Source of the DNA: Scenedesmus sp. PABB004 | Taxonomy: Eukaryota | Direction: 5' to 3' | Length of the DNA stretch: 64,000 bases | NCBI GenBank assembly: GCA_014905635.1 | Contig: JABVCE010000002.1 | Coordinates: 1,860,001 to 1,924,000, forward strand | Part shown: in pieces, positions 1 through 64,000 of the stretch | Layout of the letters: every line of letters starts with the position of its first letter | Numbering within the stretch: position 1 is the stretch's first letter | Position numbers and translations under genes: made by a program | Notes under the pieces: generated by a model | What the model was told of the DNA's origin: nothing | The model's input: the letters and a program-made list of their open reading frames with translations, nothing else | The model's database searches: none

Positions 1-3000
1 CTGGAGGACGGCGAGGGCACGGTGCTGGTGGAGGTGGCCGCCCGCCTGCCGCCCGGCCTCGGCGCGGCGGGGCCGGCCGGCTTTGCGCCGTGCGCAGCGC
101 CCGAGGCGGAGGCGGTCGCGACGAGCTATGCGGGCGCGCGCGTGCTGGCCGTGGCACCGCGCCCCGGCGGCGGCGCGCTGCTGCAGGTCGACGGTGGGCG
201 GCTGCTGAGCTACGCGCCCGGCTGCGGCGCGGCGCCGCTGCCGGCGGCGGCGGCCTTCCCCACGGGCTGCCGCCGCATGCTCGCGCTGCCGACGGGCGGC
301 GGCGGGCCGGCGGCCTCGGCGGCCGCGGCGCGCGTGGCGCGCGTCGCTGCGGGCGCGCCCGCGGTGGGGCTGTCGCCGAGCGGCTGCCTGTTCTGGGGCG
401 CCAAGCTGCTCGCGCCCGACGTGACGAGCGTCGCGGCGCGCGGCGGCGGCGCGGGCGGCCCCGCGCTGCTGTTCACCACCAGGCAGGCGCTGCTGTTCGT
501 CGTCATGGTCGCCGAGCTGCCCGCGTACGCGCACACGCTGGTGCGCGGCCGCCGCGCGCCACGCGCCGCGCCGGCCTCGCGCTCGCGCGCGCGCGCGCGC
601 TCGCCCACGTCGCCCGCCGCCGCCGCCGCCGCCGCCGACGGCCGGCTGCCGCCGCCGGCGCGACGTTTTGCGCCGCAGCCCGACGGCGCGAGCGTGGCGC
701 TGAGCTGGCGGCCGAGGGAGTACGCGGGCGAGCTGCGCGCGGCGATGGCCGCGGCGATGCGCCCCGCCGGCGCGGCCGCGGCGGCGCGCGACCCGCCCGT
801 GCGCGCGATCGAGCAGGGTGAGCGGGCGCCCGCGCCGCCCCGCTTGCCCTGCCGAGTTTTCCAGCGCCGAGCGCTGTCCCTGAGCGCGCCGCCACACGCC
901 GCACGCCGCGCGGCGCAGGCGGCGTGCTGCTGGCCAGCCCCTGGGGCGGCGTCGGCGCGGTGCTCCAGATGCCGCGCGGCAACCTCGAGGGCGTGTCGCC
1001 GCGCCTGCTCGTGCTCGCCGCCGTCGTCGCGGCGCTGGGCGCGCGCGCGTACGGCCGGGCCTGGGCGCTCGCTGTCACGCACCGCGTCGACCTCAACCTG
1101 CTGGTTGACTACGCCTGGCCCTCCTTCCTCGCCGCCGCGCCCGCGTTTGTCGACGCCGTGCCCGCGCCCGCCGACCTCGCCGACCTGCTGTCCGCGCTGC
1201 GCCCGGACAGCGTGCTCGCGCCCGGCGGCGCGTACGCGGCCCTCGCCGGCGCGCTGGGCTGGGGCGCGCCCGGCGCGGCGGCGGCGCCCGGCGGCGGCCC
1301 CGGCGCGCCCGCGCTCGGCGGCGCCGGCGCGGCCGGCGGCGGCGGCGGCAAGGTGTCGGCGGTGTGCGCCGCGGTGCGCGGCGCCGTGCTGGCGCTGCCG
1401 GGGCGCTACGCGGCGGGGCACCTTACGACCGTGGTGGTCTCGTACGCGCGCTCCGAGCCGCCCAGCCTCGAGGCGGCGCTCGCGGCGATACGGGAGGTCA
1501 AGGAGGCGTCGGTCGGCGGGCCGCGCCCGCCCGCGCCGCCGCACGCGGCCGCGGCCGCGGCCGCCGGCGCGGACGCCGCCGCCGCGGCGGCGGCGGCGGT
1601 CGCGCCGACGCCGGGCGAGGCGGGCGACGGCGGGCGCGGCGCGCTCGGCGCCGCGGCGGACGACGCGCTGCGGCACCTGCTGCTGCACGTGAGCGTCGAC
1701 ACGCTCTACCGCACGGCGCTGGGTCTGTACGACCTGCCCCTTGCCTTCATGGTCGTCAGCCACAGCCAGAAGGACCCCGGCGAGTACCTGGCGCAGCTGC
1801 AGGCCTTTGGCGCGGCGCCGAGCGAGGCGCTGCGCCGCCACGCGATCGACGCGGCGCTCGGGCGCCACGGCCGCGCGCTCAACGCGCTCGTCGACGCGGG
1901 GCCGGCCCACTTTGGCGACGCGCTGCGCCTCGCGCGCGAGCGCGGCCTGCTGCGGCAGCTGCTCGCGCGCACGCAGGCGGCCGCGGACGCCGAGGCGGCC
2001 GCAGACGGCGCGCAGCGTGCGCGCGACGGCGGCGCCGGCGGCGCCGGCGGCGAGCTCGGCGCGGCGCAGCGCCTCGTCGCGGTGCTGGCGGCGTACGGCG
2101 AGGAGCTGCAGGGCGCGAGCAAGCACGAGGACGCGGCGCTCGCGTTCACCGCGGCCGGGCTGCTCGACCGCGCGCTCGCGGCATACAAGTGCGGCCCGCC
2201 GCGCCGCGCGCCGTGCAAACGCGCCGCCCCCGCCGGCCCCCGCGCGCGGCGCCGACGCGCGCGCACGCCCGCCCTGCCCCGCCCCGCCCCGCGCCGCGCC
2301 GCCGCGCAGGGAGGCGGGGGCGTGGCGCATGGCGATGGTGCTCTCCGCGCGGCTGGGCCACGGCGCGGGCGAGCGCGCGGCGCTCGCGCGCGAGCTCGCC
2401 GACGGCCTGGCGGCGAGCGGCTCGCCCGCCGACGCGGCCGCGCTGCTGGTCGAGTACTTGCGGGACGTGGACGGCGGCGTGGGCCACCTGGTCGCAGCCA
2501 AGGAGTGGCGCGAGGCGATGCGCGTCGCGTACGCGGCAGCGCGGCCCGACCTCGTCGACACGCTCGTCGCCCCCGGCGCGGCACAGGTGCGCGTGGCGCG
2601 GCGCGGCGCGGCGCTGTGGGTGCTGGCTGCGCGCGCGGCGCCGCGCGGCGCGCGCCTCACCGGCGGCGCCGCGCCGACGCGGACGCCGCGCCGCGCGGCG
2701 CGCGCCGCCAGGCGGCCGCGTCGCTGCTGGCAGACGCGACCGAGAGCGTCGAGCGCCTCGCCAAGTACAGCGCCCGGCTCGCCGAGGTGCGCGCGCGTCG
2801 GCTGGCCATGGACGCGGCGCTCGCGGCGGCGGAGGCCGACGCCGGCGGCGGCGCCGCCGCCGCCGGCGACGACGACGCCGCGTCGGAGGGCGCCAGCCGC
2901 GTGAGCGAGTTCAGCATGTACACCGACCGCACCGCTGCAGCGGGCACGGCCTTCGGCAGCAGCGCCGCTGGCAGCAGCGCGGCGAGCGCGGCGCCGTCGA

Positions 3001-3395
3001 CGCTCGGCGGGCGCCGGCCGGCCAAGCCGCGCAAGGGCCCCAAAAAGGCGCGCGCGGGCGGCAAGATCCGCGCCGGCAGCCCCGGCGAGGAGGCGGCGCT
3101 CGCGGCGCACCTCGCGGGCCTCGCGCCGCCGGCGCACGCGCTCGCAGAGGCGGGGCAGCTGGCGGAGCTGCTCGTGCTGCTTGGCCACGCCGGCGACGCG
3201 GCCAAGCTGCAGCAGCGCGTGGGGCAGTGGCAGGCCGACGCTGCCGCGTCCGCGGCAGCGGTCGCAGCGGCGGCGGCGGCCGAGGCGGGGCAGCAGGCGC
3301 AGGCGCAGCGGCAGAAGGGGGCGGCAGCAGCAGCAGCACCACCACCACCGGCGGCGGAGGTGCGCTGGAAGTGGGCTGTGCTGCGGCCACCCTAG
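1..3395 (+). CDS. ELP1: Elongator complex protein 1 (ELP1/IKI3), spliced, 5' end outside the window
   Basis: Motifs VLQMPRGNLEGVSPR, HRVDLNLLVDY, ALGLYDLPLAFMVVSHSQKDPGEYL and a C-terminal basic ...GGKIRAGSPGEE tract; four GT-AG introns; stop TAG at 3393-3395. Confidence 0.93.
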
Positions 3396-4280
3396 CGCGG
3401 AGGGCGCCGGCGGCGGCGAGGCACAGGGCGCCGCCCGCCCCGCGCGCGCCCGGCCGTCTGCGGCGCCCGGCGGCGCGCGCCGCAGCTAGCAGCACCGGCG
3501 GCTGCGACGAGCTCGTGCGGCTGCGGCGCCGGACAGGCGGCGGATGAGGGGCGGTGCTCGTGGCGCGCCCGCCCGCCACGTGGCGGGCTGTGGTGCGCGG
3601 CCGCCGCCTGCGCCCGCCCGGGCGTGGTGTCAGACGGGAAGCGTGGCATGCTTCCGGTTTTCCCCGGCCACCGGCAGCAGCTCTGGCAGCGCGTGCGCAG
3701 GGCGGCGGCCAGTCGACGGCGGCGACCATCGGCTTTGCCAGCCCCGCCGCCTGCCAGCGCGCGCGCGCGCAGAGCCGTCTGCATGGGCGCCCCGCGGCGC
3801 CGCGCGGTGCGGCGGAGCTGCCGCGGCGGCGCGGGTGCGTGCGGCTGCCGCCAGGGCCAAGCCCGGCCTAGTGTCCAACAGGCAGTGTGACACGGCCCCC
3901 GCAGCTCCCACCCAGCGGCGCCAGCTCTGGCAGCGCACACGGAGCGCGGCGGCAGTCGGCGGCCAGTGCGGCCGCCGGCGAGCCAGCGAGCCGCACCGCG
4001 CCGCGCTCGGCGCGCGGCGCGCGCGCTCCAGCTCGCAGGCTGTCCAGCGGCCGGACAGCACAGCGCTGGCGGCCCCAGAGGGCGCCGCGGCCGGCGGCGC
4101 GCGCGCGGAGAGCAGCGGCAGGCAAGCGGGCGGTGCGGTTGAGAACCGCTAGCGGTTCCAACCGCCGCCTGCCCGCCCGGGCAATATAGCCGCGCGCCCC
4201 ACGGCGGAGCTCACGCACGTCGCAGACTCAAGCTGCACGCGCCCCCAACGCTGCCCGACCAGCCACCCGCCTCCACTACA

Positions 4281-6294
4281 ATGGCCCGCAAGTGCTTCCT
4301 CGCCGCGGCGCTCTGCGTGGCTGGTGCCGGCCTCCACGCCTTCTACGTGTCCCGCAGAGAGATGTGCCGCAAGGTGGGCGACGCGCCGCGCCCGTCCCGA
4401 GGCGGGGAGGCGCGCCGAGCGCGGGAGGGCCGCCCCCGCCGTCCCGCGCGCCGGGCGGGCCTGGTAGCTAGCCCTGCAGTTCGACACATCTGTCATCCCG
4501 CTCCGGACGCGGCGCCTGCGCGCGCGGAGCCGCTCCGCGGCCGCACGGCGCCGCGCCGCCGGCGCCGCTCTCACGGGGGCGCGTGCGGCGCCGCCGCGGG
4601 CCGGCCCGTGCGCCTGAGAGACGCGCTGTGAGCTCAGCCGCCCGCTCACGCGCCCGAGCCGCCCGCAGGCACGCCTGGCGCACCTCACCGAGCAGCACCA
4701 GAGCAAGGCGGAGCTGACCGAGGCGCCCGCGGCAGAGGACGCGCAGGTGGGTTGCGTGCTGACGCTGTGCCGGTGCCGGCTCGCCTGGCCGCCGCGAGCG
4801 CACGCGGGCTTGCACAGAGGCGTGCCGCGCGCTGCCGCCGCGCGCGGCACGAGCGCCGCCGATGCCTGCCCCCTGCCGCACCACCTGCTGCAGGCCCTCG
4901 CCGCCGCCGACCCCGAGCCCCTGAGCGCCGACGCCGACGCGCCCTGCGAGACCGCGCCCGCCGACGCCGCGCCCGCCGACGCCGCGCCCGCCGACGTGGG
5001 CACGGGCGAGGCGGCGGCCGCCGCCGCCGGCGACGTCGCGGGCGACGTCTGCGACGCGCCGGCGGTGGAGGAGGAGGAGGAGGCGGAGGAGGAGGCGCTG
5101 TGCCCGGCGCCCGAGGCGCCGGCGCTGCCGGCCATCAAGGCCCGCGCTGCCGAGCCGCGCGCCAACAGCTTCAGCGACGCGCGCGTGTGCAGCGACACCT
5201 CGCCCGCTGCGCCCAGCACGCCCGCGCGCGGCTCGGACGAGGACGACGCCGGCCACGCGGCGCGCACGCGCGTCTGCTGCACCGTCGGCGCGCAGGGCGC
5301 CCAGGTGACCAGCGCGCCAGCCTGGCCGCGGGTCACCTCGCACCCGCGCGAGCAAGCGCGCCGGCCCCACCGCCGCGGCGCTCGACGGCTGACGCCTGCC
5401 CGCACCGCACCGCGCCGCGCGCCTCGCTGCAGGTGCCCGCCGCGGCGAGCTTCGAGCCGCTGCTGGCCAGCGCCGACGCCGCGCCCTGCAACGCCGCGCC
5501 CGCCGACGTGGGCACGGGCGAGGCGGCGGCCACCGGCGACGTCGAGGCCGCCCGTGTGGTGGTGGAGGAGGAGGTGCTGCGCCGGGCGCCCGAGGTGCCC
5601 GCCGACACCCCCCTCGCCGTCAACACCGTCGCCGTCAAGGCGGCGTACAGCAGCTTCCGCGACGCGCTCGCGCGCGGCCACGCCGCGCCCGCAGCTGCGC
5701 GCAGCACGCCCGCGCGCGGCTCGCCGGAGGACATTGCCGCCTGGAAGGCCAGGATGAACACCTGGTGCGGCGACGGCTCGATGGGCGCCAAGGTGACCAG
5801 CGCGCCAGGCTGGCCGTGGCTCGCCTGGCGGTTGCGTGCGCGCGTGCGCGCCGACCCCACCGCCGCGGCGCGAGATGGCTGACGCCTGCCCGCGCCGCAC
5901 CGCTCCGCGCGCTTCGCTGCAGGTGCCCGCGGAGTCGACCTTTGAGCCGCTGCTGGCCAGCGCCGACGACGAGCCCTGGGCCGCCGACGTGGGCACGGGC
6001 GAGGCGGCGGCCGCCGCCGCCAGCGACGACGGGGCCGCCTGCGACGGCGCGCCGGCCGAGGAGGACGAGGAGGCGCTGCGCCCCGCGCCGGAGGCGTCCA
6101 AGGCGCCGGCGCTGCCCCCAATCAGGACCGCCGCAGCGCAGCGCACCAGCTTCCGCGACGCGCTCGCGCGCGGCAACGCCGCGCCCGCAGCTGCGCCGCG
6201 CACGCCCGCGCGTGGCTCGCCGGCGGACGTCGCCGGCTGGAAGGCCAGGATGAACACCTGGTGCGGCGACGGCGCAATGGCCCCGAACATCTGA
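4281..6294 (+). CDS. Unknown protein with hydrophobic N-terminus and three tandem exon-sized repeats
   Basis: ATG 4281 MARKCFLAAALCVAGAGLHAFYV; repeated peptide units ADVGTGEAAA...SFRDALARG...TPARGS...WKARMNTWCGDG in exons ~4894-5304, ~5433-5792 and ~5923-6294, separated by mutually similar introns. Confidence 0.6.
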
Positions 6295-7106
6295 CATCTG
6301 ACGGGCTGGCTGGGGTCGGTGCCGGGGCCGGGACCGGGGCTGCGCTGAGGCTGAGCGCTGGCCGGGCGGGCGGGGCGACGGCGCGAGCGGCGCGTGTGCG
6401 CCGCCGCTGCGTGTGTGTGCACGCCACTCTGCGCTCTGCACATGACTGGAGAATAAACTCGACTTGACTGGAGAATAAACAAATAAAGCCGTCCTCCCTC
6501 GGGACGGGAGGGGGGGGGGGGGGGCTGCGGCGCCTGCTGGCTCTCGCCTCCCGCCGTGTGCGAGGTCGCGGCTGCTCTGGCGGCGCAAGGCGGCTGGCGC
6601 CTTGGCGCCTTGCACCGCTTTCCTGGTTTGGCGAGCGCTCTCTGCAAGGGCGCTCAGCGGGCTGCGACATGCCCCGCTGGGCATGGCTGCAACAAGCCTG
6701 CCCTGGGTTCTGCTGCCGCGACTGGTGGTGGTTTAGGCAGCGCGCGCGAGCTGTGAGGTGCAACATGCCCACCTGGCCCTGCCCCCGCTGCGGCCGGCCG
6801 GTGGTGGCGGCGGCCCCTGCAGCTCTCACGCAGCGGTCAGCTGCTGCCCCAGCCTCGATGTCCCAAGCTGGCTTGAAGCCAGGCGCCGGGCGTGGTTCAC
6901 CGCCGCGCGTCTCGGTCCACGCCGCCGAGCAACCGGCTGCGCGCGCGTCAGCCCGGCAGCCCCACACATTCGCTTCGCAGCCTCGTCACTCCCACGCCGC
7001 GCCTTACGCACGCGCCAGCCGCCTCCCTCGCGCGGCAACGGCAGCAGCGGCGGCCGGCCGCCCGCGCCGGCGGCTGCCCGCGCGGCCGCGGCTGCAGCGT
7101 GGCGTG

Positions 7107-7389
7107 ATGGCGATGCGGCAGCGTCTAGAAGCGCTGGCAGGCTCTCTGCGGGCAGCAGCGGCCGCGCTGGGCCGCAGCGGCGACCGCTGCAGCGGCGGCG
7201 CCGCGCTGCGAGGCCTGGCGAGCGGCCGCGGCGCCGCGCCGGCGCGCAGCCGGCTGCCACGTGACGGCCCCGGTCTGGCGGATTTCATCGGCCGCGGCGC
7301 GCCGGCGTGCGAGCTCGCGCCGGCCAGCAGCAGCGCCTCCGCCGGCGGCGTCGGAGGCAGCGCGGCCGCGCGCGCGCGGGCGGTGCACA

Positions 7390-7424
<35 letters not shown>

Positions 7425-8125
7425 AGCGAGATCGTCGCCAGCGTGCTGGGCGCCGCGCCGGAGCGCTACACGCGCGCCGAGAGTGCCGCAGAGGCCGGCG
7501 TCGTGCTGCTCAACACCTGCGCGATCAGGCGAGTGCCGGCAGCACCGCGCCGACGGGCGCGCCGCGCCGCCGCCGCCGCCGCCGACGCCGCGCGCGCGCG
7601 CACGCGCGCAGGGAGAACGCGGAGGCGCGCATCTGGGGCCGCCTCGGCGAGCTGCAGGCGCTCAAGCGCGCGCGGCGGCGCGCCGGGGAGGCGCCGCTGG
7701 TCGTCGGCGTGCTCGGGTGCATGGCGGAGCGCCTCAAGGCCGCGCTGCTTGACGAGCGCCGCCTGGCCGACCTCGTGGTCGGGCCGGACGCGTACCGGGA
7801 CCTCCCGCGCATCCTCGCGGCCGTGCAGGCGGGCGAGGCGCGCGGGTCGGGCGCGATGAACGTGCAGCTCAGCCTCGAGGAGACGTACGCCGACGTCACG
7901 CCCGTGCGCCGCGACGGCGCGGTGTCCGCGTTTGTGTCCATAATGCGCGGCTGCAACAACATGTGCGCGTTCTGCGTCGTGCCCTTCACGCGCGGCCGCG
8001 AGCGCAGCCGGCCGGCCGACTCGGTCGTCGCCGAGGTCGCGGCGCTGTCGGCGGCGGGCGTGCGCGAGGTGACGCTGCTGGGCCAGAACGTCAACAGCTA
8101 CGCCGACGCGTCGCAGCGCCGCCCG

Positions 8126-8169
<44 letters not shown>

Positions 8170-9515
8170 GGGTGCGCGCGAGAGCGGGGGCGGGAGCGGC
8201 GGCGAGTACTACGCGCCGGCAGAGCAGCAGCAGCAGCAGCAGGAGCAGGCCTCGGTGTACGCGCCAGGGTTCAGCAGCATCTACACCCCGCGCCGCGACG
8301 GCGCGCTGGGCTTTGCGCAGCTGCTCGCGCGCGTGGCGGCGGTCGACCCGGAAATGCGCGTGCGCTTCACGAGGTGTGCGGCGCGCGCCGGCCGCGGGTC
8401 TGGGAGGGGTTGGAGGGCTGGGCGCGGCGGCGAGCGCCGCGCGTGCGCGGTCGGCTGGCTGACTGATGGAGCCGCCGCGCCGCGCAGCCCGCACCCGAAG
8501 GAGTTCACCGATGACGTCCTGGCGGTCATCGCCGAGCACCCCAACGTGTGCAACCAGCTGCACATGCCCGCGCAGTCGGGCAGCAGCACCGTGCTGCAGC
8601 GCATGCGGCGGGGCTACACGCGGGAGGCGTACGACGCGCTCGTGGAGCGCGCGCGGGCCGCGGTGCCCGGCGTGGCGCTCTCCACCGACATGATCTCAGG
8701 TCCGTGCCCAGCAGCGCTGCCGCGCGGGGGCGGCGCACATGCGCGCGCGCCGGCGCGCGCGCGGCCGCGCTGACGGCGCCGCCGCCGCCGTCGCCGCCGC
8801 CGCCACGCACTGCAGGCTTTTGCGGCGAGACCGACGCGGAGCACGCCGCGAGCGTGGAGCTGCTCCGGCGCACGCGCTTCGCGCAGGCGTTCATCTTCTC
8901 CTACAGCGAACGCGCCAAAACGCACGCGGCGCGGCACCTGGCGGACGACGTGCCGCCAGAAGCCAAGCGCGCGCGCCTCGCCGAGCTCTTTGCCGCGCAC
9001 CGCGCCGGCCAGGCCGAGGCGTTTGCGGCGGAGCCGGGCCGGCTGCACCTGGTGCTGCTCGACGGCCGGCCGCGCCGCGGCGAGGGCGCGCTGCAGGGGC
9101 GCAGCTGCTGCATGAAGCGCGTCATCATACCCGACGGCCCGCTGCCGCCGAGCCTCGCCGACCTGCGCGCGCACGCGGCGGCGTTGCTCGCGGCCGGGCC
9201 GGCCGCGGGCGCCGCGCTCGCGGCGGCGGCGGCGCGGCGGCGGCGGCGCGCGCCGGCGATGCCGGCACGGACGCGGACACGCCCGCGCCCGCGCTGCCGT
9301 GCCTCGCGCCCGGCCTGTACCGCGGGCCGCGCGTCGCGGTGGCGGACGGCGACTACGTCGCCGTGCTCGTGCGCCGCGTGGTCGGCACGGGCACGCTGCT
9401 CGCGTCGTCGCTCGCGCGGACGAGCATCGCCGAGTTTGCTGGGCTGTTTGGGTCCACCACGCCGCCGCCGGGCGCAGAGCCGGCGTGGCTGGCGGCGCTG
9501 CTGCCGGCCGAGTGA
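7107..9515 (+). CDS. CDK5RAP1: MiaB/CDK5RAP1 tRNA methylthiotransferase (radical SAM), probably organelle-targeted
   Basis: [19 protein letters not shown] (across a GC-AG intron), [11 protein letters not shown], radical [39 protein letters not shown]; a 1-nt frameshift is needed near 9234. Confidence 0.93.
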
Positions 9516-9900
9516 GAGTGCGCCGAGTGACCAGGGCTTTTTGTGCGGCTGGGTCTCTGGCCTGGCAACGTGCCACCATCTGCTGCCTGCAGCGTGTGTG
9601 GGCCACACCCTCGTGGCGCGAGCTGCTGAGCCGCGCGTCAGCGCGGAGAGCGACGGCGTGCGGCGCAGCCGCTGCCGCTGCCGCTGCCTCCGCCGCGCGG
9701 CAGCAGCACAACCGCCCTCCTCGCGAAGCTCGCCAGCCTTGCTCCGGTCGCAGGCGGCCAGCCGCAGCGCCTGAGCGCGGCACCGGCGCGGCAGCAGCGG
9801 CTGCTGCCGCCGCTGCCGCTGGCTGGTGCCGCCCGGAGCCCGGCCAGCGGCCCCTCCTGCGAGCGGCACCGGAGCTGCGTCAGGCCGCGGTGGCGCAGGC

Positions 9901-12713
9901 ATGGCGCCGCCGGCGTCGGGCCTGCGCGGGGGCGCAGGCGTCGCGCCGTCGGCGTCAGGCCCGCGCGGGGGCGCAGGCGCGCCGCCGGCGCCGTCCACGG
10001 TCTTGACCTGGGCGCTTGTCGTGCCGGTCGGCTTCGCGTCTGGCCTGATGGCCGTCCTCATCAACGCGGGCGTGGACGCCCTGAACAGGATGCGCTTCAC
10101 GGCGGCATTGCGCTTCGTGCGGCCCGGCGGTGCGGCGCCCGCAGCGCGCTTGCGGCGCCCGCCCGCTGCCGCAGGCCCGCGCGCGGGCGGCGGCCCCGCC
10201 CGACGCCGACGCCGCTGGCGCAGGCGGCTTCTTCCTGCCCTGGCTCGCCCTCGTCGGCACGAGCTGCGCGGTCGCCGCGGTCGCCGGGCTCGGCACCGCG
10301 TACCTCGCGCCCCTCGCGTCCGGCAGCGGCATACCTCACATAAAAGCCTTCTGCAACGGAATAGACATCCCCCACCTCCTGGTGCGCCGCCGGCCCGGCG
10401 GCGGCGGCGGGGCGGTGCGGCGCGCGGCTGCCGCCGCCCCGGCGCCGCGCCCGACGCCGCCGGGCCGGCCGCCGCGGCCGCGCCGCGCAGACCGTCCGGA
10501 CGCTGGCGGTCAAGGCGGTCGGCGCGATGGCCAGCATCGGCTGCGGCCTCACCGCCGGCAAAGAGGGGCCGTTCATTCACTGCGGCGCCAGCATCGCTTC
10601 GCTCGCGCTCGCCTGGGCGCGGGCGCTGGGCAGCTGGAGGCGGAGGCGGCCGGCGCGGCGGCGGCAGGATCGGCGGCGGCGGCCGCGCGGCGGCGACGAC
10701 GACGGCGGCGACCCCGGGAGCGGCAGCGGCAGCGCGCGCAGCGGCAGCGCGCGCAGCGGCAGCGCCGGCAGCGCGCGCAGCGGCAGCGCCGGCAGCGCGC
10801 GCAGTGGCAGCAGCGGCCGCGGCGGCAGCGACGGCGAGCCCGGGCCTGACGGCGCGCTGGAGTGTGCCGGCGCGCTGTCGGACCGCGTGCTGCTGCAGCG
10901 ACAGGCGCGCGACCAGGCGGCCGTCGGCGCGGGCGCGGGCGTGGCCGCCGCGTTCATCGCGCCCCTCGCAGGCGCCGCGTACGCCGTCGAGGAGGCGACC
11001 ACACTTTACAGCGGCACGATGCTCACGCAGGTGCGCCCTTTTCGCCCGCGCAGCCGGTGGCCGCGCGCACGGCCGCCGACCCGCCGCCGCCGGCGGCGCG
11101 CGCGCGCAGGCGTTTGGCGTGGGCGGCGTGACCGTCTTTTTCATCTGGCTGCTCACCGCGGCCGCCACCGGCACCGGCGGGCCGGGTGGGCTGTGGTCGC
11201 TGGTCTTCACCTCGCCGCTCGCCCTCGGCCTGCGCGGCCGCACCGGCACGGACGCACGGTTCTGGTGGTACGGCGGCGGCGGCGGTGGCGCGCGCGCACG
11301 GGCACGCAGCTGGCTCGCAGCTGCGCGCGCCGCCGACCCGGGCCGCCCGCCGCCCAGGTACGCGTGGGAGCTGCCGCTCGCGATCGCGCTGGGCGTCTGC
11401 GGCGGCGTCGCGATGGCGGGCTGGACAAAGGCCAACACGGTCCTGCAGCGACTGCGCAAGCGCTGCCTGCGGCGCCGCTGGGCGCGCGCCGCGGACGTGC
11501 TGCTCTGCTGCGCGATCACCAACACGGTCCGCCTGCTCGTCGCGTGGGCCTCGCCCTGCCGCCCGGTGCCGCCCGCCGCCGAGCTCAGCGCGCTGCAGGA
11601 CCAGGCGCGCGCGCGCGGGGCGGGGCGCGCGCCGCCACGTGGCCGGGGCGGTCGCTGCGCGCCGCGCGCTGCGCGCTGCGTGCTGCGCGCCGTGCCCGCC
11701 CATGCGTGACGCGCGCGCGGGCGGCCGCGCAGGTCGTAAGTTGGACTTTCTTCCCCAGCCCTGTCGAGCTCTTCCCGCGGCTATGGTGCCCTCATCCCGG
11801 GACGTACAGCGAGTACGGCTCCCTGTTCTTGCAGCCGGTGGACGTCGCCGTGCGCGCGCTGTTCAGCCTCGAGCCGCCCTGGGTCAACCAGACGCGCGTG
11901 CTCGACGCGCCCGCCGCGCTCGGCGGCGCGGCGCTGCCGGCCGGACCGCCGGACGGCCAGTTTGAGGCGTCGACGTTCACGACGCGCGCGCTCGTGGCCT
12001 ACGCCGCGTTCGTGTGGGCCACGCTGCTGCTCACGTACGGCTGCGCGGCGCCGACTGGGATCTTCATTCCCGCGCTGGCCATCGGCGCGGCGGCCGGGCG
12101 CGCCGTGGGCCACGTGCTGCGCGGCGCGCTGCGCGCCGCGGGCGGCGGCGGCGCGGCGATCTGCATGCCCGGCTGGTCGGTGCTCGGCGCCGCGGCGGCG
12201 CTGGTCGGCACGACGCGCCTCGCGCTCGCCAACGCGCTCATCGTGGTGGAGGGCTCCGGCGCGGTGCCGATGCTCGTGCCGCTCGTGCTTCTCACCGTGC
12301 CCGCCAAGATCGTCGCGGACGCGCTGTTCCCAGGAATGTACGATTGGCAGATCGAGGAGGCGGGCTACGACTTCCTGCCCCCCGCCGACGCGCTGCCGGC
12401 CGCGCAGCAGGCCGCGCTGCGCAGCCGCCGCGTCGGCGAACTGCTGCCGCCGGCGGCGCAGCCGGCGCCGGCGCCGGCGACGGTCGTGCTGGACTGCGAG
12501 CCGGGCGCGGCGCCGCCGGCCGCTGAGGCGGGCGGCGGCGGGCTGCTCGTCTCGCGCGACAGCAGCGTGCTGACCGTGTACACCGCCATGCGCGAGCTGA
12601 GCCTCGACGCCATCGGCGTGGCCGCCGGCGGCGACGGCGCGCCCGCGGCGCGCCTGCGCCGCGGCGACCTGGTGCCGCGCGCGGTCGCCGCGGCGCTGGC
12701 GGCCAAGCACTAG
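9901..12713 (+). CDS. CLC-family chloride transporter, probably a Cl-/H+ exchanger; start codon uncertain
   Basis: Signature motifs GSGIP, GKEGPFIH, AAAFIAPLAGAAYAVEE, PTGIFIP and GMYD; multiple TM segments; stop TAG 12711-12713. Confidence 0.88.
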
Positions 12714-13066
12714 TGACGGCGTGGCGGGGCGTCGGTTGGCGGCTTGCGGCGGTTCGGCGGTGCCGAGCCCTGAACGTGTGACGGCGCCACCGGGCGTGCG
12801 CCCCTGCGCTGCTCACACTAGCCAGCCTGACCGCAGCCGGCCGCTCAGCGCGCCACGACACAAAGCGCGCCGTCGGCAGCGCGGCAGCGGCAGCAGCGCG
12901 GCGCTGGCGGCAGCCCAGCTTGGCGGCCGGCTTCCGGGTCACGCGCCCGACTGCGCCACACACGGACCTCGCCTGCCGGACCAGCCGGATGCGCCCCGGG
13001 CTCGCGGAGGGGCGCGGCGAAATGCTCTGCGGGCGGGCTGTGTCGCCCCTGGCGCGCTAGATCGCC

Positions 13067-14320
13067 ATGGACGGCAAGCGACCGCGCGCTGCGTCACTGA
13101 CAACGCGAACGGCAGCGATGGAGGGCGCGCCAGGGGCGCCCGGCGAAGGTGCGGGCAGTGATGTGCGGGGCAGCACGGTGGCCGCACACCGCGCCCCGCG
13201 GGCCTGTGCGGGCGTGCCGACGGATGTGTGACATGTCGGCCTGCCGCCCACACGCAGGCGGCGCGGCGGCGCCGGCGCCAGCAGCGGCGGCGCCGGCGGC
13301 AGCAGCGGCGCGTGCGCCCGCCGCCGGCGAGGCCGAGGCGCCCGCGCCGAGCGTCGGCGAGGTGCTGCAGGACGCCAACCTGCTCAAGGCCATCTTCGCG
13401 GCCCTGGACATCTCCGACCTGTGCGCGGCGGCGTGCACGTGCAGGCTCTTCAACCAGGTGCGCTCGCCACCCCAAGCTCGCCGCCACCAGACCTGCCCCC
13501 GCGCGCAGCCAGCGCAGCAGCTCACGGTGCACCGCTCGGCACCAGGTCGGCAACTCGGACGACTTTTGGCGCCACATCAGCTTCAAGGACCGCACCGTGC
13601 GCGGCGCCCAGGTGCGGCCGCGTGATGCGCCGGCGCTGCCGCCGCGCCCGCCGCAGCTGCGCGCTGCGCCCCACGCGCGCCGCCGTCGCCGCGCGCGCGC
13701 AGCTGGTGGCGCTGCTGTCGCGGCACCGCTGCGTGGAGAGCCTGGACCTGTCGGGCGTGACGTGCGGCCTGGGCGACGCGGGCCTCTTCTGGCGGCTGCG
13801 CCCCAGCCTCGCCCGCCTGGCCACGCTCTCGTTCCGGCACGGCCCCGGCTGCGAGGCCGCGGTCACGGACGGCGTGCTGCTGCAGCTCCCGAGCGTGCTG
13901 CCGGGCCTGCGCAGCCTCTCGCTGCACCGCGTGCGCCTCGCCGGCGGCGGCGCGGGCGGCGGCGCGCCGCTCACGCACACGGGCCTGACCGCGCTGTCGC
14001 TGACCGAGTGCGACGTGCAGGCGCTGCAGCTGCGCTGCGAGGCGCTCGTGGCGCTCACGCTCTCGGGCAGCCAGCTCCAGCGCCTGCCGCCGCTGTCAGA
14101 CTGCACCGCGCTCGCGCGCCTCGACGCGCGCGGGTGCAAGAAGCTGCAGGACGGCAGCATCCGCGCCGCGCTGCCCATGCTCACGGGGCTGGAGGAGCTC
14201 ACGCTCGGGCAGGGCGTGCCGGTCTCGGACGACACCGTGCGCGAGGTGCGCGCCGCGCCGCGACGGCTGGCGCGGCGAAAGGCATTTTCTGTCGCGCGTC
14301 GCGCGGGCCCTGACGCCGCC

Positions 14321-14351
<31 letters not shown>

Positions 14352-15521
14352 AGCTGGCGACGACGCTGACGCGGCTGACCTCGCTCACGCTCTCCGACAC
14401 GCCCGGGCTGTCGCTGGCGGGCGTGCGAGACTTTCCCGCGCTGCGCGCGCTCGACCTGTGCCGCTGCGAGAGCTTGACGCCCGCGACGCTGCAGCCGGCG
14501 GTCGAGAGCTGCCGCGCGCTGCGCACGCTGCTGCTGGACGGCTGCCACATGGTCACTTCGCTCAAGCTGCACTGCCCGCAGCTCGAGGTGCGGCTGGCGG
14601 GGCGCCCAGTTGCGCGGCTCGTGGCCGAAGCCTCTCGGCGCCGGCGGCGCCGCGCGTCACCCTGCCCGCCGCCGCCGCCGCCGCCGCCGCCGGCAGGAGC
14701 TCTCGCTGCGCGGCTGCGCCGCGCTGTCCGAGCTCGACGTCCACGCCTGGCGCCTCGCGCGCCTGGGCCTCGGGCCCGTGTCTCGCGGCGCGCCAGGCAA
14801 CGGCGCGCTGGCGCGGCTTAAGCTCTATTCAGGCGCGCTGCGGCGCCTGGAGTGGGTGCAGTGCAGCAAGCTGGCGGCGCTGGAGCTCGACCTGCCGCAC
14901 CTGTCGGAGCTGGTCGTCCGCGACTGCGACGCCATCTCGCCCGCGGCGCTCGAGGCGCTCGGCGACAAGGGCCCCGCGCCGGCGCCCGCGCCGGCGCTCG
15001 CGGCCGCCGCGGTGCGCGGGCCGAGCGGCGGCGGCGGCGGCGGCGGCGGCCGCCGCCCCGGCAGCGGCAAGCTGCGGCCCTGCGGCAGCGGCGGCGGTGG
15101 CGCGACGTGGCAGGGCGAGGCTGACGTGGACATGGGCAGCCCCCGCTTTGCCGGCCTGAGTGGGGACGAGGGTGAGGAGATGCCGCAGGCCGCGGAGCAG
15201 GACCCCAGCAGCAGCGACAACGACGGCGACGAGGGCGACGGCGGCGGGCGCGGCGGCGCGCAGCTGCGGCGCCGGTGGGGCCCTGCCGCAGCGGCCGCGG
15301 CGGCGGGCACACCCGGCAGCGGCGGCGGCGGCCTTGCGGGCTGGGCCGCGCCTGGCGCATGGCCGGGGGGGCCGCGGCGGCGAGCGGGGCCGCACGGCGC
15401 CGACGACGCGGGCGCGCACGTCGCTGGCGGCGGCGGCGGCCCTACGGCCGCCGCGGCGCCGCAGCAGCCGGCGGCGCGGAGCAGCCGGGCCCCGGCTCGC
15501 CGGCTCGCGCAGCCGTCAGGC

Positions 15522-15568
<47 letters not shown>

Positions 15569-17807
15569 GCAGCAGGCGCAGGGGCTGGACCACGCCGACC
15601 TGCTCCGCGTGTTTGGGCAGCAGGAGGAGGATGAGCCCGACGCGGGCTGGGCGGACGCCGCCGCGGCGCTCGACTCTGCGCTGCTCGACCTGAGCGATGC
15701 GGATGACGGCGATGACGAGTCCCCCGAGGTCGCGCCGCAGCAGCTGTTCCAGGGCCGGCCGCGCGGCGCGGGGCAGCCGGCGAGCGGCAGCGGGCTGCTC
15801 GGCCGGTTCTGGCGCCGCGGCAGTGACGGCGCTGGCAGCTCCAGTGCGGCCACGGCCGCGGGCGCGCACGTGGCGGGGCTGCAGCAGGCGGCGCCGCCGG
15901 TGCAGCAGGCGGCCGCGGCGGAGACTGCGGCGCAGCCGTCGCGGTTCAGGGCCCTCAGAGGAAGAGCGCGGCTTGCCACGATGCGGTCTGCCCGCCGTGG
16001 CGGCGGCGGCTCTGGCGGCGGCGACGGGAGCGGCGACGGCGGCGGCAGCGACGGCGGGGCGGCGGCGGCGGCGGCAGCGGCGGCGGCGCCGGGGGCGGTG
16101 GAGGCAGCGGCGGCGGCTCAGCTGGAAGCGGCGGCGGTGGCGGCGGAGTGCCCGCGCTTCGCTTTCTGCGCGTGGAGGGCTGCGACGGCCTTCAGCGGCT
16201 GAGCCTGCGGCACAGCGGCCTGGAGGCGCTGTCCGTGAGCGGCTGCGGCAGCCTGGCACAGCTGGTGCTGCACGCGCCGTCGCTGGGGCGGCTGGAGCTG
16301 GAGGAGGTCGGGGAGCTCGCCGCGGTCAGCCTGCAGCAGGTGCGGGGCCGGCTGGGGAGGGGCGCGGGCGGCGCACGCGCGCGCTTGTTGCGCGGCGCGC
16401 CGCCGCCACGCCCGCCCGACCTGCCGTGCCCGCGCGCACGCCTCGCGCCGCCAGGTCGGCCTGCCGCGCCTCTCGCTCGGCGGCTGCAGCGGGCTGGCCG
16501 GCCTGGAGCTGAGCAGCCCCGTGCTTGCGCGCCTCGACCTGCGCGGCTGCGGGGCGCTGCAGCAGCTGCTGCTCGACTGCCCCGCGCTCGCGCTGCTCGA
16601 CGCGACCTTTTGCCGCGGCCTCGGCGACGCGGGCCTCGCCGGCGCGGTCGCGGCCGCGCCGCCGCTCACGGCGCTCGTGCTGTCGGTGTGCTGTTGCGTC
16701 GGCGACGCCGGCCTGTCGGCGCTGTCGTGCCTCGCCGCGCTGCGCGAGCTCGACCTCTCATACACCGAGGTCACCCGGCTCGACGCCGTCTACGCGTCCT
16801 GCCCCCAGCTGCAGCGCCTCAGCCTCGCGAGCTGCCGCGGCCTCGCGCGCGGCGCGCTCGCGCCGCTGCTCGCGCCCGCCGACCCCGCGCTGCCGCGCCT
16901 GCGCTCGCTGGACGCGAGCTACGTCAGCCTGGACGAGGCGACCGCCGCGGCGCTCGCGGCGCGCTGCGGCCGGCTCACGCACCTCGCGCTCAACGGCTGC
17001 GCCGGCGTGACGTGCGCGCTGTGGCGCGCGCTCGAGGCGGACGGGCTGGCGGCGCTCGCCGCCGCCGGCGGCCGCGGCGCGGGCGCGCCCGCCGGCGCCG
17101 ACCCCGACGCCGGTGCCGGCGCGCCGGGCGACGGCCGGCTCGAGTCGCTGAGCCTCGTGCGCTGCGGCCGGCTGCGCTCGCTGTGCCTGGGCCTGCTGCC
17201 GGCGAGCGGCGAGGTGGAGGTGCTGCAGGCCAAGCACTACCTGCTCCGGGGCGACCGCGCCGCGCTGCACGCGCGCGCGGGCGGCTACGCGTGGACGCCT
17301 TCGGCGCACAGCGGCGCGGCGGGGCTCACCAGCCTGCGCGTCGGGCTGTCGGGCGTGCAGGCGGTCGCGCTGGCGCTGCCGCGGCTCGTGTCGTTCGACG
17401 CGAGCGCGTGCGGGCACCTGCGCGTGCTCGAGCTGCGCTGCCCGCTGCTGCTCACGCTGCACCTGCAGGCCTGCCGCGCGCTGCCGCTCTGCGGCCTGCT
17501 GCAGGCGGCGGCGAGCTGCGCGCGGCTGCAGAAGCTGGACGTGCAGCACGTGCTGCCCGGCGGCGGCGGCGGCGGCGGCGCGGCCAGCGCGCGCAGCGCC
17601 GAGGGCGGCAGCGGCAGCGGCGGCGACGAGGAGCCGCCGCGCGGCCTCGCCGCGGCACTCCGCGCGTGGCCGGGCGCGGCGTGGGGTGGCGGCGCCGGCG
17701 CGGCGGCGCTGCACGGCCTGCTGGACGAGCTCTGCGCGGCGCGGCCGGCGCTGCAGGTGCTGCGCTGCCCCGTCGGCTGCGCCGCGTGCTCGCGCGCCGC
17801 GCTCTGA
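13067..17807 (+). CDS. F-box/leucine-rich-repeat protein (FBL15-like architecture)
   Basis: F-box-like LQDANLLKAIFAALDISDLCAAACTCRLFNQV...FW, then many Cys-containing LRRs (LxxLDLxxCxxL); long low-complexity insert ~14960-16140; 1-nt frameshift near 16152. Confidence 0.82.
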
Positions 17808-18357
17808 GTGCGCTGGCCTCGGCGATCGGTGGTTGGCGGCTGCGCGGGGGTGCGGCCGCCGGCGCTTTGTGACGGGCCGCGCCGGGCGTCGCGACCGCCG
17901 CCGGTGCCGCCGCTGCGCCATACCCTCGCCGACTGTGCCGGGCAGCTCCAGATCGCCTCCCAGGCCCCGTGCAGAGCTGCCACCGCAGTTTGAGACACCA
18001 GCCGGGGCGCGGCCTCGTTGTGCTCTCCGCAAGCATCTCGGGCCTGGCTCGCCCGCGTGACAGGCAGGAGAGGACGCTGGGAGCGTCCAGCACGCTCGGG
18101 CGGTGAGCGCGGGCGCGAGCAGGGCGGGGTGCCACACGAGCAGCAGCTCCCGCAGCCTGGCGCGCGCCCCGGTGATGGCAGCCGCGATGGCACGGCGCCA
18201 TCGGGGCTGCAAGGACAGCAGCTCGGCGCCACGCGCAGGCGCCCGCCATGCAGCGCGGCGGCCCGCGCGGCGCGGACGGCGGCGCCCGCCGCTGCCGCGC
18301 GCCCACGCCCGCGCCCGCGCCGCCGGCCGGCCCCGCGCAGCCGCAGCGGCGGGCGCC

Positions 18358-19289
18358 ATGCACCGCCAGGCGGCGCTGACGGTGGTCAAGGCCACGTCGC
18401 GGCTCAAGGTCCTCGCGGAGCACACGCGCCGCTCGAGGGCGGAGGCCGACGCCGAGAATGGTCTCGCCGGCGACGCCACCGCGTCGATGGTGGACTCGGA
18501 GTCGCTCGCCGGCGGCTCGCCGGTGTCGCGGCCCATCACGCCGATGTCGCGGCCCATCACGCCGATGTCGGACGGCTACGCGAGGAGCGGCGCCACCACG
18601 CCGCTGCTGCGGTCCTGCATGTCGTCGCCGTTCCGCAAGCCCGAGCTGCCGTGGTGGTCCAAGGACGCGGTCGCAGGCGCGCGGCGCCGGCGCCGGCGCG
18701 CGCGCGGCGCGCAAGCGCAAGCGGCTGAGCGGCGCCGGCCGCCGCGGGCCCCGCCCGACCCGCCGCCGCCGCCTCTGCCGCGCCGCAGTCAAGGAGATGC
18801 TGCTGTCGAGCCGGCTCAACGTGCTCATGGTCTGCGTGCCGCTCGGCATCGCCGCGCACGTGTGCGCCTGGGGCGCGACGCCCGTGTTCCTGCTGGTGCG
18901 CGGCGCGGCGCCGGGGCGCGGCGCTGACGCAGCCGCCGCCGCCACGGCAGCACCGGCAGTGGCGGGCGCCCGCCAGCCCCGCCGGCCGGCCCGTGCCCGC
19001 CGCCGTGTCACCCCCGGCCGCCGCGCCCGCCGCCGTGCCGCCTGGCCCTGCCCGCAGAACTTCCTCGCGCTCATCCCGCTGGCGCTGCTGCTGGGCGACG
19101 TGACTGAAGACCTCGCGACGCGCTTCGGCGACACCGTCGGCGGCCTGCTCAACGCAACCTTTGGCAACGTGGTCGAGATGATTCTCAGGCACGAGCACCT
19201 GCAGCACAGCGCGCACAGCGCGCCGGCAGCGTGGCGGCGCCGGGACGCGCTGCGCGGCGGCGCACGCCCGACCCCGCGCGGCCCGCCCC

Positions 19290-19335
<46 letters not shown>

Positions 19336-20989
19336 GCAGCATTGCGGCACTGCAGCAGGGCTTGTACACGGTCGTCGCGACGAGCTTGCTGGGCAGCATC
19401 CTGTCCAACCTGCTGCTTGTCCTCGGTGCGCGAGCTGCTGCCGACCAGCGCCGCGCGGCTCGGCCGTCGGCGCCGCGCGGGTCGGCCGCCCACGCCGCGC
19501 CGCGCCGCGCCGCGCAGGCTGCTGCTTTTTGTTCGGCGGCATTCGGTACAAGACGCAGACGTTCAACGCCGTCGCCAACCAGGCGACGAGCAGCCTCCTC
19601 TTCCTCTCCTGCATCGGCATCATCATACCCACCGCGGGTGCGGCCCGACCGCGGCGAGCCTCGGGCCCCGGCTGTGGCGCGCCGCCCGCCGCGCCGCCCG
19701 CGCCGCGCCGCCCACGACGCCGCGCCGCCGCCGCCGCCGCCGCCCACGCCGCCGCCGCCGCCGCCGCGCGCACGCCGGTCTGCGCAGCGGTCCAGCTGTC
19801 CAACCCGGACGAGGTGGGCAGCCAAGACCTCATCGACATCAGCCGCGGCACCGCCGTCGTCATGCTGCTCGTGTGAGCGACCGCGGCGCGGGCAGCGCCG
19901 CTCCCTCGCACCTCACCACCCACGTGCCCACCCACCCACCCACCCACCCACCCACCCACCCACCCACCCACCCACCCACCCACCCAAACTCACGCACGCA
20001 CATGCCGCACGCGCACACGCCCGCGCGCGTCCGGCAGCTACGCGGGATACCTGTCGTTCCAGCTCGTCACGCACCACGACACCTTCAAGGGCGACGACGG
20101 CGACGAGGAGCCGATCATGTCGCTCCCCGGCGCGCTGTTCGCGCTCAGCGCCATCACCGCGATGGTCGCGCTCGCGTCAGAGTGCGGCCGCCGCGCCGCG
20201 CCGCGCCGCGCCGCGCGCGCGGCGGCCGCCACCTCGCCCTCCCCGCCCCGTCGTCGCCGCCCCGCCGCACCTTCCCAGCCCGCCCCGCCCGCGCCCACCC
20301 GCGCCCGCGCCTGCCCCGGCCCCGCAGGTACCTGTGCTCGAGCATCGTCGAGTTCAGCGCCGCGAGCGGGCTGAGCCAGGCGTTCCTGGGCATCATCGTG
20401 CTGCCCATCGCGGGCAACGCGTGCGAGCACATCACCGCCGTCGTGGTCGCGTGCAAGAACAAGATGGACCTCTCCCTCGGCGTCGCGGTCGGGTCGAGCA
20501 TACAGATCGCCATCTTTGCGATACGTGCGCCGCCGCGGCGGCGGGGTGGTCCCTAGGGCGCGCGCGCGCGCGCGGGGCGAGGGAGCGGCGCGCCGCGCAG
20601 GGCAGGGGCGCGCCGCCGCGCTGCGCTGCGCACGGCGCGGCGCCTGACGCCACACACCGCGCGGCGCGGCGCAGCGTTTGTGGTCATCGTCGGCTGGGTG
20701 ACGCACCACGACTTCACGCTCGACTTTGACCCCTTTGCCACGCTCGCGCTCACGGTGCGCGCCGCGCCGCGCCGCGCCCGGGCCGGGCCGGGGTCGGCGC
20801 GCTGCGACGCCCGCCGGCCTTGACCGCCGCCGGCCTGACCGCCGCCCGCGGCCGCCGTCGCGCGCGCGTCAGGTGAGCGTGATCCACGCCAACGTGGTGA
20901 CCGCGGGCGCGCACAGCCACTGGCTCATGGGCTACAGCCTGATTGCCAACTACGTCCTCATCGCCCTCGTCTTCTTCTTCAAGGGCTGA
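18358..20989 (+). CDS. CAX: CAX-type vacuolar Ca2+/H+ exchanger
   Basis: Spliced motifs [58 protein letters not shown] and [21 protein letters not shown]; stop TGA 20987-20989. Confidence 0.93.
19927..19986. repeat. (CCCA)n-type microsatellite in a CAX intron
   Basis: Tandem CCCA/CCA run read directly. Confidence 0.85.
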
Positions 20990-21730
20990 ATGAAGGAAGG
21001 AGGGCTGGAGGGAGGGCTGGAGAGAGGCCGGAGAGGGGCTGAAGATTGGCCCTGCGCCGGCCGCGCGGCGCGGCGGGCCCGCCGGCTCGAGCCCGGCCCG
21101 GAGGCAGCCGGCAGCGCCCGCCCGAGCGCGCGGCGGGGCTGGTGCAGCTCTCCCTCTCTCCTCTCTCTCTGGGCGCGCGGGCGGCCAGCGCGGGCGGCTC
21201 CCGAGCGGCGCGCGCGCGGCGACGCGGCCCCAAGCTGCAAGGGCGGCAATGCGCGATCTGACCACGCGAGTGGGGGCGGGGGCCTCACATGGTGCGAGCA
21301 TGCCTGCACTTCGTTAAACCCTTGAAACGGTCGCTGGCTCGCCGCGCGGTGCGTCGCGTGACGTGCGCTGAACCGCGCTGAACCGCGCTGAACCGCCCGC
21401 GCTTCAGCTCGGCCGGCGCGGCAGGGCACCCTCACACAGCACCCCCTCGCGCAGGCAGCCCCGTGCCCGCCCTCGCGCAGCGCACCGATCGGCCCGCCGC
21501 CGCCGAAGCTGCCGCCGCCGGCGCGCCGCTGCGCAAGCCAGTCCAAGGGCGTGCGCATGCTGGCCCTCCGTGGCCTCTGCCCTCCGTGGCCTCGCCCGCC
21601 GAGCAGGCCGCGCAGCAGCAGCGCGCGCGCAGCTGCATCCGAGGGCGGCGCCTCGCGCCGCCGCCCGCCGCGCCGCGCGACCCCGCCGCAGCCGCCAGCC
21701 GTGTTCAGCGACCCGCCCGTGGCACAAGCA

Positions 21731-24366
21731 ATGGCCAGCGCCGCCGCCGGCGGCGCCGCCTTGCGCAGCGGCGGCGGCGGCGCGCCGAGCGGCGGCGGCG
21801 CGCCAGCTGGCGGCGCCGGCCGGCGGCCGCTGGTCGACCACGCGCTGGGGCTGCTGCAGCAGCGCCTGCGCGACGACGCGACGCGGTCCGGCCGCGAGCC
21901 GGCGCCCGGCGAGGTGGAGGCCGAGGCGGCGGAGCTGCTCACGGCCGAGCACCTGTCGCAGCTGCAGGACGTGTGGGCATGGCTACACGAGAAGCTCTAC
22001 GGCCTGCGGGTGCGCACGCGCGCGAGCGCGGCAAACGGACCAGCCCGCGCCCACTATCAGCGCACAGCGTGCGCCGTTGAGGCCCTGCCGCTGCCGCTCG
22101 CGCAGATCCTTGCCAGCCTCGGCGCCAGCCACAACGAGTCTGAGGTTCTCTTCCTCGACCCACGCACGCCCGCCGAGGCGACGCTGAGCGCCGGGGACGC
22201 TCCCGCGGTCTCGGTCGCGCAGCACGTCGCGGCGACGCACGGCTGGGCCCCGCGCAGCCGGCGCTGCCGTGCGTGGGCGTGCCGCTCAGCGCGAAGCGGC
22301 GTGCTGAGCTGGGGCCGGACGCGGAGGAGCGCTCCTATCTGACGTACCCGATGGAGGCCTGCAGGCGCGGCGCCGCGCGCTGCCACCGCTGCACGCGTGG
22401 CGCACGCGCGGTGCGCGTGGGTGTGGCGCATCGCCACACAGCCCCGCCCCGCCCCACTCCACACCCCACGCGCCGCAGCGTGCGGCTCAGCGCCGGCGGC
22501 GTGCCGCAGGAGCGCACGCCGGGCGGCAGCGTGCCGCTGAGGCTGCCGCCGAAGCGCATCGCCGCCATTGGCCGCGACGTGGAGGTGCCGGCGGCCATCG
22601 CGGACCTGCTCAACAGCCGCTTTGAGCGCGAGCACGCCAAGGCCAAGGCCGAGCCCGTGCAGGGCGCCGCCACGGCGCCAGGCCCGGCCGCCGCTGGCGG
22701 CGGCGCGCGGCCCAGCTCCAGCGCCAGCGCCAGCGCGCCGGCGTCGCCGCGCGCGCTGCCCGGCCGCGGCGCGGTCAACCAGGGGCTGCGCCAGCTGGCC
22801 GCGCGGCTGTACCTCGCCGACGGCGAGGAGAGGCGGATGAAGGCGGTGGTGGAGGCCGTGGCCAAGGCGTGCCACGCCGTGCCGCCCCGGCGGGAGTGGC
22901 GCGTCGCCCGCGTCGTGCCGGCGGGCTCGCTCGTCAAGAGCACCGCGCTGCGCGGCGCGTGCGTACGCAGCGCGCGCGCGCGCGCGCGCACACAGCTTAG
23001 CGGATGCCTGCTCGCGGCGCGCGCGGCCTGCGCCGGGCGCGCCGTGTGAGCGCGCGCCGCCGCGCCGGCTCGGCCGCAGGTGTGACCTGGACGTCGTGGT
23101 ATTCCTCAACGTCTACGACCCCACCACGCGGCCCTTTGACGTCTGCCGCCAGGACCTGCTGGAAGCGCTGCACGCGCAGCTGACCGCGCCCGCCGCCAGC
23201 CAGGCGCCCGGCAGCGCGTCCGACCCCGCGCGCGGCTGGGAGCTGCGGAGCTGCCACAGCCACTTCTTCCTGCGCCTCGAGCACCCGGTGCTGCGGCTGC
23301 AGCTGGACGTGCAGGCGCGGCGCGTGGGCCGGGCCGCCCAGCGGCCAGCTGCGGTCGCGGGCTGACGCAGCCGCCGGCTGGCAGCTCACGGCCTCGCCGC
23401 GCGCGCGCCGGCGCCGGCGCTGCCGCCGCCGCAGGTGGCGGAGAGGTTTGGCGACGACAAGCACGCGCAGCGCGAGGCCCTGCTGGGCCCGCTGCTGGCC
23501 GCCGCGGACGCGCCGGACGCGCTGCCGGCAACCATCAGCCCGCAGCGCCAACGCGTCACTGACCTCAGCGAGCTGGTGCGATGTCCGCGAGCTCCGCGGC
23601 CGCCCGCGCCGCCGACGCCGCCCGGCGCACGCGCGACGCGCGGCCCTGCCCCGCCCCGCGCTCCGTGCAGATGGTCGAGGTTGTGACGGGCGTCGAGGCC
23701 CGCCAGCGCGCGCGCTGCGCCGCCGCGGGCGTGCCGTACGAGCAGGGCCTCGGCCGGCTGGTCACGGACGTGGTGCGCATCATCAAGGCCTGGGCCAAGC
23801 ACGGCCTCCCCGCCGCGCCAGGTGCCATCGCCGCGGCCGCGGCGCCCCCGGCGTACGTGCTGGAGATCCTCGTCGTGCACGCGCTCGAGCGCCGCCTGGC
23901 GCCTGGCGCGCCGGCGGAGCAGCCCGCGCCTGGCGCGCCGGCGGCGAGCGCCGCGCCCGCCGGCAGCCGGCCGTTCAGGCAGGAGGAGCCGCTGACACTG
24001 CTGCTCGCTGTGCTGGACGACCTCGCCGGCCTTGCGCCGGGCGCGCTGGGCGGCGAGGGCGGCGGCGGCGAGCCGCTATGGCGCATCATACTGCCGATCT
24101 TCTACACGCGCGAGCAGGCGCTCGCGTTTGCGCAGGTCTGGGGCAAGGGGCCGCTGTACGAGCCGGCGCTCGTCAACCCTGTCGACCCGACCTACAACTG
24201 CATTTCGTTCACGCCCTGGCGCGACGTGGCGGGGCTCGCGCGCGCGGCGGGCGCGCTGCGGCGCGCGCTGCTCGACGCGGCGGCGGGCGGCCAGGCAGGG
24301 GCGTGGGAGCGCGTGCTCGCGGCCAGCACGCTCGGGCCGGCGTGGGAGGCATTCGCGCCGCGCTGA
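21731..24366 (+). CDS. OAS-like (2'-5'-oligoadenylate synthetase family) nucleotidyltransferase with putative N-terminal PAZ domain
   Basis: Exons 21731-22009, 22106-22364, 22479-22958, 23080-23314, 23435-23575, 23671-24366. Spliced VVPAGSLVKSTALRGACDLDVVVFLN, LQLDVQVA, VVRIIKAWAK, PPAYVLEILVVHALE and PALVNPVDPTYN match OAS motifs. N-terminal LYGLRI...TPAEATL...SVAQHV...QPALPCVGV...YLTYPMEACSV resembles PAZ. One extra base is needed in the C-run at 22248-22251. Confidence 0.85.
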
Positions 24367-24451
24367 GCCGGGCTGTAGGCGGCCAGGGTGCAAGTTGCCG
24401 CGCGGCCGAAGCGTGGCACCGCTCGCACACCGCGCCCACGCCTCCGCCGCG

Positions 24452-25794
24452 TCAGCCGCCGCCGCGCAGCCGCGCGAGCACGCGCAGGCCGGCGCCCGCG
24501 TCTGTGCTGAACAGCGGCACCGCCGCGATGGCCAGCACCAGCACCACCATTGCCGCCGTCAGCAGCCCGCTCGCGCCGGCGCCGCCGCCGCCCGCTCGCG
24601 CCGCGCCGGCGCCGGCGGCCCCCTGCTGCTGCTGCGGCGGCGGCGGCTGCAGCCCCTGCTGCGCCGCGCCGCCCGGCTGCGCCGCCGCCGCGGCCGGCCG
24701 CTCGCGCGCCTGCTGCTCCGCGCCGCCGCCCGGCTGCGCAGCGGCCGCGGCGGCGGCGGCCGCGCGCGCCGCGTGCGCGGCGAGCAGGTCTGGGAAGAGC
24801 TTTCTGAAGGTCGCGTTGCGCGCGTTGAAGGCCAGCGACTCGGCCGCGAGGCGCCGCCGCTCGGCGGGCGACGAGGTGATGCTGCCCGTCGTGGGCGCGC
24901 TGTCATACAGGAAGGACAGCAGGCCGGTCAGGATCTGCGCGCGCGCGTGGGCCGTGCGGGCCGTGTGGGCGAGCGCGGGTGAGCGCGGGCAGAGGGCAAC
25001 GGCGCGCCACACGGCGGCGCGCGCGTGCACAGAGACGGGCGGGCGGCGGGCGCCGCACCGTGCCGACGCTCCACATGGGGTTCCAGGACTCTGGGTGATA
25101 GTCTGCGGGGCGCGGCGGTGCGCAGACGCCGCGCTCGGCGCCGAGCGCAGCGCCTGCGTGGCCCCGGCGCTCGCGCGGGGCCGGGGGCGGCGCGGCAGCG
25201 GCGGTCACCCGTGATGGAGAGGCAGAGCTTGGTGTTGACCGCGAAGCGGCCGTTTGGCGTCATGATGGCGATGCTCGGCGGCTTGAACGGGTACTGGTGG
25301 GCGGCAGCGGGCGGGGAGGGAGCGGGAGGGAGTGGGGTGGTGGGAGAGACAGGGGTGGTGCGACGGCGGCGCGGGTGCGTGCTGCGGAGCGGGGCGGCGC
25401 CGCGCGTCGCGCGCTGCACCTGCGGCGGGAAGGAGATGCGGCCGTGGTAGTAGCCGCCCTCAAAGTCGGTGCCGGGCGCGCCCTCGAGCACAAAGTGCCT
25501 GCGCGGCGCGGGAGGGCCGGGCGCGCGTGGGGCGGCGCGGCGGCCGCGGGAGAAAGAGCGAGAGCGCGTGGGGCGGCGCGGCGCGCACCACTCCAGCATG
25601 TTGCTGGGCGACGGGTGCGCCTGGATGTGCGGCACGGGCTCCTGCGGGCGGGCCACGCGGCAGCAGCGGCGGTGACTGAGGCGCCGCAGCGGCGAAGGCT
25701 GCGGCGCGCTGAAGGCTGCGCATGCGCGACCGCACACCCGCATGAGCGACTTGTACTCCTTGGCCAGGCGCGTGAGGCAGCCCTTTTGCGCCAT
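24452..25794 (-). CDS. UBC6: Tail-anchored ubiquitin-conjugating enzyme E2 of the Ubc6/UBE2J2 type
   Basis: MAQKGCLTRLAKEYK, GGYYHGRISFPPQYPFKPPSI, TPNGRF, KLCLSITDYHPESWNPMWSVGTILTGLLSF and a C-terminal TM helix. Confidence 0.93.
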
Positions 25795-26258
25795 GGCGTG
25801 GTGGCGCGGCCGAGGCGCGCCGTCGAGCAGCGGCAGATGCGGCGACCGGCGCGTGCTGCTGCCGCGCCTCGAGCGCGGCTTGCTGAGGCCCGGTGTTGCT
25901 CGGGGTGCAGGGCCGGCGCAGCGGGGCCGGGGCGGCGCGGCGGCGAGCTACGGCAGCGGGCGAGCTGCGGCGGCGCCGCTTGCGCAGCAGCGTCGGCGAG
26001 CGCAGCGTCGTCGTCGCGGGAGCCCGCTGGCGCTGCGGGCGGACGGCAGGTGCGTGTTGTGGTCGGTGGGCGCAAGGGAGGACGGCACACAGGCGGTGGC
26101 CGGGCGCGAGGGCCCTGCAAAGACCGCGACCTGCTGCCCGCTCGCCCTGCTCGGCGCGCACAGCGCATCCGCGCTCAGAGCAGGGCCTAACGCACACAGC
26201 ACGAGCCGCGTCCCAGGCCGGCGGCGCGCTCGGCGGCGGCAGCAGCGCGCACCGCGAG

Positions 26259-28445
26259 ATGGGCCGCCCCAAGCGCCGGGTGCGGCGCCTGCGCCCGCGC
26301 GCGCCCGCGCGCGCCCGGCGCGCCGCCGCGTCCGGCGCGCCGACTGACCGCCGCCCCGCAGGCCGAGGAGGCGGAGCCGGCGGAGCCGGCAGCAGCGGCG
26401 CCGGCGGCGCGGCGGCCGCGGCGCGGCGCGGGCGCGGCGGCCGCCGAGCAGGCGGCCGCCGAGGCCCCTCAGGCCGCAGGTCGCGGCCGTGGGCGCGCGC
26501 GGGGCGCTGCCGCGGCCGAGCCGGAGCAGCAGCAGGCGCAGCCGCCGCGCCGCCGCGCCGCCGCGGGCGCCCGCGGCCGGCGGCAGCAGCAGCAGGAGCA
26601 GCAGCTGGTGCAGGAGGAGGACGCCGACATGCAGGAAGAGGAGGAGGAGCAGCAGCAGCAGGCCGGCGGCGCGCTGGACGACTTCCGACAGGAGGACCCC
26701 GACCTCGCCGCCGCGGTCGAGGCGCTGTCGGCGGCCGCGGCCGACCCGCTTGCATTCCTGCAGCCCAACCCCGGGGTCGCGCAGGCCACGCGCGCGGCGG
26801 CCAAGGTGCGCCACGCCGCGCTGCAGGCCCGCCCGCCCGCCCCGCGCGCGCGCCGGCGCGTGCGCGGCCGCTCTGGCGGCAGCGCTGACCGCGCGCCGTC
26901 CGCCGCCTCGCGACGCGCGCGCGCAGGCCCTCCTCGCATACACCGCGACGCGCAGCGCTGCGGCGCGGGCGCAGGCGGCGGCGCAGGCGGGCGAGGGGCA
27001 GGCGGGCGAGGAGGAGCAGGAGCCGGGGGAGCAGCAGCAGCAGCAGCAGCCGGGCGGCGCCGAGCCGCCGCCCGAGCTGCACGTCGGCGAGGGCTTTGAC
27101 AGCGAGCAGGTGTGGCTGCAGCTGGACCTGCAGCTCGCGCCGCTGCGGCGGCGCCTGCGGCGGCTGGTGGGGCAGCTGGAGGCGGGCGGGCGCGGCGCGG
27201 CGTCGATCGTGTCGCCCGAGGTGGAGGCCGGCATCGCCGCCGTGCTGGGCGACGCGCCGAGCGGCAGCGACGGCGGCGGCGGCAGCGACGACGGCGGCGA
27301 CGAGCGCGCTGACGGCAGCGGCAGCGGCGACGAGGAGGGAGGCGACGAGGAGGGCGGGCCGCGCGGCACGGCGCGGCCGGCCGCCAAGAAGGCCAAGCTC
27401 CTGCCGGTGGAGGACAGGTGGGCGCAGCGCGGCGCGGCGCGGCGCCACGTGCGCGCACGCCACTCGGCCCTGGCCCCGACCACGCCCGCCGGCCGGCCGC
27501 CAGGTTCTTCAAGCTGGATGAGATGGAGGCCTTTGTTGCCCAGGCGGAGCGCGAGGCCGCGGCCGGCAGCGACGACAACGACGGCGACGGCGACGACGAC
27601 GCAGACCTGCCCAGCGACGGCGACGGCGACGGCGCGCGGCGCGGCGGGGGCGGCGCCGGCTCGGAGCTCGGCTCGGACGGCGACGGCGACGCGGAGCTCG
27701 CCAACCTGCTCGCCGCGAGCGCGGCGGCGGTCGGCCGGCCCGCGCCGCGCGCCGTGCCGGCGTCCGGCCGGCGGCGGCGCGGCGGCGGCGGCGCGGCGGG
27801 CAGCGAGAGCGAGGAGGAGGAGGAGGACGACGGCGTGGACCCGGCCAGCATCATGTACGCTGACTTTTTTGGGGCCGAGCCAGGCCTCCCCAAGCCCAAG
27901 GCCAAGGCCGCAGCCGCGGCCGGCGGCGGCGGCGGCGGCGGCAGCAGCGACGAGGACGGGCTGGAGGGCGCGCTCGGCCGCGCCGGCAGCGGCAGCGACG
28001 CCGACAGCGACGGCGACGCCGACATGGGCGAGCCGTCGGGCAGCGGCGACGGCTGGGACGACGCCGGTGACGGCGGCGACGGCGACAGCGGCGGCTTTGA
28101 CGATGAGGACGACGAGATGGGCATCGCCGGCCTCTTCCGGCGCGCCGCCGAGGCAGCCGAGGCGGCCGAGGCCGCGGCCGGCGGCGGCGGCGGCCGCGCC
28201 GGCGGCGCCGGCCGGCGCAAGGCCGTGCGCTGGGAGGACGGCGGCGCCAGCGACGGCAGCGACGGCGACGACGACGGGCGCGGCGAGCAGGAGCAGCTGT
28301 CGACGCACGAGCGGCGGCTGCAGCGCATCCAGGTGCGGCCGGCCGGCGCGCGCCGCGCGCGTGCGCGCCCGCCGCTGCCGCGGCAGCGCCGCCGGCGCCG
28401 GGGCTGACCCGCCGCCTCCGCCGCCGCCGCCGCCGCCGCCGCGGA

Positions 28446-28523
<78 letters not shown>

Positions 28524-29902
28524 TGTGCAGGAGCGCATCGCTGAGCTCGAGGCCGCGGCGATGTCGGACAAGCCGTGGCAGCTGAGCGGCGAGGCCGGCG
28601 CGGCGGGGCGGCCGCTGAACAGCGCGCTGGAGCTGGACCTGGAGTACGAGAACACGCAGCGCCCGCCGCCCGCGCCGACGGAGGAGAGCACGCAGGGGCT
28701 GGAAGACATCATCCGCCGCCGCATCGCCGAGGCCAGGTGGGCGGGCGCGCCCCGCCCGCGGGCAGGCGCAGCCAGCCGGCGGCCCGTGCGGCGGGGGCCG
28801 CGGGCGGCGGCGGCGTCGCGCGCAGCTGCCGGCCGGGCTGGGCGAGCCCGCGCGGCGCACGGCGCGTGGCGCCGTGCAGGTGGGACGACGTGGTGCGCGT
28901 GGTGCCGCCGCCGGTGGAGAAGAAGAAGCGCACGCTGGAGGAGTTGGACGACACCAAGGCCTCCCAGGCGCGCGAGCGGTGGCGGCGCTGGCGCCGCGTT
29001 CTCTCTCTTTCTCTCTCTCTCGCGCGCGTGCGCCTGCCACCCGCAGCGCCGCCGAGCCCGCCGCGCCGCCGCCGCGCCGCAGGGCCTGGGCGAGCTGTAC
29101 GAGTCCGAGTACGTTGCCAAGGTCAGCGGCGCGGCCGCGCCCGACAAGGCCGAGCCGCTGCGCCGCCAGGCGGCGGCGCTGTTCAAGGCGCTGTGCGCCA
29201 AGCTCGACGCGCTCTCCAGCTTTGCCTACACGCCCAAGCCCGTGGTGGAGGAGCTGGAGGTGCGCTCCGACGTCGCGGCGCTCAGCATGGAGGAGGTCGC
29301 GCCGCTCGCGGTCAGCGACGCCGCGATGCGCACGCCGGGCGAGGTCTTCGCGGCCGAGGCAAAGGGCGAGGCGCGCGCCGAGGGGGAGCTCACACGGTGC
29401 GGCGCGGCGCGGCGCGGCGGGGAGGAGGGCGCTGCGCTGCGCCGCGCGCAGGGCAGGGCGCGCGGCGCGCCGTTGCCCCTGGGCCGGCGCACCGCCTGGC
29501 CTGACGACGCCGCCGCGCTTCCGCGCCCCGCGCCCCCGCAGCGAGGACCGGCGGCGCCGCCGCGCCAAGAAGAAGCGCGCGCACAAGGCCAAGGAGGCGG
29601 GCCGCGCCGCCGACGCCGCCGCGCGCGCCGCCGCGGAGGGGCGGCCCGCGCCGCTCGTCGGCCGCAAGTCGCTGTCCGCGCAGCTCGCGGCCGCGACGAG
29701 CGCGGGGCTGGTCAAGAAGGGCGTCGCCGCCGCCGGGCCCAAGGCCGACTACGGCAAGTCGACCGCCGTCTTCGGCAAGCTCGCCGAGGCCGCGGCCGCG
29801 GGCGCCGCCGGCGCCAAGGAGGGCAAGGCCAAGAAGAAGGGCGGCGGCGGCAAGGGCGGCGGCGAGGGCGGCGCCCGCAGCGCGGCGGCGCTCAAGCTGT
29901 GA
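26259..29902 (+). CDS. MPP10: U3 snoRNP protein MPP10
   Basis: GFDSEQVWLQL, FFKLDEMEAF, acidic middle, LSTHERR, KPWQLSGEA...RPLNSALE, LEDIIRRRI..WDDVVR, GLGELYE, LDALSSF, SMEEVAP and C-terminal SAAALKL*. Confidence 0.93.
28409..28522. repeat. Long (GCC)n trinucleotide tract inside an MPP10 intron
   Basis: Near-pure GCC run between the branch point CTGAC and the acceptor TGCAG. Confidence 0.9.
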
Positions 29903-30239
29903 GAGCGAGGACGGCTCTGCAACGCCCGACCGCTCGGCCGCCCGACCGCTCGGGCAGCCCCTGCCTGGCGTCGCGCGCTCTCCGGCCACCGGCACACGCT
30001 CGTGGCAGCTCGCCACCCCAGCGCACCGCAGCCCGCACACCGCGCCGCAGCAGGCGTGCTCGCTGGCGCGCCGGCGCCAGCCCCGCCCCAGGCGCGGCCC
30101 GGGAGGCCGTGGCGCTGCGGATCCAGGCAGTTGGACCTTGCCTGGAGCTGTTACGCAGCAGGGCGCGCCCTGCAGAGGTCGGCGCAGGGCAGGGCGCGGC
30201 GGCAGCAGCGCGCGGCTCGCCGGCAGCACGCGGCGCGCG

Positions 30240-32033
30240 ATGAGCGCCGAGGCGCTGGAGGCGGTCACGGAGGTGGTGGAGCGGCACACGCCGCCGCAGC
30301 TGCTCGCCCGCAAGGCGGCGGAGTTGGCGGCGCTCCGGCCGCGCGGGCGTGCGGCGCTGTGGCTCTGCCGCCTGCTCGCGGTGCCCGTCGTCGCGAGCTG
30401 GGCGGTCCAGGTGGCCTTGCAGTACGTCTGGAGGTGAGCGCACCCCAGCGCAGCAGGCGGCAGCCGCAGCCGCAGCGACGGCGCGGCGCCCGACCCGCGC
30501 CCGCGCCCGCCGTGCAGGCCCTGGGCGCTGCTGCGCTGCGACGCGGGCGCCTTCAAGCTCACGCCGCCCTTCCCGCTGGCCGAGGAGTTCATCGAGGTCA
30601 ACGGCGTGCGGTGCGGCCAGCGAGGGGCGGCTGCCAGGCCTGCCAGGGCTGCTGGGGCTGCTGCGCGCGTCGAGCGGTGCACAGACTGCAGGCGTGGCCG
30701 CCGCCGCGCGGCCGCAGGCTGTACGCCGTGTCGCCGGGGCGGCGGCGCAACAAGCCGCTGTTGTTGTTCCTGCACGGCTTCCCCGAGTGCTGGTGCGGCG
30801 CGCGGCGCGCGGCGCTCGGCGCTCGGCGCGGCGCTCGGCGCGCAGCCGCGCGGCCAGCCACGCCGCCGCACCGCGCCGCTGCGGCGTGTGCCCTGTTCCC
30901 AGGTTCAGCTGGCGGCACCAGATGGCCTTCTTCAAAGACGACTACGACTGCGTCGCGCTCGATATGCGCGGCTACGCGCGCAGCGACAAGCCCGAGGCGC
31001 GGCCGCGTGCGCCGCGCGCGCCGCGCGGCAGCGGCGCAGGCGCCCGGCGCCCGCGCCGACGGCCCCGCCCCCGCGCGTGCCCGCCCCATCGCGCAGGGCA
31101 TCGACTCGTACCGGCTGGACGTGCTCGTCGAGGACGTGCGCGCGGCGGTCGGCGCGCTCGGGCACAGCCGCTGCACGCTCGTCGCGCACGACTGGGGCGG
31201 CCTCATCGCGTGGGCGGTTGCGGGCATGCATGGGAGTACGCTGCTCGACGCGCTCGTGGTCGCCGGGCACCCCCACTATGGCGTCGCGCTCACAAACTAC
31301 ACTCCCCTGCAGTACCTGCGCCAAACCTACGTGCTTCTGTTCCAGGCGGGGCGGGGCGCGGCAGGGAGTCGGCGGGAGGCAGGGGAGCGGCGGGGCGGGG
31401 CGGGCAGGGCGGCGGCCGACGCGCACGGCGGCCCTACAAAACGCCCGCCGGCGCCGGCGCCGGCCCCGCCCCGCCCCGCAGGCGCGCGGCCTGGCCGAGC
31501 TCTTCCTGACCGCCGACAACGGCGCGGTCCTGGTCCCCGCCTTTCTCGGCGGCCCGCCGGCGGGCCTGGTCAACCGCGGCGCAACGACCGAGCCCGACGT
31601 CGCGTGGTTCCGCGCGGCGCTGTGCGCGCCCGGCGGCGCGCGGGCGATGCTCAACTATTACCGGGCGCTTCTGGAGTTGGTGACGGTCGGCGACGCCGAC
31701 GGCCCCACGTGGCGGTGCGGCGGCGGCGGCGGCCGTGGCGGCGGCCCGCGCGCGGCGCGGCGCGGCGCGGCCCGACTGGCGCGCGCGCCGGCGCCCGCCG
31801 CGCGCGCAGGGCGCTCAAGCGAACGATCGAGGTCCCCGTGCTGGTGCTGCACGGCGAGCGCGACCACGCGCTCGGGGAGGAGCTCCTGGATGGCACGGAG
31901 GCGGCGGCGCCCAAGGCGCGCGGGACGGGCGCCGGCGCCGGGGCCGGGGGCCGGGCGGCGCTCGCTGGAGCAGCGAGCGCCCCGCGCGGGGCGCCCGCGG
32001 TCGCGCCGGGGCGAGGCCCGCAAAGACGCCGCC

Positions 32034-32067
<34 letters not shown>

Positions 32068-32186
32068 AGGCGAGCGTGCGGGTGCTCAAGCGCTGCAGCC
32101 ACTGGGTACAGCAGGACTACCCCCACCAGGTCAGCGCCATCATGGCCGAGTGGCTGCGGGAGCAGCAGGCGCCGGCGGCGCGGTGA
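30240..32186 (+). CDS. Alpha/beta-fold epoxide hydrolase-like protein (EPHX3/4 type)
   Basis: LFLHGFPECWFSWRHQ, ALDMRGYARSDKP, nucleophile AHDWGG, MLNYYRA, LHGERDHAL and SHWVQQD; N-terminal hydrophobic segment. Confidence 0.9.
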
Positions 32187-32195
32187 GGCCGCGTG

Positions 32196-32922
32196 CCGGC
32201 CGCGTGCTGGCCGGGCCCTGGCGAGTGGCGTGGCGGCTGCCCAAGCTGTCGGGCGCGCTCCTCCTGGGCAGCTGCGGTCGCGCGAGGCTGCTGGCCGGGC
32301 AGCGGTGCCTGGGCTGAGACCTGGGCCCCCGGCGGGGCGGGAGCGCTCAAGCGGGGACGGACCTCCTGCCTGCCTGCCTGCCGCGCACCAGCTCTGTGTC
32401 GGCCAGAGCGGCGAGGCGCGTGCGGCGCGGCCGCGGCGGCCGCGGCGGGAGGGCAGCGTGGCAACCGCGCGCCCCCCTGTTCCGGCGACCGCCGTGACCT
32501 GGCAGCGCACGCGCGCACGCGGGGAGCAGGCGCGTCACACAGCGCACGTTCACGCGGCGCCAAGAGCCGCCGCTGCCGATCGCCGCGCCCCAGCCTAGGC
32601 CGAGGCTGCCGCGCGCCCCGTGCCGTGCGACTCCACAACGCACGCGCGCCCCCGCGCCGGCGCCCGAGGCCGCCAGCCCAGCAGGGCAGTCACCCGGGGG
32701 TGCTGCTGCAGCACTCCTGCGGGCCACGCTGGGGTGCCGCGCGACCGCCAGGCAGTCGCCGACGCGCCAGGGCAGCTCAGCCGACGGCCGCCGCAGCACC
32801 GCCCGGCGCAGCGAGTCGCCGCCGCCGCTCCCTGCCTGCACCGGCAGAGCAAGGGGGGTCAGGGGGGGGATGCCAAAACCCCGATTCGTGCGCCGTGAAG
32901 ACGAAAAATGCAAACTGACCCG
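32196..32922 (+). repeat. ~730-bp dispersed repeat, copy 1 (inverted relative to 47018-47772)
   Basis: Long near-identical blocks with the reverse complement of 47018-47772, e.g. CCCTGGCGAGTGGCGTGGCGGCTGCCCAAGCTGTC and GATGCCAAAACCCCGAT. Confidence 0.9.
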
Positions 32923-32933
32923 GCCCTCCGCGC

Positions 32934-35249
32934 TCAGGCCACGCCGCCGCCGTCCAGGCTGCGCAGCACCCAGGCGTCGCTCACGGCCGCGGCCGCGTGG
33001 CGCAGCCGCCGCGACACGGCCGCGGCGGCGGGCCCCGTCGCATACTCCATTGCGCCGGCGAGGCCGTCCTCCGGCGCCAGCTCGTCCAGGCCCTCCAGCA
33101 GCGCCGCCGGCAGCGCGGGCCCGCCCGGCCGCACGGCCAGGAGCAGCGCGTCGCGCAGCACGGCCTCGCGCTTGCGCGCGGCCGCGAGCGCCGCGTCCAG
33201 CCCGCGCGCCGCGCCGGGCGGCAGCTCCAGCTCCATGGCTGCGGCCGCGAGCGGCAGCGCCTCCAGCACCTCTGACGCCGCGCCGCCGCGCGCGGCGTAC
33301 GCCGCCGCCAGCAGCGCCTGCGCGGCGCCCCGTGCGCCGGCGAGCTGCGCCTCGGCGCCCGCGCCGCCGCCGGCCTCGAGCGCGTCCAGCACATACACGG
33401 CAAGCTCCTGGCACGCGGGCAGCAGCTGCAGCGCACTGTGGCTGGTCAGCCTCCCCGCGCGCGCGGCGCCCACGGCCGCGTCCAGCAGGGCGGCGAGCAG
33501 GCCGATGTCGGTCGCCGGCAGCGGCTCCAGCGCAACAACGTAGAGCACGCCCAGGGCCTCGGCGGGCACCGGGGCCCGTGCGCCCGGCGCCGCCGCGCCC
33601 GCGTCGCCGCCGCGCGGCGGCGGCAGCAGCCCGCCTGCCGCGGCCAGCAGCTGCACCTGCCAGGCGGCGAGCACGGCGTCCGACTCGCCGTCGTCGTCCT
33701 CGGCGGGCGGCAGCACCGCGGTGAGGTACGAGGCCAGCCGCAGCAGCGCGGGGCCGTCGGCGTCGGGCAGCACCTCGGCAGCCTGCGCCGCGACGGCCGC
33801 GCGCCACACCGCGCCCGGCGCGTGCTGCCACACGCCCAGGCAGAAGCAGAGCACCGACAGGCTCTCCGCGTCCCACCACGCGGCGCCGGCGCCGGCCGGG
33901 CGCGCGCCGGCCGCGGCCACGACCGCGTGCTGCGCCGCCGCCGCCACGGCCGCGACAAAGCCGTCCGCCGGCTGCACGCCCAGCCGCCAGAGGCAGTGGC
34001 AGATGCCAGCGACCGTGGCCGGCGCCGCGGCGCCGAGCCGGCCCGGCGGCGCGAGCCCGCGCAGCGCGGCGTCCAGCCAGCCGCTCGGCGGCAGCACGCG
34101 CCACGTGGCGCACGCCCACAGCACCTGCAGCACCTCGCGCGGCGCCATGGCGTCGGCCGCCGCCTCGGCGAGGCCGAACCAGTGCGCCAGCAGCTCGGGG
34201 CCCGGCCGGATGCGCAGGCAGGCCAGCAGGCGCATGCCCGACGCCACGTCGCGCGGCGCCAGCTGCATGCGCCGGTCGCGCTCCAGCGGCGACCGCGCGC
34301 GCTCCGGCAGCAGGTGCTGCAGCAGCGCCGCGGTGAGGCGCGGCCCGGGCAGCTGCCCCGCGAGCGCGGCGGCGGCCAGCAGCTCCAGGCAGCTGCGCCC
34401 GGACAGCGTGTCCAGCAGCGCGTCGGCGGCGGCGAAAAGGGCCGACATGAACGCCGCGCCGGGCGCGTCCAGGCCCAGCGCCTGCAGCGCCTGGAGCGCC
34501 GACAGCAGCGCGCTCCCGTGCGGCAGCAGCAGCAGGCGCGGCTGCAGCGCCGCCGCCACGGCTGCCAGCCAGTCGCGCGGCACGGCGCCGCCGCCGGCGG
34601 CGGCCCCCGCCGCGCGCCGGGCGGCCGTCCAGCAGGGCGGCGCTGCTGCTGAAGAGCGCCGCGCCGACCGGCAGCGGGCCGGGCGCGGCGGCGGCGCCGC
34701 CGTCGGCGGCGCGCGCGAGGCACTGCACGTCCTTGAGCAGCTGCACCAGCCGCTCCGGCGACTGCCGCGCGAGCTGCTCGGGCCCGAGCGCCGCCGTCGC
34801 CTCGCGCAGCAGGCCCCGCAGCGCCGTGCTGCCCGGCCGCTGCCCGCCCGGCACGGCCGCCAGGGCGGAGAGCAGGCGCAGCAGCAGGGCGTCGGGGGCT
34901 GGCGCGTCGGGCTGTGCGTCGGCCAGCGCGCGGGCTGCCGCGCCCGCCGCCGCCGCGAGCTGCTGTGCCGGCAGGCTGACCCGGTGGGTGAGGCAGGCGT
35001 CGGCGAACAGCAGCAGGTCGGGCCCCGCCAGCCCGGCCGCCTGCGCCTGCGCCGGCAGCAGCAGCTGCAGCGCCTGCCGCTGCGTGAGCTGGACGCCGGG
35101 GCTGCGCAGCTGCTCCAGCACCGCCGCGATGGGCACGGCTGGCGCCTGCTGCTCAGACCGCACCTCCTCCTGCTGCTGCACCTGCTCCTGCTGCTGCACC
35201 TGCTCCTGCTGCAGTTGCTCCTGCTGCTGCTGCTGCACTTGCCCTTCCG

Positions 35250-35329
<80 letters not shown>

Positions 35330-38300
35330 ACCTGCGGCGAAGGCGCCTCCGCCCGCGAGCCCGTGTCGTCAAGCCGGGGCCCGCCGGGTTCCGCTGCTGT
35401 CGCAGGTGCCGCCAGCGCCCCTGTCGCTGCTTCCTCTGCCACATCGGCCTCCGCCGCCTCCGTGGCCACCTCGTCCAGCGTCACCTGCGCAACCGTCACC
35501 GGCTGCCACGCGCCGGCAGTGCTGCTCGCAGCCGCCTGCTGCTCGCCGAGGCGGCCGCCGTCGTCACTGTCCGCGGCTGCCGACAGCAGCCGCACCTGCG
35601 CCAGCGCCCACTCCAGGTCTACCAGCTCGCCGCGCCGGAGCGGCAGCCGCTGCAGCTTGGCCGCCTCTGCCGCCGCGGCCGAGGCGGGCGCGCGCAGGTC
35701 CAGCCCCGCCGTCGCCTGCCAGCTGGAGCGCGCCCAGGCGAGCGCCTCGGGCGCTGGCGCGAGCCCGACCCCGCCGGCGCCTGCCAGCGTGGCGATCGCC
35801 CACGTGGCCCGGGCCAGGTCTCCCAGCGGCACCACGCCCCAGATGCTCGACCGCGCCGCCAGCTCGCCGCAGGCGCGGCCCGCCAGCTGCAGCAGCCGCG
35901 CCCGCTCAGCGTCGCCGCCCGCGCCGCGCACCGTGCCCGCCAGCACCCACAGCAGCTGCGCCAGGGCGTCGGCCGCCAAGCCCTGCGGGTTGGGGCCGAC
36001 CGCCCCCAGGTATGCAGCCAGCAGCTGCCCGCCGGGCTGCACGCCCAGCTGCGCGAGGGCGGTCACCGACGCGATGACGTCCGCGGCCGCGTGCGGCCCG
36101 CCCGCCTCCGCGCCCGCCGCCTCCAGCAGCGCCGCCTCGAGCGGCCGCCACGGGGCGCCCGGCGCCGCGCCGCCGCCGGCGGGCGCCGCCGCCAGCCACT
36201 GCGGCGCGAGGCCGCCGCGCGCCGCCGACAGGCTGTGCAGTCGGGCGGTGCTCCGCAGCACCTCTGCCAGCCACGGCAGGCGCTGCTGCTGGGCCGTGAC
36301 ACCAAAGTGGCGCTCGACCCACCCCGGCGCGGCCTCGAGGGCAACGTCCGCCACGACCGCAGCGGCGTCGTCGCCGCCGGCCGGCGCGCCGCCCTCGCCG
36401 GCCGTCGCCTGCCAGCTGGCGGCCGCGTCGGCGAGGTCCAGGACCACCTGCAGCACGCTCAGCAGGCCGCGCCCGGAGCAGCCGGGCGCCGCCGCCTGCG
36501 CGCTCAGCGCTCTCACCACCTCGCCCGCGTCGCCCAGCAGCCGCGCGGCGTCCAGCTCCAGCAGCCGCAGCAGCTGGTCGCACAGCTGCAGCAGCCCCGC
36601 GTCCAGCTCGCCCGCGGCCTGCGGTGCGCCGCGCGCCGACCCCCGCGGCAGCAGCGCCAGCAGCGCCGGCAGGGCCTGAAACGCGGCGACCGGGTCCCGC
36701 GCCAGCGTCGTGGCGATCATGGCCGACACGAGCTGCACCTGCTGCGCCGGGGCGGCGGCGGCGCCGCCGGCCGCGTCTCGCGCGCGGGCCGCGCCGCCGT
36801 GGCGCCGCAGCACGTCCGCGAGCAGGCCAGAGCGGCTCGCGGACTCGCGCGCCGCGTAGGCCGCCGCGGCCGCGCCATACGGCAGGCTGTCCAGCAGCTG
36901 CTGCAGGCGCGGCGAGTGCAGCTGCTCCGCGCCGCCGCCCACCAGCCACGACCACACCAGCGCGACCGCTGCGTCGCGCTGGCTGCCGGGCAGCCGCAGC
37001 ACCGCCTCCACCGACAGCTCCGCCAGCTGCGCCTGCAGCTCGGCGAGCGCTGCGGCCTCCTCCGGCGACGCGGCGGCCGCGTCGCTGCTGCCGCACATCA
37101 GGTGCGCCACGCCATCACGGACGAGCCCCAGGCGCACATCGCGGTCGCCGCCGCCGCCGCCCCCGGCCCAGAGCCAGCCGCGGCGCTCCGCGTGCTCGCC
37201 CGCCGCCGCGAGCAGCAGCGCCAGCAGCTCCACCAGCAGCAGCGCCTCGCGGCCCGCCCGCTCGCCGTCGTCGCCGCCGTCGGCGCCCGCGACCAGCTGC
37301 GCCGGCAGCAGCGCGTGCGCGCGCCGTGCCGCCCAGGCCAGCGCGTGCGCAGCCCACGCCAGCGGCAGCAGCGGCGCGCTGCCGGCCTCGAGCTGCGCCT
37401 GCTGCGCCTGCTGCCGCCGGCAATGCGCGCAGAGCGTCTCGGTCGCGTCGCCCAGCTGCTGCGAGGTCCAACCCGCAAAGGACGACGACCCGGCCGTGGC
37501 GGACCAGGCCTCCAGGAAGCTGCCGGGCAGCACCACGCCGACCCCCTCCGCCGAGGCCAGCAGCTGCCGCAGCAACTCGTCAGGCAGGGCGGCGAGCTGC
37601 CCCTGCAGCGGCGGCAAAAGCAGCTCCGCAAACTCCTGCGTCGGCGAGCAGGGCGCGCGGCGCGGCCGCGCGGCGGCGCTCGGCGCGGCGGCGCTCGGCG
37701 CCGGCGCGACGGCGGCAGCGCAGCACACCCCGCCCCCCTCGACCATGCACGCACCTGCAGTCCCTGCAGCACCAGTGGGTGCGGGCTGGCGCGGGCGCCT
37801 GCGCCTGCGGCGCCCAGCACCGCGCCGTGCGCCTCCTGGGCGTACGTGGGCATCAGCAGCCACAGCGCCGCCAGGTGCGCCGCGTCAAAGCTGCCGGGGC
37901 GGTCGGTGCAGGCGGTCGCGGCCCCCGCGTGCGCAAACTGCAGCCCCTCGTGCAGGGAGCGGCTGGCCACGATGGCCGCCAGCAGCTGCTCCGGCGACGT
38001 CGCCGGCTCGGCCTCCGCGGCCGCCGCCGCCGCCGCCGCCTCTGCGGCTGCGCCCGGCTCCCTGGCCGCCGCGCCGCCATCGTCGCTGCTGCGCGGCGGC
38101 TGCGCCGCCGCCGCGCCGGCCGGCGCCGCCTGCTCGCCGGCCGGCTGCTGCGCGTCGGCCTGCGCCGCGGCGACCTGCTCCAGCAGGCGCAGCAGCTGCT
38201 GCACCTGCGGCGCCACGGCGGGCGTGACGAGGAGGTGCACCGCACTGCGGCGGGCGGGCGGCGGGGGCTGAGCGGCGACGCCGTGCGCGGGCCGGCGGCG

Positions 38301-38985
38301 GCCAGCGGTTTGTGGCGCGCGCGGCGGCGCACCCCGCGCACCCGCGGCCTTTCTCCTGCACCGTCACGCGCACGCCCTGCCCCCCGGGCTGCTGGCCGAG
38401 GCTGCTGCAGGTGAACGTGCGCGCGCCGAGCAGCACGTGGTGGTGCACCTCGCGCGGCGTGCCGCCGCCGCCGCCGCCGCCGCACGCCGCGGCCAGCGCG
38501 CCCTCCAGGACCTGCGCCAGCACGCCCGCCAGCGGCTGCGGCGCGACCAGCACCCACTCGCCGCCGGCGCCGTCGCGCTCCTCGAGCCGCAGCAGCGGCG
38601 GCCCGCCGCGCGGGCGCCGCACGCCGCACGCGAAGCTGGACGCCCCCACCTGTCGGGCGGCGGGTTGTGGGGCGTCGGGCGGTGCCCCAGGCACCGGCGC
38701 CCCCCCCCCCCCCCCCCCCCCCACCGGCGCGGCGTGGCGCGGAGCGCGCACCGCGAAGGCGACGCCCTCGACTGCTGCCGGCTCCTGCAGCACCCCGCTG
38801 CCCCCGCCCGACGCGCTGACGGTCCCGGGCGCGAGGGATCGCCGCGTCGCAGCTCCCCCGACGGCCGGCGCCGGGCGCGGTGCCGCGCGCCGCGCGGGAG
38901 GGCGGGCCGCGCCGGCGCGCCCGCCCGCGCAGCGCGCGTGCGCCCGCGGGCGCCCGCCCGACGGCGCGAGGGCGCGGGCATGCAT
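32934..38985 (-). CDS. Very large Ala/Leu-rich helical-repeat protein, OPR-like (putative organellar RNA-binding), with a polyQ linker
   Basis: Degenerate repeats such as LARATWAIATL, EVLQVLWACATWRVLPPSGWL, ICHCLWRLGVQPADGFV and LSVLCFCLGVWQHAPGAVW; Arg/Ala-rich transit-peptide-like start; polyQ ~35170-35330; frameshift near 34625. Confidence 0.6.
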
Positions 38986-39269
38986 GCTGCGGTACCGCTG
39001 CCGCAGCCGCGGCGGGGGTCGCGCCCGCGCCGCCCCGGTGCCCGCTGCTGCCGCGACGGCGGCGGCGGCAGCGGCGGCTCCCGCGCCGGCCCCCGATGAT
39101 GACGCTCTCGCGGGGTGCTGGGACGGTTGAATGGTCACGCAGGGACGGCCAAGCCGCGGGAGACGCGGGAGCGCACGCGCGCGCGCGCCGGCTCGCTAAA
39201 GCGCGAGGGCGCAGCGCCGGCCGAGCTGAAGCGCGCCCGGCAGCATGCCCCGCCGGGGCGGTAGGTCAC

Positions 39270-40690
39270 AGCATATGTGTGTGTCGATTACATTGAGCGG
39301 GGCCCTGAGCTTTTCCGGCGCGTGCGCGTCCCACGCCGCCTGGCGGGCCTCCTGACCCGCTCCGACGACCGCACGCGTCTGTGCCCTCCATGCGAGACCA
39401 GCCGCGCGGCACGCAAGCGGGAGCGCTGCTTGCCGGCAAGCCGGCGCAGGGCGTGTAGCGAGCATGGCGCGGCCCAGGCGCGCGCAACTCACCAGCACAC
39501 CCACCTGCACGCCGCCCTTTGGTCTCGACCGCGCGCCGGACCGTGGCACAAGGCAGAAGAACCGCGGCGAGGACCAACCCCCGCGCGCCCCCGCGGCGGC
39601 CCAATGTTGTTGTTGTTGGTTACACGGCGGGGCCCGGTACGCTCCGGGCGGTTGAGCGTCCCACATCGGAACGCCTGGCGGGCCTGACCAACTCCCTCCC
39701 CGCCACCGCACGTGTCTGTGTCCTCCAAGTGCGACCAACCGAGCAGCCCGCAAGCGGGACCACATGCTGGCAAGCCGGCGCAGGGCGTGTAGCGAGCATG
39801 GCGCGGCCCAGGCGCGCGCAACTCACCAGCAAACCCACCTGCATGCCGCCCTCTGGTCTCGACCGCGCGCCGGACCGTGGCACAAGGCAGAAGAACCGCG
39901 GCGAGGACCAACCCCCGCGCGCCCCCGCCCCGCCGCCGCCCCCCGCGACCGACGCCGCCTTCTCCCCCCACCCCAGTCGCACGCACGCCCAGCCCGGCGG
40001 TGCCCCGGGACCCCACACACACCGGCCTACAGAACAGGCAGCGGGGCCGCACCAAACACACACGCCCGCACACACACAAAGAGCCTCATGCACCGGCCTG
40101 CAGCCAGATGCGCGGCGCCGCCCGTGGGTCGGCGTCGTCCGGCAGGGTGCAGAGGAAGGGGTGCTGCGCAGGGACCTGCGCAGACCACTGTCGCGGGGCC
40201 GCGCGGCACGCAACAAAGTCTGCCAGCCAGGCCCAGAACGACGCCACCGCCGCTTGCTGGGCCTGCTGCAGCCGCCGCGCGCGCTCGCTCTCGGCCGCCG
40301 CCGCTTGTCGCTGCTGCTGCGCCTCGGGGGGAGGCGCAGCGGGCAGCATGCTAGAGATGAGGCGCTGGCCCGCAGCCGCGGCGCGCTCAGCACGCCGGGC
40401 ACGCGCGGCCGGCCGCGCGTCCTCCTCCCTCTTGGCCTGGAGGGCCGCGAGGTTGGCGGCGCGCCGGCCGGTGTCCATGGCCGCGAGCGCGGCCAGGCAC
40501 ACCACGCGCCACACGCCCGAGTGCAGCCGCCGCGCGCCGGCGCGCCGCGCCGCCGGCGGTGGCGCGAGCATGAGCCAGACGTGCTCGCGGCGCAGGCGCG
40601 GCGCGCCATCGGCCGGGCGCGCACCACTCGGCGGGCAGCGAGTCGAGCATGGCTCGCACCACCGCCTGCGCGATAGGACACGCCCAAAGG
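39270..40690 (-). mobile_element. 5'-truncated non-LTR retrotransposon (L1-like LINE) fragment with two tandem 3' ends
   Basis: Minus strand LWACPIAQAVV (tail of a zf-RVT-like knuckle), then EHVWL..PP..LHSGVWRVVCLAALAAM...AVASFWAWLADF...W...VPAQHPFL, resembling chlorophyte LINE ORF2 C-termini; stop at 40086. The 3' region is duplicated (~39300-39595 vs ~39650-39925); each copy ends in TGTAA plus a short microsatellite. Confidence 0.7.
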
Positions 40691-40858
40691 TCGGGAGCCC
40701 GAAAGACCGACCCCGCCCGGGAGCCTCGAGGGAGGCCCCTGGGCCCGAGAAACGTCGGTGTGAGGGGGGTTGGTGTTTGATGTCGTGCATTTATTTATCA
40801 CACCAACGCCCCCCGCAGCAACGAGATGTTGAGGGGTCACCTGATGCGTGTGTCTCAG

Positions 40859-40930
40859 GGCTCGCTAGCACAATGGTAGTGCGTCTGACTCCAGATCAGA
40901 AGGTTGTAGGTTCGACTCCTGCGCGGGTCA
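40859..40930 (+). tRNA. trnW-CCA: tRNA-Trp (anticodon CCA), intronless
   Basis: Acceptor stem GGCTCGC/GCGGGTC, D arm GCAC-AATGGTA-GTGC, anticodon arm TCTGA-CTCCAGA-TCAGA (CCA at 40891-40893), T arm GTAGG-TTCGACT-CCTGC. Confidence 0.96.
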
Positions 40931-40931
40931 C

Positions 40932-40936
40932 TTTTT
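40932..40936 (+). terminator. RNA polymerase III terminator (T5) of tRNA-Trp
   Basis: TTTTT one base after the discriminator base. Confidence 0.8.
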
Positions 40937-41095
40937 ATAATACAAGATTGGCAAGATTTTGGACCATATTTGTTGCATTTTGGGTTGTGGGAGGCACGTG
41001 GGAGGGTTTGGGGAGGGTTTGGGGGGCAATGCGGGGGTGTGGGAGGGTCACACGAACGCTGCAGCAGTCGTGATTCACCCCCCTCCCTCGTTTTG

Positions 41096-41143
41096 CAAGC
41101 AAGGGATAGCAAGGATAGCAAGGGTAGCAAGGGTAGCAAGGGG
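41096..41143. repeat. Short minisatellite of ~9-bp unit (GCAAGGGTA-like), 4-5 copies
   Basis: caagc aagggatagc aaggatagc aagggtagc aagggtagc aagggg. Confidence 0.75.
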
Positions 41144-42234
41144 CAGGACGCCCTGTGTCGGCCTGAGCGGCCGCTGGGCGCGGTGCGGTCGCTGCGGCGC
41201 CGCGCCCTGCGCCGTGCCCTGCACCGCCGCCGCAGCCGTCGCTGCCGAGCGCGCATTGGTGCCCCTGGCTGCTGGTGGCCGTCTGTGGTCGCTTGCTTGT
41301 GTTCGACGACAGGCGTCTGCAGCTGCGCGGCGACGGGCGATGGAGCGCGGCAGCAGCGGCGCCGGCGGCAGCGGCAGCGGCAGCGGCGGCGCAGCGGCGC
41401 GCGGCAGCGGGCGGCGCCCGTCGCCGCGCGGCCGCCGTGCAGACGGCGCCCGCGCCGGGGCAGCCGCGCGGCGCCGGCGAGCCGGCCCCCAGCAGCGGCA
41501 GCGCCAGCAGCAGCGGCCGCGGCGGGGGGGCCGGCACGGCGCCATGCACGGCGCCATGCTGCCATCCGGGGGCACTCCAGCGCGCTCCTGCCACGCGCCC
41601 GCGGCGCTGAGCCTCTCAAGCCTCCCTGCACCCGGCTGAGCTCGCGCAGGACGGCGGCAATGGGCGGCAACGCGGCGGCGGCGCGCTGACCGCGGTGCAG
41701 CCTGCTCGTCGGCGGCGTCGAGGCATGCCCTGGGCGCGCGCTGCCGGCCCTGGACCGTGGATTGGCCACGCTGATGCCGGGCGGCACCGGCCGGGCTGCC
41801 TGCGATGCTGCACCCGCCTGCCTTCATGCCGCTCACCGCCCGCGGGTCAGCGAATCATTTTGCAGATGTGGAAGCATTTTTGGAGGTTTTCAGGGTTGTG
41901 GAGGCACGGGGAAGGTTTTGGGAGGGTTTTGGGGGGGGTTGGGAGGGTTTGGGGGGTTTGGGAGGGCCTGCTGATTGTGATTGTTGGCAGCAATGCTGCT
42001 GGGAGAGCGCAGAGCGCAGAGTGCAGAGCGCAGCGGGAGAGGCGCAGGGAGGTGCATGCAGCGTCGGCGTCGGCAGCGCCCGCAGCGCGCGCCGGCGGCG
42101 CTGGCACGGCGGCGCGCGCCTCGGGGAGGGCCCAGGCGGGCGCCGAGGTCCCAGCCCAGAGTGCATTGCAGCGCATCGCAGCCCACACAGCAGCCCCACC
42201 GCAGCGCCCCGCCCACGACGGGCCCTACGCCGGC

Positions 42235-45200
42235 ATGCAGCGCGCCGCCGCCGGCGCGGCGGCCGCGGCGGCCCGGCGGCAGCGGCAGCGGCGCCGCTGC
42301 CAGTGGCGCGTGTGCTGGCAGCGGCGCGGGTGCTGGCAGCGGCGGCACGACCGCGTGGCGCGGCCGGGGAGCAGCAGGGGAGCAGCAGGGGAGCGGGGCG
42401 CCGGCCGGCGGCATCAGAGCATCAGCAGCATCAGGAGCAGCAGCGGCGCCCCCGCTGCTCCAGCAGCAGCAGCAGCGTGCGGGCGCAGCAGGGCGCACCG
42501 CCAGAGCTTCGCCGGCCTGCGGCCGGCGCGGCAGGGGCCGCCGCCCGGCCGCGGCATGGGCGCGCCGGCGGCGGCGGCGGGCCGGCGCCGGGCCGGCGGC
42601 GGCGCTGCGGCGCTGCGGCGCCGGGCCCGGCGCCCGGCCGGGCGGCGCGGGGGCCGGCGGGCCGGCGGGCCGGCGCGAGCCCCCGCCACGGCAGGCGCGC
42701 GCGCCGCCGCGGCTGGCGGGCGATGCTGCCGCTCCCGTCGCCGGCGTGGGGCCCGCGACCGAGCTGCTCGGGAGGCGCCGCCGGCGGCCTCGCGTCGCCG
42801 CGCGCGCGTCGCCGCCGCGGCACGGCGGCGGGCCACATAAGCCCGCCGCGCCGCCCGCCCTCCCTAGCAGGCGCCCCGCCCTGAGCCAGGTCGCACCCCG
42901 CCCGTGCTGTTCACCCGCGCGCACGCGCCGCGCCGCCGCGCCATGCAGGCGCACGCGCCGCCCCCAGCCCCCGCGGGCGGCCCGCAGCACCCGCAGCCGC
43001 AGCCGCAGCCGCAGCCGCAGCAGCCGCAGCACCCGCAGCAGCAGGCGGCCGCCGCCGGCGCGGCCGGCGCGGCCGGCGCCGCCGGCCCCGCCGCCGCCGG
43101 CCCCGCCGCCGGCCCCGCCGCCGCCGGCCCCGCCGCCGCCGGCCCCGCCGCCCCCGGCCAGGCCGCCGCGGCCGGCGGCGCCGACAGCGACGGCGACACC
43201 GACGCCGACGCCGACGACGACGCCCCCCGGGCGCCGGCATCGGCCGCCCGCGCGGGCCCGAGGCCGCCGCCGCGCGCGCCGCGCAGGCGGCCGAGCTGCA
43301 GGCCAGCGCGGCCGCGGCGCGCCGCGCGGTGGTCGCGACGTACGAGCCCGACTGCGACCTCGTGTGCGTCAACGTCGCCGCGCCCGACGCGCGGCGCTGC
43401 GCGGAGCAGGCGGGCCGGCTGCTGCGCGCGCTCGTGGACAACGACACGCCCGAGGCCTGCATCGCCCACTCCGGCCAGGTGCGGCGGCGCGCCTGGGCGC
43501 GCGCGGCGCGCCTCGGCGCGCGCGCGCCTGCTTCACCGCTTCACCGCTCACCGCTGCCGCGCCGCCGCCGCCCCGCCCGCCCGCCCGCCCGCCCGCCCGG
43601 CCCCTCTGTCGCAGCCGCGCCCCGCCGGCCACCACGCCACCGCGCGGTGGACCGTGGCGGTCGTCTTCCCGCTGCGCCGCGGCGACCTCACGCCCGTCGC
43701 GGCGCTGGCGGTCGCGGGGCTCAAGCTGATTCTGCGCAGCGTCAAGCCGCTGATGCAGCCGGGCGCGGGCGGCGTCGGCGGCGCGGCCGCGACGGACCTG
43801 CAGACCAAGGCGCGCCGCGGCGCGCGCGCGGGCGGGCTGCGCGCCGCGCCCGCTCCCCGCGCCCCGCGCGCCCCGCGCGCCCCGCGCGCCCTGCGCGGCC
43901 CGACGCGGCGATGCCAAGGGGCGCGACGGGCTCGCCGAGCGTGAAGCGCGTCAGCGTGAGCGCGCGCGCAGAGTAGCCGCCGCCGCTGGCCAGGTGGAGG
44001 TACGACGGCCCCTGTGCGCGTCGTACCTCCACCTGGCCAGCGGCGGCGGCTCCCCCGCGCGGTTGGCCCGCGGGCGGGCGGGCAGGCGTGTGGGCGGCGG
44101 GCGCCGGGCCGCGGCGGCCCTTGACCGGCACGGGGATAGGCCGCCCTCTCCATATCCCCGCGCCGCGCCGCGCGCCCCGCGCGCCGCGCGCGGCCCGCCG
44201 CCCACACACGCCCACACGCCCGCCCGCCCGCCCGCCCGCCCCTGCCGACCAACCTCGCGCGCAGGGGCCATCATACCTGCACCTCGCCAGCGGCGGCGGC
44301 TACTCCGCGTGCACGCTCGCGCTGATCAGCCTGACGCTCGCCGACACCGTCGCGCCCTTTGGCATCGCCACGCTCGAGGCGCTGGCCGCGGGCGGCTGCT
44401 CGCCCGCCGACTGGCTCGACGCCGACGCCGACGCGCACAGCGCGGCGGCGGTGGCGCACCACATGGCCACGCACGCCAAGGACGAGAAGGGTGCGCGCGC
44501 GGGGGGCGCGGCGGGCGCGGCGGGCGCGGCGGGCCGCTGCGGCGCGCGCCGCCCGCGCGGCGCGCCGCCGTGGCGCGCGCGCGCGCCCCGCCCTCCTTGC
44601 TCGCCCCTGATCCCCCCCCCCCCGCCGCGCGCGCGCGCCGCGCGCCCGCAGCCGTGGCGTTCTACGCGCGCTCCGCCGACCACTACGGCGCGAGCCTCGC
44701 GCCCGGCGTGCCGGGCGCGTCGTTCTTTGACGCGCCCGGCTGCCGCATCACGCTGCAACACCTCAGCGCCACGCAGCAGCAGCGCGAGGCGCTGCGCAAG
44801 GCGACGCACGCGGGCAACACGCAGCGCATCGGTGCGCGGCGCGCGCGGCGCGCCCGCGTGCCTCCCCCCTCGCCGCCTGCTGCTGGGCGCTCGCTAGCAC
44901 ACAAGCCCGAGCTCACTCCTCGCCCCCGCCCGCCCCCGCCCGCCCCGCGACAGCGTGCCCCTTCGCCGCGGCCACGGCCGCGCGCGTGCGCTGCGCGGAG
45001 CAGGGCTTTGTGCCGCCCGCCTTCCCCGCCCCGCCGCCGCTGCCCGAGCTCCCCCCCGCGGCCACCCTGCCCTACGCCGGCGTCGAGTGCGCGGCCACGT
45101 ACTCGCTCAACGGCGCCGGTGCGGCGCGCGGCGGGGCGGCGGTTGCGCGCGCGCGCCGCTGCCGCCGCGCCCGCGCGCCCCGGGCGCGCGCACGGCGCGC

Positions 45201-46110
45201 GCGAGGCCCGGGCGCCGCGCTCACCCCCGCTCTCCCTCTGCCCCTCTGCCCCCTCTCCCTCTGCCCCTCTCCCCACCCCTCTCAGCCACCGACGTCGGCA
45301 ACCTCATCCGCGTGAGCATGTTTGACTCCATGCCGCGCCTCGGCCCGGCGCTCGACGCGCTGGTGCTGCTGCGGCACGACCTGATGGAGTGCACGACGCT
45401 CGCAATCAACCTCGGGTGCGCCGCCGCCCGCGCGCGCCGCCCGCGTGGCCGCCGCCTGCCGCGCGACGCTCGCCGCGCGCGCAAGCGACGCGCCCGTCGG
45501 CCCGCGCGTGCATCTGCCCGGGGATGGCCATCCCCGGGCAAATGCACGCGCTGTTCGACCGCATGCGCGTGCGCAAGCTGCGGAACTGGTGCGCGCGCGC
45601 GTGTGTGTGCCGCGCGCGCGCGTGTGTGTGCTGCGCGGGCGCGGGCGCGGCGCGTTGCTTGCGCGCACGGCGAGCGCCGCGCGGCAGACGGCGGCCGCGC
45701 GGCGCTCGCGCGACGGCGGCGCACCTGAGGTTGTGGACACGTGCTTGTCTGTAAACGTGTTGCCGCGCGGGGAGCGCACCGCGCACACATTCACGGAGCA
45801 CGTGCACAACCTCAGGTGCCCGCAAGCGCCGCGCGGCCGACGCCGACGCCCCGTGGCGCGCCTCTGCCCTGCTCGTGCGTGTGCGTGTGTGCTGCGGCCC
45901 GCGCCCCGCGGCCCGCGCCCCGCGGCCCGGCGCGTGTTGCAGTCGGGCACGCCGGGCGCGAGGCTCGCGCCGAGGTCCGCAGAGTGTTCGCGCACGCTGT
46001 GGGCCTCCACGGCGCGAGCCTCGCGCCCGGCACGCCGGGCGCGTCGTTCTGCGACGCGTCATTCTGCGACGCGTCGTTCTGCGACGTGCCTGACGACTGC
46101 AGCATCAAGT
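42235..46110 (+). pseudogene. Multi-exon gene of unknown family, apparently disrupted by local inverted duplications; boundaries uncertain
   Basis: Exon-like blocks with coding bias and splice sites: VATYEPDCDLVCVNV...HSGQ, RWTVAVVFPLRRG...LQTK, GPSYLHLASGGGYS...KDEKG, AFYARSADHYGASLAPG...TQRI, FVPPAFP...YSLNG, TDVGNLIRVSMFDS...AINLG, MAIPGQMHALFDRMRVRKLRNW, HTFTEHVHNL. The 3' exons lack clean acceptors. Confidence 0.5.
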
Positions 46111-46667
46111 GTGCGCTGTGGAGCCGCACGGCGCGACGCTGAGGAGCTGGTCGCCGCGCGGGATGAGCAGCCGCACAAGGTAGCGGGACCTGGTCAGGCT
46201 GATCATTCCGCGCGGCGACCAGCTCGACCGCAGCCCTTCTCCACCTTGCTCAGCTCGACCGTGACGCCGCCCAGGCCCCAGGACGCGAGGGCGCCGGGCC
46301 TTGCGGCAGCCAGAGCACGCAGCACGGCGTGCGTGAGGCGGCGCGTACGCGGCTGGAGGTCGAGCATCGGCTGGCGCGCGCGCGCGCGGGGCACCTCGGC
46401 GGGCCCGCGCGCGCGCGCGCGCTTGCGCGCAGCGCCGGCCGCCCTCCCAGCGCGCACGCGCCGCCGCACGCACCTCTGCTGGCTGTTGCCACGCCGCCGA
46501 CATCGCGCGCACGTCCTCGGCGCAGGCGATGTTGCGCATGTGCAGCTTGGACGCGAGGCGCACCAGCAGCGCGACGCTGAGGAGCTGGTCGCCGCGCGGG
46601 ATGATGAGCCGCACTAGGAAGCGGGAGCTTCCAGGTCCGGCTGATCATTCCGCGCGGCGACCAGCTC
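43975..46667. other. Cluster of fold-back inverted repeats (candidate hairpin-RNA/MIRNA array)
   Basis: Stems checked base by base at 43975-44051, 44126-44165, 45504-45551, 45721-45819, 45951-46031, 46144-46225 and 46582-46667. Confidence 0.8.
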
Positions 46668-47017
46668 GACCGTGACGCCGCCCAGGCCCCAGGGCGCGAG
46701 GGCGCCGGGCAGGGTCGCGACGACGCCGTTGACCGAGCACTTCTTCTCCTTGGTCGCGCTGGTAATGTTGTCGACCACCAGCATCGTGCGTCACCGACGT
46801 CACCATGACGACCAAGCAGCAGAGCTGCTCTTTCACCCCAGCCCCAGCCATGCCTTGAACGTGCTGTGGCCCTCCAGCAGCCAGAGCACGCAGCACGGCG
46901 TGCATGAGGCAGCGCGTAGACGGCACCAGGTCGAGCATCGGCTGGCTCGTGCGCGCCGCGTCGCGGTGCTCGCGCCCCTGCATCTGGTGGACCAGATGAC
47001 GCGGTTCGCCGGCGTCA

Positions 47018-47772
47018 CGGGTCAGTTTTGCTTTATTGCAGCTTCAGGGTTCACGGATCGGGGTTTTGGCATCACCCCTGCCCCCCCCCCCCTGACCCCC
47101 CTGCCTCTGCTGGTGCGGGCAGGGAGCGGCGGCGGCGACTCGCTGCGCCGGGCAGTGCTGCGGCGGCCGTCGGCCGAGCCGCCCCGGCGCGTCGGCGACT
47201 GCCTGGCGGTTGCGCGGCACCCCGGCGTGGCCCGCAGGAGCGCTGCAGCATCACCCCCGGGTGACTGCCCTGCTGGGCTGGCTGGCGGCCCCGGGCGCCC
47301 GCGCGCGGGTGTGCGCGTGCGTTGTGGAGTCGCACGGGGCGCGGCAGCCTCGGCCAGGCCTAGGCTGGGGCGCGCGCGGCGATCGGCGGCGGCGGCGGCT
47401 CTTGGCGCGGCGTGAACGCGCGCTGTGTGACGCACCTGCTCCCCGCGTGCGCGCGTGCGCTGCCGGGTCACGGCGGTCACCGGAACAGGGGGGCGCGCGG
47501 TTGCCTCGCTCCCCTCCCGCCGCGGCCGCCGCGGCCGCGCTGCACGCGCCTCGCCGCTCCAGCCGACACAGAGCTGGTGCGCGGCAGGCAGGCAGGGGGG
47601 TCCGTCCGCTTGAGCGCTTGAGCGCGCCCGCCCCGCCGGGGCCCAGGTCTCAGCCCAGGCACCGCTGCCCAGCCAGCAGCCCTCGCGCGACCGCAGCTGC
47701 CCAGGAGGAGCGCGCCTGACAGCTTGGGCAGCCGCCACGCCACTCGCCAGGGCGCGGCCAGCACGCGGCCGG
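47018..47772 (-). repeat. ~750-bp dispersed repeat, copy 2
   Basis: Reverse complement aligns along its length with 32196-32922, with scattered substitutions and small indels. Confidence 0.9.
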
Positions 47773-48258
47773 AGGAGCCAGCCGCGACCGGCGCTCCGCG
47801 CAGCACTGTTCGTCGTCGGCGCACGAGTGCAGTTTTGAGTAGGACAAGCAGCTCAGACGTCGTGTGCGCCGGCGCTGGGTCTTTGGCGCACGGGGTCGGC
47901 GGCGCGCAGGGCGTCGCGGCATCGCGAGCCGCGAGCGCGCCCAGGCGCGCGCACGGTGCCCGGCAGCACGCGGCGGCTCGTCTGCAGCTTGCTATGCTTG
48001 CATAGCAGCCCATAAAGCCATCAGGTAAGCCGCAGGGGCAATACGCCGGGCGCGGCGCCTGGTCGGCCCGGGGCTGGTCGGCCCGGGCCAGCCCGGCAGA
48101 TGGCGCTGCGCGGGCCCCTCGCGGCCACAGGCGGCAGTCACGGTGCTCTGACCAGCCCCGAATCCCGTCCCCGCCACGTGCAGGCGGGCCCGGTGCATGC
48201 GCACGCGCGTCGGCGCGCGGCGCGAGCAGCGGCGGCGGCAGCGGCGCGGTGCGCGCCC

Positions 48259-50810
48259 ATGACCCGGCGGCGGCCCGGCGCGTGCGCCCGGCTGCTGGCG
48301 CTAGCGGGACTGGCCTGCCTGGCGGCGCTCGGCGCGGCCTGCCCGTACCATGCGGCACACGACGCGGAGCGCGGCGAGCTCGGGCTGCTGCGGCCAGGCG
48401 GCCCGGAACGCGGCGCCGACCCCGCGGCGGCGGCGGCGGCGGCGGCGGCCGAGCCGGAGCGCATAGAGTTTGAAGACTTCAGCGACCGCGACTTCCTGGC
48501 CAGCATGGCGCCGGCGCGGCGGCTGCTGGACGCCAACGGCGGGCCGCCGCGCGCGAGCGCCCCGGGCCGCGCTGCGGCGCGCGGCACGTCGCGCCGGAGG
48601 AGCACAGCGCCGTGGCCGCGCGGCTCGCGGCCGCGCGGCAGCGGCCGCGGCCGCCGCCGGCTTCCGCGCGGCTCGCGCGCCCGGGGTCATGTCGATCGCG
48701 TCCGCGCCGGGGGGCGACCCCGGCGACGGCGGCGCCCTGCCGGCGCACAGCGTGGACCTCTATTTCCACGTAGTCTCCGGCAGCGGCGTCAACAGCACCG
48801 TGGCCGCGCCGCCCGAGCTCATCGCGGAGCAGCTCGGCGTGATGAACGCGGCGTACGGCGGGCACAACATACGATTCCTGCTCAAGGCGCGGCGCGGCGC
48901 CGGGGAGGGCAGGGCGGCGCGGCGCCGGGGCGGGAGAGCGGCGCGGCGCGGCGCGGCGCCGGGGCGAGGGCGGCGCAGTGCGTGTTGGGCGGCCGCAGCG
49001 GCCGGCGCGCCGTGTGCGCGAGGGCGGGGCCCGCGGGAGCGCGGAGCCCGCCCGGGCCGTCCGCGCGGCTGACCGGCCGCGCCCGCCGCCGCGCGCCGCG
49101 CGCCGCGCGCGCAGGGTGTGACGCGCGTGCTGAGCGAGGCGTGGGCGGTGACGGAGATCAACAGCGCGGCCGAGGACGCGATGAAGGCGCGCCTGCGGCG
49201 GTGCGTGCGCGCGCGCGCGCGGGCGGCCCTCGCGGCGGCCGGGCGGCTCGCCGGCGCCGGCGCTGCCGGCGCTGGCACGCTCGTCCGACGCCGCCGCGGC
49301 GCGTGCGCGCAGGGGCGGCGCGGCGGCGCTGAACATCTACATCATCCGCCCCGCGAGCGGCACGCTCGGCTGGTCGACCTTCCCCTGGGAGATGGCCAAG
49401 CTGGGCGTCGGGTTTGACGGCGTCGTCGTGCACGTCGGCACGCTGCCGGGCGGGACGATGGCGCCCTACAACCGGGGCTACACTATGGTGCACGAGGTGC
49501 GCCGCCAGACAGGCGGGCGGCGCGGGGCGCACCACGCCGCCTGCGGCCGCGAGCTCCGCGGGCCCTGGGTCCGGGCCGGGCGTCTGCGCCCCCGCCGCCG
49601 ACGCCCTCCGCGCGGCCCCGCCCCCGGCCGCCCCTCGCCTCGCCGCGCCGCGCGCCAGGTCGGGCACTGGCTGGGCCTGCTGCACGTGTTTGAGAACGGC
49701 TGCAGCGCCGCCGGCGACAGCGTCGACGACACGCCGCCCCAGGCGAGCGCGGCGTACGGCTGCCCGCTGCAGCGCGACACCTGCCCCGGCGGCGGGCGCG
49801 ACCCGGTGACCAACTACATGGGGTACACCGATGATGCCTGCATGACCGGCTTCACGCGCGGCCAGGCGGAGCGCATCCTGGCGATGTGGGACGTCTACCG
49901 CGCCGATGGCGGCGACGAGGCCCCGCCGCCGTTGCCGGCGCCGGGCGGCGCAGTCGAGGAGAGCGGCACCGGCAACGCGATGCCCGCGCCGCTCGCGTCG
50001 GCGGCGGCGGCGGGCGCCGCGGTGCCGCTGGGCCTGCCCCCCGCGGCGGCGGCCGCCGGCGACGCGGCCGCGCCCGGCACGCCCGCGGCGGGCTGGCTGC
50101 CGGTGCTGCCGCCCGGCGGGGGCGCCGGCGCGGCGGGCGCCGCGGTGGGCGTCGCGTCGTTCGAGGCGCTCACGTACGAGGCCGCGCCCGCGCCCGCCGA
50201 CCCGGCGGCGCTCTTTGCAGCGCAGCAGGCGGCCGCGCTCGCCGCGGCGCAGGGGCAGGTGCCACGGCCGGTCCCCGTGTACGAGGCGCCGCCCAGCAGC
50301 GCCGCGGCGCTGGGCGCGGGCGTGCCCGTGCAGCAGGCGGGTCAGGTGTACCAGCCCTTCGCCTCGCCGGCGCAGCCGTACCAACAGCAGGCGCTGCCCG
50401 GCACGACGTGGCAGGCCTGGCCGACGCACTCGGCGCCGCGCCCCTACTACGCCACCACCGGCGGCGGCCCGCCCCAGGCGTTTGCGCAGCTCGCGCAGCC
50501 GGCGCCGCAGCCGAGCGCGGCGCCGCTCATCCTCGGCCGGCCGCTGCCCAGCCAGGGTGGCGGCCCGGGGCAGCTGGGCGCGCTGCTGGCGGCCATGGGC
50601 AGCAGCGGCCGGCGGCGCACGGGCAGCGCGCAGGCGGAGCTGGCGGCTGCGGAGCTGGCGGCCGTGGAGCTTGCGGCCGCGGAGCTGGCGGCCGTGGAGC
50701 TGGGGGCCGCGGAGCTGCCGGCGGGCATCGTCCCGCATGCCGAGGCGGCGGGCGCGCGGCTGGCCAGCGGCCGGCGGCTGGCGGGCGAGGCGGCGTGCGG
50801 CAGCGCTTGA
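48259..50810 (+). CDS. Secreted metzincin zinc metalloprotease, M43 (ulilysin/pappalysin-like), with low-complexity C-terminal tail
   Basis: Signal-like LLALAGLACLAALG, VDLYFHVV, TLGWSTFPW, DGVV, zinc motif HEVGHWLGLLHVF, VDDTPPQ and Met-turn NYMGY; two 1-nt shifts are needed in the prodomain (~48543 and ~48638). Confidence 0.9.
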
Positions 50811-51563
50811 GCTGGCCGGCTCTGTGGCGGCAGCCGCGACGGCCAGGGGGTCGATTGATTGATCGAGTCACGCACGCCGTCCTGGCACTCGCGCGCCAGC
50901 ATTTCAGGGCGGCCCTCATGCCGGCGCTCTGCTTGGGCGGGGGGAGCGGGGCGGCTGGCGTGGAGGGGCGCGGCAGCTGATGGCGCCTCGGTAGTGGCGG
51001 CTGCGGGTGAGAGGAAGTGGCCGGAGCGGCCAGGGGGTCTGCCGGCGAAACGCAGCTGCACAAGCTGCCGCAGCAGCTGCCGTGCGGGTCGCGTGCGCGG
51101 CGTGGGGTGGTGGTGGCGGCGCCTGGCCGCACGCGTGCACCGGCGCCCCAACGCCGGCCACACACGCACGGCTCATTGATTGATTGCTCTTTGCTGCTCC
51201 TCCTGTGGGCCGACGGGACGGGCACCCGGCGGCGACTATTCAGCCCGAGGCAGGCCCCTCGTCGGGATCCGGGGCGGCGCGGTCGGTCGGCGATTGTGTT
51301 TGACCACGCGCGCGCGCGCAGCCGTGTGCCGCACGGCGCCAGGGCGAGTCTGAAAATCCCCGAGCCGCGCGTGGCGATGCGAGTCAAGTGCCGGCCGGGC
51401 GCGCCGCAACCGGTCAGGCGCACGCGTACGCGCGCGCGCGCTGCCGCCGGCCCCCAGGCGCGCCGCGCCCCACGGAGCAGCAACAGGTCAGGCTGTCTTC
51501 AGCCGTGCGCCCCACGGTGTTCAAGATATCCTTGAGGGCAGTCGGCGGCGCGGCGCGCCACCC

Positions 51564-52380
51564 TCAGCCGCGCTTCTGCCCGCCCGCCGCGCCGTGGCCG
51601 AGGCGCAGCCCCGCCTCCAGCCGCGCCGCGAGGCCCGCCACGACGCCGCTGGCGCCGCCGCCGCCGCTGGCGCCGTTGCCGCCGCTGCCGGGCGCCGCAG
51701 GGGTCAGGTAGATCACCACCGCGGTGCAGTCATCAATGATGTCATCCTCCTGCTCCTGCCAGCTCCTGCGCGGCGGCGGCCGGCCGCGGCTCGACCCTCG
51801 ACCCCGCGCGCGCGCGCGCGCGATGTGGCGCCCGCCGCGCCCCGCGCAACGCGCCGACCCAGCCCTCCCCCTCGCCGCCCCGCCGCGCGGCGCGGCGCGG
51901 CGCGGCGCGCGCTCACTTGCGCGCGAGGCGCACGAGGCGCCGCGCGGCGTCGTTGGGCCCGAGGCCCGCGCGCGCCGCGGCGTGCACCTCCTCCATCACC
52001 GCCTGGCTGTCGATAAATTCAAAGATGCCGTCAGACATGAGCACCACGTACCTGCACACACGTGCGGCAGCGCCGCGCCAGGTCAGCGGGCCTTTTTTCA
52101 GATGCGCGCACGCGCGCGGCGGGCTAGGCGGCGCGGGCGCGCGGCGCGGCCGGCCCCGCCCGCGGCGCGCGCGCCGGCGCCGGGTCGCGCGACCGCGCGC
52201 ACTTGTCGGCGGGCGTGAGCGGCGCGGCGAGCAGGGCGGGGGTGTCGATGACGCCCACGGTCGCGGCGACGTAGTCCCCGAAGCTCCGCGTCATGCACAG
52301 CCCCGGCACGTTCACGTCGCGCAGCCACACGCGCGGCGGGCCGAGCGGCTCGTCGCCGCACATAAAGCTCGCGATGCGGC

Positions 52381-52444
<64 letters not shown>

Positions 52445-52595
52445 TGGGTGTGTGTGTGTGGGTGTGTGTGGGTGTGGGTGTGTGTGGGTGTGTGTGGGTG
52501 TGTGGGTGGGTGTGTGGGTGGGTGTGTGGGTGTGTGGGTGGGTGGGTGTGTGGTGGGTGGGTGGGTGGGTGGGTGGTGGGTGGGTGTGTGTGTGT

Positions 52596-52626
<31 letters not shown>

Positions 52627-53862
52627 CGGAAGTTGGCGGATGCGGCCAGCGAGGCGGGGCGCCCGCGGCCGGCACCCGCCGCGCACCCCCGCGGCGACGA
52701 CGCGCTGCGCCTCCTTGTCGTCCATGGGCGTGTGGTCGGCGCTGAGCGCCACCGCCGTCACCGCGCCGCGCGCGTCCACCTTGCCTGCGCGCACGCGCGC
52801 GAGCGCACACGAGGCCCTGAGTGCTGAGCTGCTGCGGCTCTGCCGCGCCACAGCGACCCACGGTGCGGCCCGCGAGGCTGCCCTGTGGGCATGCAGCGCA
52901 CCGAGCACGCAGCGAGAGTCGCCGAGGTTGGCGGCCACCAGGCGGTGGGGCGCGAGCACGGCGACGATGCCGGTGCTGCCGCTGAGGTCGGCGTCCAGCC
53001 CCGCGCGGTGGCGGACGCAGGCGTTGGCCTCCGGGAAGGCTGCCGTGAGCGCGGCCTCGATGCCGCCCGCCGCCGGCGCCGCCTGCGCCGCCGCGCGGCG
53101 GGCACGCGCGCGTGAAAGAGGGCCCGTGGACGCAGCGCGCCGCCGCACTGCTGCCGCCGCTGCCGCCGCGCCCCACCTTGCCCGCCAGCAGGCGGGCCAT
53201 GATCCGCGGCAGCTGCTCGCACACGGTGTGCGACACCGCCTTGCCCTCCTGGCCATGGCCGTCAAACACGCCAAAGAGCGCGAGTTCGTGCCCCGCGAGC
53301 CGCTCCTGCACGCACCACGCGTCCTGCGAGTTTTGTGGAGCGCGCGGGGCGTCGGCGGCCGCTGGGCGCTGGGCACGCTGCACGCTGTGCGCCGCCGCGC
53401 GGCGGCGCCGCCGGCGCGCGCCTGGTTGTCCTTGGTGTTGCCCCCCGGGTCCGCGCCCGCCTGCGTGTGGGCGCCGTAGGTGGCCCGGTGCGTGCCGACC
53501 GTGGTGGCCCTGCTGGCGTCCAGCTCGCCGCCGCAGCTCATCACGCTCACGGCCTCTGCGCGGCGGCGGCGGGCGACGCACTAGCAGGGTCGTGCCGACC
53601 GCCAGGCGCACGCTACCGCGCGCAGCGAGCCTGCTGGAGCCGCCCGGGGCCCGGCGCCGCTCGCCGCTGCTCTCCGCTGCCCCCGGCCCCCACGCGCGCC
53701 TGGCAGCTGCGACGCGTAGCCCGTGCGTCCGGCGGCGATGCCTCCAGCCTCCCCGCCACTCGCGGGCGCTGCCTTGGCCGCCAGGGAGCGGTGCGCGCTG
53801 GTCAGCTCTGCGGGGTCCGTCACCGTCAGCCGCCGCGCGCGGAGGGCCCCGGGAGGGTGCAT
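51564..53862 (-). CDS. Protein phosphatase 2C (PPM family)
   Basis: KDNQDAW, FGVFDGHGQEG, SGSTG, ANLGDSR, LSADHTP, GLCMTRSFGD, LMSDGIFEF and IIDDCTAVV. Confidence 0.92.
52383..52626. repeat. Compound (GT)n/(GGGT)n/poly-G microsatellite in a PP2C intron
   Basis: About 240 bp made up only of G and T. Confidence 0.95.
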
Positions 53863-54043
53863 GGCTGCTGCGAAACGAGCTGGCGGCCTGGCGAGTGCGC
53901 GCCCTGTGGCCGGGAGCGCCCGACAGACGCTGCGGCACGGCGGCTCGGCGCGGCGGTGCAAGCCCGCTGCGGCGCGGCCGTCGTCGCGCCCGCTCAGCCG
54001 CCGGGCGGGCGGCCGCAGCATTCATTACGCGCGCCGCCCGCCC

Positions 54044-54977
54044 TCACGCGCCGCCGCCGCCGCCCTGCGCCCGTCTCAGGCGGTGCTGGTAGTCAGCGAG
54101 GCGGCGCAGCAGCTCGTCCTTGCGCCCGGTCGCGGGGCAGCCCCGCGCGCGCAGCAGCTCCGCGAGCTCTCGGTTGGTCTTGGCCTTGAGCTCGTCCAGC
54201 GTGAACAGCTGCTGCCGGCTGCTGGCCGGCCCGGCGGCGCCCGGCGCCGCCGCCAGCGGCGCCGCCGGGCCGCCGCCAGCAGGAGGCCGCTGCGCCTGCG
54301 GCGGCCCGCCCGGCTGCCGCGCCGCGCCCGGCCCCCCGGGGCCCGGCCCGCTGCTGCCGCCGCCGCAGCCGCCGCCGCCGGCGGCGCTGTCGCAGCAGCT
54401 GCGGCCGCGCCTGCCCCTGGCGCCGCCAGCCGACTGCTGGCGCGGCCGCCGCCCGCGATCGCCGCCAGCGCGGCCTCCAGCACCCCGTCGCCGCCTGGCG
54501 GCACAGCGCAGCAGGGCGGCGCAGGGCGCGCGCCTGGTCGGCACGGCGGAAGCCGCTGCCCGTTGCCGGCCCGCGTGCGCGCGCAGCGGCGCCCGCCCAC
54601 CCACCTGCGTCGCCCGCCGCCGCGGCCGGGGCGGCTGCGACTCGCTTGGCGCCGCGGTCGTCGGGCGGCGCCCGCGCGTGGCGCTTGGCCGCCACTGCGG
54701 CGCTGCGCCGGTGGGCGCTGCGGTAGAGCTGGAGCAGCTGCGGCGGCGCGTTGAGCACGCGCACGCCCTGGTCCTGGTCGCTGCTGCGGCGCCCTGCGAG
54801 CTGCGGGTCGTGGCAGCGCAGGTAGACGGGCCCCGGCTGCGTCCTGACGCCCTCCACGACGCTGAAGCAGCCCCTGGAGCGGCAGCGGTGGCGGCGTCGG
54901 GGGCCGCTCGCGCGGGCGACGGCGGCGCCCGGCGCGGCCGCCGCTCACCTGTCGGGCAGGTCGCGGAGGTCGTCCAT
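54044..54977 (-). CDS. Small protein with C-terminal SAP domain
   Basis: MDDLRDLPDR start followed by an intron; C-terminal LKAKTNRELAELLRARGCPATGRKDELLRRL matches the SAP consensus. Confidence 0.75.
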
Positions 54978-55249
54978 GGTGTGCCGGTGGCTTGCTGGGG
55001 CCAGGAAGGCGGACTGGGCGCGCTGCGGCCTTGTGTCCAGTTCAAACGGCGGCGGCAGCGGCGGCTGAGCGGGCGCGCGTAACAAAACCTGCAGTTCGAG
55101 CTGGGGCGCTTCGGGTGACGCTCCCACACACATCCTTGACGGACCCGTGAGCCTGCGCGCCTAGCTGCGTGGGGCGGGGCAAGCCTTTACACTCGTCTCG
55201 GCTGGCAGCAGCGCCCCGCACGATGCCCCGGGCGCCCGCCAGCTGAGCA

Positions 55250-57546
55250 ATGGCCGTCACCAAAACACAGCGCCTGGCGCTGGCGCTGGCCGCCGCCCTC
55301 CTCCTGGGCGCGGCGGCAGCCGCCGCGCCGCCGCGGCGCTGGCCCCCCTGCGCGCGGCCGTCGCGCCGCCGCCGCTGGCGGCCTGGGTGGCGTCTGGCCC
55401 GGGGCCGGCCGTCGAGACGCTGCCGGCCGCGGGCAGCGCCGGCGCGCGGCCGCCGCCGCTGCTGGCGCCGCACAAGCCGCTGCTGCCTTTGTCGCGGGAG
55501 GACGTGGCGCTCGTCTGCCTGGTCGCGGCCACGCTCTTCATCGCCGCGGGCGGCGGCATCGGCGGCGGCGCCGTGTTCGTCGTTCTTTTCGTCTTCATGG
55601 GCGGTGCGAGGCTGCGGCGGCGCGGCGCGCGTGCCCCACGCGCGCGGCCGGGGCGACGCCCGCCCCGCGCCCAGTCGCCCACCCGCCGCCCCTGTACCCG
55701 CGCCCGTCTGCATGCGCCAGGGTTCACGCCCGGCGAGGCCGTCGCGCTCAGCAACGTGACGATCCTGGGTGGGGCGGTCGCCAACTTTCTGGCCAACGTG
55801 CGGCGCCGCCACCCCGCGCTGGACCGGCCGTTGATCGATTTTGACCTGCTGGTCATCATGGAACCCGCAACGATGATCGGCGCCCTCGCAGGCGGCTACA
55901 TGAATCAGGCGCGCGCCGGCGCCGGCGCACGGGCGCGCTGGCGCACGCGGCACGAGCCCCGCCGACCGACCCGACCCGCCCCGCGCCGCGCCGTGCGCCG
56001 TGCGCCGCGTGCGCAGCTGCTGCCGGGCTGGCTGACGAGCTGCCTGCTCGTGGTGCTGCTGGCCCTGCTGACCTGGCAGCTGCTGCGGCGGGGCAGCCGG
56101 ACGTGGCAGGCGGAGACCCGGGAGCAGGAGCGGCAGGAGCAGCTGCGCCTCAAGGCCACGGCGGCGGCCGCGGCCGCGCACCGGCGCGTCTGGGGCTCGG
56201 CGGCCGGCGACGACGTGCGGGAGCCGCTGCTGCTGGGGGCCTGCAGCGGCGGCGGCGCGGCGGCGGCCGGCGACGGCCGGGGCAGCCTCACGACCCGCAG
56301 CGGCCCGGGCAAGCCGGGGGGCGGCGGCGAGCGCGCGCGGCCGGGCGCGTGGGTCGACTGCGTCGGCGGCGGCGACCAGGGCGGCGCCGCGGGCCTCGCG
56401 CCGGCAGGCGCGGTCGACGTGCTGCCCGTGCCGCCGCACCTGCAGCCCGTCGCCGTGGGCGCGGTGCAGCAGCAGGCGCAGCACGCACACCGCGACGGCG
56501 CGCTGGCGCAGGACTGTCCCCGCTCCAGCGGCGGCGGCGGCAGCGCCAGCGGCGGCGGCGGCCAGGTGGCGCTCGCGCTGCCGCGCGCGCCCCTGGCGCC
56601 CGGCGGTGGCGCCGCGCCTGCCGCGCGGCGGCGCGGCTGCTGCGGCTGCCTCGACCCGGCGCGGCTGGACCTCGCATCGATCGAGGCGTACGAGCGCCGC
56701 CAGGTGCCGTGGCAGTCGCTGGTTGCGCTGGCGCTGCTGGCGGCCTGGGTCGTGGGCAGTGACACGCTCAAGGCGTCGCGGCGCTGCGGCAGCCCCGCCT
56801 ACTGGGCGGCCGCGCTGTCGGTCGTCGCGCCCGCGGGCGCGGTCACGCTGCTCATGCGCCAGTGGCTGCTCGCCAGGACGGCGGCCAAGGCCGCGGCCGA
56901 TGACGCAGCGCCAGAGTACGAGGCCGCCTCGCCGCCCCCGGAGCACGGCGGCGCGCGCGCGCGGTCTCCGCACTGGGCAAGCAGTGGCGGCGGCGTGCGC
57001 TGGACGCCGCGGAGCACGCTGCTCTACCCGCTGCTGTGCAGCGCGGCCGGGGTCGTCGCGGGGCTGTTTGGTGAGCGGGCCGGCGCGGGGGCCGCTGCCT
57101 GCGCGCCCGCGTCTGCAGCCGCCGCCGCCTGCCGCCGCCTGCCGCCGCTCACGCCGCCGCTGCTGCTGGCGCCAGGCGTCGGCGGCGGCATCGTCAAGGC
57201 CCCGCTCATGCTCGCGCTCGGCGTCTGCCCCGAGGTCGCGGCGGCCACGAGCAGCACGATGATATTTTTCACTGCCGGCAGCGCCGCCCTCGTGTACGCC
57301 CACTTTGGCGCGCTGGTGCTCGACTACGCCGCCGCGCTGTGCGCGCTCGGCTTTGCCGCGACGCTCGCGGGGCAGCTCGCGACGACGCGGCTCGTGCGCG
57401 CGCTCGGGCGGCGCAGCATCATCGTGCTGGCCATGGCCACGCTCACCGCCGCCGCGACCGTCGCGGCGGGCTACGCGGCCGGCGTGGCGCTCGGCGTCGC
57501 GCGCGGGCGCTGGTGGGAGTGGGGCAGCATCTGCCCGGCGGCGTGA
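55250..57546 (+). CDS. Sulfite exporter TauE/SafE family membrane protein
   Basis: Signal peptide, AGGGIGGGAVFV, AVALSNVTILGG, RPLIDFDL, GVGGGIVKAPLML..GVCPEVAAATSSTMIFFT; frameshift(s) near 55330-55350. Confidence 0.9.
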
Positions 57547-57939
57547 GCGCAGGGTGGGCGGCGTGAGCGGGCGGCGGCGCGGAGCGCGTGTGCGCGGGGT
57601 TGAGCGATCGGGGGTCAGCCGCAGTCAAGCACTGTCTCTCTCAAACACCAGCGCCCACATCCACATCCATTGTCTGTCGTTGCTGCCCCCCTCCATCTGT
57701 TGTTGCCGCTGGCCCGTGCGTGCGGGGATTGCCCCCGCGCGGCGGCGCGCACGGCCATTGCCATGTGGTCGCCTGCCGCCCAGCAGCAGCCGCTGCACTG
57801 CGGCGGCCAGGCCTGTGCGGCGGCTGGTGTGCGAGAGAGGGCGTTGCAGACGACGCGGGCGGCCCGCCCGCGCCCCGGTGACGCACGCCGCTCCGGCCCG
57901 CCGCTCCGGCCCGCCGCCGCTCCGGCCCGCGCCGCGCGC

Positions 57940-60900
57940 TCACTGCGGCCGGATGACAAACACGGCGTCCGTGATCTGCAGCACGGTGTCGGGGTCGGGG
58001 TGCGTCGCGACAAAGGGCAGCCGCCACGCCCGGTTCTCCGCCTTGCGCCGCAGCAGCCCCAGCGCGACGTGGCGGTCCTGCGGCGCCGGCGCCGACAGCA
58101 GCGCCGCGACGAGCTCTCGATACGTGCAGCCGACGAGGTGCGGCGGCACAGGCAGCTGCCGCAGCATCGCGCCGCCGGGGCGCCCGTCGTCGCCTGCGCG
58201 CGCGGGCGGGCGCCGCGGGGCGTGGCGCGCAGGGCGCGGGCGGGCGCTCCCCGCGCAGCGCGGCGCGGCCCCCGGGGCGGCGGCGGCGCCAGCGCTGGCG
58301 CCGCGGGGCTCGCCGCGCGTCCGCGCGGCGCGGCGGCGCGTCGCACCGGCGAGCTCGGTCATGAGGTCCTGCAGCGCGCGGCGCTTGAAGAAGCCCTGGC
58401 AGGTGAACGTGTCGAGCAGCGCGGGCACCATCACGCGCCCCGCGGCGTAGTAGCTGTTCAGCTGGGGGAGAGAGAGAGAGAGAGAGAGGAGGGGCAGAGG
58501 GGTGGTGCGCGGGCGGCGGCAGCGGCGGCGGCAGCGTGAGGGGCCGGCGTGAGCGCAAGCGCGGCCGCGCGGCACGGCGCAGCGCCGCGCCGCGCCTGCC
58601 ACTCCGTGAGGCCCTCCGCGCGCCCGGCGTCCTCAATCTCCTTGCGGTGCCGCCAGCTGCTGCGCGGCTGCCGCGGCGGCGGCGCCGGCGGCGGCGCGGC
58701 CGCCGGCGGCGGCGGCCGCCGGCGCGGCTGCTGCGGCGACGAGCTGCGGCTGCCGGGCGGCCCCGCCGCTGCGCCGCCCGGCTCGCGGTCGCGTGCCTCG
58801 TCGGCGTCGCGCGGCGCGCGGCGCCGCGCGTCGCCGCCGCCGACCAGTGCCGCGAGCCCGCCGACGAGGCGGCCCACCGCGGCACGCGCGCCGCCGCGCA
58901 GCGGGGGCTCGTCGTAGCTCCCCGCGCTGTGCGGCGGCGCGCGGCCGTGCAGGAGCAGGCCGGGCTGCAGGAAGCGGATGGAGCTGGTAAACCCCAGCTC
59001 CACGACCGTGTGCAGCGCGTCGGGCAGCAGCACCTCCCCCACGCCGTAGCAGGAGCGCAGCGCGTCGGCGTCGGCGAGCACGGCGGTGCGGCTGCTCGCG
59101 CCGGGCTCGCGGCTCGTGGGGTCGCCGTAGACGCCCGACACCGACAGGCTCGCGAGGTGCGTCGGGCGCTCCGACGCGCCCAGCACGACGAGCGAGCGCG
59201 CGGCCGCGGCCGCCGCCGCCGCGAGCGCGCCGCCGGAGGAGGGCTGGCCGCGGACGTAGTAGGTGGGACCGAGCGCGCTCAGCGCCTCAAACACCTCCCT
59301 GCGGCGGGTGTGACGGCGGGTGCGGCGACGGCGGCGCAGAGACTCGCCGACGCGCGCCGCGCCGCGGCGAGCCGCCGGCGAGGCCGCGGGCGGCGAGGCT
59401 GCGGCCGCGCGCGGGGCGCGCACCTGGGCGGCGGCTCCGGGTGCAAGATGACGAGCGCGGGCGGCATGGGCGCCATCGCGTGCAGCTGCTCCGCAAAGCC
59501 CACGAAGCTGCTCGCGCAGCCGGCCAGGATGAAGTGACCGCTCAGCTGCCGCGGCACGGGGCCGCCCAGCAGGGGCGGCGCGGCGGCGGCCTGGGGGCCA
59601 GAGGGGCCCCCGGCGTCGCCCGCGCCCGCTGCGGCGCGGGGCTCGAGCGCGCCGCCGCCGCCGTCTCCAGCCTCCTGCTGCGCGTCGCCCAGCAGGCGCT
59701 GGGCCGCGGCCGCAGGCGTGCCCGGCTGCCCGGCGCCGCCGCCGGCCGCCCGCGCCTCGCGCTGCTCCTGGCGCTTTCGCTGCAGCAGCGCCGCCTCAAG
59801 CAGCTCGCTGTCAGTGCTGCGCGCGGCGGCGGCGGCGGCGGCGGCGGCAGCGCTCACGGCGCGGGCCGTTCGGCGCCGCTGGCTGCGCGGGCGGCAGCAG
59901 CCGCAGCAGCGCTGCTGCCGGCGCGAGCGCTCACCAGATCTCTGTCTCGTCCATGGAGTCGCTCTCGAACGAGCCCATCCAGTTGGTGAGGCATGGGTTG
60001 AGCGCAGCGAGCGTCTCGTCGGCGTCGGCGTCCGCCTCATCAAACTCGGCCGACCGTGGCGAGCCGGCGGGGCCGAAGCTCGCGCTGCCGGGCTGGCTGA
60101 TGACGTCCCGCAGCACAAACGGGCGGGGCGGCGCCGGCGCCGGCGGCTGCTGCTGCCACTGCTGCGCCCGTGGCGCCGCCGGCCGCGCCTGCTGCGCCTG
60201 CTGTGCCTGCTGCGCCTGCGGTGCCGCCTGCTGCGCCTGCGGTGCCGCCTGCTGCACCTGCTGCGCCTGCTGCTGCAGGCGCAGACCCTGGTAGCCGCGA
60301 CGCTCCAGCGCCGCCTGCAGCTCCAGCTGCTCCTGCCCCTGCTGCTGCGCCTGCTGCTGCTGCCCCTGGTGCTGCTGCTCCCAGGCGCCGCGGTCGCTGC
60401 TCAACCGCACTTGCACCTGCTGCCGCCGCTTGCCGCCGCCTCGGCCCTCGGGCCCGACCTGCAGCAGCTCCTCAGCGAGCAGCCCCGGCACGCGCACGCG
60501 CACCGTGCTCGCGCCCCGCGCGGCGGCGCGCTGCGGCTGCGCCGCGTCGTCGCCAGCGCCGGTTGCGAGCGCGGCGGTCGCCGCCGCCGCCGCGAGCGCG
60601 CAGCTCAGGCTCCGCAGCTCGAGGCCCTCGCCCGCCGCGCCGGCCTCCGCCACGGCCTGCGTGGTCGCCAGCACCGCCACGGTCTGGCCCTGCTTGATGC
60701 GATAGCTGCCCGGGTTGAGAAGCAGCCGCTGGCTGCGCGTCTGCGGCGGTGGCGGCGTGGGCGGTGGCGGTCAGCGTCGTTGGCGGCGGCGGCGTCGGGC
60801 GCCGCGCGCGCCGCGCCCCGCGGTGGCTCGGCCACCGCGCACCCACCTGCACCACGCCGACCAGCAGCGCGCCGCTCGCGTCGTAGGCCGCCTCTGCGGC

Positions 60901-62213
60901 AGAGCTGAACCGCAGCCCCGCGAGCGCCGGCCCCGCGGGGGCAAAGAAGAGCTCGCAGTGCGCGCCGTCGGCGTACTCACGCAGCCAGCGCCGCCCCGCC
61001 ATCGTCTCGCCGCCGCCGCGCGCGCCCGCGCGCCCCGCGTCGTCACGGCTGCCGGTGGGGCTGCCGGCCGCGCCGGCGCCGCCGCCGCGCGCGCCGGGCC
61101 GCGCCGCGTGGCGCGGCCCGCCCGCCGCGCCCGCGTTGGGCCCGCTGCAGCGCAGGAGGTTGGCGAGCAGCGTGGACGCGCCGGGGCAGAGGCTGTTGAG
61201 GGCGAGCAGGCGCAGGCGCGTGCCCTCCACGCTTGAGATGACGTCCTGGTTGGGGTCGAGGAAGGGTGCGATGACCGACACCGACGCGGCGCGCAGGACC
61301 TGCACGTACAGCGGCACGCGCTTCACCGCCGCCTTGATCGCCCAGACGCGGAACTGCACGTCCGTGTCCTCCGCGGCCGCGTTGCTGCTGAACCTGCGGC
61401 GGGCGGCGGCGGCGCGGCGCGGCGGCTGTCGGCGGCCCGCGCGGTTGGGCGCGCGGCGCGCGGCGTGGCCCGCGCGGCCCGCGCGACGGCGGTGCGGCCC
61501 GCGCGGCGCGGCTCTGACCTGTCGGCGAGGACCATCGCGCCGGTGCTGCCGGCGAGCTTGGCCCGCGTGAGCAGGTCCTCCTCGCTGAACGCGCTGCCCT
61601 CCACGAGCGTGAGGTGCGCCTCGTGCAGCTCCTGCGGCGCCGCCACGGGGTGGCCCACCGCGGTGTGTGCACGCGCGCGCGTTGGCGAGCGCGGCGGCCT
61701 GACGGGTGCGTGTGTGTGCGTGCGCGCGCGCACCTGCAGGGCCAGGAACTCCACCGACGGCTTGTTGCAGAGGCAGACCAGCTGCAGGCCGCCGCGCCCG
61801 CCCGACGGCCGGCCGCGCACCTGCGCCGCAGCGGCGGGCACGCGTCGCGCGTCGCGCCGGCGCCGCAGGCGCGCGCGGCCGCCGGCCTGCGCGCCCCGTG
61901 TGCGTGCGCGTGCGCGTGCGCGTGGCTGCAGGCCGCGCCTGCACGAGGAAGTCCTGCAAGAAGTCGTTGAAGCCGCGCACGTCGCTGAGGCGCCCGCTAA
62001 GCACCACGTACTCGCGGCTCCCCGGCGCCCGGCCCGGCGCGTGGCCCGCGCTGCTGAGCCGCCCCGAGAGGCGCGAGTAGAGCTGGCTCGCGCGCACGGG
62101 GATGAGCACCACGCCCGCCATCATCATCACCAGCACAAACAGACGCCCTGCGGCGCACGCGGCGGACGCGGCGGTGGCGGCGCGGGGTCGGGGCGGCGCG
62201 CGCTGCATTGCGC

Positions 62214-62249
<36 letters not shown>

Positions 62250-63852
62250 GTCGAAGGCGGGCGTCGCGGCCGCGCCGCGGGGCGGGGCGCGCACCCAGGC
62301 TCGACTTGACCACGACGTCGCCGTACCCGACGGTCGTGATCGTGGACGTCACAAAGTAAAACGCGTCGTGCCACGCCCACCTGCGCGGGGACGGCGGCGG
62401 CAGTGGCGCGGCTTGACAGGGGAGCCGCGGCGGGACGGGGAGCCGCGGCAGGCGGAGATGGCAGCTGTCGGGCGGGTGGAGCGGCTGGGCGGGCGGCGCC
62501 GCTCACTTCTCCATGACCGCCACGCAGCTCGCCGAGGTGAAGAGCCAGGCCACCACGCTCGCGACGAGCCAGACGAGGGGCACGTTGAGGTTGCCCGCGA
62601 TCAGCGCGCCCCTGCCGGGCGGCGGCGGGCGGCGGTGCGGTCGGCGGCGGCGCGGCGGGCGACCGCTCGGCGCCGCGCGGCCGTCGCCCGCGCGGGTGGG
62701 CGGCGCGGCAGCCGAGCGGGTGCGGGCAGCGTGCCTGTTGGTCTTCATCGCGCTGAGGTTGCCGGCCAGCAGGCTGAGGCGCAGCAGGCGCAGCGCGCGA
62801 AAGACGCGGAACCAGCGCAGGTCGAGCAGGCCCCACGGCGCGGCGAGCTGCAGCCCCGCCGGCGCGGCCGCGGCGAGCAGGGAGGGCGCAAAGGAGAGCA
62901 GGTCCACCAGCGCGAGCGGGTGCAGCGCCGCGAGCAGCGGGTGCGCCGACGACGTCTGTGCGGCGCGGCGCGCCGCAGGGCGGGGACCGCTCAGCGGCGC
63001 GGGCGCACGGGCGCGGGCGCGGTGCGCGGCGCGCGGCGCGCGGCGCGCGGTGCACCACGAGGCGCTGCGCCCAGTCGGCGGCAAAGACGAGGCAGAGCCC
63101 CATGTCCAGCCACCACCGCGGCTCGCCCGGGACGACGGGCGAGTACGTGCTGCGCGGCGGGGCGCGGCGCGGGCGTCGCGCCGGGCCGGGGCCCGCCGCC
63201 GCGCTGCTGGCCTGCCTGCGCACGCGCGGCGCGCCGCCCTGGCGCGGCCGCCGGCCAGCTGCACGCTGCGCGCGCACGCGCGCACCTCCAGACGTAGAGA
63301 AGAACGAAGAGCAGGCAGGCGAGCAGCTGGCAGCCTTCGAGCACTAGCCGCGCCTCGGGCTCCTCCAGCGCCGCCGCGCCGCGCCGCGCGCGGCGGCGCA
63401 GCGCGCGCAGCGCGTCGCCGCACGCCGCCGCCGCGCCGCTCAGGAGCGCCGCCGCGAAGCTGCCCGCCGACGTGGCCGCGTCGGCGGCGGGCAGCGCGAG
63501 CGGGTCGCCGGGCGGGCGCGGCGGCGACGGCCAGGCCGCGCCGCCGCCGTGCGCCGCTGAGAGGGCCAGGCCCTGCCGGCGGCGGGGCCGCGCCGGCGGG
63601 CGGCGCGGCGCCTGCGCGGGGCGGCGGCGGCCGCGTTGTGAGCGCGCGTCCCGCTCGCTGCTGCCGGCGGCGGCACCGGCGGCGCCGCGCGCTGCTGCCG
63701 CCGCGCCTGCAGCACCGCGGGGATGCCGGCATGCGGCCGTGATGGCCACGAGACGCCGACTGGCCGCATGCTGGGAGCACCCGGCTGCTGCTGCTGCTCC
63801 CCGGAAGGCTACGGCGCCGCGCGCCCGGCGCTGGCGGCCGCGGGGCGCGCAT
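57940..63852 (-). CDS. BK/Slo-like potassium channel with tandem RCK domains; start uncertain
   Basis: S4 LRWFRVFRALRLLRL, pore WHDAFYFVTSTITTVGYGD, RCK1 (LVEGSAF, RVWAIK, LLALNSLCPGASTLLANL), RCK2 (HFILAG, YYVRGQP, VLADAD, YYAAGRV, FVATHP...DAVFVI*). Confidence 0.9.
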
Positions 63853-64000
63853 AGGGTGAGGCCGCGTGTCGTAGAGTGCGGTCGAGACGGCGCCGCCGCC
63901 GCGTCGGGGCGCGCGCGTCGGCGCGGGGCTTTGCAGCGCGGCGCCGCCGCCGACGCGGCGCCGAGTCCCCCAGCACCCCGCCGCCCGCCCACAAGCGCGC

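Follow-up and report, generated by a model that had tools for sequence, protein, structure and literature searches.

The 64,000-nucleotide stretch of Scenedesmus sp. PABB004 DNA analysed here (the window) contains, on the forward strand at positions 21731-24366, a gene that reads by frame and homology as six exons with about 696 codons. The genome around it is very GC-rich and resembles that of a green alga. The gene would encode a protein with a PAZ-like N-terminal domain, followed by an enzyme of the oligoadenylate synthetase (OAS) type. The predicted reading starts with an ATG at 21731-21733, ends with a TGA at 24364-24366, and is divided as follows.

21731..22009 (+), exon 1: ATG at 21731; register-2 codon periodicity; BLASTP match to residues 2-32 of P0003
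22010..22105 (+), intron 1: 96 nt, GTGCGC...CAG; in frame and stop-free
22106..22364 (+), exon 2: BLASTP matches to P0003 and P0043; conservation tests (see below)
22248..22251 (+), C-run: one base short in the window; reading passes from register 2 to register 1
22365..22478 (+), intron 2: 114 nt, GC donor, GCGCGG...CAG; weak codon periodicity at 22340-22460
22479..22958 (+), exon 3: BLASTP matches to P0043, P0037, P0044 and the lizard OAS2-like protein P0042
22959..23079 (+), intron 3: 121 nt, GTGCGT...CAG
23080..23314 (+), exon 4: catalytic D-L-D (CDLDVVVFLN) and strand with the third Asp (LRLQLDVQ)
23315..23434 (+), intron 4: 120 nt, GC donor
23435..23575 (+), exon 5: helical link (VAERFGDDKHAQREALLGPLL...RQRVTDLSEL); aligns with P0001, P0002, P0003 and P0004
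23576..23670 (+), intron 5: 95 nt, GTGCGA...CAG
23671..24366 (+), exon 6: OAS1_C-type C-lobe (RIIKAW, PPAYVLEIL, LVNPVDPTYNC) and stop codon

The exon pattern proposed in an earlier note on this DNA coincides with the register switches in codon-position GC, which follows register 2 at about 21740-22250, register 1 at 22280-22960, register 2 at 23000-23560 and register 1 at 23600-24366. Each peptide string quoted in that note was found in the frame translations at the place given. All five introns are of similar length (95-121 nt) and have CAG at their 3' ends, and the donors of three are of the GTGCG type. GC donors are required at 22365 and 23315 (CAG followed by GCGCGGCGC). Intron 1 may be retained in the transcript; the spacing from GLR to FLDPR becomes the same as in P0003 once it is taken out. 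No GT donor keeps the frame to the acceptor of intron 2, and this intron may be read through. Intron 3 is the sole GT-AG option for the in-frame join of ...RGA to CDLDV, and its excision yields the joined product ...TALRGACDLDVVVFLN. An alternative GT donor for intron 4 at 23309 would cost two residues, Val-Gln; the homologues read DVQVA across this junction. The junction of intron 5, SEL joined to MVEVV, resembles TELMTDVV of P0002. A look-up of RNA runs returned none that covers the locus, and the splice sites are predicted from frame and homology, as are the start codon and both introns with a GC donor.

Exon 1 opens with an Ala/Gly-rich part of about 67 residues, which has no counterpart in P0003 of Tetradesmus obliquus, and its later part holds a helix ending in ...WAWLHEKLYGLR. 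This helix is the first of the blocks that make up the conserved N-terminal domain. The core of this PAZ-like domain is contained in exon 2, with the blocks FLDPRTPA, SVAQH, QPALPCVGV and YLTYPMEAC. In exon 3, a linker that is in part rich in Ala, Ser and Pro leads to the enzyme, whose N-terminal helix and G-S loop (RVARVVPAGSLVKSTALRGA) are also encoded there.

The OAS-family enzyme half

The earlier note had described the C-terminal part of the protein as matching the metazoan OAS signature without gaps and as apparently retaining the catalytic Asp triad, and both descriptions hold. The core motif RVARVVPAGSLVKSTALRGACDLDVVVFLN is 50% identical to OAS2-like units over 36 residues. The alignment of AGSLVKSTALRGACDLDVVVFL with GGSLGKGTALKGSSDADLVLFL of the lizard OAS2-like protein P0042, which covers the G-S...D-x-D core, is gapless with 18 of 36 residues identical. 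The third Asp is located in LQLDV, which is shared by P0003 and P0037 (a EukProt record of Hariotina reticulata) and reads LQMDV in P0043. The corresponding strand, LRLQLDVQ, was aligned through P0044, to its LDVDV strand VQLDVDVLLAP; the BLAST alignment to P0042 did not include this strand. The G-S, D-x-D and D residues are thus all present.

The OAS1_C domain suggested for the C-lobe was recovered weakly in the window itself, where exon 6 alone matches the Pfam family (PF10421) with 17.7 bits and E 0.0028, below the cut-off of 19.9. Among the 29 scanned matches of exon 6, OAS1_C was found at E <= 0.01 in 12 and above the cut-off in eight, which are seven algal homologues and the lizard protein. 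A phmmer search with exon 6 against 1.84 billion representatives returned 42 relatives, including the lizard OAS2-like protein (E 3.4e-4), to which the family profile aligns with an hhalign probability of 92.7% (E 4e-7). When the family profile was compared with PDB sequences, seven of the eight matches at E <= 1 were OAS1, OAS2, OAS3 or OASL, those to OAS2, OAS1 and OASL having E-values of 4e-6 to 2.5e-5. No TUTase or CCA enzyme was among these matches, which places the enzyme with OAS rather than with the CCA-adding or TUTase enzymes that the earlier note had weighed. The model of exon 6, with a pLDDT of 86.9, matches the folds of CdnC, OAS2 and OAS1, of which CdnC is the best. On the basis of these profile and fold comparisons, the enzyme half is assigned to the OAS family (CD-NTase clade C-like).

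Several searches with parts of the enzyme were negative. Exon 6 had no match in a word-indexed search among longer proteins, exon 6 and the first ORF had none among PDB sequences at E <= 10, a 59-residue piece with the G-S loop gave only chance-level rows against PDB sequences, and the NCBIfam scan returned no match. JetB, suggested by PADLOC in a single chance-level row over an intron read-through, was rejected. The family tree was calculated from 40 of 43 rows, three with fewer than 150 residues in the region being excluded; it pairs the window sequence with P0007 (support 91/88) and contains no strongly supported clade joining the window to P0003 or P0043.

The fused front domain and its resemblance to PAZ

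The spliced product aligns with T. obliquus P0003 over residues 320-693, which form the enzyme (E 9e-48), and over residues 68-182, which form the N-terminal domain (E 3.5e-12). A single alignment with P0043 of Scenedesmus sp. (residues 99-418, E 3e-22) extends across the N-terminal domain and on into the core of the enzyme. P0003 and P0043 are annotated with the same domain order, N-terminal domain followed by enzyme, in gene models that, like that of P0037, are missing some of the core, so that the fusion there is read from imperfect annotations. Judged from these alignments, the N-terminal domain is real, conserved, and fused to an OAS-type enzyme in Scenedesmaceae algae. The single-gene fusion claimed in the earlier note is supported by these T. 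obliquus and Scenedesmus sp. proteins, in which it recurs.

A word-indexed search of 5.8 billion clusters with the N-terminal domain found two other proteins only. Residues 1-175 of P0003 as the query found P0043 alone, and residues 12-104 found only P0003 itself and missed P0043, which shows that the search is insensitive. A local profile detected no further carrier of the domain among 45 collected proteins, and the 649 ORFs of the window contain no second copy. Two scans of metagenome contigs and two of viral contigs gave pattern matches only and no relative. Most relatives are prodigal-style fragments from contigs, which gave no reading of the upstream exons.

The evidence on the identification of this domain as PAZ, made in the earlier note, points both ways: conserved residues coincide with the PAZ pattern, whereas Pfam, PDB and fold searches returned no PAZ match. 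We consider the odds that the front domain is homologous to PAZ to be about even. Five N-terminal pieces matched no Pfam family at E <= 10, PAZ (PF02170) included, and full-length P0003 matched OAS1_C and weakly SMODS, with PAZ absent, in searches where the HMMER filters conceal matches above about E 0.1-0.25. A PDB profile search with the domain gave 11 weak matches, from which Argonaute and Dicer were absent. AlphaFold2 prediction of the domain from a five-row alignment resulted in an unusable model with a pLDDT of 40, on which Foldseek and VIA found nothing usable, and the ESM Atlas provided no PAZ lead for the domain (TM < 0.4). The PAZ fold itself consists of a barrel with an alpha-beta insert, which forms the pocket for RNA 3' ends.

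The PAZ-type blocks GLKV, PA, VA.YF, P.LPC..VG and YLP.E.C are present in this order in the window, P0003 and P0043. The ordered two-peptide score was equalled in 193 (P0003), 24 (P0043) and 200 (window) of 20,000 shuffles, and the resulting P of about 0.001-0.01 is not significant given the choice among thousands of families. The pattern had been taken from the earlier note and was tested on P0003 and P0043, which makes the conservation tests out-of-sample. Window residues equal to the PAZ pattern are identical in P0003 at 16 of 20 positions, compared with 43 of 122 overall (hypergeometric P 1e-5), and none of 20,000 residue-type-matched sets reached 16. Within the quoted blocks, the same 16 of 20 pattern residues contrast with four of 27 neighbouring residues (Fisher P 9e-6). 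In P0043, 11 of 17 pattern residues are identical, compared with 38 of 95 overall (P 0.022) and with six of 25 within the quoted blocks (P 0.01).

In a by-eye comparison with a nematode Argonaute (bioRxiv 10.1101/061101), GLK[VI] is followed by 24 residues up to PA in all three proteins compared. Between the His/Tyr in the SVA.Y block and LPC, the count, also by eye, is 14 residues for the window as well as for this Argonaute (bioRxiv 10.1101/061101). The published segments of human AGO2 (317-333) and AGO1 (336-350) contain YPHLPCLQVG and YLPLEVCNIVAGQRC (PMC10276003, PMC11942892), the algal counterparts of which are QPLLPCIGV and YLSYPVEVCWLKRGR. PAZ domains of prokaryotic Argonautes were dropped as a comparison route because they are too divergent to inform.

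The front domain could be genuinely homologous to PAZ and hold the 3' ends of small RNAs or Dicer-type duplexes, thereby gating messenger synthesis and tying RNAi products to nucleotide signalling, a reading that we consider less likely than not. The block order and the by-eye spacing similar to nematode Argonaute, the comparable LPC-type segments in human AGO1/AGO2 and the algal proteins, and the concentration of conservation on PAZ-pattern residues in P0003 and P0043 speak for it. The failure of Pfam to match PAZ in the N-terminal pieces or P0003, the PDB profile search without Argonaute or Dicer, and the weakness of the two-peptide shuffle test count against it. In addition, the by-eye alignment suggests that the window has lost aromatics, with His for Tyr twice, at what we take to be the pocket-type aromatic positions of PAZ.

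Alternatively, the domain may be a lineage-specific module unrelated to PAZ that does not bind nucleic acid and serves, for example, in regulation or docking; the protein would then be an algal OAS-like enzyme plus an extra domain. Such a module is consistent with the failure of profile, atlas and fold methods alike to recognise the domain, and with its detection in just two other proteins in the word-indexed search of 5.8 billion clusters. However, the conservation tests are hard to square with a chance match to the PAZ pattern, and every negative search either had low sensitivity or was performed on an unfolded model. We regard a lineage-specific module as possible, although it is not the outcome we would expect.

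Proposed mechanism and comparison with known systems

Based on the gene model, the enzyme assignment and the conservation of the front domain, a mechanism of RNA-switched messenger synthesis can be proposed, with a probability of about 0.5 for the proposal as a whole. One nuclear gene would give rise to one protein of about 696 residues. The C-terminal two thirds of the protein form an OAS-family nucleotidyltransferase with its metal-binding triad intact, and the first third holds the conserved domain of about 115 residues, which is fused in the same order in Scenedesmaceae. In our reading, the front domain acts as the ligand sensor; it most likely binds nucleic acid and may derive from PAZ. 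RNA held or presented by the front domain would switch on the OAS-type domain, which would then make an oligoadenylate-type messenger from ATP. RNA binding, activation by RNA, the nature of the product and an immune role are what we infer for this protein. The link suggested in the earlier note, in which the sensing of RNA ends is coupled to the synthesis of 2-5A, is conceivable. Its full form, in which an OAS-family synthase of scenedesmacean-type green algae would have acquired a PAZ domain and the 3' ends of small RNAs or Dicer products would directly trigger the synthesis of an oligoadenylate or cyclic-oligonucleotide messenger, appears doubtful. The neighbouring genes are housekeeping genes, and no effector candidate was found among them.

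The enzyme half could instead be an RNA-tailing transferase that lengthens an RNA bound at the front domain rather than making a free messenger. TUT4/7, Cid1 and Trf4 belong to the same Pol-beta-type fold class as the algal enzyme, and entry titles indicate that an RNA-binding module joined to a nucleotidyltransferase is a known design. However, the algal family has no sequence-profile match to these enzymes: among the matches of its profiles there are OAS proteins but not a single TUTase, the C-lobe is assigned by Pfam to OAS1_C and not to PAP-associated domains, and the closest structure is that of the cyclic-oligonucleotide synthase CdnC. RNA tailing is improbable.

The proposed OAS-type messenger synthase has the G-S loop, D-x-D and third Asp in common with animal OAS (OAS1/2/3 and OASL; NTP_transf_2 plus OAS1_C), as well as the C-lobe motifs R..KAW, PP.Y.LE.L and P.DPT.N. 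The identity is about 23% overall and 50% over the 36-residue core. Unlike animal OAS, the algal protein contains long low-complexity inserts in the C-lobe and has the conserved domain of about 115 residues ahead of the enzyme; we know of no animal OAS with such a front domain. The animal enzymes are activated by dsRNA and form 2'-5' linkages. The bacterial clade C enzyme CdnC (PDB 6p80) is 15% identical to the algal enzyme and, according to entry titles, is controlled by HORMA/Trip13 partners, whereas the algal protein has a fused domain. The order of blocks in PAZ of Argonaute and Dicer (PF02170), GLK[VI] / PA / S-V-A..Y / P.LPC..V / YL..P.E.C, is also that of the algal front domain, which differs in its longer loops and in being fused to a nucleotidyltransferase, not to MID-PIWI or RNase III.

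OAS-like proteins outside animals have already been published (Culbertson and Levin 2023, PMC10732462), and the algal protein is likewise a CD-NTase that carries OAS1_C and comes from a eukaryote outside the metazoans. The main text of that paper does not contain the term PAZ, treats fusions for STING only, and gives neither a ligand nor a partner for the OAS-like enzymes from outside animals (PMC10732462). Literature searches on PAZ with oligoadenylate synthetase, on nucleotidyltransferase fusions, and on OAS in Chloroplastida, Scenedesmus and Tetradesmus did not turn up any account of this architecture. The novelty is confined to the PAZ claim, since non-animal OAS-like proteins are already known. 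OAS-like enzymes are widespread outside animals, and a conserved domain fused to the front of one is a natural candidate for a sensor, as well as a defined construct for testing that role. If the domain is PAZ, it would physically wire the RNA-end recognition of RNAi to nucleotide signalling and immunity, and would be a rare PAZ context beyond Argonaute and Dicer. If it is not PAZ, it would still be an undescribed domain on an immune-type enzyme in common, culturable freshwater algae.

The frame break in the C-run

The reading frame of the window switches near 22250, where there is no intron, and the switch is located in the CCCC run at 22248-22251. A 267-nt freshwater-metagenome contig (run X1), a single record with a depth of 2, corresponds to window positions 22054-22319 with no substitutions and one gap. 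At this gap the contig has one C more than the window, behind 22247, and the reading frame is thereby restored. The one-C repair of the run made in the earlier note is thus matched by an independent contig that carries this C. The most likely cause of the break is an indel in the C-run, of assembly or strain origin, and not the death of the gene. A pseudogene, with a real frameshift and a protein that ends at 22340-22342, is a very improbable reading of this locus: the assembled window is one base short and its register-2 frame terminates at 22342, but strong codon-position GC periodicity persists in the shifted frame across all later exons, the spliced model is free of further breaks, the extra C is present in the otherwise identical contig, and silent third-position changes make up four of the eight listed differences in a related strain.

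Two DNA read sets were also searched, in which 5-6% of the sampled words matched; the matches were mostly 35-40 nt long and came from GC-rich DNA of other organisms.

Enzyme half and its relatives

The gene at 21731–24366 (+) is predicted to encode an N-terminal front domain followed by an OAS-type enzyme half. A scripted coordinate model gives it six exons:

21731–22009, plus strand, exon 1
22106–22364, plus strand, exon 2
22479–22958, plus strand, exon 3
23080–23314, plus strand, exon 4
23435–23575, plus strand, exon 5
23671–24366, plus strand, exon 6

An exhaustive phmmer search with the last exon identified 42 relatives. E was ≤ 1e-10 for 25, and most of the 42 are fragments of 250–350 residues called on metagenome or Logan contigs. 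The named relatives are from Tetradesmus obliquus, Scenedesmus sp. NREL 46B-D3 and Hariotina reticulata, three members of the Scenedesmaceae, together with a lizard OAS2-like protein (E 3.4e-4). The last exon alone scored 17.7 bits against Pfam OAS1_C, under the cut-off of 19.9. Among the 29 relatives scanned, OAS1_C appeared in 12 at E ≤ 0.01, with 8 above the cut-off, and was not shown in 17. The family profile matched the lizard protein with 92.7% probability and had eight matches at E ≤ 1 among PDB sequences, seven of which are OAS2, OAS1, OASL or OAS3 and one a chance row (E 0.77). The spliced core, RVARVVPAGSLVKSTALRGACDLDVVVFLN, shares 50% identity over 36 residues with OAS2-like units, and the LQLDV strand aligns to the third-Asp strand of the intact algal relative P0044. 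Because of these profile, core and third-Asp matches, the enzyme half is assigned by sequence to OAS, as the earlier note had proposed; TUTase and CCA enzymes, with which it might instead have clustered, are absent from the eight PDB matches.

RNA tailing by the enzyme half is an unlikely rival reading. The model of the C-lobe is confident (pLDDT 86.9, pTM 0.85). Foldseek returned nothing at E ≤ 0.001 for it, and the top rows, all short of that threshold, were OAS2, CdnC and OASL. By structure, CD-NTase/OAS ranks at the top and tailing enzymes follow closely.

The close relative P0002 (343 residues, Logan contig) carries HDLVLL and LQVALH in place of the family D-L-D and LQLDV. P0002 could be a paralogue that has lost catalysis, or the gene may have been called wrongly.

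Front domain, fusion and possible activity

Residues 68–182 of the predicted protein match the start of the Tetradesmus obliquus protein P0003 (E 3.5e-12), and a single alignment with the Scenedesmus sp. protein P0043 (E 3e-22) continues from the front domain across the linker and reaches the enzyme core. Both matches were checked with contiguous ORFs, and the front domain and the fusion are therefore present in three organisms. The gene models of the other carriers, however, each lack part of the enzyme core. Weak searches found no further carriers of the front domain, most relatives being C-terminal fragments.

The front domain had been read as PAZ, the RNA-end-binding domain of Argonaute and Dicer. 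Pfam assigned no family to five N-terminal pieces and no PAZ to full-length P0003, and a profile search of PDB sequences with the front domain retrieved neither Argonaute nor Dicer. AlphaFold2 with a five-row alignment reached pLDDT 40, fold searches with that model were empty, and the ESM Atlas gave no lead. Two Argonaute peptides, as printed in their sources (AGO2 317–333, PMC10276003; AGO1 336–350, PMC11942892), were scored in order, and 193, 24 and 200 of 20,000 shuffles reached the same score for P0003, P0043 and the window, respectively, which is unimpressive since the family was chosen after looking.

The PAZ pattern was drawn from the window only, so homologues provide an out-of-sample test of it. 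P0003 is identical at 16 of the 20 window residues that match the pattern, versus 43 of 122 aligned positions overall (P 1e-5), and none of 20,000 residue-type-matched random sets reached 16; within the quoted blocks the contrast is 16/20 versus 4/27 (P 9e-6). The signal is weaker in P0043 (11/17 versus 38/95 overall, P 0.022; versus 6/25 within blocks, P 0.01). Compared by eye with the sequence of a nematode Argonaute given in bioRxiv 10.1101/061101, the PAZ blocks follow the same order and two spacings are identical; the 'PA..TF' element of the pattern was drawn with one residue too few. The odds of homology to PAZ are about even.

The enzyme half has the features required of an active OAS-type transferase, and the fused, constrained front domain is the obvious candidate site of ligand sensing. 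We give a probability of roughly 0.5 to an RNA-activated oligoadenylate-type synthase whose RNA would be bound by the front domain. Within that reading, the strict PAZ version, with the front domain as a small-RNA 3'-end sensor, is doubtful. A role of the front domain unrelated to nucleic acids is a rival to RNA binding: the negative domain searches sit with it, and the conserved pattern residues with PAZ. OAS-like CD-NTases across eukaryotes have been described (PMC10732462). The literature searched, which took in the main text of PMC10732462, describes no PAZ or other front domain on such enzymes.

Gene model and frame break

The G+C content is ~79% throughout the window and 72–85% in every 2-kb bin, extreme values for nuclear DNA of a eukaryote. 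Since all six frames are widely open, with long open stretches, ORFs alone say little, and coding was told from non-coding sequence by codon-position G+C. Over 21740–24366 the register of the high-GC third position shifts four times, near 22250, 22980 and 23580 and once back, in agreement with the exon pattern of the earlier note. The introns measure 96, 114, 121, 120 and 95 nt, and all five end in CAG. Three donors are of the GTGCG type and two (window 22365 and 23315) need GC; the junction shared by these two is CAG followed by GCGCGGCGC. Unless GC-AG introns are frequent in this genome, the model is wrong at both places; the intron at 23315 has an alternative GT donor six bases upstream. 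All splice sites are predicted from frame and homology.

The frame switches near 22250 without an intron, at the CCCC of 22248–22251, where a single X was set in building the spliced model of 696 codons, none of them a stop. Pseudogenisation, which would leave the locus dead in this genome, would account for such a break. A 267-nt freshwater metagenome contig corresponds to window 22054–22319 and differs solely by one extra C in this run, the repair that had been proposed; as a single record of depth 2, it is suggestive rather than final. In a second run, a relative of exon 6 was 95–98% identical, four of the eight listed differences being silent third-position changes. In our reading the break is most probably an indel of the assembly or of the strain, and a dead locus is very improbable.

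Genomic neighbourhood

Ordinary nuclear genes flank the OAS gene to either side, with no effector candidate nearby. These genes, and the tRNA calls in the window, are:

Adjoining upstream, Na_Ca_ex-type exchanger
Further upstream, ELP1, radical-SAM CDKAL1-like gene, CLC channel and LRR proteins
Downstream, Mpp10, hydrolase, M43 peptidase, PP2C, TauE and BK channel
40859–40931, tRNA-Trp (Rfam, 64.7 bits), in the only lower-GC bin of the window (72%)
3933–4026, 94-nt tRNA-His called by ARAGORN and unreported by Rfam

A convergent gene at 24452–25950 (−) ends ~86 nt from the stop of the OAS gene, so that the 3' UTRs of the two would overlap. Pieces of it resemble by eye a tail-anchored UBC6-type E2 (YPFKPPS..., hydrophobic C-terminus); Pfam returned nothing for them at E ≤ 0.001. 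ORF pieces at 13232–17804 (+), ~4 kb upstream of the OAS gene, contain LRR_4, LRR_8 and F-box-associated LRR. At 21362–21396, ~340 nt upstream of the start codon, GAACCGCGCT occurs three times in tandem.

Follow-up and report, generated by a model that had tools for sequence, protein, structure and literature searches.

Nested hairpins in a Scenedesmus gene as probable scars of repeated small inverted duplications

A 64-kb stretch of the Scenedesmus sp. PABB004 genome (the window; positions are counted from its first letter) carries seven hairpins crowded into positions 43975-46667, and each hairpin arm could be traced to sequence no more than about 1.3 kb away that is present in inverted plus direct orientation. 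We consider it probable that this local pile-up of small inverted duplications represents the scars of repeated template-switch or fold-back synthesis in dispensable DNA. The observations that bear on this reading are the structures themselves, their sources, nesting and differing ages, the absence of compensatory changes and a broken open reading frame (ORF). The features are listed in Table 1.

Table 1. Features of the hairpin patch and its flank, in window coordinates
Feature	Position	Strand	Description
P1, large decayed palindrome	43879..44396	.	arms ~260 nt; self-BLAST inverted on itself, 72% over 544 columns
Pseudo-exon A'	43907..44020	-	inverted copy of 44256-44369 (9 nt of intron and 5' part of exon A), 84% over 114 nt
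H1	43975-44051		33-bp perfect stem, -82.8 kcal/mol, z -14.2
H7	44126-44165		13-bp stem, z -3.5
Exon A, orphan gene U	44265..44490	+	99% identity to P0001; GC3 0.96
Exon B, gene U	44652..44831	+	tblastn 100%; GC3 0.97
Inverted repeat	45407..45733	.	45407-45494 copied inverted at 45649-45733, 77/88 identical
H2	45504-45551		48-nt near-perfect palindrome, z -7.8
H3	45721-45819		bulged fold-back, z -6.7
H4 and B'	45946..46139	+	27/27 and 46/50 to exon B; tblastn E 9e-5
H4	45951-46031		22-bp perfect stem, z -11.3
Partial, rearranged duplicate of 46569-46956, with H5 inside	46131..46385	-	direct matches 90%, 98%, 89%
H5	46144-46225		z -10.5
Gene V, unannotated coding-like ORF, interrupted by H6	46470..46784	-	GC3 0.98 and 0.91 for its halves
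H6	46582-46667		41-nt arms, 4-nt loop, z -12.4
Inverted segmental duplicate of 32196-32922	47018..47772	+	~91% over 695 nt and 82% over 56 nt, self-BLAST

An earlier sequence-only reading of this DNA had pointed out the seven hairpins, and all of them fold as it described. When each was compared with 200 dinucleotide shuffles, not one shuffle folded as well as the native sequence (0/200 for each of the seven), with z-scores from -3.5 to -14.2. The same reading had seen nothing comparable elsewhere in the window, which was borne out by stem counts, a GC-corrected scan of minimum free energy (MFE) and a self-BLAST of the 64 kb. All four perfect stems of at least 18 bp with a loop of at most 100 nt fall inside 43975-46667, as do 10 of the 26 stems of at least 14 bp. 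In the scan, for which the MFE of 3196 windows of 100 nt was regressed on GC, the region makes up 4.3% of the windows and holds all nine with z < -3 and 15 of the 18 with z < -2.5. Furthermore, inverted self-matches were confined to 43.9-46.7 kb, save for one inverted segmental duplication 14 kb distant. The hairpins are mutually unrelated except for the H5/H6 pair, and no perfect 21-mer of any of the seven was found elsewhere in the 64-kb window.

The genome has a GC content of 78.5%, and the patch at 43975-46667 lies slightly below its surroundings in GC. The assembly is reported to consist of 77 contigs with an N50 of 1.3 Mb, i.e. of long-read scale (PMC12571836). All seven hairpins lie inside two annotated 'introns' of one gene model. 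This model is probably chimeric, with an orphan N-terminal part (gene U) joined to an M43 peptidase. Because the gene model looks chimeric, the annotated 1.46-kb 'intron' with five of the hairpins is probably no real intron. The locus also draws attention to a mis-built gene model. Pfam searches of 114 stop-to-stop ORFs from 37.9-54.0 kb matched only Peptidase_M43 (49185-50807) and PP2C; no family was found for 42-48 kb with these ORFs or with single exons, and 27 ORFs from 28-38 kb gave Mpp10, an alpha/beta hydrolase and a weak TFIIA match. For the 363-aa part encoded by gene U, a protein search among proteins of 199-636 aa found no homologue, and the ESM Atlas returned a single match at 0.75, which is under any useful level. 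Among metagenome loci, 586 pattern matches to exon A were obtained, and none was confirmed. The right edge of the rearranged patch is marked by the 47018-47772 duplicate, whose source directly follows a minus-strand gene's stop codon.

Exon A of gene U is the source of both pseudo-exon A' and H1. The arms of P1 align at 196 of 266 positions (74% identical), and its left arm repeats, in inverted orientation, the 3' part of intron 3 together with the first ~130 nt of exon A; by tblastn, residues 133-188 of P0001 match 44074-43907. The centre of P1 is H7, which consists of intron sequence, not exon. H1 is a secondary inverted duplication within the left arm (43965-44007 against 44019-44061, 40/43, with 33/33 in the stem); its 11-nt loop contains the copied 3' splice-site junction, and exon A sequence was also copied to 44021-44059 (34/39). 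The new 43-nt arm of H1 suggests the replacement of ~35-40 nt of intron instead of a mere gain in length, as judged by an internal proxy for the ancestral state (the right versus the left arm of P1). Differences between A' and exon A, read off the alignment, are mostly AT-to-GC. All five differences in the H1 stem part of A' are synonymous; selection on this part was considered and rejected, since the pattern reflects AT-to-GC drift where A/T lay and is not significant (A/T sites changed, counted by eye: 2 of 12 in the stem part versus 7 of 19 outside).

Exon B gave rise to the arms of H4 and to B'. The left arm of H4 (45946-45972) matches exon B at 44686-44712 in reverse complement without a single mismatch, and the 46/50 match lies at 46009-46058. 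In B' itself (about 45989-46139), exon B is repeated in direct orientation and has diverged; B' ends at a TGA at 46140-46142 and contains an in-frame tandem of three 15-nt units (46040-46086; TRF). Between B' and exon B, a GT-to-AC change at the centre of a quasi-palindrome corresponds to an inverted loop. A retrocopy had been suggested by a tblastn alignment that spans the exon A/B junction; this was rejected, as the first 16 aligned residues hold four identities and lie over the inverted arm.

In the inverted repeat at 45407-45733, the segment that was copied comprises the end of exon D and the first 78 nt of the intron of exon D, and the spacer contains H2 and candidate exon E. H2 is the core of a palindrome at 45471-45582 (45/58, 78%), and its right arm runs in frame into an unannotated candidate exon that extends to 45590 and is followed by GTGCGC; GC3 at 45545-45589 is 15/15. 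H3 is the core of another palindrome at 45674-45859 (55/74; arms given as 70%) and arose when the exon D/intron junction, already copied in inverted orientation, was inverted again (45797-45859). The earlier statement that at least four hairpins use exons of the host gene is only partly correct. It holds for H1 and H4; in H3, exon D contributes no more than its final ~10 nt, the remainder being intron, H2 overlaps an unannotated candidate exon, H5 and H6 come from an unannotated coding-like ORF on the opposite strand, and H7 is intronic. The proposed origin by inverted duplication does hold, with arms that match exon and intron sequence of the locus itself.

H5 and H6 both derive from the coding-like minus-strand ORF of gene V. 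The centre of H6 holds a TAG, and when either of its 41-nt arms is removed, a 91-codon minus-strand frame is open (GC3 0.95 or 0.91). The inverted duplication of H6 therefore put a stop codon into an otherwise open ORF, which points to damage rather than design. A homologue search with the first half of gene V found none. The second half gave two weak HMMER matches (E 1e-6 and 1e-5) to repetitive proteins, which were set aside as uninformative; one of these proteins carries a marginal ATG101 match that is absent from the ORFs of the window. H5 and H6 go back to one palindrome that is older than the later duplication, and the paralogous copies have since acquired independent mutations. They differ at six stem positions and by one 4-nt indel, and each of the six differences breaks a pair in one copy. 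Compensatory change was found at none of the six informative sites of this one pair (0/6), and stem divergence (~7%) is the same as that of the flanks; together these results argue that the stems are under no structural constraint.

The same hairpins could be read as a nascent or functional hairpin-RNA/miRNA cluster, in which a Dicer-like enzyme, as in Chlamydomonas, would cut the hairpins and so reduce the host mRNA in cis and/or release siRNAs against exons A and B of that gene, with autoregulation as the outcome. We regard this as rather unlikely. It would fit the 22-41 bp stems with their short loops and very low free energy, the location of all hairpins in annotated introns of one gene model, and the antisense content of two of them, as two 21-mers of H4 are perfectly antisense to exon B and others in H1 are antisense to exon A with 1-3 mismatches. 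Perfect, young hairpins antisense to host exons are also what a selected hairpin-RNA locus would look like. In Chlamydomonas, introns and UTRs within coding RNAs are reported as the origin of most miRNAs, and hairpin-bearing mRNAs as direct targets of DCL3 cleavage (PMC4817775). Rfam yielded no family at the gathering threshold, and the five sub-threshold matches (best mir-988, 31.6 bits versus 72) to miRNA precursors indicate generic hairpin likeness only. However, about 4-5 of the seven hairpins (H2, H3, H5, H6 and H7) have no antisense 21-mer to exons of gene U at up to three mismatches, older palindromes have decayed to 67-78% arm identity, H5 and H6 show no compensatory change, and the 'intron' that holds five of the hairpins is itself doubtful. 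Nor was a paralogous target family found in protein searches or by tblastn in the window. For exon A, searches of annotated proteins of 138-2000 aa turned up nothing besides the model of gene U itself (1 of 2431 candidates), and within the 64-kb window tblastn returned only local fragments; as the searches were word-based, this is weak evidence. The sequence-only reading had envisaged a gene copy under conversion into a polycistronic small-RNA locus that could silence its own family, and neither a spare copy nor a family was upheld: the hairpins draw on exons of the sole copy that could be detected, and no family was visible in these searches. A combined scheme, in which serial template switching would have built a self-targeting cluster out of the introns and 3' region of this orphan gene, whose Dicer-like pre-mRNA cleavage, together with siRNAs from H4 and H1, would autoregulate or progressively silence gene U, appears unlikely to us. 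If true, such a cluster would capture in nature how replication errors give birth to a new hairpin-RNA/miRNA gene in a green alga, each palindrome paving the way for further ones.

Serial template switching, which we prefer, might have proceeded as follows. During replication or repair, a DNA-level template switch or fold-back would copy 20-260 nt in inverted orientation beside the template, and each new inverted copy would create a palindrome that is perfect at first. Later switches would take earlier products as template and so produce nesting, and older palindromes would decay by point mutation and GC-biased drift. One such event would have disrupted the minus-strand ORF. The hairpins would then be mainly mutational by-products, tolerated in dispensable DNA of an orphan gene, namely an enlarged intron and its 3' flank, and existing palindromes would probably promote more switching and hence clustering. 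They could still be raw material for small RNAs: on transcription, H4 and H1 could serve directly as hairpin-RNA precursors aimed at exons B and A of the host gene. Inverted fragments of at least 15 nt that come from adjacent sequence and pair perfectly are present in H1 (33/33) and H4 (22/22, and 27/27 to its source). Template switching is reported to make perfect hairpins in single events and to invert loops (PMC10710096), and inverted repeats are reported to be homogenised and expanded by it (PMC13100816). At least seven events in 2.8 kb are not expected of uniform mutation, and self-propagation or relaxed selection has to be assumed; junction microhomologies carry no information in DNA of 80% GC. 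We infer the template-switch mechanism, neutrality and self-propagation.

The enclosing palindromes are decayed, with arm identities of 67-88%; the one at 46144-46667 stands at 67%. These many levels of arm identity indicate events of different ages. It is therefore quite unlikely that the whole patchwork arose from one catastrophic serial-switch event of the MMBIR/FoSTeS type. Multi-switch events classically leave direct-inverted-direct triplets of short segments, and for exon A, exon B and the exon D junction there are two extra copies apiece, one inverted and one direct; the patch also has a direct partial duplication and the 755-nt inverted segmental duplicate from 14 kb away. However, copy-to-source identity, which is noisy for short segments, ranges from 100% (27/27) and 33/33 down to 67-74%, and the H5/H6 palindrome predates a later duplication. 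Several ages imply several events rather than one.

Divergence also bears on whether the patch is real DNA. An assembly or polishing artefact, caused by long reads that are fold-back chimeras or by errors in the local reassembly of very GC-rich sequence, is conceivable for a long-read-scale assembly of a hard-to-sequence genome with 78.5% GC. Fold-back chimeras are kb-scale palindromes with identical arms, whereas the arms here are 20-260 nt, nested and diverged to 67%-93%. In addition, the differences follow a biological pattern (AT-to-GC drift in the pseudo-exon and in-frame relations to ORFs), and the paralogous H5 and H6 copies have mutated independently. We therefore judge an artefact very unlikely.

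A gene-fragment-capturing or fold-back transposable element (Helitron, Pack-type or MITE-like) would fit the region's patchwork of gene pieces, which lie in both orientations and include terminal-hairpin-like structures, and its slightly lower GC. Yet every fragment here comes from immediate neighbours, not from unlinked genes, and the patch is not bounded by terminal inverted repeats. Pfam detected no transposon or transposase domain and no Rep/helicase domain across 28-52.8 kb, and the 64-kb window contains no second copy. Repeats are reported to make up 1.31% of the Scenedesmus sp. PABB004 genome (PMC12571836). Such an element is thus a very improbable source of the patch.

If it is real DNA, the patch is a compact natural record of inverted duplications arising, nesting and decaying in an 80% GC genome. 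It also illustrates that such duplications can break an ORF, enlarge an intron and yield, in a single step, perfect hairpins antisense to exons, which have been proposed as the raw material from which new miRNAs arise. For now we view the locus as a mutational curiosity and not as a demonstrated regulatory system.

Under the 2004 model of Allen et al., plant MIRNA/hpRNA genes are said to originate by inverted duplication. Our locus resembles these genes in that arms are homologous to exons of a coding gene (here H1 and H4) and that young ones are long and near-perfect, but the source here is the host gene in cis rather than a paralogue, and most arms include intron. DUP-TRP/INV-DUP and FoSTeS/MMBIR rearrangements share the direct-inverted-direct copies from nearby templates, while the scale here is 10^1-10^2 nt instead of 10^4-10^6 nt and multiple ages are present. 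The DCL3-cleaved hairpins of Chlamydomonas (Valli et al., 2016, PMC4817775) are similar in being intron or UTR stem-loops of Chlorophyceae for which cleavage in cis is possible; in contrast to them, the PABB004 hairpins show decay, not conservation. The likeness extends to template-switch mutations (Ripley's quasi-palindrome and the four-point model of Loytynoja and Goldman; Monttinen et al., 2023, PMC10710096) in the adjacent inverted copies, one-step perfect stems, inversion of the centre (GT to AC in B') and hairpins in intronic or transcribed DNA that could seed miRNA genes. Unlike typical template-switch mutations, however, at least seven events are stacked and nested here in 2.8 kb, and some of the arms are longer, at 88-260 nt.

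The sequence-only reading had described seven stem-loops, H1 to H7, and all of them were found in place and folding as claimed. When each hairpin was compared with 200 dinucleotide-preserving shuffles, z-scores ranged from -3.5 to -14.2, and none of the 200 shuffles matched the real folding strength in any of the seven cases. Since the window is ~80% GC throughout, strong folding is the background here, and the seven hairpins still exceed it. The further claim that nothing comparable exists elsewhere in the window was borne out by a window-wide search for perfect stems (loop ≤100 nt) and by a GC-corrected folding scan (3196 overlapping 100-nt windows, MFE regressed on GC). All four perfect stems of at least 18 bp (33, 22, 18 and 18 bp) lie in the hairpin region, as do 10 of the 26 stems of at least 14 bp (within 43975-46667); the others are no longer than 17 bp and consist of GC-only simple sequence. 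The hairpin region, which has 4.3% of the scanned 100-nt windows, contains 9/9 of those whose residual z falls below -3 and 15/18 of those below -2.5.

Hairpins, with folding z-scores, and blocks of the duplication that carries H5 and H6
Feature	Position	Matching segment	Identity	z-score
H1	43975-44051			-14.2
H7 (13-bp)	44126-44165			-3.5
H2	45504-45551			-7.8
H3	45721-45819			-6.7
H4	45951-46031			-11.3
H5	46144-46225			-10.5
H6	46582-46667			-12.4
Duplication block 1	46131-46230	46569-46672	90%	
Duplication block 2	46251-46299	46662-46710	98%	
Duplication block 3	46306-46385	46877-46956	89%	

Exon A (44256-44489) shows 99% identity to the nr protein MEP1 of Scenedesmus sp. PABB004 (1093 aa), and the remaining exons of that protein match the window at 100%. 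In the annotated model all seven hairpins are intronic, H1 and H7 lying within intron 43810-44264 and H2-H6 within a 1.46-kb 'intron' (45417-46881). The MEP1 model (41774-50807, +) looks chimeric, with an orphan N-terminal part joined to an M43 peptidase, because no Pfam family, no homologue in protein searches and no Atlas neighbour was found for its first ~390 residues, the C-terminal M43 half has its own Met and signal-peptide-like start near 48259, and the model lacks an M43 segment of strong coding character (48725-48922). The orphan part, gene U, is coding, as indicated by an exon GC3 of 0.95-1.00 versus a GC2 of 0.40-0.69. Its exons (to 45416) are linked to the peptidase via exon 46882-47022, whose strand is ambiguous (GC by codon position 0.85/0.49/0.81, either strand). 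A local low-GC island (40700-40860; 0.55-0.61 in 100-nt windows, elsewhere ~80%) lies upstream of the annotated start. A published table (PMC12571836) lists the assembly as 39.8 Mb in 77 contigs, with 78.5% GC, 1.31% repeats and 7,092 genes.

Each hairpin arm was traced to a source within about 1.3 kb, and the hairpins are the cores of larger decayed palindromes. The structural part of the earlier proposal, that the gene duplicated its own sequence in inverted orientation, is upheld. The large palindrome P1 (43879-44396), centred on H7, consists of two ~260-nt arms that agree at 196/266 positions. The left arm repeats, in inverted orientation, the intron's 3' part together with ~130 nt from the start of exon A, with 84% identity over the exon portion. 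This insertion accounts for an intron of 455 nt versus 121-167 nt in the other four. The 33-bp perfect stem of H1 came from a second inverted duplication inside the P1 left arm (43965-44007 / 44019-44061, 40/43). With the P1 right arm as ancestor proxy, the new arm takes the place of ~35-40 nt at the end of the copied intron without added length, and the H1 loop contains the copied 3' splice junction. In A', the inverted copy of exon A (43907-44020, -), the first 15 codons are kept with third-position differences only (5/5), and the next 22 carry 13 base differences, mainly at first positions and mainly AT to GC; counted by eye, 2/12 versus 7/19 A/T sites were changed. Drift mainly from AT to GC, as judged by eye from the arm alignment, is the pattern expected of non-coding DNA in this genome, and A' looks like a dead exon copy under GC-biased drift, not selection. 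Such arm differences look biological, and the arms combine short length, nesting and divergence; on these internal grounds an assembly artefact is very unlikely.

The junction of exon D with its intron (45407-45494; ~10 nt of exon end and 78 nt of intron start) has an inverted copy at 45649-45733 (77/88), re-inversion of which gave H3 (45745-45674 versus 45797-45859, 55/74). H2 sits in the spacer between the exon D junction arms as the core of palindrome 45471-45582, and its right arm continues in frame into 15 codons (GC3 15/15) followed by GTGCGC, a candidate unannotated exon. The reverse complement of the H4 left arm (45946-45972) matches exon B at 44686-44712 without a difference (27/27). 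The right arm of H4 is part of B', which copies exon B in direct orientation but has diverged from it (46/50 in the core, 80% over 79 nt) and has a GT to AC change at the quasi-palindrome centre that equals an inversion of the centre. B' has an in-frame 15-nt x3 tandem at 46040-46086 (+; TRF, 93% matches), is open to TGA at 46140-46142 and could be a terminal exon of gene U.

H5 and H6 are paralogues within a direct rearranged duplication, in surroundings with a minus-strand coding signature (GC3 0.98 and 0.91). A minus-strand ORF from ATG 46784 hits TAG at the H6 centre; when either 41-nt H6 arm is removed, a 91-codon frame is open and ends at a donor-like site, GAG|GTGCGT (GC3 0.95 without arm 46627-46667, 0.91 without the other). 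H6 is thus a 41-nt inverted duplication within a once continuous exon, and it is older than the duplication that gave H5. The two differ by six stem differences and one 4-nt indel, each breaking a pair in one copy; in this one hairpin pair 0/6 differences are compensatory, and the stems have diverged by about 7%, just as much as the flanks. At the right edge of the patch, 47018-47772 (+) repeats 32196-32922 (-) in inverted orientation (about 91%), a segmental duplication of 755 nt with copies 14 kb apart; the latter copy starts where the stop codon of a gene on the minus strand ends, and a 3'-flank or UTR-like block was thereby copied to the patch edge. Two other direct repeats (5471-6280 and 4959-5784, 76%; 39672-39928 and 39337-39594, 89%) are without inverted structure.

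The uncompensated stem differences argue against a hairpin-RNA cluster, whether functional or nascent, that acts on the host gene, a reading we consider possible but unlikely. Support from this locus is limited to sequence complementarity: H4 has 21-mers that are perfectly antisense to exon B, and 21-mers of H1 match exon A with 1-3 mismatches. A precedent exists in Chlamydomonas, where Dicer-like 3 processes intron/UTR hairpins of coding RNAs and can directly lower host mRNA (PMC4817775). Against it, 4/7 hairpins lack an antisense match to gene U exons, the older palindromes are merely decaying, most hairpins lie within the dubious 'intron', and Rfam matches were sub-threshold and of generic miRNA-hairpin type (best 31.6 bits, threshold 72). 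No paralogous family was found in protein searches or a translated search of the window. The functional part of the earlier proposal, a gene copy on its way to silencing its family as a polycistronic locus, does not hold on present evidence.

We favour, with some reserve, a hotspot at which template-switch or fold-back duplications arose serially and were tolerated, the DNA being dispensable. The dispensable DNA would comprise the enlarged intron, the 3' flank of a gene and the broken minus-strand ORF, and existing palindromes probably promote new ones. Identity of copy to source varies between 100% and 33/33 at one extreme and 67-74% at the other, and one palindrome is older than a later duplication. 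Several events of different ages are therefore required (the ages being noisy on short segments), which makes a single multi-switch event quite unlikely. A transposon origin is hardly credible: the hairpins share no relationship except H5/H6, their perfect 21-mers were not found elsewhere in the window, no transposon domain was found in 28-52.8 kb, and the fragments come from immediate neighbours and not from unlinked genes, which argues against a mobile element. What recurs is an inverted copy adjoining a direct one across a short loop, with perfect pairing in the young cases. Taken with one inverted centre and one replacement that apparently left the length unchanged, this pattern fits replication-linked template switching. 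Published work documents that template switching makes whole hairpins in one event and inverts loops (PMC10710096), and that it homogenises and expands inverted repeats (PMC13100816). We file this locus with the known template-switch-type palindromes, among which it is unusual in density, nesting and exon content.
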